The notes beneath the pieces are model-generated. The model made no database searches, was not told where the DNA came from, and saw nothing but the letters and a program-made list of their open reading frames with translations. The translations under genes were made by a program, and so were the position numbers. Source: an uncultured Chloroflexia bacterium (GTDB lineage: Bacteria > Chloroflexota > Anaerolineae > CG2-30-64-16). Taken from it: a stretch of 64,000 nucleotides of DNA. The DNA is taken from assembly GCA_963774265.1 (NCBI GenBank), contig CAVZDU010000002.1:64001-128000 (forward strand). The letters are read 5' to 3'. Numbering within the stretch: position 1 is the first letter of the stretch; each line of letters starts with the position of its first letter. Below, piece by piece: positions 1-64,000 of this stretch.

Positions 1-1366
1 GCAATTCACCCGACGAGTCGGCGTCCGTTTTAGGATTAGGGTCTGGCTCGACGCCGCCATACGCGCGTCGATGACGAATGAGCCAGCCGATTGCGGCCAC
101 AGCGCCGATACTGCTGAGGATCCAGGGCAAGAACTCGTAGAGGGGCACGATCATATAGAAGTAATACCAGGGCTGACCACCGCGCATGACCTCTTGCTGG
201 TCAATCCAATAGCCCAGTGAGCCGATCAGGCCGGTGCCAATCCCCTGACCGTTGGTCAGGAAGGTGGTGAAAAAGAGCAGTTCAATCGCCCAGAACGCCC
301 CCGCAGCAACGAACCAGCACTCGCGCAACCAGAGAAATCCCAGCAGCCCGCTGATTATGAACAGAATACCCACCACTAAAAGCCCCTGCCAGACCATCGA
401 GAGGGTAATCTGGCCGGGATTATTGAATTGACTAATCTGCCAGCCAACCGCCTTCAAGATCACTGCGGAAAGGAAGGGCATCGCCAGGGTGAGCAGAAGG
501 ACGATCAGGTCCAGCTCTCGAAAGATTCGAAGGTTCCAACGCCATTGTGTGATTGCGAGCAGAACCGCCAGGATGGCCAGCACTAGTCCAAGCCCCATCA
601 GTATCAGCCCCGGCACGCGCAGTTTGAAGATCTCCAGCAGAAGACCAATGGCCAATAGCGGCAAGGCCACTGCAGTAAGAGCGCGATATCCATTGCGCCG
701 CTTATCACTCCGCTCCCCCGGCCACACGGCTATCCACAACTGGGCAGCGAGCGCCAGCACCATGAAGGCCCCGAAGATGCCCCCGAAGATGAATGACGCC
801 TCCATCGTCAGGAACGCGAAACCCAACGCCACCGCGGCGCCGACCAGCCAGGACCGTGCACGCGTCTCCAGATAGCGGAACATGCAAATGACAAGAATGA
901 CTAACAGGCTGGTCAGCATGACCTCGTCGCGTATGTAACGACTGTGATAGACGAGGGCAGGCGACACAGTGACCATCACTGCGGTGAGGAAGGCGCCCGT
1001 GCGCCCGAGCCAACGCCGCATCAGCCAAATCACGGCGACCATGACGACGCCAAAGAGTGCCACCTGGATGCGAGCGCTCCAATCGTTCACCCCGAACAGG
1101 AAATACATGAAGGGATTGAGGATGAACTTGAGGGGACCGTGCATCATAGGCTGATGCTGGTAGCCGCGGCCGTCGAACAACTGAAACGAGTAGACGGCGT
1201 GAAGGCTCTCATCGTGGCTCATGGCACGCGCACCGAGCAAAATGGTGCGTGTGAGCAACGCGACTACAACCAAGACAATCCAGGCGACTTTCTCGCCGTC
1301 AAGCCTCAGGAGGTTTATGAATGCCCGATCCAGAAACCCGGGCGTTTTAGTGTCGTCATTCTGCAT
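1..1366 (-). CDS. TIGR03663/Agl23-like GT-C-fold membrane protein (partial; 3' end runs off the window)
   Basis: Manual translation from the ATG at 1366: MQNDDTK...LGARAMSHDESLHAVYS...YQHQPMMHGP...YHSRYIRDE, and later GSLGYWIDQQEVMRGGQPWYYF. Absent from the ORF track because there is no stop in the window. Confidence 0.8.
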   Translation of the reverse strand, partial: MQNDDTKTPGFLDRAFINLLRLDGEKVAWIVLVVVALLTRTILLGARAMSHDESLHAVYSFQLFDGRGYQHQPMMHGPLKFILNPFMYFLFGVNDWSARIQVALFGVVMVAVIWLMRRWLGRTGAFLTAVMVTVSPALVYHSRYIRDEVMLTSLLVILVICMFRYLETRARSWLVGAAVALGFAFLTMEASFIFGGIFGAFMVLALAAQLWIAVWPGERSDKRRNGYRALTAVALPLLAIGLLLEIFKLRVPGLILMGLGLVLAILAVLLAITQWRWNLRIFRELDLIVLLLTLAMPFLSAVILKAVGWQISQFNNPGQITLSMVWQGLLVVGILFIISGLLGFLWLRECWFVAAGAFWAIELLFFTTFLTNGQGIGTGLIGSLGYWIDQQEVMRGGQPWYYFYMIVPLYEFLPWILSSIGAVAAIGWLIRHRRAYGGVEPDPNPKTDADSSGEL

Positions 1367-1382
1367 TTTCGTCACCGTTGTG

Positions 1383-3128
1383 CTATTTCTCTGCTCTGTT
1401 GACCCACAGGATCAGACGCGTCTTCTCTGGTGGTGTGAGCGCTTCGCGATAGAGCAGCCAGCGCAGCCTCGAGGCGCCATCGGGCAGTTGCGCAATCGTC
1501 CAGCGTTGCAGCACGGCAAACTCCGCGCCACTATAGCTGTTCAAGCGTGGTTGATCCTCAACGGGCGTCATGACTAAGGGCGCCACGTCCTGCGGAATCG
1601 ATGCGGTGAAGCGCGCATTCGGATAGTCGCGCAGCTGCCAGCGGAGGACCGGCAGTACGGAATCGGACACCATCGGTGCCCAGACCACATCTACATTCGC
1701 CTCCCGTCCACCCCCGCCGCTGAGGGCGGACAGATTGCGAAGTTCGCCTTGTAAGTCGACCAGGTCGGTTGCCGGCGTATCGTGGACGATGCCCGACTGG
1801 CGCCCCACACCACGCTCATAGCTTAGGGAGACCAGGCTCCCAACCTGCCATGCCAGACCAAGAACAAGGGGCACGACGGGCAGGGCCCGAGTGACGGTGC
1901 GCCAGTTGTCCCACACCCCGTAGGCGACCCAAACAATGAGCGACATGACAAGCGTCGCAATACCCACGCCTGCATACAACGAGCGCCAGTCCTCGCTGTT
2001 CGTGGAATTAAGCGCGCTAGGAAGGCCGATCACGGACGCGACAAGTAGTGCAAGCGAGACGAAAACGAGAAGCCAAGGATCGCGCTCGCGTCGCCATTCG
2101 TACGCGTGCCCAAGGACGCGGGCGACTGTGGGCCCGGCCAAAAGCGTCAGACCAAGAGCGACCAGCGACAGGTCCACTGGGTGACGGCCGCGCCCGATGA
2201 GGTTGATCGCAAACGCCAGCGCGGTCATAATGCCGAGCCAGGAACCTATGCGCTCTCTGCCACGCAACGACCAAATCGCTCCAGACACTCCAAATACGAG
2301 AGCAAATGGCTCGCTGAGGAGCAGGCGCAAGGCGGTCTCGAGGATGGAGTATTCGCCGCGGCCGGGGATGAGATCGGACATCCATCGACCGAGCAACTCA
2401 GCACCGGCTGCCAGGCCGGCCGGTGCGGTAAGGAAGAAGGTGGCGATGACAAGCGTCGCGAGCACACCCATCAACGTGAGCCGTGTCTGGTTGCGGATGC
2501 GAGACAAGAGCGTCCGGGCTTCCGGCGCCCACCAAAGCGCGGTCGCAGCTGCCCCAAGCAAGACCGTGTAGGCATTTGGACCGCTGATGAGCAACAGGCC
2601 GACCGCTAAGCCGAGCGCGACGCCCCATTGGCGTCCCTGCTTCACCCCCGCGGCCACGCCGAGCAACACCAACGTGAGTGTAGGCACCAGCGCATCACCA
2701 AGCGAGAGCCGGCTGCTCCACACGCCCAATGGCGATAGGGACCAGAGAAAGGCTGCCGCCAGCGCGCCTCCCGGGGTCAGGTACCTGCGGAGGAGGAAGA
2801 ACAGCGCCGGAGAGAGACCGCCGAGTAAGGCCGGCCAAAACCGCGCGGTTCCATCAGAAGCGCCGAACAGGCTAAACGTAATCCGCTGCAAGGCATGCAG
2901 CAGGGGGCTTAACCCGCTCAGATCGGGCGCCGCACCGGTCACCACTGCAACAGCCGGCAGCGCCTGCATGGCCTCCTCCGGGCCGAGGGCTATTGCGCCT
3001 AGCCCCCACAGCCGCACGCCAAGCGCGAGGAGTACAGCCACGCCGTAGCCCGCGCGCTCTACGGTCAGCCAGCCAACCATGCGGGAGAGATTTTCGGTCG
3101 GGTGATCCTGGATGCCTGCTTGTAGCAT
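1383..3128 (-). CDS. Multi-pass membrane protein, GT-C/PMT_2-like
   Basis: Very hydrophobic ORF (FGASDGTARFWPAL, LSPLGVWSSR) with a C-terminal soluble region (LRWQLRDY). The ATG at 3128 lies just past the upstream stop. Confidence 0.7.
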   Translation of the reverse strand: MLQAGIQDHPTENLSRMVGWLTVERAGYGVAVLLALGVRLWGLGAIALGPEEAMQALPAVAVVTGAAPDLSGLSPLLHALQRITFSLFGASDGTARFWPALLGGLSPALFFLLRRYLTPGGALAAAFLWSLSPLGVWSSRLSLGDALVPTLTLVLLGVAAGVKQGRQWGVALGLAVGLLLISGPNAYTVLLGAAATALWWAPEARTLLSRIRNQTRLTLMGVLATLVIATFFLTAPAGLAAGAELLGRWMSDLIPGRGEYSILETALRLLLSEPFALVFGVSGAIWSLRGRERIGSWLGIMTALAFAINLIGRGRHPVDLSLVALGLTLLAGPTVARVLGHAYEWRRERDPWLLVFVSLALLVASVIGLPSALNSTNSEDWRSLYAGVGIATLVMSLIVWVAYGVWDNWRTVTRALPVVPLVLGLAWQVGSLVSLSYERGVGRQSGIVHDTPATDLVDLQGELRNLSALSGGGGREANVDVVWAPMVSDSVLPVLRWQLRDYPNARFTASIPQDVAPLVMTPVEDQPRLNSYSGAEFAVLQRWTIAQLPDGASRLRWLLYREALTPPEKTRLILWVNRAEK

Positions 3129-3132
3129 GGAA

Positions 3133-5788
3133 TTACCTTGCATAGATCCGGACGCCATCGAGATCGTACACTCGCTTCAGGTGCGTATCGAACCGCACCA
3201 GAGATGCGTCTGAGATGCCGTATTTGCTCCGTTCGAGTCCGCCGACATAGATATAATCTACGCCCCACTGCTCCAGAATGCCTGGAAGTTGATCTGCCTG
3301 AGCGGAGCGGTAGATTTGGTCGATCACAGCTGGCCGCATGGCGGCCAACTTATCATAACCCTCGTTGCCGCGCCACTGGCGCTCGTGAAAATCCCAACCG
3401 AGAAGCGTTGGATTCCCGGTGGACATGGACACGCGACCCTCGGCGCTGTAGGAGCCACCGGTTGCTTCGAGTACGACAGCATCGCGTCGCACGTTGACGC
3501 GAAGCCAATCGATGGCTTCCAGTTCGGCCGGATTATCGCGGCGCAGGTAGGCGAGTCCATCGAGCGTTGGCGTGCCGCGGAAGCTGTCCGTTTTACTTGG
3601 TATAGCGGACAAGGGATACCACAGACCGCCGAGCACCAGCACCGCCGATAAGGCGAGTGCAGGAACCCTCAATATTGCGGGAGAGCTCGACACGGCAAGC
3701 CGGCTCAACGCGTAGGCGGACGCCAGCGCGAGCAACACCCATGCCTGGTAGTAGAACTTGAAGACGGTATTCATTCGGTTGCCGAACAGGTCACGCAGAT
3801 AGATGAACTCAGGGATGAGAGTGAGCGCAAACGCAAGAAAAATCAGGATAAGGGCGAACAGGTCGATGGCGACGGGCAAAGCCGGAGCACGCCCTTCGGC
3901 AAACGCTTCCTCGGGATCGCGACGGAATCGGACCCAGACGGCGCCGATCACCCAAGCGAGCAACACCGCCAGGACCAGATAGGTCCACGGCGAATCCACG
4001 CGCACCTGTATCACCAGACGCAACAATCCACCGAGCGATGCATCCGATATGTTCGCGGCGATTTCGGGTCGCTGTAGAGCCTCGTCCACAAATGCCCGGC
4101 CTTGCGGCAGAGCGACGAAACCCAGGGCCACGACCGCCATGACGAGCAAGGGCAGGAGCAGCGTCCAAGGCAAGGCGACGAGCACGCTACGAGTGGTCGT
4201 ACTCCAGCCACCCCGACCCCGCACCTCCTGCTCCGCTCCACCGCGGGGATCGATGTGCGGCCCGGGGCTGGTGTGGCATTGGAGCAACAAGAAGAACACT
4301 GCAACCACCAGGAAAGGCCCAAACATCACGAAGAACTGAGAGAAGCGGCTTGGGAACAGCAGGTTTGGCAAGATACCGCCCAGCTGCGATTGAAAGCCTA
4401 TGTAAAATGGAGCATAGACCAGGTAGCCGAGCGCAGCAAGGATGATGAATGTCAGCACCGCAGTGCGGAGCGGCCACCAGATCAAGCCGCTGCGGAGCGC
4501 GGCGCCCAGACCCATCGCTAACGCGGCCAGCCCCACGTAAATCGGGAAGTCCCAGGTGTTGAGGAATCCCAGGCTGCCGAGAACAATGGCATACAACAGG
4601 ACGCCCCCCCATGACAGCCCGATTGCGTCGACCAGGCCGCGCGCCTGATCGGCCAGTCTCGAGAAGATACCGCCTCCCCTCTCACGTCGTAGTTGGGCCG
4701 TCAGTGCACCGACCAGCAAGTTCAGGCAGAACAGGATCGCAAGCAGCACGAACGGAAGTGCCAAGACATGCGGGTGCAGGTCGCCCAGCAGGAAACTGAA
4801 GAACGGGAACTCGTCGATGACCTCGACCGAATTGCCTGCCAGGTCGATGTCGTGGATCACGCGAGAGGCGCGCCACCACCACCAGTAGCCACCGGTCGCG
4901 TTCCCCGTGGGGGCAGTATCGGTGAGGCCTTTGATGTTTAGCCACTGGATGACAGTGATGGGCAAAAGCTGAAGCTGGTATACACTGTCGATCAGCCCCT
5001 CGAGGTTGCCCATGACGCCAAGGAGAAGAGCACCGAGCAAACCCCACGCAATAGACGCGCGAGTGTGTATTTTATCGATCGACTAATGAGAAGCTAGGAG
5101 ACAGATCCGGGGCGTCCTCGGACCGGGCCTGGCGGGTGATGCTACCGCGCGCCAGGGCGACAAGGGTGTAGACAACGCCGAAAGCGGAGATCATCACGAG
5201 GGCGTACCACATGGCGACACCCAGGTTGAAGCCGATTTCCGGGAGCACGCCGGTGATGCGGATGAGCGCCGCGATCATCACATAACCGAAATAATAGTAG
5301 CTGATGCCGTAGCCCGAGAGCCAAGGGTCCTGAGGCGGGAAGAGACGACTACTCAGGACTCCGCTGATGAAGGCGAACTCCATGGGTTTTTCGGTGCCGT
5401 TGATTTCAGGATTGTAGGCGCGGAAGACGGTCCAACCTACAAAGACCAGGAGGAAGAGTAGCTCGGTGGCGATTATGAGACTGCGATTCTCGCTCAGCCA
5501 GGTCAGGACTGGACGCCGGCCGCTATCGTCACGGCGAAGGCCTTCGCGGCCGAGCCATACCGACAGGCCGCCGACTCCTCCGAGCGCGAACAGGAAGCCT
5601 CCCGTCGTGTTGGGAAGTAGGTGGAAGATGGCGCCCAGCCAAAGTAGATACGAGACCAGCAGCAATCCCAGCACTTTGGTGAGGGGATAGCCACGTCCAG
5701 GCAGCCGTGCAAATAGCCGCCATGCCAGTGGAAGTACGACGAAGCCGACCAGTTGAATGGCCAGCCACCATGATATTACAGGCAGCAT
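3133..5788 (-). CDS. DUF2298 / Chlor_Arch_YYY (TIGR03662) membrane protein, one frameshift near 5040-5075
   Basis: EKPMEFAF, DPWLSGYGISYYYFGY, WWRASRVI, EFPFFSFLLGDLHPH, NTWDFP, RMNTVFKFYYQ and TLDGLAY are spread over ORFs 5072-5800 and 3133-5040. Confidence 0.85.
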
Positions 5789-6032
5789 GATTGCTTCCAA
5801 AACAACATTAATCGAACCATCCAGGAATTATTGTAGCATGAGCCCCGGTCGCGACCAAAAGGAGACCCACGTGTTCCCTTCCGAGGCACTGAGATCGGAA
5901 TCGGAAACGGTGAATTTTTTCCGGTCGTATGTAAGTAGGTTTAGCTACATATTATTCGCTACACGAAAATCATGACCTCATCATTTCCCGCGTCATAGCT
6001 GGAGTTTCGCTTCCCCCTCAGACTCGAGATCG

Positions 6033-9000
6033 TCAGACAACGCGATATATAGTGACATCATCATTCCGATATACCACCGTCAACTCCCCCGCTTCCGCAA
6101 GCACATCAAACTTATGCAAGGCGGCTGCGCTGAAAAGAACACGCTCGAGGCGTCCGACGTAAACGTAGCCCACGTGTAGTTCGCGTATGAGACGCCGTGC
6201 AACCGCTAGATCGGTCGTACGGAAGAACTCCATCCCACTGGCTGTTTGCGCATCAACCTGCATCGCGGGCCGCTGCTCGTACTGGTGTTGTCCCACCAGG
6301 GTCGGCAATCCCGTTGCGCTGGCTACACGCAGTCCGCCTGCCCGGTAGTAATCATACGAAAGGTGTTCCTCGCCTACGGTATAGCTGCCGGCGGGAGCTT
6401 CAGCCACGACCGGCGTGCCTCGCACATTGTCGAGCAGCCACTTGAGCGCGCGGTACTCACCGCCGAGCACGATGCGGGTGGCGCCATCGGGCCAGTCATA
6501 CTCGCCCACAGTCATGTAGGCGAGGCCGTCCAGCGTGCCGAGGGGCGGCTGCGCGTCCGGGAAACGATCTTCAACTCGTGCGTGAACGCCGACGAACAGA
6601 AACACCAACCCGCCAGCCAGCAGGATACCCGCCGCCGTCTGCCAAGGCAGAGCAAGCCAGGCAGGAGCGCGAACGGTCAACAACCAGAGCCGGGCCAAGA
6701 TGTAGCCGCCGGCAATGCCCAGAAAGATCCAGGCCGGCACCGAGAACTTGAACAAGGTGTTCATCCGATACCAGTCGCCGCCATCCAGGAAGTCCCGCAG
6801 GTAAACCAACTCGGTCCCCCCTACCACCCCCAGACCTAAGACGAGCAACAGCCCAACAAAAGCGCGACCGGAGCTGGTCTCGCGGTCGAAGATCAGCGGC
6901 ACGGCAAGAACCAATGGCAGTGCGGCGAACGCCGCAGTTGGCCGGCCCAGCGCAGCAAAGATGGCCAGCACCGCGACAAGGAGTAAGATCGCAAAAAGCC
7001 AAACCCGGCGACTGCCGCCCCGTCCGCCTTCGCGCACTTCAGTGACCATGCGCCGCGCAAGCAGCTCGGCGGCCACATAGCTGATGGCCAGAAACAGGAA
7101 GAAGCCCCAGATGAGGAGCCACGGCCGCAGAGGGCTGGCTTCCTGCACCCACCCTAACAAGCGGCCAACGACATTCCCATCACCGTCGCCAAGCTGCGCA
7201 TGATAGTTCGCATAGAACGGCCTGTATGCCAGAACCGCAGCCACTAGCCACCCCGACGGCACTCAACGCAGCGCCCGCCAGGGACCGGAGACGCTGTCCT
7301 GGCGATCCCCTCGTGCGCCAACCCGCTATACAGATAGCGCCGGACGCGAGCAGCGCATATGTGGGCAGATCCCACGTGTTGATCGCGCCGAGTGCGCCCA
7401 ATGCCAACGCTAGCACCAGGAGCTTAATGAGCCATTGCCGCCACCTTAGCGGACGATTAACGAGCCACTCGAGCGAGAGCCCGACGACGAGTAACCCAAA
7501 CGGCATGGAGATCAGGTGTGGGTGCAGGTCAGCGAAGGTGAAGGTCCACAAGGGAAACTCGTTGATAGTGAATGGGACGACGCGGCTGGCGGCCCAATAA
7601 TCGAACGCCGGCAGGCCCTCGCCACGCATGACGCTTGCCAGCCCGTTGAATGCCCATTCGAGGCCGGTCAGGTTACCGAGGAGCAGCGTCAGAGCAACTG
7701 CGAGCGCGGCGACGACGGCCGGAGACGGGACCGGCCCATGGGCAGCCGAGTAGCCGGCCTCAGGACCAAGGCTCAAGCGGGCTGGCGACGTTGCCTGCCG
7801 GAGACCTGCGGTCAGGCTGTACGCCACGCTGAACACGCCCAGCGCGGTCAGCGCAAACAGCGACGGCACGGCGAGATTGAACGCCACCTCGGCGAAAATA
7901 CCGGTCAGTCTTATCGACAGGCCGACCAGATACAAGCCAAAGTAATAGTAATTGATCGTGCCGCCGGCAAAGTAGGGGTCATACGGCGGGAATACGGGAC
8001 TGCGGAGCGTAGCGTTGAGAAACGCAAACTCCATGAACTTCTCGCCGCCATTCCAGGGATGCCACAAATCCGGGTTGAAGAGGCGCACGAGCACGAAGAA
8101 GAGATAGGCGCCGGCGAACAGGGCTTCCTGCCCCAGGATGAGACGCTTCTGTGCGCGCCAAAATTGAGCCAAATTGCGCCGCTGGCTTGACCATGCCACG
8201 CGGCCCACGAGGACCATAAACAGGAGAAGAACCAGCAGGGGACCCAGCGCGTTACGCCACAGCCCCAGACTGACACCCATCCAGTGCACCCACCCCAACA
8301 GCAACCACCCCGCCACCCGACTGAGGCCGTGGCCGCGATCTGCCAGACCGCCCGTCAGTGGGAACAGCAGCGGCCAGGCAAACCAACCGAAGACGGTGAT
8401 CACAAACCACCAGAGCAGGACCGAGATGATTGTCGAACCACTGGCGAACTGATTCCACCGGTAGTCGGTTACGTCGGGCAGAGACTCAACGGGCTGAGCA
8501 AGCGTCAAGGGCCGATGCGGCTCGGGCGTTTGCAGCCGCATGCTGGCCAGACCGGGCGCCTTGCCCCCGCCCAGTAGAGACGTCGCACGTAGAGACGTTG
8601 CACGTAGAGACGTTGCACGTAGAGACGTTGCACGTAGAGACGTTGCACGTAGAGACGTTGCACGTAGAGACGTTGCACGTAGAGACGTTGCGTGCAACGT
8701 CTCTACAACGTACTGTGCATCCACGGAAGACCGCTGATCGCCAGCGGGAGGCAAGTAGCGCTGCAGACGGCCGGCAATTTCGTCGGCACTCAAATGCCTC
8801 ACATTACGCAGAATCAGCGGACGGGGATGATCGTACACGCTGAAGCTTTCATCCGCGTTGTCATCGTGGATCACGAGCGACCCGAGACGGGGGTACGCAG
8901 AGAACTCCGCGACCAGTTCGTAGCCCAGCTCCCCTGCGAAGAGCTGCCGGTAGTATTGAGAAGTCATTGGGTAGCGCGCCGCAAGGCGCGCCATGGGGCC

Positions 9001-10746
9001 ATAGACGCGATTGCTGGCGATGGCCAGATAGTCGGCGCCGGCGAGACCGGCCGCGAGGTGCTCGACCTTATCGCTGTTGTCCGGATCCCAGACGGGCAAC
9101 TCAGCGCGCTCATACATGCGGAGCGGAGGGCGGTCTCGAATCTCGTCCATGGTCAGGGGGAGGGCATCGTCCCATTCTTCGCTGAGGATCTTCGAACCGT
9201 CTGGCACATTGCGGTAGATCCAGAGAGACGCCTCAATCCAGGGGTGTTCCTGGCGATAGACGTTTGTGAAGGCGAAGGACCAAAGCACTGCGACCAGGGC
9301 CGTGCCTAGCGCAACACCGACCCATATAACCCGGCCACGGCGGCCCCACCGCTCGACGAGCCACTCCCAGCCCCTTACCGCAAACGCGGCGCCGAAAACC
9401 AACAGGAACGGCAGCAGCGGGGCCATATAGCGGAGAAACTTGGTGTGGAACGCGCCCGTGACCATGAAGTAGGGAAAGCTCCAGGCAAGCAGAACAGTAG
9501 CCGCCGCGCCCGCGCGCCCCAGCCCAAATCGCACGAGCGCCCATGCCAGTCCGGCCCACGCGATGATCCCGAGCGGCCATGTCAGCCCCCACTGGCTCAG
9601 TTGCTGTACAAGATACCAATAGCGAATCGTGCCGATATATTGCCGCGTGTATGGCGCATCCATTGCGCCGCTCACCATGGCATTTTGCGCCATGATCTGA
9701 CCGAGGTATGGGCCAATCTCAAGCAACGCGAATGGGTTCGTGAGTGCGAAAGTAACAACTGCAATGAAGCCGACAGCTGCCAGGCGGCGGAGCGTGTGCC
9801 ACATCAGCGACAAAACCTTCGAAGCTGTCGAAACCCGGGGAGTCTGCTGCCGCGACGCGCAGAATGCAGCGACGAGAAGCGGCAGGGCAAGCATGACCGC
9901 GTTGAATTTGGAACCGACCGCCAGTCCCGCCATCACTCCCGCCGCAAGCCACGTCCAGCGGCCGCCCTGATCGGCATAGCGCGCGGCGAGAGCGACGGTC
10001 GCGACGATGAGGAAGGTGAGGAGAGCGTCGACCGCTGCATAGTGGCTGAGCTGGATGGGCAGAACCGCAAATGCGTAGGCGGCCGCAGCCAGGAGACCTG
10101 TGACGTAAGGTGTCGGTTGAGCCACCGGGGTCGCCGAGGCGACGAGTTGGTCAAGCTTGTCTTTCCCGGCATGTTGAATCTCGCCAACCTCTGTGTGCTC
10201 TGTGGCGAATCCGGTCAGGAGGCGGGCGACACGAACGCCCATGATGTAGATCAGCAGGAGCGTACCGAGGTCAGCCAGGGCGGAGAGAGCACGGCCGACG
10301 AGCGAAAGGTGGCTGTAGTCGGCGAGCTGCCGGCCGACCGTGTGAAGGGGTTGCATCCAGGCGGGGAATGCAAAGGTCGTCTCGCCGAACCAACGGCCCA
10401 CGGCTGCCGCCGCATGTCCCACGCCGATCAACAGGTAAAGGGGGAAGTGACCGTAGGCAAAGTTGCGCGGTTGGCCCGCCAAGTCGCCCGCACCAGGCGG
10501 CCATCGCAAGGGGTTGAGCGACGAGCGCGCCGGATCGAGCGCAACCCCCAGTTGCACGAAGAAGCCGCCGTCAACCTCACTCGGCCAGTTCATTGTGTCG
10601 GCCACCCAGACAATGAAACGCTCGTCGGGGTGAACGTGTTGAAAGCGGTCCCAGTTGATGTCCGTGAAGCGCAGCGCGCCGCCGATAAGAATCAGCGCCA
10701 CCAGCAAAGTGACGCGAATGGCGCGACGATTCAGCAAATGCATCAA
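6033..10746 (-). CDS. GT39-like + DUF2298 (YYY) fusion membrane protein, frameshift near 7200-7260
   Basis: HPDERF, EEWDDALP and ADESFSVYDHP, then GGEKFMEFAF/NYYYFG/FADLHPH/NTWDLP. The C-terminal piece has RMNTLFKF and TLDGLAYM. Confidence 0.85.
8574..8706. repeat. 28-bp REP-like palindrome plus seven tandem 15-bp copies of its arm, in frame within a CDS
   Basis: GTAGAGACGTTGCAC x7 (8574-8678; first copy has one mismatch), then GTAGAGACGTTGC-GT-GCAACGTCTCTAC (8679-8706). Encodes VETLHATSL(RATSL)7. Confidence 0.95.
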
Positions 10747-10756
10747 CGGTTTGGCC

Positions 10757-13700
10757 TCACTGCTTCGCGGGAGACTCGAAAGTCCTCGGCGAGATGAAGG
10801 TCGCCGGCTCAGAAGTGGCGAACCGCGCTTCCAGGAAAGTGGCCGAGGCTTCCGCAGGACCGCGGTCCGTCGCGACGATCTCGTAGATCGTCACTGCCCC
10901 ACCCCGATAGGCTACCTGCAGATAACCCTCGTCCGTAAGCGCGTCGAATTTCGCCAGGCCGTCGGGGCCATAATAGGCACGCTCCAGCTCACCGACGATG
11001 ATGTATGTCACGCCGTAGTGATCCAGGAGTTCCCGCGCTCGCTCCGAATCGACGGTATTATAGATCTCCGCGACGTGCCGCACGCGACGCTCAACCACCT
11101 CGCTGGGAGTCACAGAACGCTGCTGGCGCTGGTGCCAGTTCCAGCCCTGCACCGTGGGCAACCCGGTGTATACGCTGAAGCGACTACCCCAACGGTATTC
11201 AGGGATTTGCGCCTCCAAGATCGTCGGCGTGCCCACCACATTCTTCATAAGCCACAGCATGGCAGCCTTGTCATCGGCCAGGAGAAGATCGCGGCCGTTA
11301 TCGAAGTATTGGGCGCGGTCCATGTAGGCCATACCGTCGAGGCCGCGCGGAGACGCCTCGGCCGAGAAACGATCACGGATTTTGGCGCGGGCAGCAAACG
11401 GCGGATAAAGCATCGCGCCGATGAAGAGGATGGCCAGGGCGGCCCAAGCCACCTTGCTCCACAATGGCCGGCGGCGGTCCGTCCGCGCGGCGAAGCTGGC
11501 CAGACCGACCGAGAGGCTGACGCCAAACAGGGTCCAGGCCTGGAGGTAGAACTTGAAGACCGTATTCATACGACCGATGTCGTCTTTTTGCCGCAGGACC
11601 TCAACGCCCATGGTGATTGCAAGTGCAAGCGCCAACAGCAGCAAGGCCATCCGGCGCGCTGGCGACAGGTCACGTCCAAGAGCCATGATGGCGGCGAGCG
11701 CGAAAAGCGGCAGAGCGATCAGCCACACACGGACACCCAGAACCCAACCAACCAACAGAATTACCACCGCCGCACCCCCAATGGCGGGCAGCCCAGCGGA
11801 CAGCCAGGCGGGCAAACGCCGCTCTCGACTTTGTGCGGATAATTCCGTGGCGAGGTACACGACGGCCAATGCGATAAAGAAGCCCCAGTGCGTGAGGTAA
11901 TCGCCGATTGCTGTCTTGCCTTCTTTGTAGAACTCCAAGCCTGCGTATGCCGTCGCGTAGTTGCTCGTAAAGGGATAGAACGCGGCGGCGCCCACGGCGA
12001 AAAAGACGACAAAACGCCATAGCACGGATATGCACGAACGAAGCGCGAAGGCCAGCCAATCCTGGATGCCGTCGGGCCTGGATGCCGCAAGGATGGGGCC
12101 GCGGCGGCTCATTTCCAGTACAACGAGTGCGGCCAGGCCGGCCAACGCGTAGGTCGGAAAGTCCCACGTATTGGTCGCGCGGAGACCGCCGATGATGAAA
12201 CCAAGCAAGACGATGACCAACAACTCAGGCAACGCGATGGCCCACGGCGAAGGCTCGCCGGCGTCCTCGCGCAACTGCGTTCCATGCTGGGCGAGCGCAA
12301 CCACCACCGACAGTGCGAGCAAGGTCATCGGCAGCGCGATCATGTGCGCGTGCAAGTCCGCGTAAGTGAACGTGAAGAACGGAAACTCGTTGATCGTGTC
12401 GGGGATGACGCGTGACGCGTTCCAAAACCACCAGTCGTTCGGGAAATCGAGGGCCGCGCGGTCCGTGATGATGTTGGCCAGCCCGCTGATGGCGCTCACC
12501 AACTTCGCGAACCCCGGGATGGTGCTCTCAATAACCACCGTACCGCGCTCGACTGACCTGATCCAGGAGCAGCTTCAGGTTGCCCAGGTTGCCGACGATG
12601 GTGACAAAGAACATGCCGCCGAGTCCCGCCAGGAGGGAGCCGGTCCGAATCCCGCCATAGGGTCTGTCATCGCCCTCCAGCCGCGTGGACGGGTCTCCCT
12701 CAGCCAGGGCGAATGCAACGCAGAATGCTCCAACCCCGGTGAGGGCGAACAGGGTGGGCACGGCCAGGTTATACGCGACCCACGGCACGATTCCGGTGAG
12801 CTTGATGAGCGTGCCGATGATCACCCACCCGAAGTAGTAGTAATTCATGAACCCGCCCGCATGCCATGGGTCGTAAGGCGGGAAGGTCGTGGAGCGAATT
12901 ATCGCGTTGAGATAGGCGAACTCCATGGGCTTCTCGCCACCGCGCGCCATGTGCCACAGGTCAGGGTTACCGATTCGAATCAGCAGGAAGAGCAGGAAGA
13001 GGGCCAGAAAGACGCCTTCTTCGGTCAGCAACAAGGCGCGGTGCGTTCGCAGAAACTCAGACATCACGCGCCGGCGCCGCCACGCGACCATCGCGGCAAA
13101 GCCGACCAGCAGTCCCAGGCAGAGCGCAATCCACGCGCGACTGAAGGAAGTTGCCTTCAGCGCAGGCGCGAACCAGCTCAACCAGGCAAGCAGAAGGATG
13201 CCCAGCGTCTTGGCGACCCCGTAACCCCTATCGGGAAGCTTGCGGAGGACAACAAAGCTGATCGGGAACGCGGCAAAGCCCAGGACCATCACGAGGGCCA
13301 ACCAGGCAAGCACCGAGAGCACAGGTGACCGGTTGAGCAAACCATCCGTGTCAAAGAGATCCGACCACGTCCCGCCGGCCTCTTGGACCGCGGCGTCCTC
13401 GGGCGTCATAAGCAGTGCGGTGGGCGCCTGGGTCACTTGCTTCGGCCACATCTGGATGGTGTTCTCCAGGTCGATCTGGTCGAAATAGCTGCGCACAAGC
13501 GCCTCGCTGTACTGCGGCGTTTTGCGGTAGATGCGCACCTCGGGGTGGTCATAAACGCTGAAGGCTTCCTCGGCGCCCGTGTCGTCGAAGGAGATGCCGA
13601 GGATGGTGGGGAAGGAAGTGAAGCGCGTGGCCAGCTCGAACCCCAACCTGCCGTCGAACAGGAGCCGGTAATACTCCTTGGTCATGGGGAAGCGCATGGG

Positions 13701-15441
13701 CAGCCGTGGAATGGAACCCCAGAGGCGATTCGAACTGATCACCAAGATGTCGGCCTCATTCAGCCAACGATAGATGGCTTCTCGTTTCTCGGGCGTGTCC
13801 TCGCCATAGTTTTCGATCTGTCCATCGCGACGGCCGTTCTCCTGCGTCATCCCATAATATGCGCCAGCGGGCTTGAAGCTAATCTTGCCGTCAAGCGAAA
13901 AAGGCAGGCCATCGTCCCAGTGTTCGTTGGCAACGACGCTACCCTCAGGCACATTGGTGTAGATCCATTTTGAGGCTTCGACGCGGGTCAGGGGGCGACG
14001 GTAGATCGCCAGAAAACCCCAGCCCCACAGCATGGTCGCGATCACTACGACGGCTATCATTGTGTATGCCGCGGCAGGCGTCGTAATTCGGCGCAGGATT
14101 GCAGCCGACTGGGCCTTTTCCACCAACCACCACAGCAACCATGCACCGAGTACGATCAGCATAGGATAGATGGGCAGGTAATAGCGCATGGTATAGGAAA
14201 ACTGCAGGCTGTGGTACACGAACATGCCGCCCACCCACGCGAACAGGCAACATGTGCGCCTTGAGCATTTGGGGATTCGGACGCACGGTCATGCCGCGAG
14301 CGATTTGGAAAGCCGCTACAACCCAGCCGGCCCACGCGGCTAATCCGAGGAACAGACCCATGCCCCAAATCACCATGTTGACCCAGGGGAAGACGAATGG
14401 AGTCCGGTTGGCCCACTGGTGCATTGGTGGCTGATCCGCCTCCCCGCGAATAATAAACCCGATCGTCCGCATACTGCTCCGGAATCCATCGGACAGGGAG
14501 AAGCTGAGCAAACCATTGCCCCCAAACGCGTAGGGCTGAAGGACACGGAAAGTGATGCCGGCCAGCGCAACCATGAGAATCAACCGGAAGAGCGTGGCCT
14601 GAACCATATTCGATGTCCAACCGGGGAGCGCCCGACCGCCGCCCAGGGCACGCGTGGCAGAGAGCTCATCCCGACGCGCGGATACCCGTCGCCAAGAGTG
14701 CAATCGCGGCCATCGGCGCGAGATTGATGCGACAAGCCAAGGCGGCACCCAGACACGTGCCAAGCGTTACATATGCTCCCCATCCGCTCCGGCGCGCCGG
14801 GTCAGCGCCCTGGGCCACGCGCACAGCAAAGTAAAACGTCAGTGCGGCGAAGAACGTGGCGAAAGTATCGACGGTATAGAAATGCGACTGTTGAAGCGCA
14901 AGCACGGCAGGGGCGTACAACGCAGCAGATAGCAGCCCCACGCGGACGCTATAGAGGCGGCGGCCGATCAGGTAGACCAACCAAACCACCCCCAGGTCGA
15001 ACAGGCCGGACATGAAACGACCGACCAGGTGCACCCCGTCGTAGCCGGTCATCATGATGGGCACACCCGGCGCAGATTCCCAGATTTGGGCAAATTCGTT
15101 GATCTTCTGCGCAACCTCCGCGACCACGCGCACGATGAACAATGGCAGCGAGCCGTAGACGAAGAAGTCGTAGCCGATATTATACGGATTCATCGGCGAC
15201 TGAGAGCTATCGAAGAACTGCCCCAGAGACGTGGGCATTTGCATCGCGCTCGTCACCATCGTCAGGAAACGCTCGTCGGGGTGAATGTGGGTAAACTTAT
15301 CCCAGTTCAGATGCGTGAGCCTCAAACAAGCAGCCACGAATAGGATCAGGAGAAGAATCAGGCTGGTGCTGGCAACACCGTGCAACCAGCCCGAAAACGC
15401 CCGCCAAACGGTATCTGTAGGTCATAACGTTCTTTGGTCAT
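10757..15441 (-). CDS. GT39-like + DUF2298 (YYY) fusion membrane protein, several frameshifts
   Basis: Pieces 14666-15385 (HPDERF), 13945-14763, 12528-14234 (NEHWDD, AEEAFSVYDHP, GGEKPMEFAY, NYYYFG) and 10757-12538 (ADLHAH, NTWDFP, RMNTVFKFY). The start is uncertain. Confidence 0.8.
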
Positions 15442-15450
15442 GTGAGCAGC

Positions 15451-18325
15451 CTATTTCACCGTGAGATATGTCCAGTCGGACCACTGGCCGACTTCGCCGG
15501 TCGGGCCGACAATACGATCGCCGTCGAGCACCTGCACCCGCCAACGGTACATCCCAGGCGCAAGGGACGTCTCGACGGATGTGGTCGGAGGCGTCTCGCT
15601 CAACACCCGCCACTCATCCTGGCTCTTGATATCGAACGTGGGATCGTCCACCCACAACAGGGCATCTACAAGCCGGTCTCCAACGATCACTTTGACCGGA
15701 AGGCGCTGTGCACCATCCACCAGGCTCAGCCCCGCAGCCTGGCTGCCAGGGGGTAGGATGTCAATTTGTCCGTTCATGGCAGGCAGGACGGGCGATTGCA
15801 GTACGACCGGCCACTGGCCTTTCTGTGGATCGAGGCTCGGGTCCTGGCTAAAAACCAGTGCGTCAATAAAGACGCTCATGTGCCGCGCGCCAATTGGGTA
15901 GTCTCGGTGGAGGGTAATGGGAATCGAGGCTGACTCCACTTGCACCTCCCCCAATTGTTCCCACCGCCAGCGGTCGAGCTCCTCCAGCTTGTGCTGAGCA
16001 GCCGGAAAGGACGTGCCACTGACCGTGATGGTCAGCGGCATCTCCGGTGTCACCCGCCGATGCGTGCGCGCCCAAACCGTGTACCGACCAGGTCCCGGCA
16101 GCTGCACCTGAGATGTGATGTCTGGGGCGTTGATCACATCTCCCAGGTACCCGCGACCGCTGAAGTTGGGGGCAAAGCGCTCTTCGACATACCAACCCGG
16201 TCCGCTAAAGAGGTCCTCGGCTTCGAACCAAGCCGTACCCGGTGGTTGCCGAGCCAGCTCAAGGCGCGCCGAGGTTGCAACCCCTGGCGGGTCGGTCGTC
16301 CATGTCAGAGTTAAAGGTTGATTCGCTTCGACCTCGGCCAGCGCTTGCGCTGTCACCGTGACCAAGAACGTGCAGGTGGGCATCTGCAATCCTGCCGGAG
16401 GGATGTTTACCGCATCAATGCGCCGACCTCTTTCAACCCTGGCGGCCGGGTAGCAGCGCAAAACCGCATCCACGATCGCCGCCCGCTCTGCAGCCAAGGA
16501 GTCATTGCCATGGTCATACAGAATGGTCGTCCCATCAACGGTTGTCCCCAGCCTGGAGAGGGATGGCAAGAGATCAGTGTACGGCAAAAGTTGGTAGTAC
16601 TCACCTTCTTCGTTAATCGGCGCAACGCCCCAAGAGGTGAACTGCAGATACTCCCGCTCCCATTCGGCCAGGTCGTCATACCGCGGCATATAGGGAACGA
16701 AGAGCATCTGACCCGGCTCCAGATGCGCCAAGAACGCATCCACCAGCTGCCGCCGAGCGATCCGCTCAGGGAAGTCCTTCGTTTCATGAAAGTAAATGTA
16801 CATGTTGACGACGCCGACGAAGGCCAGGGCACAGACCGCAGATACGGCCAGGAAGACGCGCGCCCGGCGTTCGACGGCATGATGGATTGTGCGACCGAGC
16901 AGTGCCAACCCCGCAGCCGCCAACAAGCAAAACGCCGGAACTGCCGGATAGAAGACTCGAATGTACGGAGAACCCATCACGACGGGCACCAAGAAGAACG
17001 TCACCGTAAACCAAAATGGAACCAGAGCATTCTGGCCGCGGCGCCAACGTACGATCATATAGACCAACCCTAAGGCCGCTACCGGAATCAATGCAGCATT
17101 GAAGATCGGGCCGTCGCGATTGAAGAGGAAGTCACCCCAGCGCTGCGTCGAGAAATTGGCGAGCGTCTGGGACAGGTTCTCAGCCAGGTTGGGCCAGACC
17201 TGATCCAAACTGCGCGCTGTGCTCCGGCCGAGTGACGTGCCGATAGAATTGTGATAGCCGCTGCGGGTCGAGATGTAGTGCCAGGAATCGCGCACCACCA
17301 ATGCGATGGGGGCGAGGAACAACATGAGTCGTCCAGGCTTGCCTAACCAGTCGCTGCGGGCAGGCACCCACTGCACCCGCCGGTCGATCAACAGTCGCCA
17401 GCCAAGCCAAAGGCCAACGACGGCAGGCACCAGGAAGAAAGTGTCATATGACAGCAACCCAAGCATCACAGCCAGCCCGGTCAATATATACCAATGCCAA
17501 CGCTGAGAGCTGACCGCGTAGACCATAAAGAGGAAGCTCAAGACCTCGGGAAGCTTGATGTGGCTCTCAACGTGCGAAAACCGACTGGCGCTGACATCTA
17601 TGAGCGATATGGCCATCAAGAAGGCGGCCAGTAGCGCGCCCGGCGGACCGAGCAGCTTGCGCGCCAGCAGATAGAAGAGCAGGGTCGCCAGCAGACTGGC
17701 AGCCGCGACCTGCCAACGCGCAGTTCGAGTGCTGACACCCATCACGCGGGAAGAAAAAGGACTGCGTCCAGTAAGAATAGGGCAGATACTGGCGGGTGTA
17801 GGAGGAATCAAAGTAATCGGTGTCCGCCAACACATCGGCTGCGATCTTGGTAGACCACTTGGATTCGTCCCCCTCGATGCCATAGGGCACACGGTCGAAG
17901 CGGTAGAAACGCGCAAATGCGGCCACCAGGATCACCGAGACGACCAAGACTAACTCGAATTGCCATTTGAGCCGGGGCGATTGCGGAAGATCGAAGCCAG
18001 ATGGCTTGATGGGGGCTGGAGGCTCCACGTTTGCAGCTATCGCTCCAGGATCGTGATCCCCGTGCAGGACCAACAGCCACAGGACGAGCAACAGAGCCGC
18101 GGCGCCGTAGAGTATCCCGCCAAGGACCCACGTCTGGCGACCGATAAAAACCTGCCCCCATATGGCCAGCCCGAATATCAGGACTAACAACGCCGCCTTG
18201 ATACCGACCTGCCGCCGCCAGACGAACAAGGCCAGCACCGCGACCGCAGTGAGCGCCGGAACCGACCACAGTAGCAGGTCCGAACTCCTGAGAAGCAACA
18301 GCCGTATTGGCGCAAACCACTCCAT
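15451..18325 (-). CDS. GT39/ArnT-like glycosyltransferase with C-terminal CBM-like beta domain, frameshift near 17750
   Basis: RFYRFDRVPYGIEGDES, transmembrane segments, then WFEAED...GRGYL...GRYTVWAR...FIDALVF. Confidence 0.75.
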
Positions 18326-18339
18326 AACCAGCACCCCGC

Positions 18340-20428
18340 TCAGTCACCAACCTTGTAGGCTGTAAAAAGCAGCGGCCCATCCGGCGGCGTTCACGCGGTG
18401 CACCTGCTCCAACACGCCGTTGGGATAGACCCCTTGGACGATTGCCAGTTCATTGATGCGCTCTGGCAAGAACACGAAAACTGCTTTGCGGTTTGGATCC
18501 ACGAAGTCAGGCGGTCCCGATAGGGGCTGCATCACGTCATAGAGCTTGACCCCTTTGGCGATGAACGGCGTTGAACCGAAATCAGCGTACATGCGCGGCG
18601 CGCCGAAGAAGTACTCCTGCCACTCAGGCCCCAGATCGCGCAGGTAGTAGCCCAATCTTGTCGCCACTTCGCCGTTGAAGCCGCCGTAGACCCAGCTCTC
18701 CTGATAGGATCCGAAATAGAAACGCAAACTGATAATCGCCAGGACAAGCGCCAGGCCGGTGACCACCACGCCGCGGCCAAACTCAGGCAGCCGTAGGAGA
18801 TCGCGTAGGACAGCAGTCAGCTTACGGAGCGCAACCGCTACGAAGAAGACCGCTGGCACAGCGCTCGACACTAACCGTTGGCTGGAGGGAGGGCTCTCAG
18901 TCAGAGCGCCACCGAAGATCATCACGGCCGCGAACCAGATAACGAAAAGCGCGTAGCGCCACTTGAGCACACGCGAAACACTGACGGCCAGGCCGAGTAC
19001 AAAGAAGATGGAGGCAGCAAAATCCATCAGCGGTATGGTGCGCGGACCGTACCAAACCACGCGATCCTTGTAAAAGTTGAAGGCCAAGAAAGCCCGACGG
19101 ACCTGCTCGACGAACAGAGCACCCGCGCTACGACCAGTGCTCTGCACCTCTCTCTCAAGCCAGCCCGACTGAATAATGCCTACCGCGTTCACCCGGGCGT
19201 TGAAGTTGTCAGGGTCGCGGATTGCTACCAGCGCCATCGGGCCAACCGAGACAAGAAATCCACCAAGCATCACGAGAAGGCCGCGCATCTGCTGCGGGAG
19301 AAAATCACGATCGGTCAGCGCTGCCCAGGCCAGCACGGCGAGCACAATCACCAACACCTGACGCGATCCGGCGTAGAAGTAGAATCCCAGCCCCGCAGTG
19401 ACGCCGCTTAGCGCCCAGGCCCAGCGAGGGCCCGACTGCGTCTTGTCTGCTCCTGCGATTGTGGGATTCCAACCAATCACCAAGAAATACAGCGCCCACA
19501 CTATAAACAAAGGGTCGGCGATTTGGTTGGAGCCAAGTCGGCTGTAATGAATGTGATAGTGATAGGTGGCCAACAGAAAAGCCGTCAGGAATGCCAGGGA
19601 GCGGTCGAACAGTCGCCGTACAAGAAGATATGTCCCCAGTATGGTCAGCACGCCCACAACAGCCCACGGCAAACGCAGCCCTACAACATCATCGCCAATC
19701 AGTTTGAACCAGGCCGCCTGCCAATAGAACGACATATTTGGCACAGAGAGCCAGCCGAGACCAAACATGTTAGGCAGCCGGTTCGCAATCACATCACGCG
19801 CCCACAGGCCCTGGCTGCCCTCATCCCCACCGAGGGTCCATGGGATGGTCCCGATGCGCCAGACACGCAGCGCAGACGCGGCGAGTAGGATCAAGAGCAG
19901 CAGCCCAACCTCCCAACCGTGAGCCAGCAGCCAGCTGCGAGCCCGCTCAAAAGAGGACGAATCGGAGGAGACGAAGAGAGACCTGTCTGCCAGTGGCCGC
20001 CCCTCAACCGCGCTCGCGTGTTTGGCACTACTTGAAATTGCCCAAGCAGGCGGCCGCGCAAATGCCGCCAGATACAGCCCCATCGCCGCGATCCACATCC
20101 AGAAGACCGGCCAGGCTGAGCCTCCGCCAGCTAATGTCTCATTGAGCCGCCCCGATCGCACCACGGCTAGCGCCCCGAGCAATAGGGCGGTCACCACCAG
20201 CACCAGACGAACTATGAACGTGGCCGACCTACCAGACCGACGATTCCCCGATGCAGTCACCTCGTCGCCTGGCCTTCGCACCAGTAGGAGAAACAACAAC
20301 ACCGCCACAGAATAGAAAACTACGCCGTCCCAGAAGTAGCCTGGTTTGCGGGCAAAGTAATACTGGCCGAGCACGGCAAAGCCCAGCGTCCCCAGCAGTA
20401 GCAGCCATCGTGCCACGCGGTCTTGCAT
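18340..20428 (-). CDS. GT39/ArnT-like (PMT_2) glycosyltransferase
   Basis: LRVWRIGTIPWTLGGDEG and YHIHYSRLG motifs, many transmembrane helices. A probable frameshift near the end gives ...DGPLLFTAYKVGD*. Confidence 0.8.
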
Positions 20429-20472
20429 GGTGACTCTCTATCCCAGCAGGGAGCGATGATCCAAGGCTCAGA

Positions 20473-21279
20473 TCACCTCGTCACATCGTGGATAATGTTT
20501 TCAGACTTCCGACACCGCACAAATTGATAGGCACCCACAGGGGGCAGCGGTTCCTCGTAGTAAGGCCGCAGCCATCGCTCGAATAACTTGCGCTGCGCAT
20601 CGAACAGCATCCACCGACCCAGTAATCGCTTGGTGATGAGGTTCGGTACACCCAGATAGTGGCTCAGATCGAAGCGACGGTGTGCAGCCGCGGAGAAGTA
20701 GTAGGTCAACTCCTCGATCTGCAGGCCCACCGCGGCCAGACGGCGCCGCCATTCCTCGGGTGGATACACGTGATAATGATAGGAGATCCGGTTGAAGAAG
20801 TCGCCGTAGCGCCTCCCCAATCCTTCCAGCCCAACCCGGCGCAGCACAGTGGCGCCCAGCAAATAGTCAGGATAGTGCTCACTGGGCAATGTTGTCGCAA
20901 ACACGCCACCCGGCCGCAACACACGACTGATCTCTGCAAGCACCGCATGATTGTCGGGGATGTGCTCGATAACGCAGTTGCTGATGACCGTGTTGAAGCT
21001 CCCATCGGCAAATGGCAGCGCGGTTCCGCTGGCGAACATAACTCCACGATAGACGTTGTGCCGGCCGGCTGCCTCAGGCAGATCTCGCGCCATCACATCG
21101 ACGCCAACATCAATAGGCAGTCCCTCATAGGCGATCGATGCGAAGTGGCCGTCACCACAGCCAATGTCGAGGACGGGAGATGCCAGGGGCACGCGCGCCA
21201 TAAAGCGACACTCGATCGCACGCAAAACCGCGCGATGTGGAGCCATGTCACGCAGCTGTTCTCGCAGATAGTCTTTCAA
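20473..21279 (-). CDS. Class I SAM-dependent methyltransferase
   Basis: VLDIGCGDG, LPFADGSFNTV, RVLRPGG motifs. Confidence 0.9.
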   Translation of the reverse strand: MKDYLREQLRDMAPHRAVLRAIECRFMARVPLASPVLDIGCGDGHFASIAYEGLPIDVGVDVMARDLPEAAGRHNVYRGVMFASGTALPFADGSFNTVISNCVIEHIPDNHAVLAEISRVLRPGGVFATTLPSEHYPDYLLGATVLRRVGLEGLGRRYGDFFNRISYHYHVYPPEEWRRRLAAVGLQIEELTYYFSAAAHRRFDLSHYLGVPNLITKRLLGRWMLFDAQRKLFERWLRPYYEEPLPPVGAYQFVRCRKSENIIHDVTR

Positions 21280-21314
21280 ATCATCACCGGCCTGGAACTC
21301 AGATTTGAACCGCT

Positions 21315-22523
21315 CTAGACCCTCTTCTCTCTGAATAGCGCTTCGTATTGGTCAACCGTGTGCTTCAGCTCGAAAGTGCGCATAATCTCGTCGCGCGGCT
21401 TGCCGTATTTCTGCGGATCCTTCAGCACCTTGACGATGCCCTCGGCCAGACCGTGCGCGTCGGCAATGGGGACGATCTCACCCATCCCGGTCATCGTCAC
21501 GGGCTGGCGTACCCCGGGCAGGTTGGTGGCGACGACGGGCGTGCCGCACATAAATGATTCAACCTGAACCAACCCGAACGACTCGGTGTTATTGATCGAC
21601 GCGACGGTAATGACATCGCAGACGGCGAAGAAATTCGCCATCTGCTCCGGGTTCAACGTCCCGAGGAACGTCAGGTACGGTTGATACTGCCTGATCAGCG
21701 ATTGCATATCGTCCCAGATGGTCTCGCCAATGACGTCCCTGCCATAGGGCCCGGCAAAGACGACGCGGATGGCCGGCAATTCCTTAAGGATCTGCGGGAT
21801 CGCGTTGATCAGATAGCCCGCGCCCTTCTCGTAGGCAAAGCGCGCAGCGAACCCAATGACCTTCTCATGGCCGTTCAGACCAATGCGTTGACGCAAAGAT
21901 GCGATGCCCTCTGGGGTAGGATCGGGGATGATCACGGGGGGCAAGATGACCCTGACTTTGCCTTTTGGGTGCACTATTTGGGCATTGGTTTGTGGCTCAT
22001 TGCGTGCGCTCAGCGCCGATCCAGCGAAGCGCGACAGGAACGGGCTGTGCCGTGCGAAGTCCTCCGTATAGGCCACGATGGTGTCAGCCAACTTGCCGGC
22101 CATCACATTATCCCAGAAGGTTACCGCATTGACGACCTTGCCGTACCAGACGGGCGGCATCTCAAGGTCGCAGTGGTAGGTGAGAAGCGGCTTGCGCCCA
22201 CGGATACGCGCCAGCAGGGCCGACAAGGCGGCCTCGATCTGCGGCAGGTGGATGCTTACCACGCCCGACCGGCCAATCTCGCGCCAGGCGTACGTCACGA
22301 AGTTGGCCATGAATACGCCCTTGTTGAAGCGGAACCAAACAGGCACGCGCACGACGCGAACACCATCGAGAATCTCTTCGGCAGACAGGTCCCGGTTGTA
22401 GCGCGAGGTCAGAATGGTGACGTCATGCCCCCGCGCGGCCAAGGCTCGAGCCAAACGCTCCACGTAGATCGTCAAGCCGCTCACATGCGGCCGATAATAG
22501 GTGAGAATAAAAAGGATCTTCAC
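21315..22523 (-). CDS. Glycosyltransferase family 4
   Basis: N-terminal YYRPHVSG...GHDVT and ESFGLVQVESFMCGTPVV (EX7E motif). Confidence 0.92.
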   Translation of the reverse strand: MKILFILTYYRPHVSGLTIYVERLARALAARGHDVTILTSRYNRDLSAEEILDGVRVVRVPVWFRFNKGVFMANFVTYAWREIGRSGVVSIHLPQIEAALSALLARIRGRKPLLTYHCDLEMPPVWYGKVVNAVTFWDNVMAGKLADTIVAYTEDFARHSPFLSRFAGSALSARNEPQTNAQIVHPKGKVRVILPPVIIPDPTPEGIASLRQRIGLNGHEKVIGFAARFAYEKGAGYLINAIPQILKELPAIRVVFAGPYGRDVIGETIWDDMQSLIRQYQPYLTFLGTLNPEQMANFFAVCDVITVASINNTESFGLVQVESFMCGTPVVATNLPGVRQPVTMTGMGEIVPIADAHGLAEGIVKVLKDPQKYGKPRDEIMRTFELKHTVDQYEALFREKRV

Positions 22524-23545
22524 GCAAACAAATCCCGATTCTGGTTTACCCAGGTAATCAGGCGCGCCACACCTGCCGCCACGGTCACCTGTGGCGACCA
22601 GCCAAACTCACGCCGGGCCCTGGCCACATTGGCAACAAACACGGGTTGGTCGCCCGGGCGCGGGGGCTTGAAGGAGGCCGGGACGATCTCGCGACCCACC
22701 AACTCCGCCAACAATGGCCCAAACTCAGCCCAGATGCTCAGCGTGTTGGCCGGCCCGCCACCCAGGTTGTACACCTGTCCCCTGGTTATGTCAATGCGCT
22801 CAGTTGCTATCCGAAACGCTGCCACCAGGTCATCCACGTGCAACAGATCGCGCACCTGCTTGCCGTCGCCGTAGATAGTGATCGGCTTGCCAAGCACGGC
22901 CGCGATGACAAACCAAGCCACCCAGCCCTGATCCTCGACACCCATCTGGCGTTGCCCGTAGATGCAGGATTGCCTGAACACAACGCTGCGCAGACCATAG
23001 ATGCGCGCATAGTCGCGGACGTATTGATCGGCGGACCCCTTGCTGCAGCCGTAGGGACTATGGAAATCCAGGGGCCTGTCCTCCCCTACCCCATCGGGGT
23101 AGGAGGGCAGGACATAGCGCGTCCGCTGCTCGACCGCAACCGCGTCTTCCATCCCGCCATAGACCTTGTTCGTCGACGAATAGATGAAAATTGGGTTATT
23201 CGCCGCCCGGCGCGCAGCCTCGAGGACATTGAAGGTGCCCAGCGCATTGATCTCAAAATCAGGGCGCGGGTCGGTCACCGAAGTGGTTACGGCCGTCTGT
23301 GCGGCCAGGTGGTAAATGGCCTCCTGGCCGTCTGCAGCAGCGAACATCGCGTCCGCATCGCGGATGTCGGCCTGGACGAAATCGAAGCCCAGCTCGCCGT
23401 GGCGCCCTCGCAACCACGCCAGGTTCGCACCACTGCCGCGCCGCGATAGGTTGTCCAGCAGCGTTACCCTGTGCCCGTCATTGATGCACGCGTCGGCCAG
23501 GTTACACCCAATGAAGCCGGCCCCGCCTGTGATGAGGATACGCAT
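22520..23545 (-). CDS. NAD-dependent nucleotide-sugar epimerase, CDP-paratose 2-epimerase (RfbE)-like
   Basis: TGGAGFIG, SSTNKVYG, SPYGCSK, FRQSCIYG...EDQGWVAWF, GKQVRD. Confidence 0.85.
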   Translation of the reverse strand: MRILITGGAGFIGCNLADACINDGHRVTLLDNLSRRGSGANLAWLRGRHGELGFDFVQADIRDADAMFAAADGQEAIYHLAAQTAVTTSVTDPRPDFEINALGTFNVLEAARRAANNPIFIYSSTNKVYGGMEDAVAVEQRTRYVLPSYPDGVGEDRPLDFHSPYGCSKGSADQYVRDYARIYGLRSVVFRQSCIYGQRQMGVEDQGWVAWFVIAAVLGKPITIYGDGKQVRDLLHVDDLVAAFRIATERIDITRGQVYNLGGGPANTLSIWAEFGPLLAELVGREIVPASFKPPRPGDQPVFVANVARARREFGWSPQVTVAAGVARLITWVNQNRDLFA

Positions 23546-23547
23546 CG

Positions 23548-24624
23548 TTATGTCACCTTTGACTCATTATTGACAGCCTGCGGCCGATTCTCGCCCCGTG
23601 CACGCCATTTGGCAACGACCTGGCCAATGGAGGTGCCGTGGATCCAAAGCATAATCATTCCGGTCAGGCTCAGCACGATGTAGTTCACTGCGTGCCAGAT
23701 CAGTGCAATGCTCATGGCGGTCGTCTCGGGAATGCCGAAAGGCCGCAGAGCCTCAATCACCAGAAAGTGGAAGACACCGATGTAGCCCGGCGACGACGGT
23801 GCGACCATGCCCAATGAAGTCAGGACTACAGCGAAAACCATCCCGGTGAAGGGCACGTCCGCCTGCACCGCCATCCGTACAGTCCACGATTCGCCGATGA
23901 CCGCCGCCCAGGCTGCAAATGAGAGCAAGATCAGGGCGGGGCCCCGGCGCCCGCGCAGGGCAGCAAACCCGTCAATCACGTGTTCAATGGACGCATAGAC
24001 ACTGGGCCTATCGAGGAAACGGATGCGGCCAAGGATGCGGTGCGCCCAGCCGAGGATCCGCCCCTTCCAAAACGAGAGCACTACAATGACCGCGGTGGCA
24101 GCCAGAGCGCCGATGCCGAGGACTTGTGCAGAACGCATCATCCACGACGGAAGCTCAATGAAGGGAAGCAGCGCCACCATCACGACGAGCAGAGACAGGA
24201 GGTCAAGAAGACGCTCCACCACGATGGTTGACAATGCCCTGGCTCCACCCACCGGCTGGTCACTCGCCAGAAGAACCAGACGCACCAGCTCGCCCACACG
24301 ACCCGGGAAGATATTGCTCGCCAGATAGCCAGCAGATTGTGCGGTGAAGATCGCGCCAAACGGCACCCGGTGCTCGGGCAAAAATAGGATCTGCCATCGC
24401 CATGCCTTGATAAGTCCCATGATCGTGATGCCCAGGATCGCAGGAACCACCCAAATCCAGCGCGCTGCGGCCAGCGCGGCCCATAATTCGGCAAAATCGA
24501 TGCCACGAAGCGCCAGCCACAAACACCCCAGGCTGATCGACACTTCCAGGCCACGCTGAAGCCACGCGCGCGATTTGCGCGGCGCGGCTGCCGGCAGGGC
24601 ATCTTCGGATGTTGTATCCGTCAA
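23548..24624 (-). CDS. LPG-synthase-TM / UPF0104 flippase-like membrane protein
   Basis: RWQILF, SNIFPGRVGELVR, VVERLLD, PSSPGYIGVF. Confidence 0.85.
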   Translation of the reverse strand: MTDTTSEDALPAAAPRKSRAWLQRGLEVSISLGCLWLALRGIDFAELWAALAAARWIWVVPAILGITIMGLIKAWRWQILFLPEHRVPFGAIFTAQSAGYLASNIFPGRVGELVRLVLLASDQPVGGARALSTIVVERLLDLLSLLVVMVALLPFIELPSWMMRSAQVLGIGALAATAVIVVLSFWKGRILGWAHRILGRIRFLDRPSVYASIEHVIDGFAALRGRRGPALILLSFAAWAAVIGESWTVRMAVQADVPFTGMVFAVVLTSLGMVAPSSPGYIGVFHFLVIEALRPFGIPETTAMSIALIWHAVNYIVLSLTGMIMLWIHGTSIGQVVAKWRARGENRPQAVNNESKVT

Positions 24625-24711
24625 GCGGTTCCTCCAGGACAGAACGACAGTAGATTATAGCACCGGCGCGCAGGGCGACAAAGAACGTGGCGACTTACCG
24701 AGAAGGGCTCG

Positions 24712-26284
24712 CTAGCGATTCCGCGGGAAGCTAGCAGGCGGGTAGTTGGGGAGCACCCACATGATTTTGCCAGGCACCGAGCGCGGTTCAAGCACGTAGA
24801 CGTCGACCCACCAATGCCAGGACTCATAGTCGTGATCTTCATAGCCCAGATCGATCCACTTGCCACGCACGCCGCCCCCAGTATCCGCGGCAAGCGCCTT
24901 GCCGTAGCCAGAAATATAAAGGGGTGTATGGAAAGGGATCACCTTTGGGTCAATGGCGACTAAGCCTTTGCGCAGCGTCATGCCGGTGCGGGTGCGACCG
25001 TACCAGGGAGCGCTCGTTGGCGTGCCGGAGCGGGCAGGCGAATATGATGTCGCGTACATGCGAATCTTGCGCCAATAAGTGACTGGGCCGTCCGGCGTAT
25101 CCAGGGTGCGCGCAACCAGCATCCGACCATAAGCCAACATGCGGGTGACAGGCGCAGCAGCCTGCCATTCGTCGACGAGGGTGCGGGACACTTCCGACCC
25201 ATCCTCGTAGCGAACCTTCGAGCGTTTGCGATACTCGCCGTTTTTGCCTGCCTGAGCCAACCGCTGATGATCGATCTCGAGGGTATCGTCCGGAACCGAG
25301 ATCGACTCAAATGGGATGTCCTCGCTCTCAACGAGCGTCACCTCGGACACGCGGATGACCTTGACCTGCGTATGGTCGACCAGGGCTTCATGCAAGGCAG
25401 GCGTCACCACGTCCATGCCGGCAACCATGATGCCCAGATCCATCAAGGCGCCCCCGACGGTTTCACCACGCGTGCGCGTTTGAATCGTACGGCCATCAGC
25501 AGAAACGATTATGGGCTTTGACCTCTGGATGTAGATCCGCATGCCAGGATTGATGCGCGATCCCAGGCTGGGCTGCACGCGATCACCCAGGTAGAGCGTC
25601 ACAGACTCGCGCAACAATGCGTCGCCCACCGTGGCAGCGGTCGTAAAGAGCGTGTAGGGCACGCTTCCGTCATCCACAGTAATGGACACCGCGCGGTGAA
25701 TGGCAAGGTGGACAGGGGCCGGCCCGGGGCCGTCCCACCTGTGACCGACGGGCAAGCCCCCAGCCGCTTCCTCCCGCGTGACCGGCGGCAGGGCCGTGTC
25801 AACGCTGACTATTTGCCCATCCAGAAGCACTTCATCCTGGGGTGAAACAACGATGCCCGCGGCAGCCAAAAAGCCGCCCACGGTTTCCTCGAGCGTAAAC
25901 ACCTCACTCAATCGCCCATCGCTGCTCACGAGTCCACGCCGCCGCACGTTCGATCGTGACGCGCAGTCCAGGCAACAGAGATGTGTCCCAGCCAGGAGAG
26001 AGGCGATCTTCAGGTCGAAGGGAGAGACCCAAGTCGGCCAGCAGCCCGCCCACATCGTCACGCGAGCTCCGCACGACCTCGGCTGCTCCGTCGACGCTCA
26101 CTGAGATGGGGACGCCGAACAGACGAACCTGCCGCATCGCCCAGATGCCTGCCAGCGCGACCACACCCAGCGCGACCAACCACGCTGCAGAGGTCAGAAG
26201 CCGGCGAGGACCACGGGAGCTGCGCTCGGCCGTGATTCGGACGACCGATGGCGTAAAGGACGGGTCGGCGAAGTACTCGCTCAT
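24712..26284 (-). CDS. YabE-like cell-wall protein (DUF348 repeats, G5 and 3D domains), frameshift near 25930
   Basis: N-terminal TM, TVGDAL/TVGGAL repeats, G5-like region, 3D domain ATSYS...VAIDPKVIP...AADTGG...IDL. Confidence 0.85.
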
Positions 26285-26384
26285 ATTCGGGAAAGGGTCA
26301 GGTCAAGGTTCACCGGCATGGCAGGAACATGATAGCCGAGGAGAGTCTGACGGGCAAGTCAGAAGGCTGGCCGGCTCTTGACTA

Positions 26385-27322
26385 AGTATCTATCCGAAAA
26401 CTGCCATGTCGCATAGGATGCTGGCGCAAGCGAACTGGACGAAGGCCAGCCAGTTGCTGGACTTCTTGCACCAGCGGGTGCGCAGACTGCGCCGCTTGAC
26501 CAGCCAGCCCAGCGTGCGCTCGACCACCCAGCGCCGGGCTGGGTAAGCGTTCACCCGGCACAGGACACGGATCTGGCGGCTCGTTCTTCCGCCGCCGGTG
26601 CTTGATGTGCGGGACGTAGCCTTGGCTCAGCACGACATCGAACACGTCGTCGTAGTCGTAGCCCTTGTCAGCGCAGAAGTGCTGCTCGCTGGTCGGGCGC
26701 TTGACCGCGATGTGGAACACCAAGTGCGCCACAGACCACTTGTCGTGTTGGTTGGCGCCACTGACGTGAAGCGCCAGCGGCGCACCCCGCTGATCGACCA
26801 GGATGTGGATCTTGGAGCCCAACTTGGCCCGATCCGTCGGGTTTTTGCCCGTATCGGAGCCGCCCAAGGGCGCAGCGCACGAGCGGCTGTCAACCGCTTG
26901 CCACTGCCACTGGATGTGGCGCTCACGACGGTAGAACTTGACCAGCGTCGAAAGACCCGGTCCCAGACGCCCTGCTCTTGCCAGGTCTGGAACCGCTCAT
27001 GCAAGACGCTGCTCGACACGCCGAACCAGTCGCGGTGGACGGCCTTCCACTGGCAGCCGGTCCACAACACGTACCAGATGCCGTTCAACACGGCCCGATT
27101 GCCCATCCGTGGCCGGCCTGGCCGGCGCTGTTTCGGCTCGGCGGCAAATGCCGTTTCACTTACGCCACAGGTTGCGTGGCACTTGGTGATAATTCGGCGT
27201 TTGCGGCTTTGTGGTAGTATGTCTGGGCAAGGCGCACCTCCGCCGTTTGTGAGTCTTTGACAACCCACTTATAGCGGAGTGCGCCTTTCGGCTCAACTCC
27301 TACAAGTTTTCGGATAGGTTCT
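26385..27322 (-). mobile_element. IS5-family insertion sequence
   Basis: Imperfect 17-bp terminal inverted repeats AGTATCTATCCGAAAAC (26385) and GTTTTCGGATAGGTTCT (27306-27322) enclose an IS5 transposase. Confidence 0.85.
26390..27230 (-). pseudogene. IS5-family transposase, frameshifted as assembled
   Basis: GIWYVLWTGCQW, GKNPTDRAKLGSKIH, ADKGYD and RWVVERTL motifs lie in different frames. Confidence 0.85.
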
Positions 27323-27347
27323 ACGCCAGACCGCCCATATAAGGATA

Positions 27348-28370
27348 TCAGATCATGCCTATTCCAGCGATCGGCGTCGCGCAGAAGGCGCATTTGCCAT
27401 CAGCCAGGTTGCGGCGACCAAGATGGTAGCCGGTGCGCTCGACGACGAGCTTGCCGCAGCCAGGGCAGAAAGTGTTCTCTGTCTGGTGACCAGGCAGGTT
27501 GCCGACGTAGACGTATTGCAGGCCGGCCTCTTTGCCGATCCGGTACGCGGCCTCGAGTACGCTCGCGGGTGTGGGCGGTGTGTCGGCCATATGATACTGC
27601 GGGAAGAACCGGCTGATGTGCCACGGCGTATCGGGCCCCACCTCATCGACCAGGTACTTCGCGACCCATCGGAGCTCGTCATCCGTGTCGTTCAGCCCGG
27701 GGATAACCAGGGTGGTCACCTCAAGCCAGATGTTGTGCTTACGCAGGAGCTTAAGGTTATTCAACACCGGCTGGAGACCCGCGCCGGAGATGCGACGGTA
27801 GAATTCTCCCCTTCCTGCCTTGAGATCCACGTTGATGCCGTCGATGAGGCCATCCATCAGGTCGATCAACTCAGGCGTCATATAGCCGTTGCTGACGAAT
27901 ACATTCTTGAGCCCCAAAGTCCTGGCTTCACGCGCACAATCCAACGCGTATTCGGCGAAAATGGTCGGTTCGGTGTAGGTGTAGGCGATAGATGCGCAAC
28001 CCTGGCGCCTTGCAGAGCGCGCGACATCGGCCGGCTTGAGGAGCGAGCCCATCAAGGCGCCTTCGCGCGGCATCTGCGAAATTTCCCAATTTTGGCAGAA
28101 GGCGCAGCGAAAATTACAGCCGGGCGTGGCGATCGAGAATGCGGTCGAGCCGGGCAGGAAGTGGAAAAGGGGCTTCTTCTCGATCGGGTCGACATGCTGC
28201 GAGATCGTGCGATCGTACACCAGAGTAAAGAGCTGACCGTCGACATTTTCACGCACGCAGCAAGCGCCGAGCTTACCGGGCGGGATCACGCAACGGTGGG
28301 CACACAGGTTGCAGCGGACGCGCTGGTCATCGGGCGCAAGCGGCTCCCAGAGAATCGCTTCGTGACGCAT
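27348..28370 (-). CDS. amrS: AmmeMemoRadiSam system radical SAM enzyme
   Basis: N-terminal CNLCAHRC...GACCVR, DPIEKKPLFHF, CNFRCAFCQNWEISQ, YTYTEP, C-terminal CPGCG. Confidence 0.92.
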   Translation of the reverse strand: MRHEAILWEPLAPDDQRVRCNLCAHRCVIPPGKLGACCVRENVDGQLFTLVYDRTISQHVDPIEKKPLFHFLPGSTAFSIATPGCNFRCAFCQNWEISQMPREGALMGSLLKPADVARSARRQGCASIAYTYTEPTIFAEYALDCAREARTLGLKNVFVSNGYMTPELIDLMDGLIDGINVDLKAGRGEFYRRISGAGLQPVLNNLKLLRKHNIWLEVTTLVIPGLNDTDDELRWVAKYLVDEVGPDTPWHISRFFPQYHMADTPPTPASVLEAAYRIGKEAGLQYVYVGNLPGHQTENTFCPGCGKLVVERTGYHLGRRNLADGKCAFCATPIAGIGMI

Positions 28371-28431
28371 GATTTACTCCTGATGCAGCCATCTTAGCAT
28401 CATTATGCAAATCTCGCCAGGGACCGAAGGC

Positions 28432-29871
28432 GTAACTGTTCAGCGTTACCCTTGACAGGGTGTGGCATGATTACGACATGACCGGGGATGAAGCGCAAGC
28501 CTTTGGGTATTTGCGAGCGGAGAATGCGGCGTTGCGGCAGCAGTTGGCGCTAGCTGTGGCGCGGATTATCGAGCTAGAGGCGCAACTGAACCAGCGCGGT
28601 GAGCCGCCGCCGTTCGTGAAGCCGAACCGGCCGCAGCCGACGGAGCCCAAGGGGCCGCGGAAAAAGCGGGCGGCGGAGCATAACACGTCCCGGAAGCGGT
28701 CGCAGCCGACGCGGATTGAGCGGCACGTGTTGGAGCATTGTCCGGACTGCGGCTATCGCTTGCGCGGCGAGAGCATCGCCTACACGCGGGAAGTGATCGA
28801 GTTACCGCCGCCCCAGCCGGTGGACGTGATCGAGCATCAGGTGATCAAGCGCTGGTGTCCGCATTGCGCGACGTGGCACAGCCCGAAGTTGGATCTGGGC
28901 GGTCAAGTGATCGGGCAGGGGCGGATCGGGGTGCGGGTGGCGAGTCTGGTGAGCTATTTGCGCACGACGTTGCGGCTGCCGTTTCGGGTGATTCAGAGCT
29001 ATCTGGCGACGCTGCACACACTTGCAGTTGAGTGTGGGGGAGCTCGTGGAATTGACCCATGCCGTGCGGCAGCAGTTGCAGCCGCAGGCCGACCAGCTCA
29101 AGGCCGCGGTGCAGACCAGCACGGTGACGCATGGCGATGAAACGAGTTGGCGGGAGAACGGTCAGAACGGTTACGCCTGGGCCTTTGTGACCGCTGGGCC
29201 CGCCGCGGTGCGCTACTTCGAGTTTGCGCACAGCCGGAGTCATCTGGTGGCGCAGCGCATTTTGGGCGCCGACTGGCGGGGTTGGCTGGTGACGGACTTC
29301 TATGCGGCGTACAATCTGATCCCCGGGCGCCATCAACGCTGCTGGGTGCATCTGCTGCGCGATCTGCACGACCTCAAACAGGCGCAGGCGGATAACCTGA
29401 AGTCGTGCAGTGGGCGACCGACGTGCGCAAGCTCTACGACGAGGCGCACACCTGGCTGGCGGCGCACCCGGCGCCGACGCTGGTGGAACGGCGCACGCGT
29501 ACGCCGACCTCTTCACCCGGGCCTGTCGCTTGGGCGAGCAGTATGCCCTGACCTATGACCACCCGTGTTGCACGCTGGCCAAGCGCTTGCTGCGCCACCA
29601 GGACGAGTTGTTCCAGTTCGTCTTGGTGCCCGGGTTACCGCCCGACAATAATCTGGCCGAGCGCAGCATCCGGCCGTTGGTCATCATGCGCAAGATCAGC
29701 GGCGGCTCCCGCAGTGCAGGAGGGCACCAAAACGCGCTTGACCTTGGCCAGCTGTGCTCCATACTTGGGCCGCCCGCAACCTCAATCCGTTCCTGGAATG
29801 CTTGCGGCCTTCCAGGCACCGACCGCCACCGCACCCCCATAAACTCCCTTACCCGAACGGTGAACAGTTAC
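28432..29871 (+). mobile_element. IS66-family element (compact, TnpC only), 1440 bp
   Basis: Terminal inverted repeats GTAACTGTTCAGCGTT / AACGGTGAACAGTTAC and a perfect 8-bp target duplication CCGAAGGC (28424-28431, 29872-29879). Confidence 0.95.
28478..29845 (+). pseudogene. IS66 transposase TnpC, frameshifted as assembled
   Basis: Coiled coil, CPDCG...CPHC zinc finger, HGDETSW, TDFYAAY, QRCWVHLLR, DNNLAERSIRP. Confidence 0.9.
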
Positions 29872-29885
29872 CCGAAGGCGCGGCT

Positions 29886-29914
29886 TTGACGCAAAGGGGC
29901 ATAGCGTGTAAGAT
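29886..29914 (+). promoter_or_regulatory. Sigma70-type promoter of selC
   Basis: TTGACG-17 bp-TAAGAT, 7 nt upstream of the tRNA. Confidence 0.75.
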
Positions 29915-29921
29915 TGCCGGC

Positions 29922-30015
29922 GGGAGTGGTTGTCGTCCGGTGGCGGCCCCGGTCTTCAAAACCGGTGTGGGGCGGTAGGCCCGGCTCAGGTGAGTTCGAC
30001 TCTCATCCACTCCCG
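29922..30015 (+). tRNA. selC: tRNA-Sec (anticodon UCA)
   Basis: 8-bp acceptor GGGAGTGG/CCACTCCC, 6-bp D stem, CCGGT-CT-TCA-AA-ACCGG, long variable arm, 5-bp T stem with TTCGACT loop, discriminator G. CCA is not fully encoded. Confidence 0.95.
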
Positions 30016-30125
30016 CCTTTTAGTAGGCGAGAGTTGGCTTTTTCGCCCCTCACTACTACAGGTTGTGGCATCCGTGACCATGCACAGGGAACGGAGGCGC
30101 AACCAATGTATACCACCCCCCAAGC

Positions 30126-30170
30126 AAAAAAGGGGGGGGTGCGTTACCCCCGTTCGGATCACGCACCCCC
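30126..30170 (-). terminator. Intrinsic terminator after the 67-aa ORF
   Basis: Minus strand reads GGGGGTGCG...CGCACCCCC followed by CCC-TTTTTT. Confidence 0.6.
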
Positions 30171-30193
30171 AGCCGTTCACAGTCTCATCCGTG

Positions 30194-30397
30194 CTAAAGC
30201 TGCTTGATCTGGTTGCCGTTGAGACGCCAAATCGTATGCTTATCCATGACCGTGACGAAGGTCGTGTGCCCAACTGCCAACCGCGCTGCTGTTTGTGCCA
30301 TCTGGGGCGTTAGCCCGTCTGCTTCTTTGTACTGTGGCAGCGCCAGCGTTTCTGACCGTCGCGTGAATACCCCTGAGATCACAGTAACAGTCTTCAC
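30194..30397 (-). CDS. Small hypothetical protein (67 aa)
   Basis: GGAGG RBS 6 nt before the GTG, a consensus promoter upstream and a terminator downstream. Confidence 0.6.
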   Translation of the reverse strand: MKTVTVISGVFTRRSETLALPQYKEADGLTPQMAQTAARLAVGHTTFVTVMDKHTIWRLNGNQIKQL

Positions 30398-30426
30398 GAG
30401 GTGCCTCCATTGATGTGATTGCTAAC

Positions 30427-30456
30427 ATTATACACCCTGAGCAACTTGTCTGTCAA
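30427..30456 (-). promoter_or_regulatory. Consensus sigma70 promoter
   Basis: Minus strand TTGACA-18 bp-TATAAT. Confidence 0.7.
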
Positions 30457-30963
30457 TCACCCATCTGACATAGCAAATATTATTACAAGTCCCGTACTAC
30501 CCACGGCTCTATCCCCGGCCCGACATGCCGATGACCTCCACCGCCCTACCGCCCGGACAACAAAAAAAGCGGGGACAGCCGTCCTCTAACGTCGTAAAAC
30601 GACGCGAGTACGACCATCACCGCGCCTTATGGTTCAATCCCCAACGCCAGCATCCACACCATGACCGCAAAGCAGAAACGGTCCACATCAGGTTGTCCCC
30701 GGTCCGTGCCGCTATTCCCTTGGTGCCTGCCTGTTGTCCGGGCGGGTGACGCAGGTGACGTGGTGTGTGTGGCCCTGGCCGACTTCACCGCATGGTACGG
30801 GCCATTGCCTGACGTGGCCGACGACGCGCGGGGATGACGCTACAATGCCCACACCGGGCGGTAGGGCGCGCACAGGGCGTTTCAGTGTGGCAACGTGATC
30901 AATTTACCATGTGAGCGTGCAGGGCACGCGAGAATGGCAAGGACGCTTGGCGGTAGGGTGACG

Positions 30964-32621
<1,658 letters not shown>

Positions 32622-32656
32622 GGCATACCCTACTATGCAACGGGTGAGGTTCACAA

Positions 32657-32747
32657 AGTATAGCACCTGGGCGAAAGACGTGCAACGAAGGGCTTGACAG
32701 TGGCCTCAAATGGCTGTATTGTACAAAACGTCAATACGTTCTGTACA
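32657..32747. promoter_or_regulatory. Back-to-back promoters with an inverted-repeat operator or res-like site
   Basis: Minus TTGCAC-17-TATACT (32685-32657); plus TTGACA-17-TATTGT (32694-32722); inverted repeat TGTACAAAACGT-caat-ACGTTCTGTACA (32720-32747). Confidence 0.7.
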
Positions 32748-32768
32748 CAGACCTAAGAGGGGGGCATC

Positions 32769-33602
32769 ATGGCGCGCCGCAAGGTCCCAAACGGGGTGAA
32801 CGGACAGACAACAATACCGGAAGCATGTACCGGGGCTTATATCCGCGTCTTCACTGACAAGCAAGCCGACGAAGGCTTTTCCCTCGATGCCCAGCGCAAA
32901 CGCGTTGCGGCCTATTGTGTGGCACAGGGTTGGACGCTATGTCCCGAACACGTCTATGTGGACGCTGGCTTATCCGGCAAGACCTCAGACCGTCCGCAGT
33001 TCCGGGCGATGCTGAGAGCGGCGCAAGAGGGACGAATACAACGTGTCGTGTCCGTCAAGCTGGATCGGCTCGCCCGCAACACGAAGGACTTTCTGGCGAC
33101 CGTTGACCTGCTGCAAGGGTTGGGTTGTGATCTCGTGCTTATCAAAGAGAGCTTTGACACGTCCACCCCACAGGGCAAGTTTGCACTCACCATGTTTGCG
33201 GCCCTGGCCGAGTTGGAAGTGCCCATGATTGCGGAGCGTACCATGTCGGGCCGGGTGCAGAAGGCGGCGCAGGGCGGGTACAATGGTGCACCTGTGCCTT
33301 TTGGGTATAACTACGACGGGAAGGCTTTTACGGCGAACGCCCATGCCGAGACGGTGCGGAGCATCTTCGCTGACTTCCTGGCAGGTAAGACCATGCGGCA
33401 GATTGCGGCAAGCCTTAACGCTAAGGGGACACCCACGGCAAGGGGGGGTAAGTGGTACGCGTCAACTGTGGCTTATGTCCTTCACAATGGCTTTTATGCT
33501 GGCTTCATTCAGTACAACGGCAGCGAAGTCATGGGAGAACACACCACACTTGTGAGCGTGGAAGATTACGAACGGGCAAACCAAGGCAGTTCGACACCAT
33601 GA
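32769..33602 (+). CDS. Serine recombinase (resolvase + recombinase domains, no Zn ribbon), catalytic Ser replaced by Phe
   Basis: AYIRVFT (usual YxRVST), SLDAQ, DAGLSG, KLDRLAR, DTSTPQGK, PFGY, LNAKGTPTARGGKW. Confidence 0.9.
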   Translation: MARRKVPNGVNGQTTIPEACTGAYIRVFTDKQADEGFSLDAQRKRVAAYCVAQGWTLCPEHVYVDAGLSGKTSDRPQFRAMLRAAQEGRIQRVVSVKLDRLARNTKDFLATVDLLQGLGCDLVLIKESFDTSTPQGKFALTMFAALAELEVPMIAERTMSGRVQKAAQGGYNGAPVPFGYNYDGKAFTANAHAETVRSIFADFLAGKTMRQIAASLNAKGTPTARGGKWYASTVAYVLHNGFYAGFIQYNGSEVMGEHTTLVSVEDYERANQGSSTP

Positions 33603-33725
33603 GTTGGACATGCAAGCATCAAAACCACCGAGCGTTATCTTGGCGTCACCCAGGACCTACAGGACGCACCTTGCGACCACTTGGGGTTGCGGCTGGAGTA
33701 ACGAGGACACCCCGTAGGAGGAAAC

Positions 33726-34454
33726 GTGATTTATTCCAACGAACCGAATAATTAGCATGATTTGCAGGATAAGGTTTGTTCGATTCTCCAGGTCTGTGGT
33801 TTCCAGGCCGAGGTAGATAGAACTATCGACACCGTTCGAGGTCCCGTAGACATCGACGTTCACGCCATCGACGAGACATGAAACCCCGAGCAGGCATGCC
33901 TGTGTGAATGCAAGCACTGGAGCAGTGCTGTGCCCAAGACGGTCGTGCACGCCTTCCGAACCGTGGTGACGGATGACGGCGCCAACATCGGATTTATGAT
34001 TTCGCGCTCTGGCTTTCAAAAGGGGGCCTATGAGGCCGCGGAGAAGTCAAATGTCCACCTGGTCGATTGGTACGAATTCCAGGCGCTCTTTCTTGAGCGT
34101 TGGAAGGAGGGGCGCTACGCGGGGCTTCGCCCACTCTTTGAAGAGCACTTTGACTTCTACGACTTCCTCTCCAAACCCATCCTAAATGCCATTAGCGGGG
34201 ACGAAAGCGCAAGGGAGTATAACTTACTGAGGGAGCGGTGAGCTCCGCAGGCCGCTGGAAACCCTTGGATGCACATGGTCCATCCTCAGGACTTCCCGCC
34301 CACGCTGCCATGTTGCGCTACCGAAATCGACAATGACGGCAGCAGGAGAGATTTGGAGTTCGTCGACTATGCTTCGTACTTCGATTGGCAAGAAGTTCGT
34401 TTGCGGGCGGGCATCCGCGAGTTCGAGGAGTTTATTGAGCGAAGGTCAGTTTGA
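33726..34454 (+). pseudogene. Mrr-like restriction endonuclease with three in-frame stops
   Basis: One frame from the GTG (RBS AGGAGG): MIYSNEPNN*HDLQDKV...DIDVHA...*NP...CECKHW...SGFQKGA. Stops are TAG 33753, TGA 33879 and TGA 34239. Confidence 0.8.
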
Positions 34455-34617
34455 CAGCACCCGTGACTGGTGCTAATGTGGGGCTAGAATTTGACGCCCG
34501 ATGGATGCAGCGAACATCCACCGGGCTAGGCGCAAGTGTGGTAGCACGTTACACCCGGAGCGATTATAACGGACGCTCGTGCTAGGCCACAAACGGCAGC
34601 ACGGGCGTTTTTGTTTG
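34451..34617 (+). ncRNA. Putative structured leader/attenuator RNA with promoter, copy A
   Basis: TTGACA-17-TAATGT, hairpin 34496-34526, AGGCGCAA, small hairpin, GCGATTATA, terminator 34573-34617. Homologous to copy B. Confidence 0.65.
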
Positions 34618-34750
34618 ACGAGAACGGTTAGGCAGGTGACAACGTGTGCGGCCTCCTACCGGTTATTCCTTAAAACCACTGTTTGGATAGTCACGAATAC
34701 TACAACTTGTAGTGGTTTGCGAGCGAACACCTACTACATGTCGTACCCAA

Positions 34751-34837
34751 GTCGTCCGGTGGCAGCCCCGGTCTTCAAAACCGGTGTGGGGCGGTAGGCC
34801 CGGCTCAGATGAGTTCGACTCTCATCCACTCCCGCCT
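34751..34837 (+). repeat. attR-like duplicate of tRNA-Sec lacking the first 10 nt
   Basis: Matches 29932-30018 except G>A at 34764 and 34809. Confidence 0.95.
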
Positions 34838-34914
34838 ACACGCCTATTTATGCCTGTAAGCGCCTGTATTTTATGGATAGACCGGTGTGGTCCTTGAACC
34901 TTCATCTTAGGGCC

Positions 34915-34948
34915 AGACGGGGGCCGCCACCGGATGACAACCACTCCC
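34915..34948 (-). repeat. Inverted 5' half of tRNA-Sec (34 bp)
   Basis: Minus strand GGGAGTGGTTGTCATCCGGTGGCGGCCCCCGTCT matches 29922-29955 at 32 of 34 positions. Confidence 0.9.
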
Positions 34949-35243
34949 ACGAGTTGGTTGCCCTGAACCCGAACTTCCTTTGGCCTTCGAGACAACGATA
35001 ATTTTCTCAAGCGCTGCTTTTCCAGGTCATTCCACAATGTTGTACTGCTCAATATTGCACCATACAGGGCGCTGGTTGGCAAGGGTGCAAGATGTGCCGC
35101 AGCCTGCGTAATTATCCGCATCCTCATGCGTTGTGTATTGTGGCACTAGTGGCGATGGATAAATAGTGTTCCGTGCAAGACAAGACAATATAAACTACCA
35201 GAGAAGCCTGGAGGCTTCCGAGCAGGGAGGCAAAGAAGAACCA

Positions 35244-36065
35244 ATGATAGCGAGTGGATGGTTAAGTTGGCTGGCCGTCATGCTGGCGTTAGTCCTCAGC
35301 AGCGTTACAGCCGGGGGACCGGGAAAGGTATGGATGCCTTTGTTGGAGAGAGCCCCCGACCCTCCGAAGCTGGGGATCGCCGGTGCGACACCCGCACAAG
35401 TCAAGGCATTGGGCGGCAGTTGGTATCACAACTTTGGCTCGTCGCCTGAGAGCGCAGGGGGCGTCGAAGCGGTGCCGATGATATTTGGCAGGGATGTGCC
35501 ACAGAAGGTCGGCGGCAACTCGGCGTACCTGTTGGGGATGAACGAACCCGATAAGGGCGGGGGGGCAAACCTGACGCCAGAGGAGGGCGCACAAGTCTGG
35601 CGCAAGATCGAGCTTGCGTTCCCCGATAAGTTGCTGGTATCGCCACAGCCAAGCCATGAAGACCCGGAATGGTTAGTGCGCTTCCGGGAGGCGTACAGGG
35701 CCGCGTATGGGCGGTGGCCCAGGTTGGACGGCCTGGCGATGCACTGCTACATCCCGGAACCAGGGGGATGTATCGCCTTAGGGCAGAAGTATGTAGGATG
35801 GGCGCGAGCCTGGGGTGTGGGCCAAATCTGGGTGACCGAATTCTCTTATTTGCCGAAGTGGGCGCCAAATGCGGAGGCGCAGACGCGCGAGTTCGTCGCC
35901 TGGCTGGAGGCTGAACCGTTGGTGAAGCGGTACGCCCCGTGGACGTCCTACATTCGGGGCGGGGAGCCGTACTGGCCGCATACCGATCCGGGGACCAATC
36001 CGTCGCTGTTCACCGGACCGACAAGCACGGAGCTAACAGCAATGGGACGGTGGTACAAGCGGTAG
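35244..36065 (+). CDS. Secreted glycoside hydrolase, GH128/Glyco_hydro_cc-like
   Basis: Signal peptide, VPMIFG, LLGMNEPD, AMHCY, IWVTEF. Confidence 0.78.
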   Translation: MIASGWLSWLAVMLALVLSSVTAGGPGKVWMPLLERAPDPPKLGIAGATPAQVKALGGSWYHNFGSSPESAGGVEAVPMIFGRDVPQKVGGNSAYLLGMNEPDKGGGANLTPEEGAQVWRKIELAFPDKLLVSPQPSHEDPEWLVRFREAYRAAYGRWPRLDGLAMHCYIPEPGGCIALGQKYVGWARAWGVGQIWVTEFSYLPKWAPNAEAQTREFVAWLEAEPLVKRYAPWTSYIRGGEPYWPHTDPGTNPSLFTGPTSTELTAMGRWYKR

Positions 36066-36104
36066 GACGCGCCAATCCTTGAAAGGCCAATTATGCGAAA
36101 TGAC

Positions 36105-36274
36105 TTGACAACGCGGCGCACCTCGTGATAGGGTAGTGCCGAACTTCTAAAGAGATGCCGGGGCAAGTGCGGAAACACTCACCCCGGCAGGCGCAACAGT
36201 GGTGTAAGCACTGAGAGCCAAGGGCGATTATACAAGGCGCTCGTGCTAGACCGCAAGGTTGCACGAGCGTTTCT
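36105..36274 (+). ncRNA. Putative structured leader/attenuator RNA with promoter, copy B
   Basis: TTGACA-18-TAGGGT, hairpin 36156-36189, AGGCGCAA, hairpin 36197-36213, GCGATTATA, terminator-like hairpin 36237-36274. Confidence 0.65.
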
Positions 36275-36295
36275 CATCCCGCCTGTCCCCGTTGC

Positions 36296-38095
36296 GTGAA
36301 ACCCATAAGGATGCAAATGAGCGCGATCACCGGCCCGCACATCATCAATGGCGCCGGCCCCTGGCTGGACAGGCTCAAACGGTTGCAGCCCAGTCTGGCC
36401 CTCTTCCTGGACCCCAACGTTGACGATGTACGCGCCTTTGGAAAGGCCTGCCCGAACACCGTCACCGTCGGCCGCATCTATGTACCGGATAGCGAAGTCG
36501 ACAGCCGAATCCGGGCCAACCCAGAGGAAGCCGCCCAATGGGCGCATAATCTTGTCATGGCCCACCCCGCGCGCAGCGTCATCGACTACTGGCAAGTCGC
36601 GAACGAGGTGCTTCAGTTCTCGGACGGCCTGCCACTCCTGAGCCGCTTTGAGCTGCGACGCATGCAACTCGCCGATGCCCCGGGCTACAAGTGCGGCATT
36701 CTGGCCTTCAGTGTGGGCCAACCCGATATGCCGGTTACTGATCGTATGGCACTCTGGCGCCAGGTCTACCCGGCGCTGGAGTACGCCGAGGCTCACAGCC
36801 ACATCCTGCTGCTCCACCAGTACGGGGCACCGGATCTGTGGGGGCCAGCCGCCAAGGGTGGGGCAGATTGGTTGATCGACCGCTACCAGAAGCAGGTTCT
36901 GCCCCGATTGCCGTTCTCACGCCTCAAGGCCGCTGTGGTCGAGACCGGCATCGACGGCCTACTGCTGGATGGCCTGGAGAGTAGTGCCCTTCAGGCTTTC
37001 GGTGAACCAGAAGAGTTCGGCGTTGGCGTCTGGACCCCACCCAAGGATCCCTACTTCAAAGTCGAGGAGGCTATGCCTGGAGAGCTGTCCCTGGCCGCCG
37101 GACCGGCCGGCTGGATGAAGTTCACCACGGCGACCGACTACGCCCAACAACTCATTAGCATCGGCCTTTACCACGAGCAGTGGGCCGACCGCATCATCGG
37201 CTACGCCGTGTTCACTCTCGGGCATAACTCGCCTTGGAGCACTTACGACATAGGCGAACAGGGCAACTCGAACGACGTTCTCGGCCTGTTGGCCGCCTAC
37301 TATGAACAGGCCGGCCCGGTGACTCCGGAGCCGCCCACTGGAGGAGCTGTGGAAACGAAAATCTTCGACAAGGACGGCACCGAACGCGACGCCAACTGGC
37401 TGAAAACGAACTACGGAACCGTTATCGTGCCGGCTGCAATGACCAGCGGTTTGAAGTTCATCCTGGCCAAAATCCAGGTCACCGAAGGCCCCGCCACGCT
37501 CATCGTGCGGGTGAATAACGCAGCCAATAACCAGCCGCTGGCCCAACAAGCTGTGGCCTTCTCCTGGCCGGACGCGCCCACCGATCTGACGACCGACGCG
37601 GCGTCCGTCTTCAAAACCCTTTTCAAGCCCCGCGCCAACGTCCAGTGGACTGACAGCAACGGCGTCACCGGCTTTGGTCTGGGGACCGGCAGCTATATCT
37701 ACGACGCCAACACGGGGGGTCCACACGCTGTCTGGTTGCTGCACAACCTATACCCGTCCGACGCACTAGATAAGCTCGGCATGTTGGCCGGCACAGAACA
37801 TCGCGGCCCACTGGACCTGACCTTCGTGCTGGCCAATGCCGAGATCGTTGTTCAACCGGCTGACCTGGAACAAACCATCCGCGACGCAACCTGGCAGAAG
37901 GTCGGTGTGCCCTTTAATCCGGACGCCGCGTTCCCTAAGTATGCCCGGGCGCACGGCCTGGGTTCACCCGTACCCGGCACCGGCGAGTTCGACATCCGCA
38001 TCAACGGTGTCGACTATCGCGTTCAGCCCTTCGTGGGCGGCATCGTCTATTGCGTGATCGGCGATTGGGGCAACGTCAAACACATGCAGTGGTAA
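36296..38095 (+). CDS. Hypothetical protein, possible clan-A glycoside-hydrolase barrel plus C-terminal cell-wall-binding-like module
   Basis: 599-aa ORF with strong codon bias; WQVANEV, LHQYG and VETGID resemble clan GH-A motifs. Confidence 0.6.
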   Translation: MKPIRMQMSAITGPHIINGAGPWLDRLKRLQPSLALFLDPNVDDVRAFGKACPNTVTVGRIYVPDSEVDSRIRANPEEAAQWAHNLVMAHPARSVIDYWQVANEVLQFSDGLPLLSRFELRRMQLADAPGYKCGILAFSVGQPDMPVTDRMALWRQVYPALEYAEAHSHILLLHQYGAPDLWGPAAKGGADWLIDRYQKQVLPRLPFSRLKAAVVETGIDGLLLDGLESSALQAFGEPEEFGVGVWTPPKDPYFKVEEAMPGELSLAAGPAGWMKFTTATDYAQQLISIGLYHEQWADRIIGYAVFTLGHNSPWSTYDIGEQGNSNDVLGLLAAYYEQAGPVTPEPPTGGAVETKIFDKDGTERDANWLKTNYGTVIVPAAMTSGLKFILAKIQVTEGPATLIVRVNNAANNQPLAQQAVAFSWPDAPTDLTTDAASVFKTLFKPRANVQWTDSNGVTGFGLGTGSYIYDANTGGPHAVWLLHNLYPSDALDKLGMLAGTEHRGPLDLTFVLANAEIVVQPADLEQTIRDATWQKVGVPFNPDAAFPKYARAHGLGSPVPGTGEFDIRINGVDYRVQPFVGGIVYCVIGDWGNVKHMQW

Positions 38096-38099
38096 ACTC

Positions 38100-39992
38100 G
38101 TGGCCCTGCGGAGTGCATCGTTGAATTCATCAAACTCCTCTTCGCCCGGTCAGAAGCCATCGTCGCCGGCCAGCCGCCTGAGAACCCAGGTGCGGGAGTT
38201 CTGGGAGGCGCTGCGCAATACGCCGGAAGCGTTCCGCCTGGTGTGGTCGGCCAGCCGCCGCGCAGCCCTGGCGGGAATAGGACTGACGCTGATCGCGGCC
38301 GTCCTGCCCGCAGGGCAGGCGTGGGTAGGCAAGCTGATCGTCGATGCCATCGTCAGCGCGATCGGCCAGGGCATGGAGCCGGTCGCCGGGCTCCGCTTTG
38401 TCCTGCCTTACCTGGCGCTGGAGTTCGCCCTGCTGCTGATCAGCTCAATCACGAGCCAGGTGCGCAATCTTTTCGATCGCGTGCTCCAATCGCAGCTCAC
38501 CAACCACGTCAACAGCCTCATCATCAACAAGGCGATCGGCCTGGACCTGCAGTTCTTCGAAGACCCGATCTTCTACGATATGCTGCAGAATGCGCGGCGC
38601 CAGGCCGACACCAGCGCGCTCAGTATCGTCAACTCCACACTCCAGATGGCGCAACAGGTCATCACGCTGGTGTCGCTGGTCGCCCTTCTGGTGCGGTTCA
38701 GCCCGTGGCTCGCGGTCATCGTCTTCGTGTCCGCGATTCCGGCCTTCCTCTCACAATCCCAATACGCGGAGCGCGCGTTTCGCGCGGTCAGCCGCCGCGC
38801 GCCCGAATCCCGGCTTCTGAACTACCTGGAAATGCTACTGACAGGCAACGACACCGTGAAGGAGATCAAGCTCTTTGGACTGGGCAAACCGTTGCTCAAG
38901 CGCTACCAGGAGCTCTTCACGCAGTTCTACCTGGAGGACCTCGCCATCTCCCAGCGGCGCACGCTCGCGGGGTTGGTCTGGGGCCTGTTGTCCAACCTGG
39001 CCTACTACGGCAGCTATGCCTGGATTGTCCTGCGCACGGTCGCGGGCCGCATCACCCTGGGCGACATGACGATGTTCCTGGGCATCTTCCGGCAGTCCCA
39101 GAGCTCGATCCGTTCGCTGCTCGACAGCTTGAACCGCCTCTACGAGAGCAACCTGTACCTCGACAATTTGCTCGACTATCTGAAGCTGCAGCCGCTGCTG
39201 GTCGCGCCGGCGAACGGCCTCACCGTGCCCGCACCGATCCGCCAGGGAATCGAGTTCCGGAACGTCTCCTTCTGTTACCCCGGGTCCGACACCTTTGTAT
39301 TGCGAAATATCAACCTGCACATTCAGCCCAGCGAGCGCATCGCGTTGGTCGGCTTGAACGGCGCAGGCAAGACGACGCTGATCAAGCTACTCACGCGGCT
39401 CTATGACCCGACCGAGGGCCAAATTCTGCTCGATGGCGTGGACCTGCGCGAGTACGACCTGACGAGCCTCCACCAGTGCTTCGGCGTTATTTTCCAGGAC
39501 TTCGTGCGCTACCAGTTCACGGTGCGAGAGAACATCGGCTTCGGTCAGGTGGATGCGCTCGATGACCTCGATCGGATCAAGGATGCGGCGGACCGCGGGG
39601 GCGCCGACTCGATCGTCGAGAAGATGCCCAAGGGTTACGACACTATGCTGGGGCGGCGCTGGGAAAAGGGCCAGGAGCTGTCGGGCGGGCAGTGGCAGAA
39701 GATCGCGCTGGCTCGCGCGTTCATGCGGAAAGCCGAGGTGCTCGTATTAGACGAGCCGACTTCTGCCCTGGACGCAGAGGCGGAATATGAAGTATTCCGG
39801 CGCTTCGGCGAGCTGATGGAAGGCCGCATCGCCGTGCTGATTTCGCACCGCTTCTCGACCGTGCGCATGGCGGACCGGATCGTGGTGTTATCGGCAGGCA
39901 AAATCCTGGAGCTGGGCAGTCACGCGGCGTTAATGTCGCTGGACGGCGCGTATGCGCGGTTGTTTAATTTGCAGGCGGAAGGGTATCGATAG
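38100..39992 (+). CDS. ABC transporter, fused permease/ATP-binding protein
   Basis: TM domain, GLNGAGKT, LSGGQWQKIALARA, LVLDEPT, ISHR. Confidence 0.95.
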   Translation: MALRSASLNSSNSSSPGQKPSSPASRLRTQVREFWEALRNTPEAFRLVWSASRRAALAGIGLTLIAAVLPAGQAWVGKLIVDAIVSAIGQGMEPVAGLRFVLPYLALEFALLLISSITSQVRNLFDRVLQSQLTNHVNSLIINKAIGLDLQFFEDPIFYDMLQNARRQADTSALSIVNSTLQMAQQVITLVSLVALLVRFSPWLAVIVFVSAIPAFLSQSQYAERAFRAVSRRAPESRLLNYLEMLLTGNDTVKEIKLFGLGKPLLKRYQELFTQFYLEDLAISQRRTLAGLVWGLLSNLAYYGSYAWIVLRTVAGRITLGDMTMFLGIFRQSQSSIRSLLDSLNRLYESNLYLDNLLDYLKLQPLLVAPANGLTVPAPIRQGIEFRNVSFCYPGSDTFVLRNINLHIQPSERIALVGLNGAGKTTLIKLLTRLYDPTEGQILLDGVDLREYDLTSLHQCFGVIFQDFVRYQFTVRENIGFGQVDALDDLDRIKDAADRGGADSIVEKMPKGYDTMLGRRWEKGQELSGGQWQKIALARAFMRKAEVLVLDEPTSALDAEAEYEVFRRFGELMEGRIAVLISHRFSTVRMADRIVVLSAGKILELGSHAALMSLDGAYARLFNLQAEGYR

Positions 39993-40082
39993 CGCGACTC
40001 TCTGCCTTCCTCGTTTGTGGTATACTTGCACTCCGCATGGCAGTGTGGCCTGCACCAACGTTATCCTGTACCGAGGTGGCAG

Positions 40083-42902
40083 GTGGGCACCACTCCCCCA
40101 TTCGTTGACCGTGACCTTGAGATGGCACGCCTCGATGCGTGGCTCGGCGAGGCATTGGCCGGACATGGCCTCGCCGGCTTCGTGGCCGGCGAGGCAGGCG
40201 CGGGCAAAACTGCGCTGATGGCCGAGTTCGCGCGGCGCGCCCAAGTGCGACACAGCACTTTATTGGTCGCCTCGGGTAGCTGCGACGCGCCCACCGGGGT
40301 GGGCGATGCATTCTTGCCCTTCCGTGAAGTCCTCGCTCTGCTCATCGGCGATGTGGATGCCGGGCTCGCGAGCGGAGCCATCAACGAGGCCAACGCCGAG
40401 CGCTTGCGCCGGGTCGTCGCTCGCTCCACCGAGATCCTCCTGGAGGTGGGTCTGGAGCTGGTCGGTGCATTCGTACCCATGGGAGGTCTCATCGCCGCGC
40501 TGGCCCGGCTGGCTAAGAAGTCCACTGGGCTCGATAAAAAACTCGCAGATTTGAGTGAACGCCAACGTCCCGGCAGCACTGCGCCCGCTGCCGCGCCGGA
40601 GCAGATTTTCGAGCAGTACCTGGCGTTCCTGCGCAAGTTGTCCGCCGAGCAGCCGCTCGTGATCCTATTTGACGATCTTCACTGGGGCGACAGTTCGTCG
40701 ATCAGTCTGCTTTTCCACATCGCCCGCCGCATCGAATCTTATCCGATTCTGCTCGTCGGTTCCTTCCGCCCAAGTGAGATCGAGCTTGGCAGGGGGGGCC
40801 AACGTCACCCGCTCGAAAAGATGTTGGCCGAGCTTAAGCGCTACACTGGTGAAACCACGATAGACCTGGACCAAACGGCTCGCTCGGGCGCGCGCACATT
40901 CGTGGATGCTTTTCTCGACTCCGAGATGAGCGGCTTAGGCTTCGACTTCCGGCGCATGCTCGCAGAACGAACCCGAGGTAATCCGCTCTTCGTCGTGGAA
41001 ATGCTGAGCACCCTGCGGGAGCGCGGCGCCGTCGCCCAGACGCCCGACGGCAGATGGACCGTCGACCCCACCCTTGATTGGGACGCACTGCCGACGCGCG
41101 TGGAGGGGGTTGTCGAGGAGCGCATCGGCCGGCTTACGACTGAACTGCGCAGGATCCTTACGGTGGCAAGCGTGGAGGGCGAGCAGTTCACCGCGGAGAT
41201 CCTGGCGCGGCTCCAACGTGTGGATGAACGCGACCTCGTGCGCCAACTGAGTGACGAGCTGGCGCGGCGGCACCGCCTGGTCGAGGCGACCGGCATGGAG
41301 CGTATCGGGGCTCAACGGCTCTCACTGTACCGCTTCACGCATCGTCCCGTGCAGACCTACCTGCACCGATCGCTAGACCGTATCGAGCGCGCCTATTTAC
41401 ACGAGGACGTCGCCCGGGTGCTCGAGGAGTTCTACGGCGACCGACTGGATGACATCGCCTTGCAGCTGGCGCATCACTACATGGAAGCGGGGTTGGTCAT
41501 CCAAGCCGCGCACTATCTTCGCAGTGCGGGCGAAGTAGCTGCCTCGCGCTACGCCCACGTAGAGGCGGCGGATCTATTCGGCCAGGCGCTCAGCCTTACA
41601 CCCAACGGCGACACAGCAAGCCAGTTCTCCCTGCTCCTGGTACTCGAAACCGCGCACCAGTGGCAGGGCAAGCGGCAGGAACAGGCCGAGGATCTGGCAG
41701 CCCTGGCCGCCCTGGCCGAGCGAATGGGTGATCCACGCGGCATAGCCGAGGTGCATCTACGTCGCGCGGAGCACGCCCGGCTGACCGGCCACTATCCCGA
41801 GGCACTGGATCAAGCGGAGCAAGCGGTGGCCGCAGCAGTGAAGGCAGCCGCGAAGGACCTGGAAGCACGCTCTTACGGGCTTTGGGGCCGTATACTACTT
41901 CAACAAGACAGCTACACAGAAGCGGAGGAATGGCTTCGGCTGGCGATTGAGATGGGGAAAGCCAATGGACAGCTCGAGGTGGCCGCGCGCGCACAATACG
42001 ATCTCGGCAATACTGCATTCTCGGTCAGCCACTTCATCGAAGCCCAGACTCGTTTCGCGACTGCCACGAACCTGTACCGCGATCTGGGCGACCGCCGCGG
42101 CCTGGTCGCTTGCCTTCAAATGTCCGGGGCAGTTAAGCGCAGGCTCGGCGATTATGTGGCCTCAATGAATGAACTAGAAGAAGCGCTTAGGATGTGCCGA
42201 GACCTCGGTTGGCGGCACCAGGAAGCCTACGCGTTAGGCGCGCTTGGCGACACCGCATTGGATTTGGGCCAGTACCCGACAGCCGCTCGTTGGCACGATC
42301 AATGCCTGGTCGTGTGTCGTGAGGTCGAGGATTGGGAGGGTGAGGCGATCAGTCTGTACACGCTCGGCTCGATTCTCCACCGACTGGGTCAGCCGATCGA
42401 AGCGGCAGCCCTGTTCAAGCAATCGCTGGAAGTCCTCGAGCGGATCCAATACCGCAGAGGCATAGGCTATGCAGTGACTTATCTAGGCCTGGCGCTGCTT
42501 GACGCAGGCCAACCCGCGGAAGCGCTGACCGCACTAGAGCGGGCGCTCGCTGTCCGGACAGAGCTAGATCCAGACAGCGGAACCCTGGCCGATACCTTTG
42601 GTGGCCTGGCCTCCGCGGCCCTTGCCCTGGGCGACAGGGCTGCGGCCCAGAGATATGCTCGGAACGCCCTGGCCGCACTCGAGGCGGCCGGGGAAGATGC
42701 AGTCGAATATCCCGCGCAAGTCTACTGGCAGTGCTATCAGGTGCTCCGCGCGGAGGATGTGGCCGACCCCGCGGCCAGACAAGCTCTCGAGCGCGGCCGA
42801 GCCTGGATCCAGAGACAAGCGGCGCGCATCCACGATGATACGCTGCGCGCCAGCTTCCTGCAGAATGTGCCCTTCAACGCGGCACTCCGAACCGCCAGGT
42901 GA
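40083..42902 (+). CDS. STAND-like AAA ATPase with TPR repeats
   Basis: PFVDRD, GEAGAGKT (Walker A), ILFDDLHWGD (Walker B), TRGNPLFV, TPR-like helical C-terminus. Start chosen at a GTG after an RBS-like GAGGTG. Confidence 0.88.
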   Translation: MGTTPPFVDRDLEMARLDAWLGEALAGHGLAGFVAGEAGAGKTALMAEFARRAQVRHSTLLVASGSCDAPTGVGDAFLPFREVLALLIGDVDAGLASGAINEANAERLRRVVARSTEILLEVGLELVGAFVPMGGLIAALARLAKKSTGLDKKLADLSERQRPGSTAPAAAPEQIFEQYLAFLRKLSAEQPLVILFDDLHWGDSSSISLLFHIARRIESYPILLVGSFRPSEIELGRGGQRHPLEKMLAELKRYTGETTIDLDQTARSGARTFVDAFLDSEMSGLGFDFRRMLAERTRGNPLFVVEMLSTLRERGAVAQTPDGRWTVDPTLDWDALPTRVEGVVEERIGRLTTELRRILTVASVEGEQFTAEILARLQRVDERDLVRQLSDELARRHRLVEATGMERIGAQRLSLYRFTHRPVQTYLHRSLDRIERAYLHEDVARVLEEFYGDRLDDIALQLAHHYMEAGLVIQAAHYLRSAGEVAASRYAHVEAADLFGQALSLTPNGDTASQFSLLLVLETAHQWQGKRQEQAEDLAALAALAERMGDPRGIAEVHLRRAEHARLTGHYPEALDQAEQAVAAAVKAAAKDLEARSYGLWGRILLQQDSYTEAEEWLRLAIEMGKANGQLEVAARAQYDLGNTAFSVSHFIEAQTRFATATNLYRDLGDRRGLVACLQMSGAVKRRLGDYVASMNELEEALRMCRDLGWRHQEAYALGALGDTALDLGQYPTAARWHDQCLVVCREVEDWEGEAISLYTLGSILHRLGQPIEAAALFKQSLEVLERIQYRRGIGYAVTYLGLALLDAGQPAEALTALERALAVRTELDPDSGTLADTFGGLASAALALGDRAAAQRYARNALAALEAAGEDAVEYPAQVYWQCYQVLRAEDVADPAARQALERGRAWIQRQAARIHDDTLRASFLQNVPFNAALRTAR

Positions 42903-42920
42903 GCAAATTTCCACCCGGTT

Positions 42921-45900
42921 CTACCTGAGCGTCAAGTTATGCCGAATCGGACCGCGGTTATCCCATGATTGCCGATCGCCGATCTCAACCTTTCCCAGTG
43001 TGAAGACCACCTGTCTTCCCGGGCTGCCGCAATCGCTCTGCACGCCCGGCTCAGCGGCAGACACCTTCAGTACATAGCGGAGTTCCCCAGGGGCGTCACC
43101 GGCCATCACTGCCCCAATCCCACAGGTCACCCCATCGACCAGCGCGGTCACTTGCGCGCCTTCAGCCGTTCCTGCTGTCCCATCGATCGAGCCGTAATAC
43201 ACCGCGGGTGGGTTCCGCCGCCCGAACGCAACAACTGATCCTGGCTGGCTTGACGCCAATGCGCTCGATTGACCAGCCGTAAGCGGGATTCTCATACGGA
43301 GCACCAGCGGTTGATCCTGCGTCGGCTTCGCCGGCCCGACAATATTGATCCAGTATCCGCGGCCATATTCCAGCCTGGACAGGTCACTCACCCACGGAGG
43401 GGCGGCTGCATCAAAGACGGACCACGGGTCACCCGCATCATCGTTGTCATAGGCATAGATGGTCGTATAGTGCCCGATGATGGACTTCAGCGCCTCAGTC
43501 ACCGGACGGCTTTCGGGCAAGGGATAGGCGAAGAGATTCCAGCCGCTGGTGTAGAAGGGGAGATCGACGCTGGCCGCCAAGACGTATAAGCCGGATTCAG
43601 TCGCAGAGGCTGTGGCGGTGTTCTCTTCAGAATCCAGATCAGTCGCCAATGCCTGCCAAACTCGACCTTCGTCAGGTGAGAAATACAGCGTCAAGGCGTG
43701 TTCGTAACCTGGCGGGGCTTCGCGCTGCAGATAGTTGAAAGCAATACTACGAGGCACCTTGCTGTTTGCGATGAAGCGATAGCCGCGCCCGACCGGGGTT
43801 AGCCATTCCGGGAGGCCCGGAATGACCGCCAGCGCTTCCAGGGAAAGGGTGCCCGTGTCGTCGAGCACGTTGCTGCGGTTAAAGATGGTTACCTGGCCAT
43901 CGGACGAGCCCATCGGTGCGCCCAGAGCGCGCCGGTTGGCGCCCCAGGCGCGCGCATCCGCGCCCAAGCCGGGTCGACCTGATGCGCCCAAGCCGGGTCG
44001 ACCTGATGCACCCAGACCGGGTCGGCCTGATGCACCCAGACCGGGTCGGCCTGACGCACCCAGACCGGGTCGGCCTGATGCACCCAGACCGGGTCGGCCT
44101 GACGCACCCAGACCGGGTCGACCTGACGCACCGGACCCACTCTGCCAGGCAACGCCGAAGCCCGGTCTGTTCGTCGCCTGACCGCGTTCGAGCGTATCTT
44201 GGCCAGGTGGTTGTGCCTCTAACCAGGCGTCTGCAAGATCCCGGGCGACCCCAGTCCTCGGTCAGGAAGAACTGACTGACACTCTCTCGAAGGACCTGTG
44301 CTTCCGTGGTGCCCGGGACCCAGACGCGCACAAACCCGGATGGCACCCGTGCTTGCAGCGGAATCACACCTGAATAAACGAGGGGATTGGCAGGGTCTAC
44401 AAACGAGAGTTGACCGTAAACGGCTCCGGTTGGGTCGCCGCCTGCGGGATCAAACGCAGGGAGAACCTGGGCGTAGAGTTGCTGCGCCGATAGTAGCGGT
44501 TGCTCCAAGGTGACTGTGATTGCGATCCCAGGCTGGAACAGATCGACGGGACGCGCACTCTCCACCGTGGCCGTCACAGGCGAGCGAGCGCCGGCGGGGG
44601 GTGGCAACGGTTCGTTGGGGAGTGCCACCGGCGCAACTTGCAGGCTCGGCCGCCACCCTGACCATTGCCGCAGCGTCACACTTGCGCTCCACGGCCGGAT
44701 CTGCTCGCATCCCCAGAGCGGCGGCTGGTGGCTATCGTCGTAAGCACAAACACGGTCGCCCTCGCGCGCCCCTCGAACCCGAACGCGGTCACTCCGCACG
44801 ATGGGTCCCAGAGCCATGATGCGATCGTCCACCAACGAGTTCGTCCCGTAACGCTCGACGAGATATGCCTGGCCTTGTGACAGGCTCAGCCGGGCACCAT
44901 CGTCGCTGCGGAGATCGAAGTTGCGGGATGGCAGCACGCTGGACGGCGATGACGGGTCCATGAACAAGATGCGCGTGACGTCGATCGGCAAGGTGCTCGG
45001 TCCGGGGTTTTGGCGCGGGCTTAGCATGCCGTAGTACTGCGATATCGTCTGCCAATCGGATCTGCCGGTGAGACGGGCCGCGATGGAACGGGCACAGTCA
45101 GCCGAGGGCGACCATTCGGCGGCAGTAAGGAACTCGCTGTAGCTGTCTTCGTACGTATTGGTCATGAAACTGCCCTTGCAGTCTACGCCAACGATATAGC
45201 CGTTATCGTTATACCCCAGGTAGTTGTCGGGCAGAAACAAGAAGTGATGGCCATATTCATGGGCAAGCGCGCGCGACCAGTCACTTGTAAGGTCCGCTCG
45301 GCTTTCGCCAAACGGATCCCAAGCCGGCCCCATCCGAATTTGGCCAGGCCAGAAAGCGTTTGTGATGACCTGCGTCGCGCTGATTATGTCGTCGGTGGGT
45401 TGCGACACCACCCCACCCAACGTCGCGCGCGGCCTAATGCCGCTGCTGGCATAAATGACAGCATCTGCGTTAAGCCAGTCATCACCCGCCTGGAAAACAC
45501 GCACGTCGCCTAGCGCAATCTGGCCATCGCCAACATCGTACAGGGTCTCGGAGGAGCGGATGATCGCCTGTTCCAGGTCATCCAGGAAGGTCCCATCGTT
45601 GCGCGCATCCCATTCCAGCGAGACATCAAGATTGAAGAGCACCAGCGGGTTGGCCTTCGATACGACCAATCTTTGGATGCCGGGCCCCGCGACCTCGGCC
45701 ATCGACAGGCCTGTGCGATTCGGCGATGCGCTGGTATAGTAAAGCGTATAGCTGTATGTCTGTGTGACAGGCCAGAGCGCGACCAATCGGTCGCCAAGTC
45801 CGGTCTCCGCACGGCCCTGCAGGAAGCCAAGGGCATTGGTCAGCAGCGGCTCTCCTGCCTCATTGGCCAGCGGCTGGCCGCCTGAGGTTTCGCCGGCGCG

Positions 45901-48900
45901 GAGCCGGAAGACATACGCACCGGACAGAGGCTTACCCCCATCTTCAGGCTCGCCAACCACCTCGACCTGCGTACCAACCACGCGCAGCAGACCTACCGAT
46001 GAGGAAACATAGGGCCAAAGGCCCGCCTCCGGCAATCCATTGGGGGCCGGTTGGTGGCCCGGATAGGCCTTGAGGCGCAGCACGACGCGATCAGAGCGAT
46101 CAAACAGTTTGCTTGCGAAGGTATCCCATTCGAAAACGTGACTGCTCGATGAGGCCGCAGACGACGACGTTGTGGTAAGGGTTCTGGTCACCGTCCTTGG
46201 GGTCGGCAGCGCGGGCTCCCATTGGCGGCCGGCACCAGGCGAATAAGTCGCCTCGACCCGCCGCACGGCGCGACCACTCGAATCAAGCAAGCGATAGGCA
46301 ACGGGGATGACCGTGTCACGCAGGACCGTGCTCGTCGCATGCAGGCTCGCCGCACCAGAACCGTCGGGACGCGAGATGAACAAGGCAGCGGGCTGATTGG
46401 GGAGGCCATCCGACTGGCGCCAGCGATTTGGGGTCACAGTGACCGGTGAAGAACCGCCGGATATCAGGTCGGCATCGCCGTCGCTGTCGATGTCGGCGGC
46501 GACCAGGTACTTCCGGCCTACACCAGCCATTCCGAAGGTGCGGAGCGCTGGGAAGTTGGCGCGACCATCGTTTACATAGACGGCATCTTCTTCATTTCGC
46601 CTGGCAGCCGTTACGTCAAGATCGCCATCGCCATCCATATCAACCAACTGGATGCCATCGATCCTGACTGCGCTATTGCCGATGACACGTGGCGCCGCGA
46701 AACCGGCGCTGCCATCGTTGAGAAACACCGTGCATTCTCGACCCGCCGAGCCTCCATTACCTGCAGCGATGTCCAGATCGCCGTCCCCGTCCAAATCGCC
46801 CACAGCGATACTGTTGGTATTAGCCGCATCGCCCGGCAAAGGTCGCTCCGCGCCCTGCCAATCGAAGTTCCCGGTCCCATCGTTGAGATAGAGGGTGCTG
46901 CGTTCCGGCCAGCTGCTACCATTCCCTGCCACGACATCCAAATCCGAGTCACCGTCCAGATCACCAACCGCAATCGACGTGGTCGTGGAGGAGGAGCCAC
47001 CGAGTCGCCGCTGATTCTCCGGCAGACTGAAGTTTCCCTCGCCGTCGTTGAGGTAGGCCATATTGCCACCGAATCCATAACCCACGGTGACATCGAGGAA
47101 GGTGTCTCCGTTCAAATCGCCGAGCGCCAGCCCGCTCGCGGCCTGTCGCCCGAACGACTGCCCGGCTGTGAAATCCCCACGCTCCGGCTGATACAAGTAG
47201 ACTGATAGCGGCGCCGAAAAGGACCCCAAAATCAAATCCAAATAGCGGTCGCCGTTGAGATCCCCCAGCACCAGACTGCTCGGCCGGCCCGCAGCAATCG
47301 AAAGGGTTCCGCTAAAAACGCCTGACCCTATGTTCAGGTGGACGAGCACTCCCCGTCCACCCGGTTGGGCAGCCACCAGATCGAGATCGTTATCCAGATC
47401 GATGTCGCCGGCCGCCAAACCGACCACCGGCTGACCTCCTGCGACGTTTGTGGCCGCTGGGAAGGCGCCTGCGCCATCATTGAGATAAACCGCACTGCGT
47501 TCCTGCCAGTTGCCGACGGCAAGGTCGAGATCGCCGTCGTCGTCCAGATCGGCTGTGACCACTGCTGTCGTGGCATCGGCGCCGGTTCCGAAAGTCACTA
47601 CACGACGGTTTCCTCCTGCATCCCCCAGGGACACATCGTTTTGCCCGCCATATCGACCACGTACGACATCAAGACGGCCGTTACCGTCGAGATCCACCAG
47701 CACCAGACCACCCTCGACGAGCGCGGACGGCTGCGGCGGCCTGTCCGGTGATGGGCTCAAGTTTGCCTCCTCTTCGATGTTGCTAGAATCAGGCAACGTG
47801 GGTACTCGGGTCGTCGGTGGAACGAGATCTACGGGGTCCGCAAAGCCGCCCTGTGACAGCGAGAGAAAAACGCGATCCGGAGCAGCGCCAAAAGCTGCAA
47901 CGATGTCGAATCCTGCCTGGGCATCTATATCGCCTACAGCGACGTGCTGCCAGACCAGGCCAGGGGCTGCATTGCCAAGACACACCATTGCGGGTAGGCC
48001 GGGCGAATCATGAACAGAGCACGTTTCTGGCGCACCGACCGAAAAACGCCCTGACCCATCGTTGAGATACACAACGCCCTGCCCGCCCGCGCCGTCAGAT
48101 TGGTTGTAACCCACGATGATGTCCAGGCTGGGGCCAGCGTCAAGCGGCGCCAGCGCCATGGTGGCCGCCGTTGCGGTCATGTTGAGGCAGATCACCCCTG
48201 TGGGCGGTGTCGCGCAGTCGTCGATCGGTCCTTCGTGAAAAACACCCTCCCCCTGGTTCACCAGGACAAGGCTCAAGCCGATACCTCCGGCCACAATATC
48301 CAGACGCGCGTCGCCGTTTATGTCGCCAATCGCCAGGGTCCGGTAATGTGCCGCCGGTGGCCCAAATGGACGGCCGCGACCCAAGAAACCCCGACCATCG
48401 TTGAGGTAAATCCGCCCACCCAAGCCGTCTGTTACGGCAACGATGTCGGGTGCAGAGTCACCGTTCATATCACCGGCTGCCACGACGACAATGGGAGGTG
48501 CATCAGGCAGGCGTCCGGAGGCAATTTGCTCATCGGCTGCATCTGCTGCCCCGCCGAAGCACCTGAGAACGGACTCCAGCGTGGCGCAGTCGCCTGCGAC
48601 CCCGTCATGGAATCTGCCGCGCCCATCGTTCAAATAGACGGCACTCTGCTGACCGAAGTTGCCGACCGCTAAGTCCAGATCGCCGTCATCATCAATATCC
48701 ACCGCCACGATGCTCTGGGTTCGATCGAGACCGGAGCCAAACCGCTGCCTGTCGTCGAACGAGGGATCTCCTGCGAAGACTCCACCGGGCCAGAACACGA
48801 AGCAGACTGCAATGATGGACAAGCCGAGACAGACGTGCATGCGGGAGGGCTTTCGCAGCCAAAAGCGTGCTGCGGCGGCAAGGCTCAGAGCGGGTACAAA

Positions 48901-48912
48901 AACGGACATCAT
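42921..48912 (-). CDS. Giant secreted FG-GAP/VCBS-repeat protein with an HExxH metallopeptidase-like domain, frameshift near 44240
   Basis: Signal-like N-terminus, many GDLDGDGDLD / YLNDG repeats, ALAHEYGHH; the C-terminal part continues in ORF 42921-43991. Confidence 0.85.
43965..44132 (-). repeat. 7 x 24-bp coding tandem repeat (GASGRPGL)
   Basis: Plus-strand units CA(A/G)(G/A)CCGGGTCG(A/G)CCTGA(T/C)GC(G/A)CC; all differences are synonymous in the GASGRPGL frame. Confidence 0.95.
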
Positions 48913-49154
48913 CCCTCCATTGACTAACGCGGAGAGCTTCCCCGCGGCTGTGCATTCCCTAACGCCAGTTCCGTATCATGGGTCAAATGAGACTCTAATA
49001 TAATACAACATGTGCACAAGCAATGCAAACATTACGATGCAGCCAATCGCACACGTGGTAGCCTTGTTCTGTTCGGCTTTGACGCACTCCACAATTGGTG
49101 GTACGGTCAGGTAGTGCATACCCCATGACCTTCGCCCTTTAGCTGGAGGACTTG

Positions 49155-50183
49155 ATGCCAACACTTTTTGGTCGCCGGTGGACACGCGCCGAGCTTCGCC
49201 AACACACCGGACGCATGGAACAACTTGCGGGCATCCGCGCGGTCGAGCATGTGGACGGGCGGGCACGCGGCTCACGCGGATTCGAGGTGTGGACAGGCTC
49301 CGGCCTGACGTTTCACGTGCTCGCAGATCGTGCACTCGATATCTCGACGTGCACGCTTAACGGAAAGTCGCTCGGATGGCTGTCCCCGGGCGATGAGGCG
49401 CACCCGGCGTTCAGTGAACCACAGGGGCTCGGGTGGCTGCGCAGCTTCGGGGGTGGCCTGCTGGTCACTTGCGGGCTGGATCACTTCGGTTCGCCATCGG
49501 AAGATGGCGAGTCGCTGGGAATTCACGGGCGAATCGGCAACCTCCCTGCTGAGCAGGTCAGCTATCGCACCTATTGGGAGGGCGACGAATACCGATTGGA
49601 GATCACCGGGCAGGTGCGTCAGTCACGGCCGTTCGGTGAGAACCTGCTGCTCCGTCGCCGGCTCAGCACCGCGCTCGGGGCGAGGGCGTTGACAATCGAG
49701 GACGAAGTGATCAACGATGGGCACGAACCCGTGCCACACATGATCCTCTATCACTTCAACCTGGGCTTTCCCCTCATCAGCCAGGCCACTGAACTTGATC
49801 TTCCCATGTCCAAGGTCACCCCACGGACCGAGCGCGCTGCGGCCGCGCTGGACCGGCATATGCAGCTCCAGCCGCCGACCCCAGGATTCCAGGAAGAAGT
49901 GTTCATCATCGAGGCAAAGGGCGACGCATCGGGACGGGCATCTGCGCGGATAACGAATCGAGAGACCGGAGTTGCTGGAGAGCTATCCTGGAGCACGGAC
50001 ACACTGCCCTACCTCATGCAGTGGAAGATGATGGGGCAGGGGATGTATGTGCTCGGGGTTGAGCCAGGCAACACAGGTACTCTCGAAGGCCGCGCGGAGG
50101 CGCGGCGGCTGGGAATGCTGACCGAATTGGCGCCAGGGGAGAGCCGGCGTTACTCGGTAACGTTTACGGCGTCAGAAGTGTAG
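49155..50183 (+). CDS. Aldose 1-epimerase family protein (DUF4432)
   Basis: DRALDI, GGLLVTCGL, IHGRIGN, MILYHFNLGFP, YVLGVEPGN; GGAGG RBS. Confidence 0.88.
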   Translation: MPTLFGRRWTRAELRQHTGRMEQLAGIRAVEHVDGRARGSRGFEVWTGSGLTFHVLADRALDISTCTLNGKSLGWLSPGDEAHPAFSEPQGLGWLRSFGGGLLVTCGLDHFGSPSEDGESLGIHGRIGNLPAEQVSYRTYWEGDEYRLEITGQVRQSRPFGENLLLRRRLSTALGARALTIEDEVINDGHEPVPHMILYHFNLGFPLISQATELDLPMSKVTPRTERAAAALDRHMQLQPPTPGFQEEVFIIEAKGDASGRASARITNRETGVAGELSWSTDTLPYLMQWKMMGQGMYVLGVEPGNTGTLEGRAEARRLGMLTELAPGESRRYSVTFTASEV

Positions 50184-50211
50184 GTAGGAGGTTCCAAGCC
50201 TGTAGGACGTA

Positions 50212-50874
50212 TCAGGGATCCAGGAAGATCAGGGCCAGACGCGTGATCCGTCGCGGGGCGGACTCGTGTCCCAACTCCGCCAGCAGTTCGTCCGGGCGGC
50301 CCGTGGCCCCTGGCTCTGCTCGCATCGTCACATCAAAGGAATGGCCATAAGACGTCCTCCCGCGATAGGCGAGCGCCCGCACGAGAGGACGCAGGTCGTA
50401 GCGCGAGACGTCTTTGCCCTTGCGGCGTTCGCGCCAGGCGTCCGGCCGTGACATGAAATCCGCCAATCGTGAAGCGAACTCGTCGTCCGCCTCATCGGTC
50501 TCAACCTCCACTGTGTAGTGTGCACCGGTTACCTGGGACTGAAGCGAGGGAAGCTCGCGGGTGACCGGCTGCGCCGAAACGGGACGAATTCCTCGCGGAA
50601 GCGCTTCGCTCAGCCGGTGGATGAATTCGGGTGACGACAATTCGTCATTCAGGAAGATATCCGCAACCTCAGCCTGGCCCGTGAAACCCACCGGCAGCGC
50701 CGCAGCAAACTGCAGGCGCGGCTGGGGATTAAAGCCCTGCGTGTAAGCCAGGGGCAACCGCGCGCGGCGGATCGCCCGCTCCCACGCGCGGTGCATGTCC
50801 AGATGCCCGACGTACTTAACCGTGTCGTCGGTCGAAAACCAGACCCGCATCCGTTGAACGTAAGTCTCTGCCAT
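50212..50874 (-). CDS. TIGR03936 radical SAM-associated protein (DUF2344)
   Basis: KYVGHLD...RAIRRARLPLAYTQGFNPQP...ALPVG. Confidence 0.9.
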   Translation of the reverse strand: MAETYVQRMRVWFSTDDTVKYVGHLDMHRAWERAIRRARLPLAYTQGFNPQPRLQFAAALPVGFTGQAEVADIFLNDELSSPEFIHRLSEALPRGIRPVSAQPVTRELPSLQSQVTGAHYTVEVETDEADDEFASRLADFMSRPDAWRERRKGKDVSRYDLRPLVRALAYRGRTSYGHSFDVTMRAEPGATGRPDELLAELGHESAPRRITRLALIFLDP

Positions 50875-50881
50875 ACCTGTC

Positions 50882-52873
50882 CTAAACTTTATGTCGCTGC
50901 GGCACGCGCGGGCCGGCCGTACGTGCCAGCTGCGGGCTCATGTCCTCGTTGAAGTAAATCGGCACGGGACGCGCGTCTACGGGCTGACGATTCTTGCCTT
51001 TCCCCAAGGGAGGACAACCCCAAGCCGCATCAGCCGCGCTGCGCCGCTCCTCTTTGAACTGCCCAAGGATGCCGCAGGAATAGCAGTGTTCGCGGCAATC
51101 ATCGATCACGGCGCCCTTCAGCGCATGACCATATTCATCGGCCAGGAAATGCTTCGACACGCCTGCGCTGATGTGATCCCACGGTAACACTTCATCCGGT
51201 CCCCGCTCACGGCGCGCGTACCAATTGGGGTCGATGCCTGTCTCCGCAAAAGCCTGCATCCACGCGGCCTCTCGGAACTGATCACCCCACCCGTCAAAGG
51301 CCGCGCCCAGCTCCCACGCACGACGGATCGCAGGCGCCAGGCGCCGGTCGCCTCGACTGAGGGTTGCTTCAAGCAGCGTCTCCCTTGGATTGTTCCAACT
51401 GAACTCCAGGCCGGGCGCACGGAGCCGTCGATCGAGAACCCCAATCTGGGCGAGAATCGTAGGCTCGTCGGCCAACGCGGCCCACTGGAAGGGCGTATGC
51501 GGCTTGGGCACGAGGGTGCTGACGCCGATGCGGACAGTTGATTTCCGACCCAGCACCTGAAACCCGATTTTGCGCACGGCGTGAGCCAGAGCCGCGATGG
51601 CCTGCACATCCTCCAAAGTTTGGGTGGGATGGCCGATCATGAAGTACATTTTGATCGTAGTCCAACCGCGGCTGTACACTTCACGCGCAGTGTCGAGCAT
51701 CGCCTGCGTGCTGATAGGCTTGTTGATGACATCGCGCAGCCGATCGGTGGCAGCCTCAGGGGCGAAAGTGAATCCCGACCGCCGCCGTCCCTTCTCCAGC
51801 TTGTCCATCAGGTCAACGCTGAAGGACTCGATGCGGAGGCTGGGCAGGCCGATAGAGAGCTTATCGTTCCCGTGTCGAGCGACAACTTCGCTCACCAGCT
51901 CGCCGATCTTGCTGTAGTCAGAGGAGGAAAGGGAGAGAAAGGAAACCTCCTCAAAGCCTGTCTCGACAACCATCTGATCGACCGCCGCGACGATCTCGTC
52001 GACTGGCCGTTCGCGCACAGGACGAAAGATCATACCGGCCTGGCAGAAGCGGCAGCCGCGAGTACAGCCGCGCTGAATCTCGATGGCCGCGCGATTATGG
52101 ACGATGTCGATGAATGGCACGACAAAGCGAGTGACCGGAGGCGGCAGCACGGGAACGATGCGCTTCGTCACCACGGCAGGCACATCCCCGCGAATCGGGC
52201 GCGTCCCGGACAGGGTCCCATCTGCGCTGTAGATCGCCTCATAGAAGGCGGGAACGTAGACACCATCGATCTGGCTGAGGCGCGCCAGGGCCTGGGTGCG
52301 ATTTAGGCCCTCACGTCGGGCGTCGGTCCAGGTGCGAGTGATCTCCAAAATCGCATCTTCGCCCTCACCGATGAAGAAAGCATCGAAGAACGCGTGCATC
52401 GGCTCGGGATTGAGACAGGCCGAGCCGCCTGCCAGGACCAGTGGCTCATCCGTGCGCTCAGCCGCCAGCAGGGGCACGCCGGCCAGGTCGAGCGTGGTGA
52501 GCACGTTGGTATACAGTTGCTCGTATGCCAGCGAGAAGCCAAGCACGTCAAATTGCCCCAAAGGATGACGGCTTTCCAAGGAATACAGCGGAAGGTTGTT
52601 GCGCTTAAGCGCATCCTGCATGTCGACCCAAGGGGTGTACGCGCGCTCGGCCAACATTTCTGGCTGCCGATTCACCCGGTCATAAAGGATGGCCAGTCCC
52701 AGGTTGGACATGCCCAGATCGTAGACATCGGGGAAAATAAGGGCCAGCCGATAGGAAACAGCATCCCAGTCTTTGGTGACGGCGTTGTATTCGCCTCCAG
52801 TGTAGCGGGCTGGCTTCTGAACAAAAGGAAGAATGCGGTCAAGGCCGCGGGAAATCATTTCGGGGGTAACCAT
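50882..52873 (-). CDS. TIGR03960 B12-binding radical SAM protein
   Basis: KPARYTGGE, FPDVYDLGMSNLG, EIQRGCTRGCRFCQAG, FAPEA, PKPHTPFQW. Confidence 0.92.
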   Translation of the reverse strand: MVTPEMISRGLDRILPFVQKPARYTGGEYNAVTKDWDAVSYRLALIFPDVYDLGMSNLGLAILYDRVNRQPEMLAERAYTPWVDMQDALKRNNLPLYSLESRHPLGQFDVLGFSLAYEQLYTNVLTTLDLAGVPLLAAERTDEPLVLAGGSACLNPEPMHAFFDAFFIGEGEDAILEITRTWTDARREGLNRTQALARLSQIDGVYVPAFYEAIYSADGTLSGTRPIRGDVPAVVTKRIVPVLPPPVTRFVVPFIDIVHNRAAIEIQRGCTRGCRFCQAGMIFRPVRERPVDEIVAAVDQMVVETGFEEVSFLSLSSSDYSKIGELVSEVVARHGNDKLSIGLPSLRIESFSVDLMDKLEKGRRRSGFTFAPEAATDRLRDVINKPISTQAMLDTAREVYSRGWTTIKMYFMIGHPTQTLEDVQAIAALAHAVRKIGFQVLGRKSTVRIGVSTLVPKPHTPFQWAALADEPTILAQIGVLDRRLRAPGLEFSWNNPRETLLEATLSRGDRRLAPAIRRAWELGAAFDGWGDQFREAAWMQAFAETGIDPNWYARRERGPDEVLPWDHISAGVSKHFLADEYGHALKGAVIDDCREHCYSCGILGQFKEERRSAADAAWGCPPLGKGKNRQPVDARPVPIYFNEDMSPQLARTAGPRVPQRHKV

Positions 52874-52904
52874 GCGCTATTCTCCTTGCACCCTGCCGCA
52901 CAAA

Positions 52905-52971
52905 CGCGACGCGGGGCGGGATTCGAACCCGCTGGGATGGATTGGCTTACAGCCACAGCGACAGTATACCA
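52905..52971 (-). other. tRNA-like element in the 5' leader of the radical SAM operon
   Basis: Minus strand: extended -10 TGgTATACT, TGGCT-GTA-AGCCA hairpin, perfect T arm GCGGG-TTCGAAT-CCCGC (52932-52916). Confidence 0.5.
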
Positions 52972-53031
52972 CGATGGCTCTCACACGCCGTTTTAAGCCT
53001 AAGCTTCATCGCCGAACTTATCGCCTCTCGT

Positions 53032-53074
53032 TTGACAACCCCACCTCTCCTGCCTATAATGGTAACGATTCCAT
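53032..53074 (+). promoter_or_regulatory. Consensus promoter with overlapping LacI-type operator
   Basis: TTGACA-17-TATAAT (53032-53060); ATGGTAACGATTCCAT (53059-53074) fits the LacI-family TG.AA.CG.TT.CA pattern. Confidence 0.8.
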
Positions 53075-53111
53075 GACACGCGTAACTTGAACCATCAAGG
53101 AGGATTCTTTC

Positions 53112-54833
53112 ATGGGCAAGGCGATTGCAATGTCGGATTCGGTGAATGAATTTAAGCGAAACGCGCCTGCGATCGGGGTTTTCGCACCCGGCGATCCCCG
53201 TGTCGATGCAGAGAGTCGGCAGCGGTGCCGCAACATCTGCCGAATGGTAGCCGACACATTGGCCGAGCGCGTCAAGCTGTCCGATGGCTCACCCGCAAAG
53301 GTCGTGTGGGCTCCGATCTTGGTCGACGGTGAGCCGGAGGCCGATATCGTCGCCAGGCAATTCCAGGATGCCGGCGTCAAAGTACTCGTGTGTGCGCCCG
53401 ACACCTGGGCGTTTCCCCAACTGACGGTGATCTCGCTCCTGCAGCAGTTCCCCAAGGATACTCCGATCAACTTCACCTGCGGCAACTCGGGACCCAAGCC
53501 GGGCGTGGTCTTCTCACACGCGGTCAACGGCGCGCTCGCACAGTACGGGCGTATGTCGCACCTCAACGTGGGTACGTGGCCTGACACCGGGTTGAATCCG
53601 GTGATGACAGAGGGCACCAGCCAAGCGTTGGTGGATTGGGCGCACGCCGCTCTGACCACCCAGGCGCTCAAGGGCCGGCGCGTCGTCATCTTCGGCCACG
53701 ACTCGATGGGCATGGAGACCGCGCTGGCGCACGTGATCGCCACGCGCCAGCAGTTCGGCATCGAGATCACCCGGCTGGATATGAAACTGCTGGCCGACAT
53801 GCTCAACAAGAAGGCCTACCACGCCGAAGAACTCAAGGCCCTGCGCGGGTTCATCAACGGGCAGTTGGGGCAGCGAGTGGAGCTGCGTGACCAGGGGGAT
53901 TCAGACCGATTCGACCAGAGCCTGGCGCTTTATCTCATCACCCGCGACCTGCTCAAGGACCTCCATGCGGTTGGGGGCGGTTTCATGAGCCAGCTCGAAT
54001 GGGGTTCCGACCGCCGCGGGCTGCCGCTGCCGGTGGCAGATGCAATGGAGTCATTCTTCAACTCCACCTTCGACCACACAGGCCGCAAGCAGGTTGTACC
54101 CTTCGCCACCGAGGCAGACGTGCAGGGGCTGCTGACAATGCTCTTCTTCTCGGGCCTCACCGCAGGACAACCGCCGCTCTTCATGGACTTTCGCAAGGTA
54201 TGGGAGCCTTGGGAGCTGGGCCAACTGGCAGAGCGCATCGGCTTCATCCTGCCGCGAGACGAAGCGTGGGCCACGAAGGGCCTGGTGGACGGCGACAACT
54301 CAGGCTCTGCGTCGTTTGATTGGGCGGCCAAGCCGGGCGCGAGCATCGAGCAGATCCTGGCGGGAGTGGGCATGCCGCTGGCAGATGACGCTTATTTCCC
54401 TGGCATGGGCAACTCGGTAACCTTCAAGTCACCGGGCGGGCTGGCAGGCATCGCAGGGCGCCTGGCCTACAGCTCGTTGAGCGGATTGTTCAGCATGAGC
54501 TGGGACGAGGCCGAGACTGCCGAAGTGCCGGAGCCGCTGGCCTCTGCCCTGGCAGACATGACCAGCAACACCTGGCCGCATTCGTTCGTCGTGCCGAAGT
54601 ATGCAACCATGGGCGAATATAAGCATCTGCCGCCCGCAAACCACTTCCATATGATCCAAGGTCTCAGTCCCGCACGATTGGAGTACTGGATGGATCTGAA
54701 CTGCGTGCTTTCGCAGGCGAACTGGGCTGCGCGGCCGGCCTACCTCGAGGGCGTGGATCGGCCGCTGCCGGTGCTATACGCGGCCAACGGCGACGAGAAC
54801 AACGCCAAGCTGATGTTGGGCAAGAAGCTTTAG
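53112..54833 (+). CDS. L-fucose/D-arabinose isomerase family protein (divergent)
   Basis: SMGMET, FFNSTFD, FATEAD, FMDFR, NSGS, TWPH and NHFH parallel FucI motifs. Confidence 0.75.
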   Translation: MGKAIAMSDSVNEFKRNAPAIGVFAPGDPRVDAESRQRCRNICRMVADTLAERVKLSDGSPAKVVWAPILVDGEPEADIVARQFQDAGVKVLVCAPDTWAFPQLTVISLLQQFPKDTPINFTCGNSGPKPGVVFSHAVNGALAQYGRMSHLNVGTWPDTGLNPVMTEGTSQALVDWAHAALTTQALKGRRVVIFGHDSMGMETALAHVIATRQQFGIEITRLDMKLLADMLNKKAYHAEELKALRGFINGQLGQRVELRDQGDSDRFDQSLALYLITRDLLKDLHAVGGGFMSQLEWGSDRRGLPLPVADAMESFFNSTFDHTGRKQVVPFATEADVQGLLTMLFFSGLTAGQPPLFMDFRKVWEPWELGQLAERIGFILPRDEAWATKGLVDGDNSGSASFDWAAKPGASIEQILAGVGMPLADDAYFPGMGNSVTFKSPGGLAGIAGRLAYSSLSGLFSMSWDEAETAEVPEPLASALADMTSNTWPHSFVVPKYATMGEYKHLPPANHFHMIQGLSPARLEYWMDLNCVLSQANWAARPAYLEGVDRPLPVLYAANGDENNAKLMLGKKL

Positions 54834-54912
54834 GCCAGACGGACGCGCAACTTACTTGCCATGGATCGCCGCGTGCCCTTAAGCCGACGCGCGGCGATCG
54901 GGCAGTTCGACG

Positions 54913-56302
54913 ATGGGCGATGGACGCCGGAGGTCCACTATCAACGCAAGTATTGCGGGGCTTGAAGCCCGACTGAATAGCTTCGATTATCACGAACGAA
55001 CCGCGGCCCTTCACGAGCTGGCTGACCTGACCAGGCGTGGTGAAGTGCAGTTGACGCCCCAATTGGGCATCGTGAACATGCACTGCCACACCTTCTTCTC
55101 GTACAATGCATACGGCCACTCGCCTGTGTCCCTGGCGTGGTTGGCCAAGAAAAAGGGCTTCGCGGCCATCGGCATCGTCGACTTTGACGTTCTGGACGGA
55201 GTCGATGAGTTCCTCTCCGCATGCGAACTGCTGGGGGTGCGGGGCAGCGCCGGGATGGAGACACGCGTGTTCATTCCGGAATTTGCGACGCGAGAGATCA
55301 ACTCACCGGGCGAGCCTGGCATCTACTACCACATGGGCATCGGCTTTACGTCAAGCAAGCCACCTACGGAGGTGGCGCCAATCCTTGCGTCGATGCGGAC
55401 CGCGCGCAGCGCGGCGAAATCGTGGAATGCTCGGGCGCATTAACGCACACCTCGCGCCGCTGGAGATCGACTACGAGACTGATGTGCTGCCGCTGACGCC
55501 CGCGGGCAATGCGACTGAGCGGCACATGCTGGCGGCGATGATTCAAGGTTCAGAGCGTCGTTTCCCTGACCTGGACGCACGCGTCGAGTTCTGGGCTGAG
55601 AAAGCTGGCGTTGGGGACGGACAGATAGCGGCCGTCATCGGTGATTATGCCAAGTTTTCGAATCTTCTGCGCGCCAAGCTGATGAAGAAGGGCGGCGTCG
55701 GTTACGTGCAGCCCAGTCCGCAGTCCTTCCCCACGGTCGAGGAATTCCATCGGCTCATTGTCGCTTGCGGTGCGGTGCCATGTGCCACCTGGCTGGACGG
55801 GACGAGCGAAGGCGAGCATGCCATCGGCGAGTTGCTCGAATTGCTCATCGGGAAGGGTGCGGCCGCGCTAAACATTATTCCGGATCGCAACTGGAACGTC
55901 TCAGACCCTGAGATACGCTACGTCAAGATTAAGAATCTGCACGAGATCGTTAAGACCGCAGGGGAACTGGAGCTCCCGCTCAATGTGGGCACTGAAATGA
56001 ATAGCCCGGGCAATCGGCTGGTTGACGACTTCTCGGTCCCCGTCATCGCACCACTGACCGGTTCATTCATGGCGGGCGCGTACTTCATCTATGGTCACAC
56101 GGTGATGCAGAGCGTGCGGCGCATGGGCTATGCGAGCGACTGGGCGCGGACGCATCTTCCGACTCGGCGCGCTCGAAATGCGTTCTATGAGACGGTGGGC
56201 CGTCGCGCGGAGCCGGGAGAAGCTCGTGTTCGCCGGCTGTATGATCTACCGACTGCGGTCACGCCTGCCGCCGTGCTCGATGTGCTCGCGTACGATCGCT
56301 AG
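54913..56302 (+). CDS. PHP-domain protein, frameshift near 55420
   Basis: NMHCHTFFSY, GIVDFD, ETRV, TERH, GTEMN. Confidence 0.7.
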
Positions 56303-56742
56303 CAGACGTTGCATTCCAGAGTTTGCGTTTGAGGGCGGGCGGCACCAGGATGCTCAGGACGAGAGGAGTGGCGCTCGGCAAGGCGCCATTCTCCATTCAC
56401 ATCCACCCAGATGTCGGTGAGCATGAACACAGCGGTGCGGTCTTCGCCGTGAAGGGTGGCCTTCTGGCGCCACAACATGACGGCAACCGCAACGTCGTCA
56501 TACATACGCACATGGATATGGTCGACGGAAGCCTCCGTGATGCTGTAGTCCGCCAACGCTTCAAGCCAGGCATCGCGCGGCACGACTTGCAGCGGCAGGC
56601 TTTCCACAGCGATGACCAGGGAGTAGCCGTCGGCCATCATTCTCTGGAGTGCGGACACATCCTTGCGCTGAAACGCGGCGGCCCATTGCCGCTCAAGGTT
56701 GGAAATCTGCGCTTCTACGGGAAGATCAAGAGGCTGATTCAC
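56299..56742 (-). CDS. NTF2-like / DUF4440 protein
   Basis: LERQWAAAF, VRMYDDVAV, TDIWV...WRLAERHSS; AAGGAG RBS. Confidence 0.8.
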   Translation of the reverse strand: MNQPLDLPVEAQISNLERQWAAAFQRKDVSALQRMMADGYSLVIAVESLPLQVVPRDAWLEALADYSITEASVDHIHVRMYDDVAVAVMLWRQKATLHGEDRTAVFMLTDIWVDVNGEWRLAERHSSRPEHPGAARPQTQTLECNVC

Positions 56743-56822
56743 GACGGTGACTCCTTAATTGCAGGGCAAATTGGAGCCAGTGTAGCGCAAATCGGCCCAA
56801 AACACAAAGGAGCCAACGGAAG

Positions 56823-58064
56823 ATGGCCGAACACCTGCCCGTATATGTGGGCGCCGAGGCACCTGAACGCCTGGCCTGCTTCTGTCACGAACGCGACCTA
56901 AGTCGTCTGGTCATCGTTGCAGACGGCAACACCCATGCAGCGTTGGGACGACACGCCGAAAGCGTGCTCAGGGACGCGGGTTTGGACGTGCGCGCGGTTG
57001 TGCTGCAGGGCGATGACATCGGCGCGGACGCGGCATCGGTATACCAGGTGCTGCTGGGGCTGGATAAGGCCCCGCATACGTTCATTGCGATCGGCTCCGG
57101 CACGGTCACCGATGTAACCCGCTTCGTGAGCCACCGCTCGAACTCGGAGTTCATCTCCCTGCCCACGGCCGCGTCGGTCGATGGATACACATCCATCGGC
57201 GCGCCCATGATCATCGAGGGCGCCAAGGTGACGGTCAAGTGTCAGGGACCGATGGCCGTTTTCGGCGATCGACCCACACTGTGCGCGGCACCGAGGGCGC
57301 TCACTGCAGCCGGTTTCGGAGACCTGATCGCCAAGCTGACCTCTGTGGCAGATTGGGAGCTGGGCCACGTTCTGTGGGATGAACCGTTCGACGGGGAGAT
57401 CGCACGGCGAGCGCGACAAGCCGTGTGGGGCTGCGTGGGCGAGCTTGACTCCTTGGCGGCTGCAGAGCCTGACGGTGTAGAGGCCCTCTTCCTCGGGCTG
57501 ATCGAGTCGGGTTTCTGCATGTTGGACTTCGGCGAGACCCGGCCTGCGTCTGGGTACGAACACCATGTATCGCACTTTTGGGAGATGAAGCTGCTGCGCG
57601 AGGGGCGGCACTCGATCTTCCACGGTGCAAAGGTTGGGTTGGGTGTGCTCGCAAGTGCGGAGTTGTACGACACGGTGCGGCGGCTAAGCGCGGACGACGT
57701 GCGCGCCCGACTTGCTGCGCATCCCGTGCCATCGCGAGCGGCTGAGGAAGCCGCGATCCGCGAGGGTTACCGCGAACATGCTCAATTCGCTATCGAGGCA
57801 CAGCAGCCATTCCTCGGCATGACCTCGGAGCAGTACGATGCGCTGCGCACGCGCATCGTCGACCGGTGGAGCGAGGTTTTGCGCATTGCGGCCAACACGC
57901 CCTCTGCGGCAGAAATGGCTTCATGGCTGCGCCGGGTTGGCGGTGCGACGACGCCAGAGGAGATTGGCCTGAACGCTGAGGAATACAAGATGGGTCTCCG
58001 CGTCGGTCACTACTATCGACCACGCTTCACAGTCAAGAAGTTGACCCACCTGCTTGGCCTGTGA
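56823..58064 (+). CDS. sn-glycerol-1-phosphate dehydrogenase family (AraM-like)
   Basis: GSGTVTD, PTAASVDGYTS, AGFGD, RPASGYEHH, HGAKVG. Confidence 0.88.
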   Translation: MAEHLPVYVGAEAPERLACFCHERDLSRLVIVADGNTHAALGRHAESVLRDAGLDVRAVVLQGDDIGADAASVYQVLLGLDKAPHTFIAIGSGTVTDVTRFVSHRSNSEFISLPTAASVDGYTSIGAPMIIEGAKVTVKCQGPMAVFGDRPTLCAAPRALTAAGFGDLIAKLTSVADWELGHVLWDEPFDGEIARRARQAVWGCVGELDSLAAAEPDGVEALFLGLIESGFCMLDFGETRPASGYEHHVSHFWEMKLLREGRHSIFHGAKVGLGVLASAELYDTVRRLSADDVRARLAAHPVPSRAAEEAAIREGYREHAQFAIEAQQPFLGMTSEQYDALRTRIVDRWSEVLRIAANTPSAAEMASWLRRVGGATTPEEIGLNAEEYKMGLRVGHYYRPRFTVKKLTHLLGL

Positions 58065-58129
58065 GGGCGCCCGCGCCAACGCCCGCCTGCGTGTCGCAGG
58101 CGAGGCCGTATTTTCTTGAGGAGAGCATC

Positions 58130-59896
58130 ATGTCGGACAAACTCGAAATCTACCGCCGCGGTGCACCACCGCAGGGCACAACGAACCGGCTCTGGCCGCT
58201 CTATGGCGCTGGGCTGGAAAACCTGGGGGTAAACGACACCTTCATCGACGTCCCAATGCCCGCTGTTGGCCCGGACGAGTTGTTGGTCCGCCACGATGCG
58301 TGCGGCCTGTGCTTCTCCGACATTAAAGTCATCCGGTTGGGTCAGCAGCATCCGCGCATCACCAAGGACATCGCCAAGGAGCCAGTTGTTCTGGGCCATG
58401 AAGTATCCCTCACCGTCGTCCAGGTAGGCAGCGCGCTGCGGGATCAGTACCGGTCCGGGGATCGCTTCATTGTTCAAGCGGAAATTTACAAAAACGGTAA
58501 AAACCTGGCCTACGGGTATATGCTCCAAGGCGGGCTGTCGGAGTACACGGCCATCACTCAGACAATCCTCAACGGCGACGACGGAAACTACCTTCTCCCG
58601 GTTCAGCCCGACACGGGATATGCCGAAAGCGCCTTGACCGAGCCGTGGGCCTGTGTCACCGCGGCATACGAGCTCAAGTACCGCACGGGGATCAAGACTG
58701 GCGGAGCGTTGTGGATTATCGGCGGACCTGTGCTCTTGGATCGCCCCTATACGATCGGACACGGCTTCGATGATATCTCACATCCCGCCCGGGTGTACGC
58801 GACACACCTTCCCCCCGCGTTTGAAGCATGGCTGCGCGAGCGCGCCGCAACGCTCGGCATCCCCTTTGCCTCCATTGAGGATCTCGCACATCCGACGACG
58901 GACGAAACCGGCCCGCGCACGCACTTCGACGGCAAGCCGGCGCCGAACCACTTCGATGACATCATTGTGCTCGATCCAACACCGGAGTTGCTCGAAACCG
59001 TAAGCCCACACTTAGCTGACTTCGGCGTGTGCGCGCTCGTGGGCGCGCAACCTTTAGCCCGGCCGGTGAGCGTCGATGTAGGACGCGTCCACTACAACCG
59101 GTGGGTGTTCGTCGGCAGCAGTAGCCCGGACCTGTCGGATGCTTATCGCCAGCCCGCGGTACGCTCTGCACTCAGGCCGCGGGGCCGGGCGTGGTTTGTG
59201 GGTGCGGGTGGGCCGATGGGCCGGATGCACCTGCAGCGCGCGATCCAGGTCCCGGATGGACCCTCGACCATCGTCTGCACGGATGTCAGCGATATGCGCC
59301 TGGAAGACCTGTACGAATCGTATCGAGTGGAGGCGGAGTCGCAGGGCGTCGAACTGATCTGCTTGAACCCGACCAACCACGAAGCCTACGAGGCCGGGAT
59401 GACCCGATTCAGGGATCAGGGATTCGATGACATCGTCGTGTTGGCGCCTGTTGCGCCTCTGATTGCCGATTCAGCCAGATGGCTAGCCAAGAACGGCGTG
59501 ATGAACGTTTTCGCTGGGGTGGGCCGCGGCACGTTGGCCGGCCTGGACCTGGGTGAGGCCTACACTCGCGGGACTCGCGTCATTGGGCACTCCGCATCCA
59601 GCATCGACGATCTCAAGCTGATGCTCCACTTCGCTGAGTCCGGCACGCTGTCGCCGAATCGTTCCGTAGCTGCGATCGGCTCGCTGGAAGCAGTCAAAGA
59701 CGGTCTCCGATCCGTGATGGACACGGTCTACCCGGGCAAGGTGGTCATATACCCGCACATCAAGCCGCTGCCGCTGACCGCGGTGCCTGACCTGAAGGAT
59801 GTGCTGCCGACGGTCTACGCCAAGCTCAAGGACGGACGCGAGTGGACCAACGAGGCTGAAGCCGAGTTGTTGCGGGTGATGTTGAAAGAAGAATAG
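58130..59896 (+). CDS. Zinc-binding dehydrogenase, L-sorbose-1-phosphate reductase-like
   Basis: CGLCFSDIK, LGHE, RFIVQA, LTEPWAC, GAGGPMG. Confidence 0.75.
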   Translation: MSDKLEIYRRGAPPQGTTNRLWPLYGAGLENLGVNDTFIDVPMPAVGPDELLVRHDACGLCFSDIKVIRLGQQHPRITKDIAKEPVVLGHEVSLTVVQVGSALRDQYRSGDRFIVQAEIYKNGKNLAYGYMLQGGLSEYTAITQTILNGDDGNYLLPVQPDTGYAESALTEPWACVTAAYELKYRTGIKTGGALWIIGGPVLLDRPYTIGHGFDDISHPARVYATHLPPAFEAWLRERAATLGIPFASIEDLAHPTTDETGPRTHFDGKPAPNHFDDIIVLDPTPELLETVSPHLADFGVCALVGAQPLARPVSVDVGRVHYNRWVFVGSSSPDLSDAYRQPAVRSALRPRGRAWFVGAGGPMGRMHLQRAIQVPDGPSTIVCTDVSDMRLEDLYESYRVEAESQGVELICLNPTNHEAYEAGMTRFRDQGFDDIVVLAPVAPLIADSARWLAKNGVMNVFAGVGRGTLAGLDLGEAYTRGTRVIGHSASSIDDLKLMLHFAESGTLSPNRSVAAIGSLEAVKDGLRSVMDTVYPGKVVIYPHIKPLPLTAVPDLKDVLPTVYAKLKDGREWTNEAEAELLRVMLKEE

Positions 59897-59924
59897 TGCA
59901 CAGATCTAGCTGTGAGGAAAGCAT

Positions 59925-60713
59925 ATGAGTGGATTACGTGATCGGATAGCATTGGTCACTGGCGGCGCGCAGGGGCTGGGGCAGGCCATCTGTCTGCGCC
60001 TGGCGCGCGAGGGGTGTCACGTCGTCGTTGCCGACATCAAGATCGAGCAGGCAGAGGCGACTGCAGCGCTCGTCCGCCAGGAAACCGGACGCCGCGCCCT
60101 TGCCCTACGGATGGACGTGACCGACGAGGCGTCCGTGGCCGAGGGCTTCGCGGCGTGCACGGCCGAGTTCGGCCGGCTCGATATCCTGGTTTCCAACGCC
60201 GGCATCCTCATCGCCGAAGAGGTGGTCGAATCCGACGCAGGCAGGTGGAGGGCCGTGATGATGGTCAACCTGTACGGCTACTACCTGACCGCACGTGCCG
60301 CAACCCGCATCATGAAGGAGCAGCGGAGCGGCGCGATTATCCAGATCAACTCGAAGTCGGGCAAGAAGGGCAGCTTCAAGAATTCGGCGTACGCCGCATC
60401 CAAGTTCGGCGGCATCGGATTCACCCAGAGCCTGGCGTTGGAACTGGCAGAGGCAGGGGTGCGGGTGAATTCAGTGTGTCCCGGCAACCTGCTCGACGGC
60501 ACACTTTGGCAACAGTCTCTGTTCGAGCAGTATGCGCGGAACCAGGGACTCACGCTCGAACAGGTGCGCCAGAAGTATATCGACCAGGTGCCCATGAAGC
60601 GCGGGTGCACTTATGACGACGTGTGCAATGTTGTCGTTTTCCTGGCGTCGGACCAGGCAAGTTATATGACCGGTCAGGCGATCAATGTGACGGGCGGCCA
60701 GGAGATGCGATAG
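59925..60713 (+). CDS. srlD: Sorbitol-6-phosphate dehydrogenase (SDR)
   Basis: TGGAQGLG, IQINSKSGKKGS, NSAYAASKFGG, CPGNLLD, VPMKRGC, TGQAINVTGGQ. Confidence 0.85.
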   Translation: MSGLRDRIALVTGGAQGLGQAICLRLAREGCHVVVADIKIEQAEATAALVRQETGRRALALRMDVTDEASVAEGFAACTAEFGRLDILVSNAGILIAEEVVESDAGRWRAVMMVNLYGYYLTARAATRIMKEQRSGAIIQINSKSGKKGSFKNSAYAASKFGGIGFTQSLALELAEAGVRVNSVCPGNLLDGTLWQQSLFEQYARNQGLTLEQVRQKYIDQVPMKRGCTYDDVCNVVVFLASDQASYMTGQAINVTGGQEMR

Positions 60714-60727
60714 TCACGCAATCGACG

Positions 60728-62092
60728 TCACAGCGCAGTGACCACGTCGCGCAGCCATCGCCCTGACCGCACGCGCCACATCCCAAGCAGGAACTTCGTG
60801 AGCTCGTCACCCAGCACCACCATCATCACAACGAAGTACACTGGCAGGTGGAGCACGAAGGCGCCCAGCAGGGCGAGGGGAATCCCGATGAGCCACATTG
60901 GGCCAGTGTCGATCGCCAGGCTGAATCGGGTGTCTCCGCCGCTGCGCAAGATACCAACGATAATCAACAGATTTGAGGCTTTCAACCAAAGGGCCAGCGC
61001 CATGACCGTCATGACGCCGCGCGAGTAGGCGGCCGCCTCTGGCGAAATGTTGTAAGCGCCCAGAATGAAACGCGAGGCTCCGTAAATAAGCGCGCCCAAT
61101 GCCAAGCCAATCGCAATCGCGAGCGCCAGGAATTTGCGCGAGTAGTCGCGTGCAAGATCGCTGTTGCCCCCGCCGATGGCATTCCCCAAGATGATGGCGC
61201 AGGCGTTGCCTATCCCAAACATGGGCACCAACGCCACGCCCTCGATTGTACTGGCAATGTTCACGGCGGCAACCGATTCGGTGCCAATTCTTGCGTAGAT
61301 TCCTGTGTAGACATTCGTCCCGAGCGCCCATATCAACTCGTTGAGGATCACCGGCACAGTCGTTGTGGCGAACGTCGCAATGAAGGCGCGATTGATCCCG
61401 TGCATGTCAGCCGGGACTAAAGCGGGTGGAAGATGCCAACGGTAGGTGAAGGTGAGCAGGACGATACACTCAATTACGCGCGCGATGACCGTGGCGACCG
61501 CGGCGCCAACGATGCCGAGCTCAGGCAACCCGAAACGGCCGAAGATCAACCCGTAGGCAAGGATCGTCTTAAACGATAAGGCTCCGGCGCTGACTGCAAC
61601 GGGCAGCTTGATATTTCGCGTGGTGCGCAGAGCGATACCGAAAACGGTGCTGAACGCAGTGAAGATGTACGACAGCGCCACAATACGCAAATACGGTGTG
61701 CCAAGCGCCACCACGATCGCGTCGGACGTGTAGAGACGGAGGACGCCGGATGGAATCAGCACTGCGGTTGTCGCGAAAAGCGTGCTGCCCACCACGCCGA
61801 CTATGAGTCCTATCCCGAATGTCTTGCGGAGATTTGGCACATCCTGACGACCCCAGAATTGCGCAGTGAAGATTGCAGTTCCGCTGCCCACGCCGAACAG
61901 GAAGAGGTTCATGAGGAACGTCCACTGATTCGATAATGCCACCGCCGCGACAGAAGTCTCACCCAGCTGACCGATCAGCAGGACGTCGACTGCGTTGAGC
62001 AGGTTGAAGACAAGCGATTGCGCGGCAATGGGCAATGCAACCTTGAGCATGACCGAGTAGAATTTCCGGTCGCCGAAGAATTCACGAAGCAT
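60728..62092 (-). CDS. MATE family efflux transporter
   Basis: ALPIAAQ, DVLLIGQLG, AQFWG, LIFGRFGLPELGIVGAAVAT, GILRSGGDT. Confidence 0.92.
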   Translation of the reverse strand: MLREFFGDRKFYSVMLKVALPIAAQSLVFNLLNAVDVLLIGQLGETSVAAVALSNQWTFLMNLFLFGVGSGTAIFTAQFWGRQDVPNLRKTFGIGLIVGVVGSTLFATTAVLIPSGVLRLYTSDAIVVALGTPYLRIVALSYIFTAFSTVFGIALRTTRNIKLPVAVSAGALSFKTILAYGLIFGRFGLPELGIVGAAVATVIARVIECIVLLTFTYRWHLPPALVPADMHGINRAFIATFATTTVPVILNELIWALGTNVYTGIYARIGTESVAAVNIASTIEGVALVPMFGIGNACAIILGNAIGGGNSDLARDYSRKFLALAIAIGLALGALIYGASRFILGAYNISPEAAAYSRGVMTVMALALWLKASNLLIIVGILRSGGDTRFSLAIDTGPMWLIGIPLALLGAFVLHLPVYFVVMMVVLGDELTKFLLGMWRVRSGRWLRDVVTAL

Positions 62093-62202
62093 AAGAATCG
62101 AGTTTACCACAAGCCGCATTGCCTCCAGAAACCTGGCTTGTGCTCACCCGCGCTTTCGGTTATAACTGGCGAAGCTGAATCGAACCCGGTTAAGGAACCC
62201 AC

Positions 62203-62688
62203 ATGCCGATTACTTCCGAAGCATTCCGTGACGCGCTGCGCCACTTCCCTGCAGGCGTGACCATTGTCACCATCAAGGCTGGCGACGAGGTGCATGGCCT
62301 CACCGTGTCCGCATTCGCCTCTGTCTCGCCTGAACCGCCGCTCATCTTGATCTGTATCGACCATCGGCATCATGCACACGGTCTGCTGAAGCAGGAAGGC
62401 GCCTCGTTCGCCGTGAACATCCTGCGGGAGGACCAGTCGGAGCTTTCGAATCGATTTGCTTATGTCAACGACGAAGACCGCTTCACCGTGGGTGACTGGC
62501 GGATCGCTGAGACCGGCGCTCCGGTGTTGGCGGATGCGCTGGCCTGGCTGGACTGCACGGTCTACTGCCGCAAGCGCGCGGGCACGCACACCATCTACGT
62601 CGGGCATGTGCAGGCATCAAGCGTACCGTCTCCCGACCAGCCCCCACTGGTATGGTGGAATCGCGCATACCACCCGCTCGAAACGTAG
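62203..62688 (+). CDS. Flavin reductase family protein
   Basis: FRDALRHFPAGVTIVT, SVSPEPPL, AGTHTIYVG. Confidence 0.92.
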   Translation: MPITSEAFRDALRHFPAGVTIVTIKAGDEVHGLTVSAFASVSPEPPLILICIDHRHHAHGLLKQEGASFAVNILREDQSELSNRFAYVNDEDRFTVGDWRIAETGAPVLADALAWLDCTVYCRKRAGTHTIYVGHVQASSVPSPDQPPLVWWNRAYHPLET

Positions 62689-62774
62689 CGTACCATTGGC
62701 ATTGCCCGCTTTGAATGTGCATCGATTCACAAGATAGTGATTAGCGCTCTGACGATAGGCGAAGGGAGCTTTCG

Positions 62775-63362
62775 GTGCGATCACAGTCAAGCATCTTTCT
62801 CCTGGTGCTCCTGGTGCTGCTCTTGGCAGCGTGCAGCAGCTATCAATTTCATGGCATCCCGTACGAACCGCCGACCCCTGCCCCATCCATCGAGGGAGCG
62901 AATTGGGATGGCTCGGCATTCAGCCTTGCATCCCTCCAAGGCAAGACAGCCCTCGTTTTCTTTGGATACACATCCTGCCCCGACGTGTGCCCGACCACCC
63001 TGGCCGAGATGCGCGTTCTGTTCGAAAACCTGGATGCACGCGCCAAAGATGTCGCGGTTGTGTTTGTGAGCGTAGACCCGGAGCGTGACACCACGCAACG
63101 CCTCGGCGAATATGTACCCATGTTTAGCAACGCGTTTTTTGGCGTCCACATCGAGCCGGACGCCCTGGAGACCGTCAAACAGGGGTACGGTGTCATCGCT
63201 CAGAAGGTTTTCTACAATCCCCAGGACTCGGCGGCGGGTTACTCGATCGATCACACGGCGCGCCTCTATCTCATCGACAAAACCGGCACGCTGGTCACCT
63301 CGTATCCGTATGGATCACCGGTGGAGAACATCCAGAAGGACGTTGAACATCTACTCAAGTAA
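62775..63362 (+). CDS. SCO1/SenC copper-binding lipoprotein
   Basis: Lipobox LAAC, FGYTSCPDVCP, VSVDPERDT, IDHT. Confidence 0.93.
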   Translation: MRSQSSIFLLVLLVLLLAACSSYQFHGIPYEPPTPAPSIEGANWDGSAFSLASLQGKTALVFFGYTSCPDVCPTTLAEMRVLFENLDARAKDVAVVFVSVDPERDTTQRLGEYVPMFSNAFFGVHIEPDALETVKQGYGVIAQKVFYNPQDSAAGYSIDHTARLYLIDKTGTLVTSYPYGSPVENIQKDVEHLLK

Positions 63363-63372
63363 GGGAGAGCCC

Positions 63373-63819
63373 ATGAGGCTGTCGGTACCTTTCCGTAGCG
63401 TCGCAATGCTAGCTGTTGTTTTGCTTTGCGCCGGATGCGCGGCGCCGAGCGGTGGGAAGGCCATTGCGGTCGAGAACCCATTCGCCCGGCCATCTCCATC
63501 AGAAGGGGGAAACGGCGGCGCATTCATGACGATCATAAACTCCGGCGGGGCGGTCGATCGCCTGATCTCCGCGAAGAGTGCCGCGTCCAAATCAGTGGAG
63601 CTGCATGAAACGACCGAAGAAGGCGGCGTCATGAAGATGCGTCCCGTGCCCGGCGGCTTTGAGATCCCCGCGAACGACCGCCTGGAGCTCAAACCAGGCG
63701 GCAAGCACTTGATGCTCATCGATCTCACCGCGCCCCTGACCGTTGGGCAGCAGATCGAGATCATCCTCAATTTCGACAGAGCCGGCGCGATCACGCTGAA
63801 AGTCCCAGTTCAGGAGTAG
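63373..63819 (+). CDS. Copper chaperone PCu(A)C
   Basis: Lipobox-like CAGC, VELHET...MKMR...PGGKHLML. Confidence 0.92.
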   Translation: MRLSVPFRSVAMLAVVLLCAGCAAPSGGKAIAVENPFARPSPSEGGNGGAFMTIINSGGAVDRLISAKSAASKSVELHETTEEGGVMKMRPVPGGFEIPANDRLELKPGGKHLMLIDLTAPLTVGQQIEIILNFDRAGAITLKVPVQE

Positions 63820-63892
63820 AATGCGGGACTGCCCGTCAATGCGGACCGGCAGTTCATTCGTGTCGCTCGGCTACGGCCAACGGTTCAATGCG

Positions 63893-64000
63893 CTATTCTT
63901 GGATCTCAAACCCCCAGAACCACGTGACCGGTTTGCCATTTTTCGACTGGATCACGATATCCACGGAGTGCTGTCCTGGCGTCAACTGGTTCCCATTGGG
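63893..64000 (-). CDS. 3' end of a hypothetical protein entering from beyond the window
   Basis: Open frame ...LTPGQHSVDIVIQSKNGKPVTWFWGFEIQE* resembles the end of an Ig-like domain. Confidence 0.45.
   Translation of the reverse strand, partial: PNGNQLTPGQHSVDIVIQSKNGKPVTWFWGFEIQE

Follow-up and report, generated by a model that had tools for sequence, protein, structure and literature searches.

Two similar cassettes of promoter and hairpin motifs (copies A and B) are located in the window, the 64,000-nt stretch of Chloroflexota DNA that was analysed, and raise the question of what such a cassette would control. The initial annotation described them as paralogous RNA switches, each with a sense promoter, a terminator with a competing antiterminator pairing, and an embedded minus-strand promoter for a short antisense RNA that gates readthrough. 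The two copies are paralogous and carry each of the listed parts in place in the sequence (Table 1), with 77% mean column identity in alignment; the P1 stems differ, and the apex is common to both. Antisense-RNA attenuation on an outward promoter, gating integrase transcription in the excised circle of a mobile element, is on balance the probable function of the cassette. The original proposal of antisense-gated attenuation is supported in part: its architecture stands in silico, the mobile-element context was not part of it, and the suggested cross-talk between the copies is doubtful.

Table 1. Positions of cassette parts, island A and flanking features in the window.
Feature	Positions	Strand	Basis and remarks
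tRNA-Sec gene	29922-30017	+	Rfam 73.2 bits, ARAGORN; serves as attL of island A
Island A, decayed integrated element of ~4.7 kb	30018-34750	.	87-bp direct repeat, 97.7% identity
Methylase/Mrr fragment in island A	30964-31866	-	Pfam
Serine recombinase fragment in island A	32769-33602	+	Pfam
Mrr fragment in island A	33930-34241		Pfam
Copy A sense promoter (predicted)	TTGACA 34451-34456; -10 TAATGT 34474-34479	+	17-nt spacer, TGcTAATGT; sequence, family conservation
Copy A sense start (predicted)	near 34486	+	From promoter
Copy A hairpin P1	34496-34526	+	Folds, covariation; minus strand, predicted antisense-RNA terminator hairpin
Copy A hairpin P2	34529-34555	+	GGC..GUGUG..CACGU..ACC; folds, covariation
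Copy A P2 3' arm		+	5' half of proposed antiterminator
Copy A GCGATTATA	34560-34568	+	Sequence
Copy A terminator P3	34571-34610, T run to 34616	+	Folds; G-U-rich helix, a sense-strand-only mark
Copy A antisense promoter (predicted)	-35 TTGTGG 34592-34587; -10 TATAAT 34568-34563	-	-35 in P3 loop, -10 in linker; spacer of exactly 18 nt is the P3 5' arm; predicted start near 34556
Copy A antisense RNA (predicted)	34484-34556	-	~73 nt, two hairpins, weak U tail; ends predicted
Spacer from cassette A to att repeat	34617-34750	+	Conserved in two same-genus genomes; short CTAC-type repeats; probably an attP arm
Partial tRNA-Sec, attR of island A	34751-34837	+	tRNA-Sec positions 11-97 (alignment, BLAST), without the 5' acceptor strand; Rfam 42.4 bits, under family threshold
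Inverted tRNA-Sec 5' fragment	34915-34948	-	Positions 1-34, 94% identity
Copy B sense promoter (predicted)	TTGACA 36105-36110; TAGGGT 36129-36134	+	18-nt spacer, TGn; predicted start near 36141
Copy B hairpin P1	36156-36189	+	Folds; minus strand, predicted antisense terminator
Copy B hairpin P2	36190-36219	+	Folds
Copy B antisense promoter (predicted)	TTGCGG 36256-36251; TATAAT 36232-36227	-	18-nt spacer; predicted start near 36220
Copy B terminator P3	36235-36272	+	Fold
Copy B antisense RNA (predicted)	36143-36220	-	~78 nt; ends predicted
tRNA-Sec 3'-end remnant, 12 nt	36273-36284	+	CTCATCC..CGCCT, fused directly to terminator B
Chromosomal 599-aa ORF	36296-38095	+	No Pfam match

A three-hairpin RNA family in Chloroflexota

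Each cassette folds into three hairpins, P1, P2 and the terminator P3. A third copy is found in the same genome (G000:C2:451115-451254), and each of the three folds better than 200 of 200 shuffles (z -3.2 to -4.4). The covariance-model search of Chloroflexota suggested by the initial annotation used a sample of 439 genome slots and returned 34 matches in genomes of the same class, all with the order of parts seen in copies A and B, and weaker matches phylum-wide. Model R2 finds matches in 14 of the 37 genomes of the bacterium's own family or order and in 13 of 150 other genomes of the class. A pattern scan of viral contigs gave 77 stretches, one of which (L132) is a true member by R2. The scan of genome contigs gave eight stretches, and the six that were re-scored are attributed to chance because none is matched by R2.

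The RNA also appears to be unrecognised, as had been claimed. With Rfam 15 at gathering thresholds, the only match in the whole window is the tRNA-Sec gene, and over 34300-36400 no match with E <= 10 covers either copy; the families compared include plasmid ctRNAs, c4, STAXI and Chloroflexi-1. A description of the cassette was not found in the literature searched, and the supplementary files of motif catalogues may list it under another name.

The fold is supported by covariation among the homologs. Compensatory double changes are observed in 35 of 35 pairs of the 34 aligned matches. Pairing cells reach 91%, compared with 62% for shuffles and 38-44% for slid partners, although these pair counts lean towards structure because alignment A8 was fitted to the covariance model. 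All 16 pairs of P3 covary, and the helix contains 69 G-U and 16 A-C pairs, in contrast to 16 G-U and 30 A-C pairs in P1 and P2 combined (Fisher p = 2.6e-7). G-U pairs mark the sense strand; they are common only in P3, and P1 and P2 therefore seem to be folded on both strands. The P1 apex (G-UG...(A)CA-C) is conserved, and the P1 loop starts with YUNR in 14 of 34 matches (expectation 1/16). Few other unpaired positions are conserved beyond the promoter motifs. The segment AGGCGCAA, originally described as invariant, is constant among close copies only and elsewhere reads UGGUGACA, GGGUAGC and so on.

The conserved apex, together with a sensor-like domain that is followed by a terminator with a competing pairing, would suit a riboswitch-like leader in which P1-P2 binds a ligand or a protein and controls P3. 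Such a leader is nevertheless very improbable. The alignment contains no conserved unpaired core, both G-U and A-C pairs are avoided in P1 and P2, which points to the use of both strands, and Rfam offers no match. The sequences downstream are unrelated host genes, att sites or the integrase gene (int) rather than a coherent gene set, and the riboswitch idea was rejected on account of this diversity. A type I toxin-antitoxin pair or a leader-peptide attenuator is hardly credible. Overlap of a sense transcript with a short antisense RNA on a mobile element, as predicted here, would be expected of a toxin-antitoxin locus, but the stems covary and the loop lengths change out of frame. No ORF is conserved: the longest sense ORFs are 0-35 aa with scattered starts, and 3 of 34 members have none.

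Facing promoter motifs and a candidate antiterminator

The embedded minus-strand promoter recurs throughout the family. The motif TTGnnn-N16-18-TAnnnT occupies one fixed place in 27 of 34 matches (21 with N17) and is absent from the other seven; its consensus is TTG-N17-(TGn)TAnnnT. The sense strand carries it in 0 of 34 matches, and shuffles contain 1.5 on average and 5 at most. In a profile anchored on TTG alone, information peaks exactly at the three fixed bases of TAnnnT, at a distance of 17 nt, and a TG also emerges two bases upstream of TAnnnT. Only TTG is kept in the antisense -35. Of 32 members, 21 carry a sigma-70-like sense promoter (shuffle mean 0.56), and none is recognisable in the other 11. 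The sense and antisense promoters are arranged face-to-face, ~95 bp apart. What is present in each case is a promoter motif, from which promoter activity is predicted. None of the four promoters of copies A and B was picked up by a simple consensus scan; their weaker hexamers match at three of six positions only. A simple terminator scan called the minus-strand counterpart of P1 (anti-P1) in copy B and missed both P3 hairpins, because their loops exceed the limit of the scan.

In keeping with the short antisense RNA of the original proposal, the minus-strand transcript is predicted to be ~75-85 nt long and to end at anti-P1. The stretch before P1, which would form the tail of the antisense terminator, contains a mean of 6.0 A in 10 bases; copy A has a weak U tail behind anti-P1. 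The predicted antisense RNAs of all three copies in the genome consist of two hairpins and a tail, with folding energies of -37.7 kcal/mol (z -5.9) for copy A and -38 kcal/mol (z -5.0) for copy B. One metatranscriptome run (0.06 of sampled words) yielded a single 247-nt contig over 35830-36066 with seven differences, which represents a relative's fragment of the glycosyl-hydrolase gene adjoining the cassette, and no contig over the cassettes.

From this arrangement we infer two transcripts and an antiterminator switch. The sense promoter would produce a ~125-nt leader that folds into P1, P2 and the intrinsic terminator P3. The opposite-strand promoter, whose -35 falls within the P3 loop and whose -10 falls within the linker between P2 and P3, would yield an antisense RNA that spans both P2 and P1 and ends at the mirror image of P1. 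While the sense RNA is still nascent, its P2 3' arm, together with the bases that follow, would pair with the 5' arm of P3 to form an antiterminator, and the polymerase would run on. Antisense RNA bound to P1 and P2 would sequester the antiterminator strand, allowing P3 to form and transcription to stop.

Duplex energies and nascent-RNA folds suggest that the competing pairing, a further element of the initial annotation, is cognate-specific and overlaps the antisense target. Duplexes between the P2 3' arm and the P3 5' arm have a mean energy of -13.9 kcal/mol for cognate partners and -11.0 kcal/mol for non-cognate partners (permutation p < 0.001). The 14 distant members alone give -13.7 versus -10.8, a difference for which 0 of 2000 permutations are as low. 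In copy B, AGCACUGAGAGCC of P2 is able to pair with GGCGCUCGUGCU of P3 (-17.3 kcal/mol). Of 31 nascent-RNA folds, 22 have at least 6 nt of the P3 5' arm paired with the antisense-target region. The signal for an antiterminator is modest, with z < -1.64 in only 13 of 32 sequences and a median rank of 6.5 of 32 for the cognate partner. In the best fold of the full-length sense RNA, P2 is kept together with P3, which has a strength of -20 to -30 kcal/mol, and termination may therefore be the default with or without antisense RNA.

A strong P3 that persists in the full-length fold would also be expected if the convergent promoters caused transcriptional interference, or if the locus made two stand-alone trans-acting small RNAs, with no regulated readthrough in either case. 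The ~125-nt sense RNA would then be the product and not a leader, and the antisense promoter would tune it; in a variant, regulation would be exerted by the antisense RNA itself, for instance on other mRNAs of the element or the host. The facing promoters agree with this explanation, as do integrated copies with nothing coherent downstream, and the available text of the sources documents interference between the icsA and RnaG promoters, 120 bp apart, and for pCF10. However, interference or small RNAs leave unexplained the cognate-specific pairing of the P2 and P3 arms, as well as the constant outward placement of the cassette near att with int across the junction. A conserved single-stranded seed is likewise missing, except for the stretch that reads as the antisense -10. 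This explanation is considered unlikely.

Cassettes at the edges of integrated elements

Rather than leading into genes of the window, the copies form the outward-facing edge of integrated elements at tRNA att sites. Copy A is located at the end of the decayed island A, which is inserted in tRNA-Sec and delimited by the gene and its partial repeat. The inverted tRNA-Sec fragment beyond this repeat is the scar of an earlier rearrangement. Copy B is a remnant that abuts the 12-nt leftover of a tRNA-Sec 3' end. From 36273 on, the sequence is homologous to the region downstream of tRNA-Sec in a same-genus genome, in which the ortholog of the 599-aa ORF (81% identical) directly follows an intact tRNA-Sec gene.

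The same placement is observed across the family, with an att-proximal, outward-pointing cassette in small elements inserted next to tRNA genes. In 14 of 33 loci the terminator is followed at a distance of 33-351 nt by a tRNA gene, in addition to the partial tRNA-Sec after copy A, and no tRNA gene lies upstream of the cassette in the 33 loci examined. In 11 of 23 loci tested, elements of 4.5-16 kb are bounded by direct repeats of 42-99 bp that share at least 97% identity. All 11 have the cassette inside the delimited element, at 11-350 nt from the att repeat. In eight of these, the first gene across att on the strand of the cassette encodes a tyrosine integrase; L054, L056 and island A depart from this pattern. 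While the element is integrated, int is positioned just downstream of the tRNA gene. The elements are plasmid- or satellite-like; their replication genes are prim-pol, VapE or DUF3987 genes, their recombinases are ordinary tyrosine or serine enzymes, and the cassette is found at the end of a one-direction gene array. The genes downstream of integrated copies are diverse, unrelated host genes. In two members, one from a same-family genome and one from an IMG/VR contig, the cassette directly precedes an FtsK/SpoIIIE-family gene.

Two further explanations draw on this location. The first is a boundary insulator, in which P3 and anti-P1 act as a two-way terminator block that keeps transcription of the element operon from leaving the element and host transcription from entering it, and the promoter-like motifs are incidental. 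The end of a one-direction array would be an apt position for such a block, terminators are found in both directions, and one-third of the members (11 of 32) lack a sense promoter. A plain terminator, however, needs neither P2 nor two fixed-spacing promoters kept class-wide, the G-U pattern reflects a both-strand constraint on P1 and P2, and the U tail after anti-P1 is poor in some copies, which together leave an insulator improbable. The second, scarcely conceivable, is a guide RNA for the recombinase that resembles the IS110 bridge RNA and reads the tRNA target through its variable loops. The cassette does adjoin att at the element end, and elements with different target tRNAs differ widely in P1. 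The recombinases are nonetheless of ordinary types, and the longest exact match between P1-P2 and att on either strand averages 6.5 nt for cognate and 6.7 nt for non-cognate combinations in 11 elements.

Under antisense-RNA attenuation, the outward edge at a tRNA att site makes the integrase across attP the most likely gated target. In the integrated state, the cassette would face the tRNA/att site and host DNA. Excision would join the element ends and bring the cassette to a position 120-420 nt upstream of the integrase gene, across attP, from which it would set the integrase level of the circular form. The RNA of a resident copy may, in addition, affect a cognate circle in trans. A tentative possibility is an RNA-only function in immunity or incompatibility, by which resident antisense RNA would shut off the integrase of a cognate excised or incoming circle. 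Such immunity would imply control of re-integration, tandem insertion and superinfection. The fast-evolving stems and loops of P1 and P2 would then represent specificity classes, comparable to plasmid incompatibility groups, and the three non-identical copies of this genome would be mutually blind specificities. The cross-talk between copies envisaged in the initial annotation is doubtful, since each of the three copies has its own P1 stem and its own version of both loops.

Relation to known attenuators and implications

In the pre-emptor model of pT181/pIP501-type plasmids, the competing pairing overlaps the antisense target. The cassette resembles these plasmids in a short cis-encoded antisense RNA, here predicted from a motif, that starts inside the leader, and in an intrinsic terminator that directly follows the antisense target on its 3' side within the leader. 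An alternative pairing with one strand within the antisense target is also shared, with a modest effect size in the modelled cassette. In silico, the cassette layout fits countertranscript attenuation. Unlike the plasmid systems, the cassette has no sequence or Rfam relationship to them, belongs to integrative elements, precedes attP and int after excision (or an FtsK/SpoIIIE gene) instead of rep, and has its antisense promoter built into the terminator itself. For the rep genes of pT181, pIP501 and pAMbeta1, countertranscript-driven transcription attenuation is described in the available text of the source (PMC2879508).

Face-to-face promoters with overlapping transcripts are also described, in the available text on these systems, for prgQ/prgX of pCF10 (Qs and Anti-Q) and for Shigella icsA/RnaG, where, in the nascent sense RNA, a factor-independent terminator is promoted by the antisense RNA and interference acts alongside. 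According to the same text, the overlap is 223 nt in pCF10 and the promoters of icsA and RnaG stand 120 bp from each other, compared with a predicted overlap of ~80 nt in the cassette. In contrast to both systems, the cassette leader encodes no peptide, no protein repressor gene is attached, and the cassette is positioned at an att edge.

Outward promoters that drive int in the excised form are described, again in the available text, for ICEclc (Pcirc; PMC5812530) and for the 3' end of ICEKp1 (PMC13023037). The predicted cassette promoter similarly faces outward at the element end opposite int, and circularisation would join it to int in the same orientation in 8 of 11 elements. The Pcirc and ICEKp1 promoters are described in that text as constitutive, whereas the cassette promoter is followed by a structured leader and a terminator with an embedded antisense promoter. 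The cassette elements, at 4.5-16 kb, are not large ICEs.

Small element RNAs that cause premature termination or block the expression of element genes include the CI RNA of P4, c4 of P1 and P7, and sar of P22. As in P4, the cassette elements carry an integrase and a primase; unlike these RNAs, the cassette has convergent promoters at an att edge, and it has no Rfam match to c4 or to any other family.

To our knowledge, gene regulation and mobile elements of Chloroflexota are almost unstudied, and antisense-RNA attenuation has so far been mostly a device of plasmid replication and conjugation. The cassette would add a new, well-supported RNA family with strong covariation and a phylum-wide distribution. 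It provides a practical marker for the edges of small integrative elements in Chloroflexota genomes and constitutes a compact portable part of ~170 bp with two predicted promoters and two predicted terminators. Remnants such as copy B leave a predicted outward promoter and attenuator in front of host genes, and these would be live if the attenuation reading holds. If this reading is true, antisense-RNA attenuation is combined in nature with promoters that reach the integrase gene only after excision.

A structured RNA family beyond two paralogs

Every part of the cassette named in the initial annotation is present in copies A and B at the positions assigned to it (sequence 34200–36600 was read). 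Each copy folds in silico into three hairpins (P1, P2 and the terminator P3) better than 200 of 200 shuffles (z of −3.2 and −4.4). The two copies show 77% mean column identity in the alignment and a common P1 apex on different P1 stems. The initial annotation did not recognize the RNA family, and Rfam leaves both copies unmatched at gathering thresholds and also at E ≤ 10 over 34300–36400.

Covariance-model searches extended the cassette to a family with relatives in the genus, the family/order and the class, and weaker ones in the phylum. A model of three copies (A, B and copy C, located elsewhere in the same genome) matched 7 of 60 relatives, with one match each. The family, which is also the entire order, is represented by 37 genomes, and an 11-sequence model found 19 matches in 14 of them; it also matched 13 of 150 other sampled genomes of the class, scattered over many families. 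With a 34-sequence model, 16 of 150 other sampled phylum genomes were matched more weakly (24–43 bits); because the full antisense-promoter signature occurs in only 11 of the 29 re-scored matches, membership beyond the class is less certain. One of 77 stretches from an IMG/VR pattern search is a true member (L132). Five matches lie within ∼250 nt of a contig end (G002:C92, G036:C13, G003:C137, G035:C12 and G083:C25), suggesting that repetition or polymorphism of the element or its att region interrupts assembly at or next to the cassette.

Across the 34 aligned matches, standard pairs occupy 91% of cells versus 62% in shuffles, and only 38–44% of cells pair when partners are slid by 1–3 columns. 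Changes on both sides are observed in 35 of 35 pairs (278 cells versus 78 in shuffles); fitting the alignment to the model biases these pair counts toward structure, but the margin is large nonetheless. Sequence conservation is confined to four sites: the P1 apex G-UG...(A)CA-C, the P2 core GUGG...AGCAC in closer members, an A-rich run ahead of P1, and two short motifs that are meaningful on the opposite strand only.

Opposing promoter motifs and a predicted competing pairing

A minus-strand TTGnnn-N16-18-TAnnnT motif is found at one fixed place in 27 of the 34 matches (the spacer is 17 nt long in 21), versus 0 of 34 on the sense strand and a mean of 1.5 (maximum 5) in shuffles. An information profile anchored on TTG alone (present in 31 of 34 matches) reaches its maxima, exactly 17 nt further along, at the T, A and T of TAnnnT (0.79, 1.04 and 0.97 bits), with ∼0.2 bits at the middle three positions and a TG two bases upstream, as in an extended -10 profile. 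The spacer is the P3 5' arm, which itself covaries freely. By these sequence patterns, the antisense promoter motif is a selected feature. A simple consensus scan called 0 of the 4 promoters of copies A and B and called a minus-strand terminator at the mirror image of copy B P1.

From a predicted start in the P2-P3 linker, the antisense RNA would run through the mirror images anti-P2 and anti-P1 into a U-rich tail. Bases ahead of P1 average 6.0 A per 10. Each of the three RNAs predicted for the own genome has two hairpins and a tail, and the U run after anti-P1 declines from good in copy C through moderate in B to poor in A. Wobble pairs provide an independent sign. P3 contains 69 G-U versus 16 A-C pairs, which fits a helix that would be used in the sense RNA only, in contrast to 16 G-U versus 30 A-C pairs in P1 and P2, as expected for helices that would need to fold on both strands (Fisher p = 2.6e-7).

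The proposed competing pairing was borne out computationally, at modest size. The P2 3' arm and the bases that follow are complementary to the P3 5' arm. Cognate duplexes average −13.9 kcal/mol versus −11.0 kcal/mol for non-cognate duplexes (permutation p < 0.001), and in the 14 members from other families the averages are −13.7 versus −10.8, a value that none of 2000 permutations reached. Controls are weaker (reversed partner, −11.0; P1 arm, −10.4). In folds of RNA truncated right after the P3 5' arm, 22 of 31 members pair ≥6 bases of this arm with the P2 3' arm and the bases that follow it. Cognate pairing reaches z < −1.64 against shuffles in only 13 of 32, and the best full-length fold forms both P2 and P3. 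The signal is real but modest. The putative antiterminator strand falls entirely within the predicted antisense target.

The sense promoter (TTGACA-like -35, TAnnnT -10, 16–18-nt spacer) is detected in 21 of the 32 members with sufficient flank (shuffle average, 0.56) and ends immediately ahead of the A-rich run. The 11 members that lack it include two followed directly by an FtsK/SpoIIIE-family ORF, L022 in a same-family genome (G010), with an integrase gene directly upstream, and L132, with other genes directly upstream; in both, the upstream operon may feed the cassette. The L132 contig also codes for terminase and portal proteins, and thus the cassette also occurs as an internal leader inside phage-like elements.

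The tRNA-Sec locus and the three copies in the genome

Copy A lies at the end of island A, a decayed integrated element (30018–34750). The inverted tRNA-Sec fragment marks an earlier or further rearrangement. The copy B terminator is joined to 12 nt that remain of the tRNA-Sec 3' end, beyond which the sequence is homologous to the stretch after the intact tRNA-Sec in a genome of the same genus; therefore, copy B, now facing a host operon, is the edge that is left of another insertion. The copy C element is 8.7 kb long, apparently intact and inserted in tRNA-Val with 48-bp repeats.

Features of the tRNA-Sec locus and of other sites in the own genome (G000)
Feature	Position	Description
IS66-related ORFs	28460-29889	zf-IS66, then C-terminal end of DDE_Tnp_IS66; directly upstream of tRNA-Sec
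tRNA-Sec gene	29922-30017	attL of decayed 4.7-kb island A
Copy A	34451-34617
Partial tRNA-Sec	34751-34837	closes island A, after copy A and a conserved 134-nt spacer
Inverted tRNA-Sec 5' fragment	34915-34948	first 34 nt, 94% identity; ∼80 nt past partial tRNA-Sec
Glycosyl hydrolase gene	35166-36065	299 aa, Glyco_hydro_cc; between two tRNA-Sec scars
Copy B	36105-36274
ORF and ABC transporter	36296-39992	599-aa ORF without Pfam match, then fused ABC transporter (membrane and ATPase domains)
AAA_16 ATPase gene	40017-42902	961 aa, many TPR repeats (STAND/MalT-like)
Copy C	G000:C2:451115-451254	minus strand
tRNA-Val 3' part	G000:C2:525019-525065	94% identity
tRNA-Val 3' part	G000:C7:385966-386009	98% identity
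tRNA-Pyl	G000:C1:1112899-1112990	anticodon cta, called by ARAGORN

The IS66-related ORFs look like a broken IS66 element, and the lost element edged by copy B may have carried the glycosyl hydrolase gene as cargo. The 599-aa ORF and the transporter are syntenic in the same-genus genome (81% and 90% identity), with tRNA-Sec directly before them. Related elements may have left the two additional tRNA-Val 3' parts as att scars. On contig C7, ARAGORN also calls an unusual tRNA, to which it assigns an anticodon of two bases. In the same-genus genome G002 (L013/L023), the cassette and conserved spacer are located ∼190 nt upstream of an intact tRNA-Sec, not by a partial copy; the extra stretch has the 8-nt GCGAACAC at both ends and a short N run inside, and simple 3'-end integration does not account for this arrangement.

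Cassettes at element edges and proposed readthrough into int

The element-edge and tRNA context lay beyond the view of the initial annotation. In 14 of 33 loci, the terminator is followed by a tRNA gene at a distance of 33–351 nt, to which copy A adds the partial tRNA-Sec; in none of the 33 is a tRNA gene located upstream of the cassette. These downstream tRNAs comprise at least 9 kinds, 10 in the cassette direction and 4 convergent. In 23 loci, as much as 20 kb preceding the cassette was compared with the 600 nt that follow; 11 contain direct repeats of 42–99 bp (≥97% identity), bounding integrated elements of 4.5–16 kb. Among the other 12, several offered <7 kb of upstream sequence. In all 11 elements, the cassette is inside the element, 11–350 nt from the repeat, and points outward. 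The elements are one-direction gene arrays that encode prim-pol, VapE, DUF3987 or AAA_25-wHTH replication proteins and sigma-r4/LuxR-type regulators.

A tyrosine integrase is the first gene past the other att repeat, on the cassette strand, in 8 of the 11 elements. The excised order would thus be sense promoter, P1, P2, P3, attP and int, with ∼120–420 nt predicted between P3 and the int start. The exceptions are L054 and L056, with the integrase at another place in the element, and island A, with a serine recombinase fragment instead. In the integrated state, the genes downstream of cassettes are unrelated host genes, which disfavors a riboswitch; a guide RNA and a small-ORF or type I toxin-antitoxin system were likewise tested and disfavored.

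The predicted layout matches antisense-RNA transcription attenuation, which is described for icsA/RnaG, with mention of pT181, pIP501 and pAMbeta1 (PMC2879508), and for Anti-Q/Qs of pCF10 (PMC3181467). The position matches that of outward-facing promoters to which int is joined only upon excision, namely ICEclc Pcirc (PMC5812530) and the ICEKp1 3'-end promoter (PMC13023037). A literature search at the level of article listings did not return the combination of attenuation with an outward int promoter. A convergent small-RNA or interference module, with the two promoters opposed, and a boundary insulator, at the edge of the element, share the remaining probability with these minor rivals. Antisense-gated readthrough from the cassette into int is the favored reading, held with moderate confidence.
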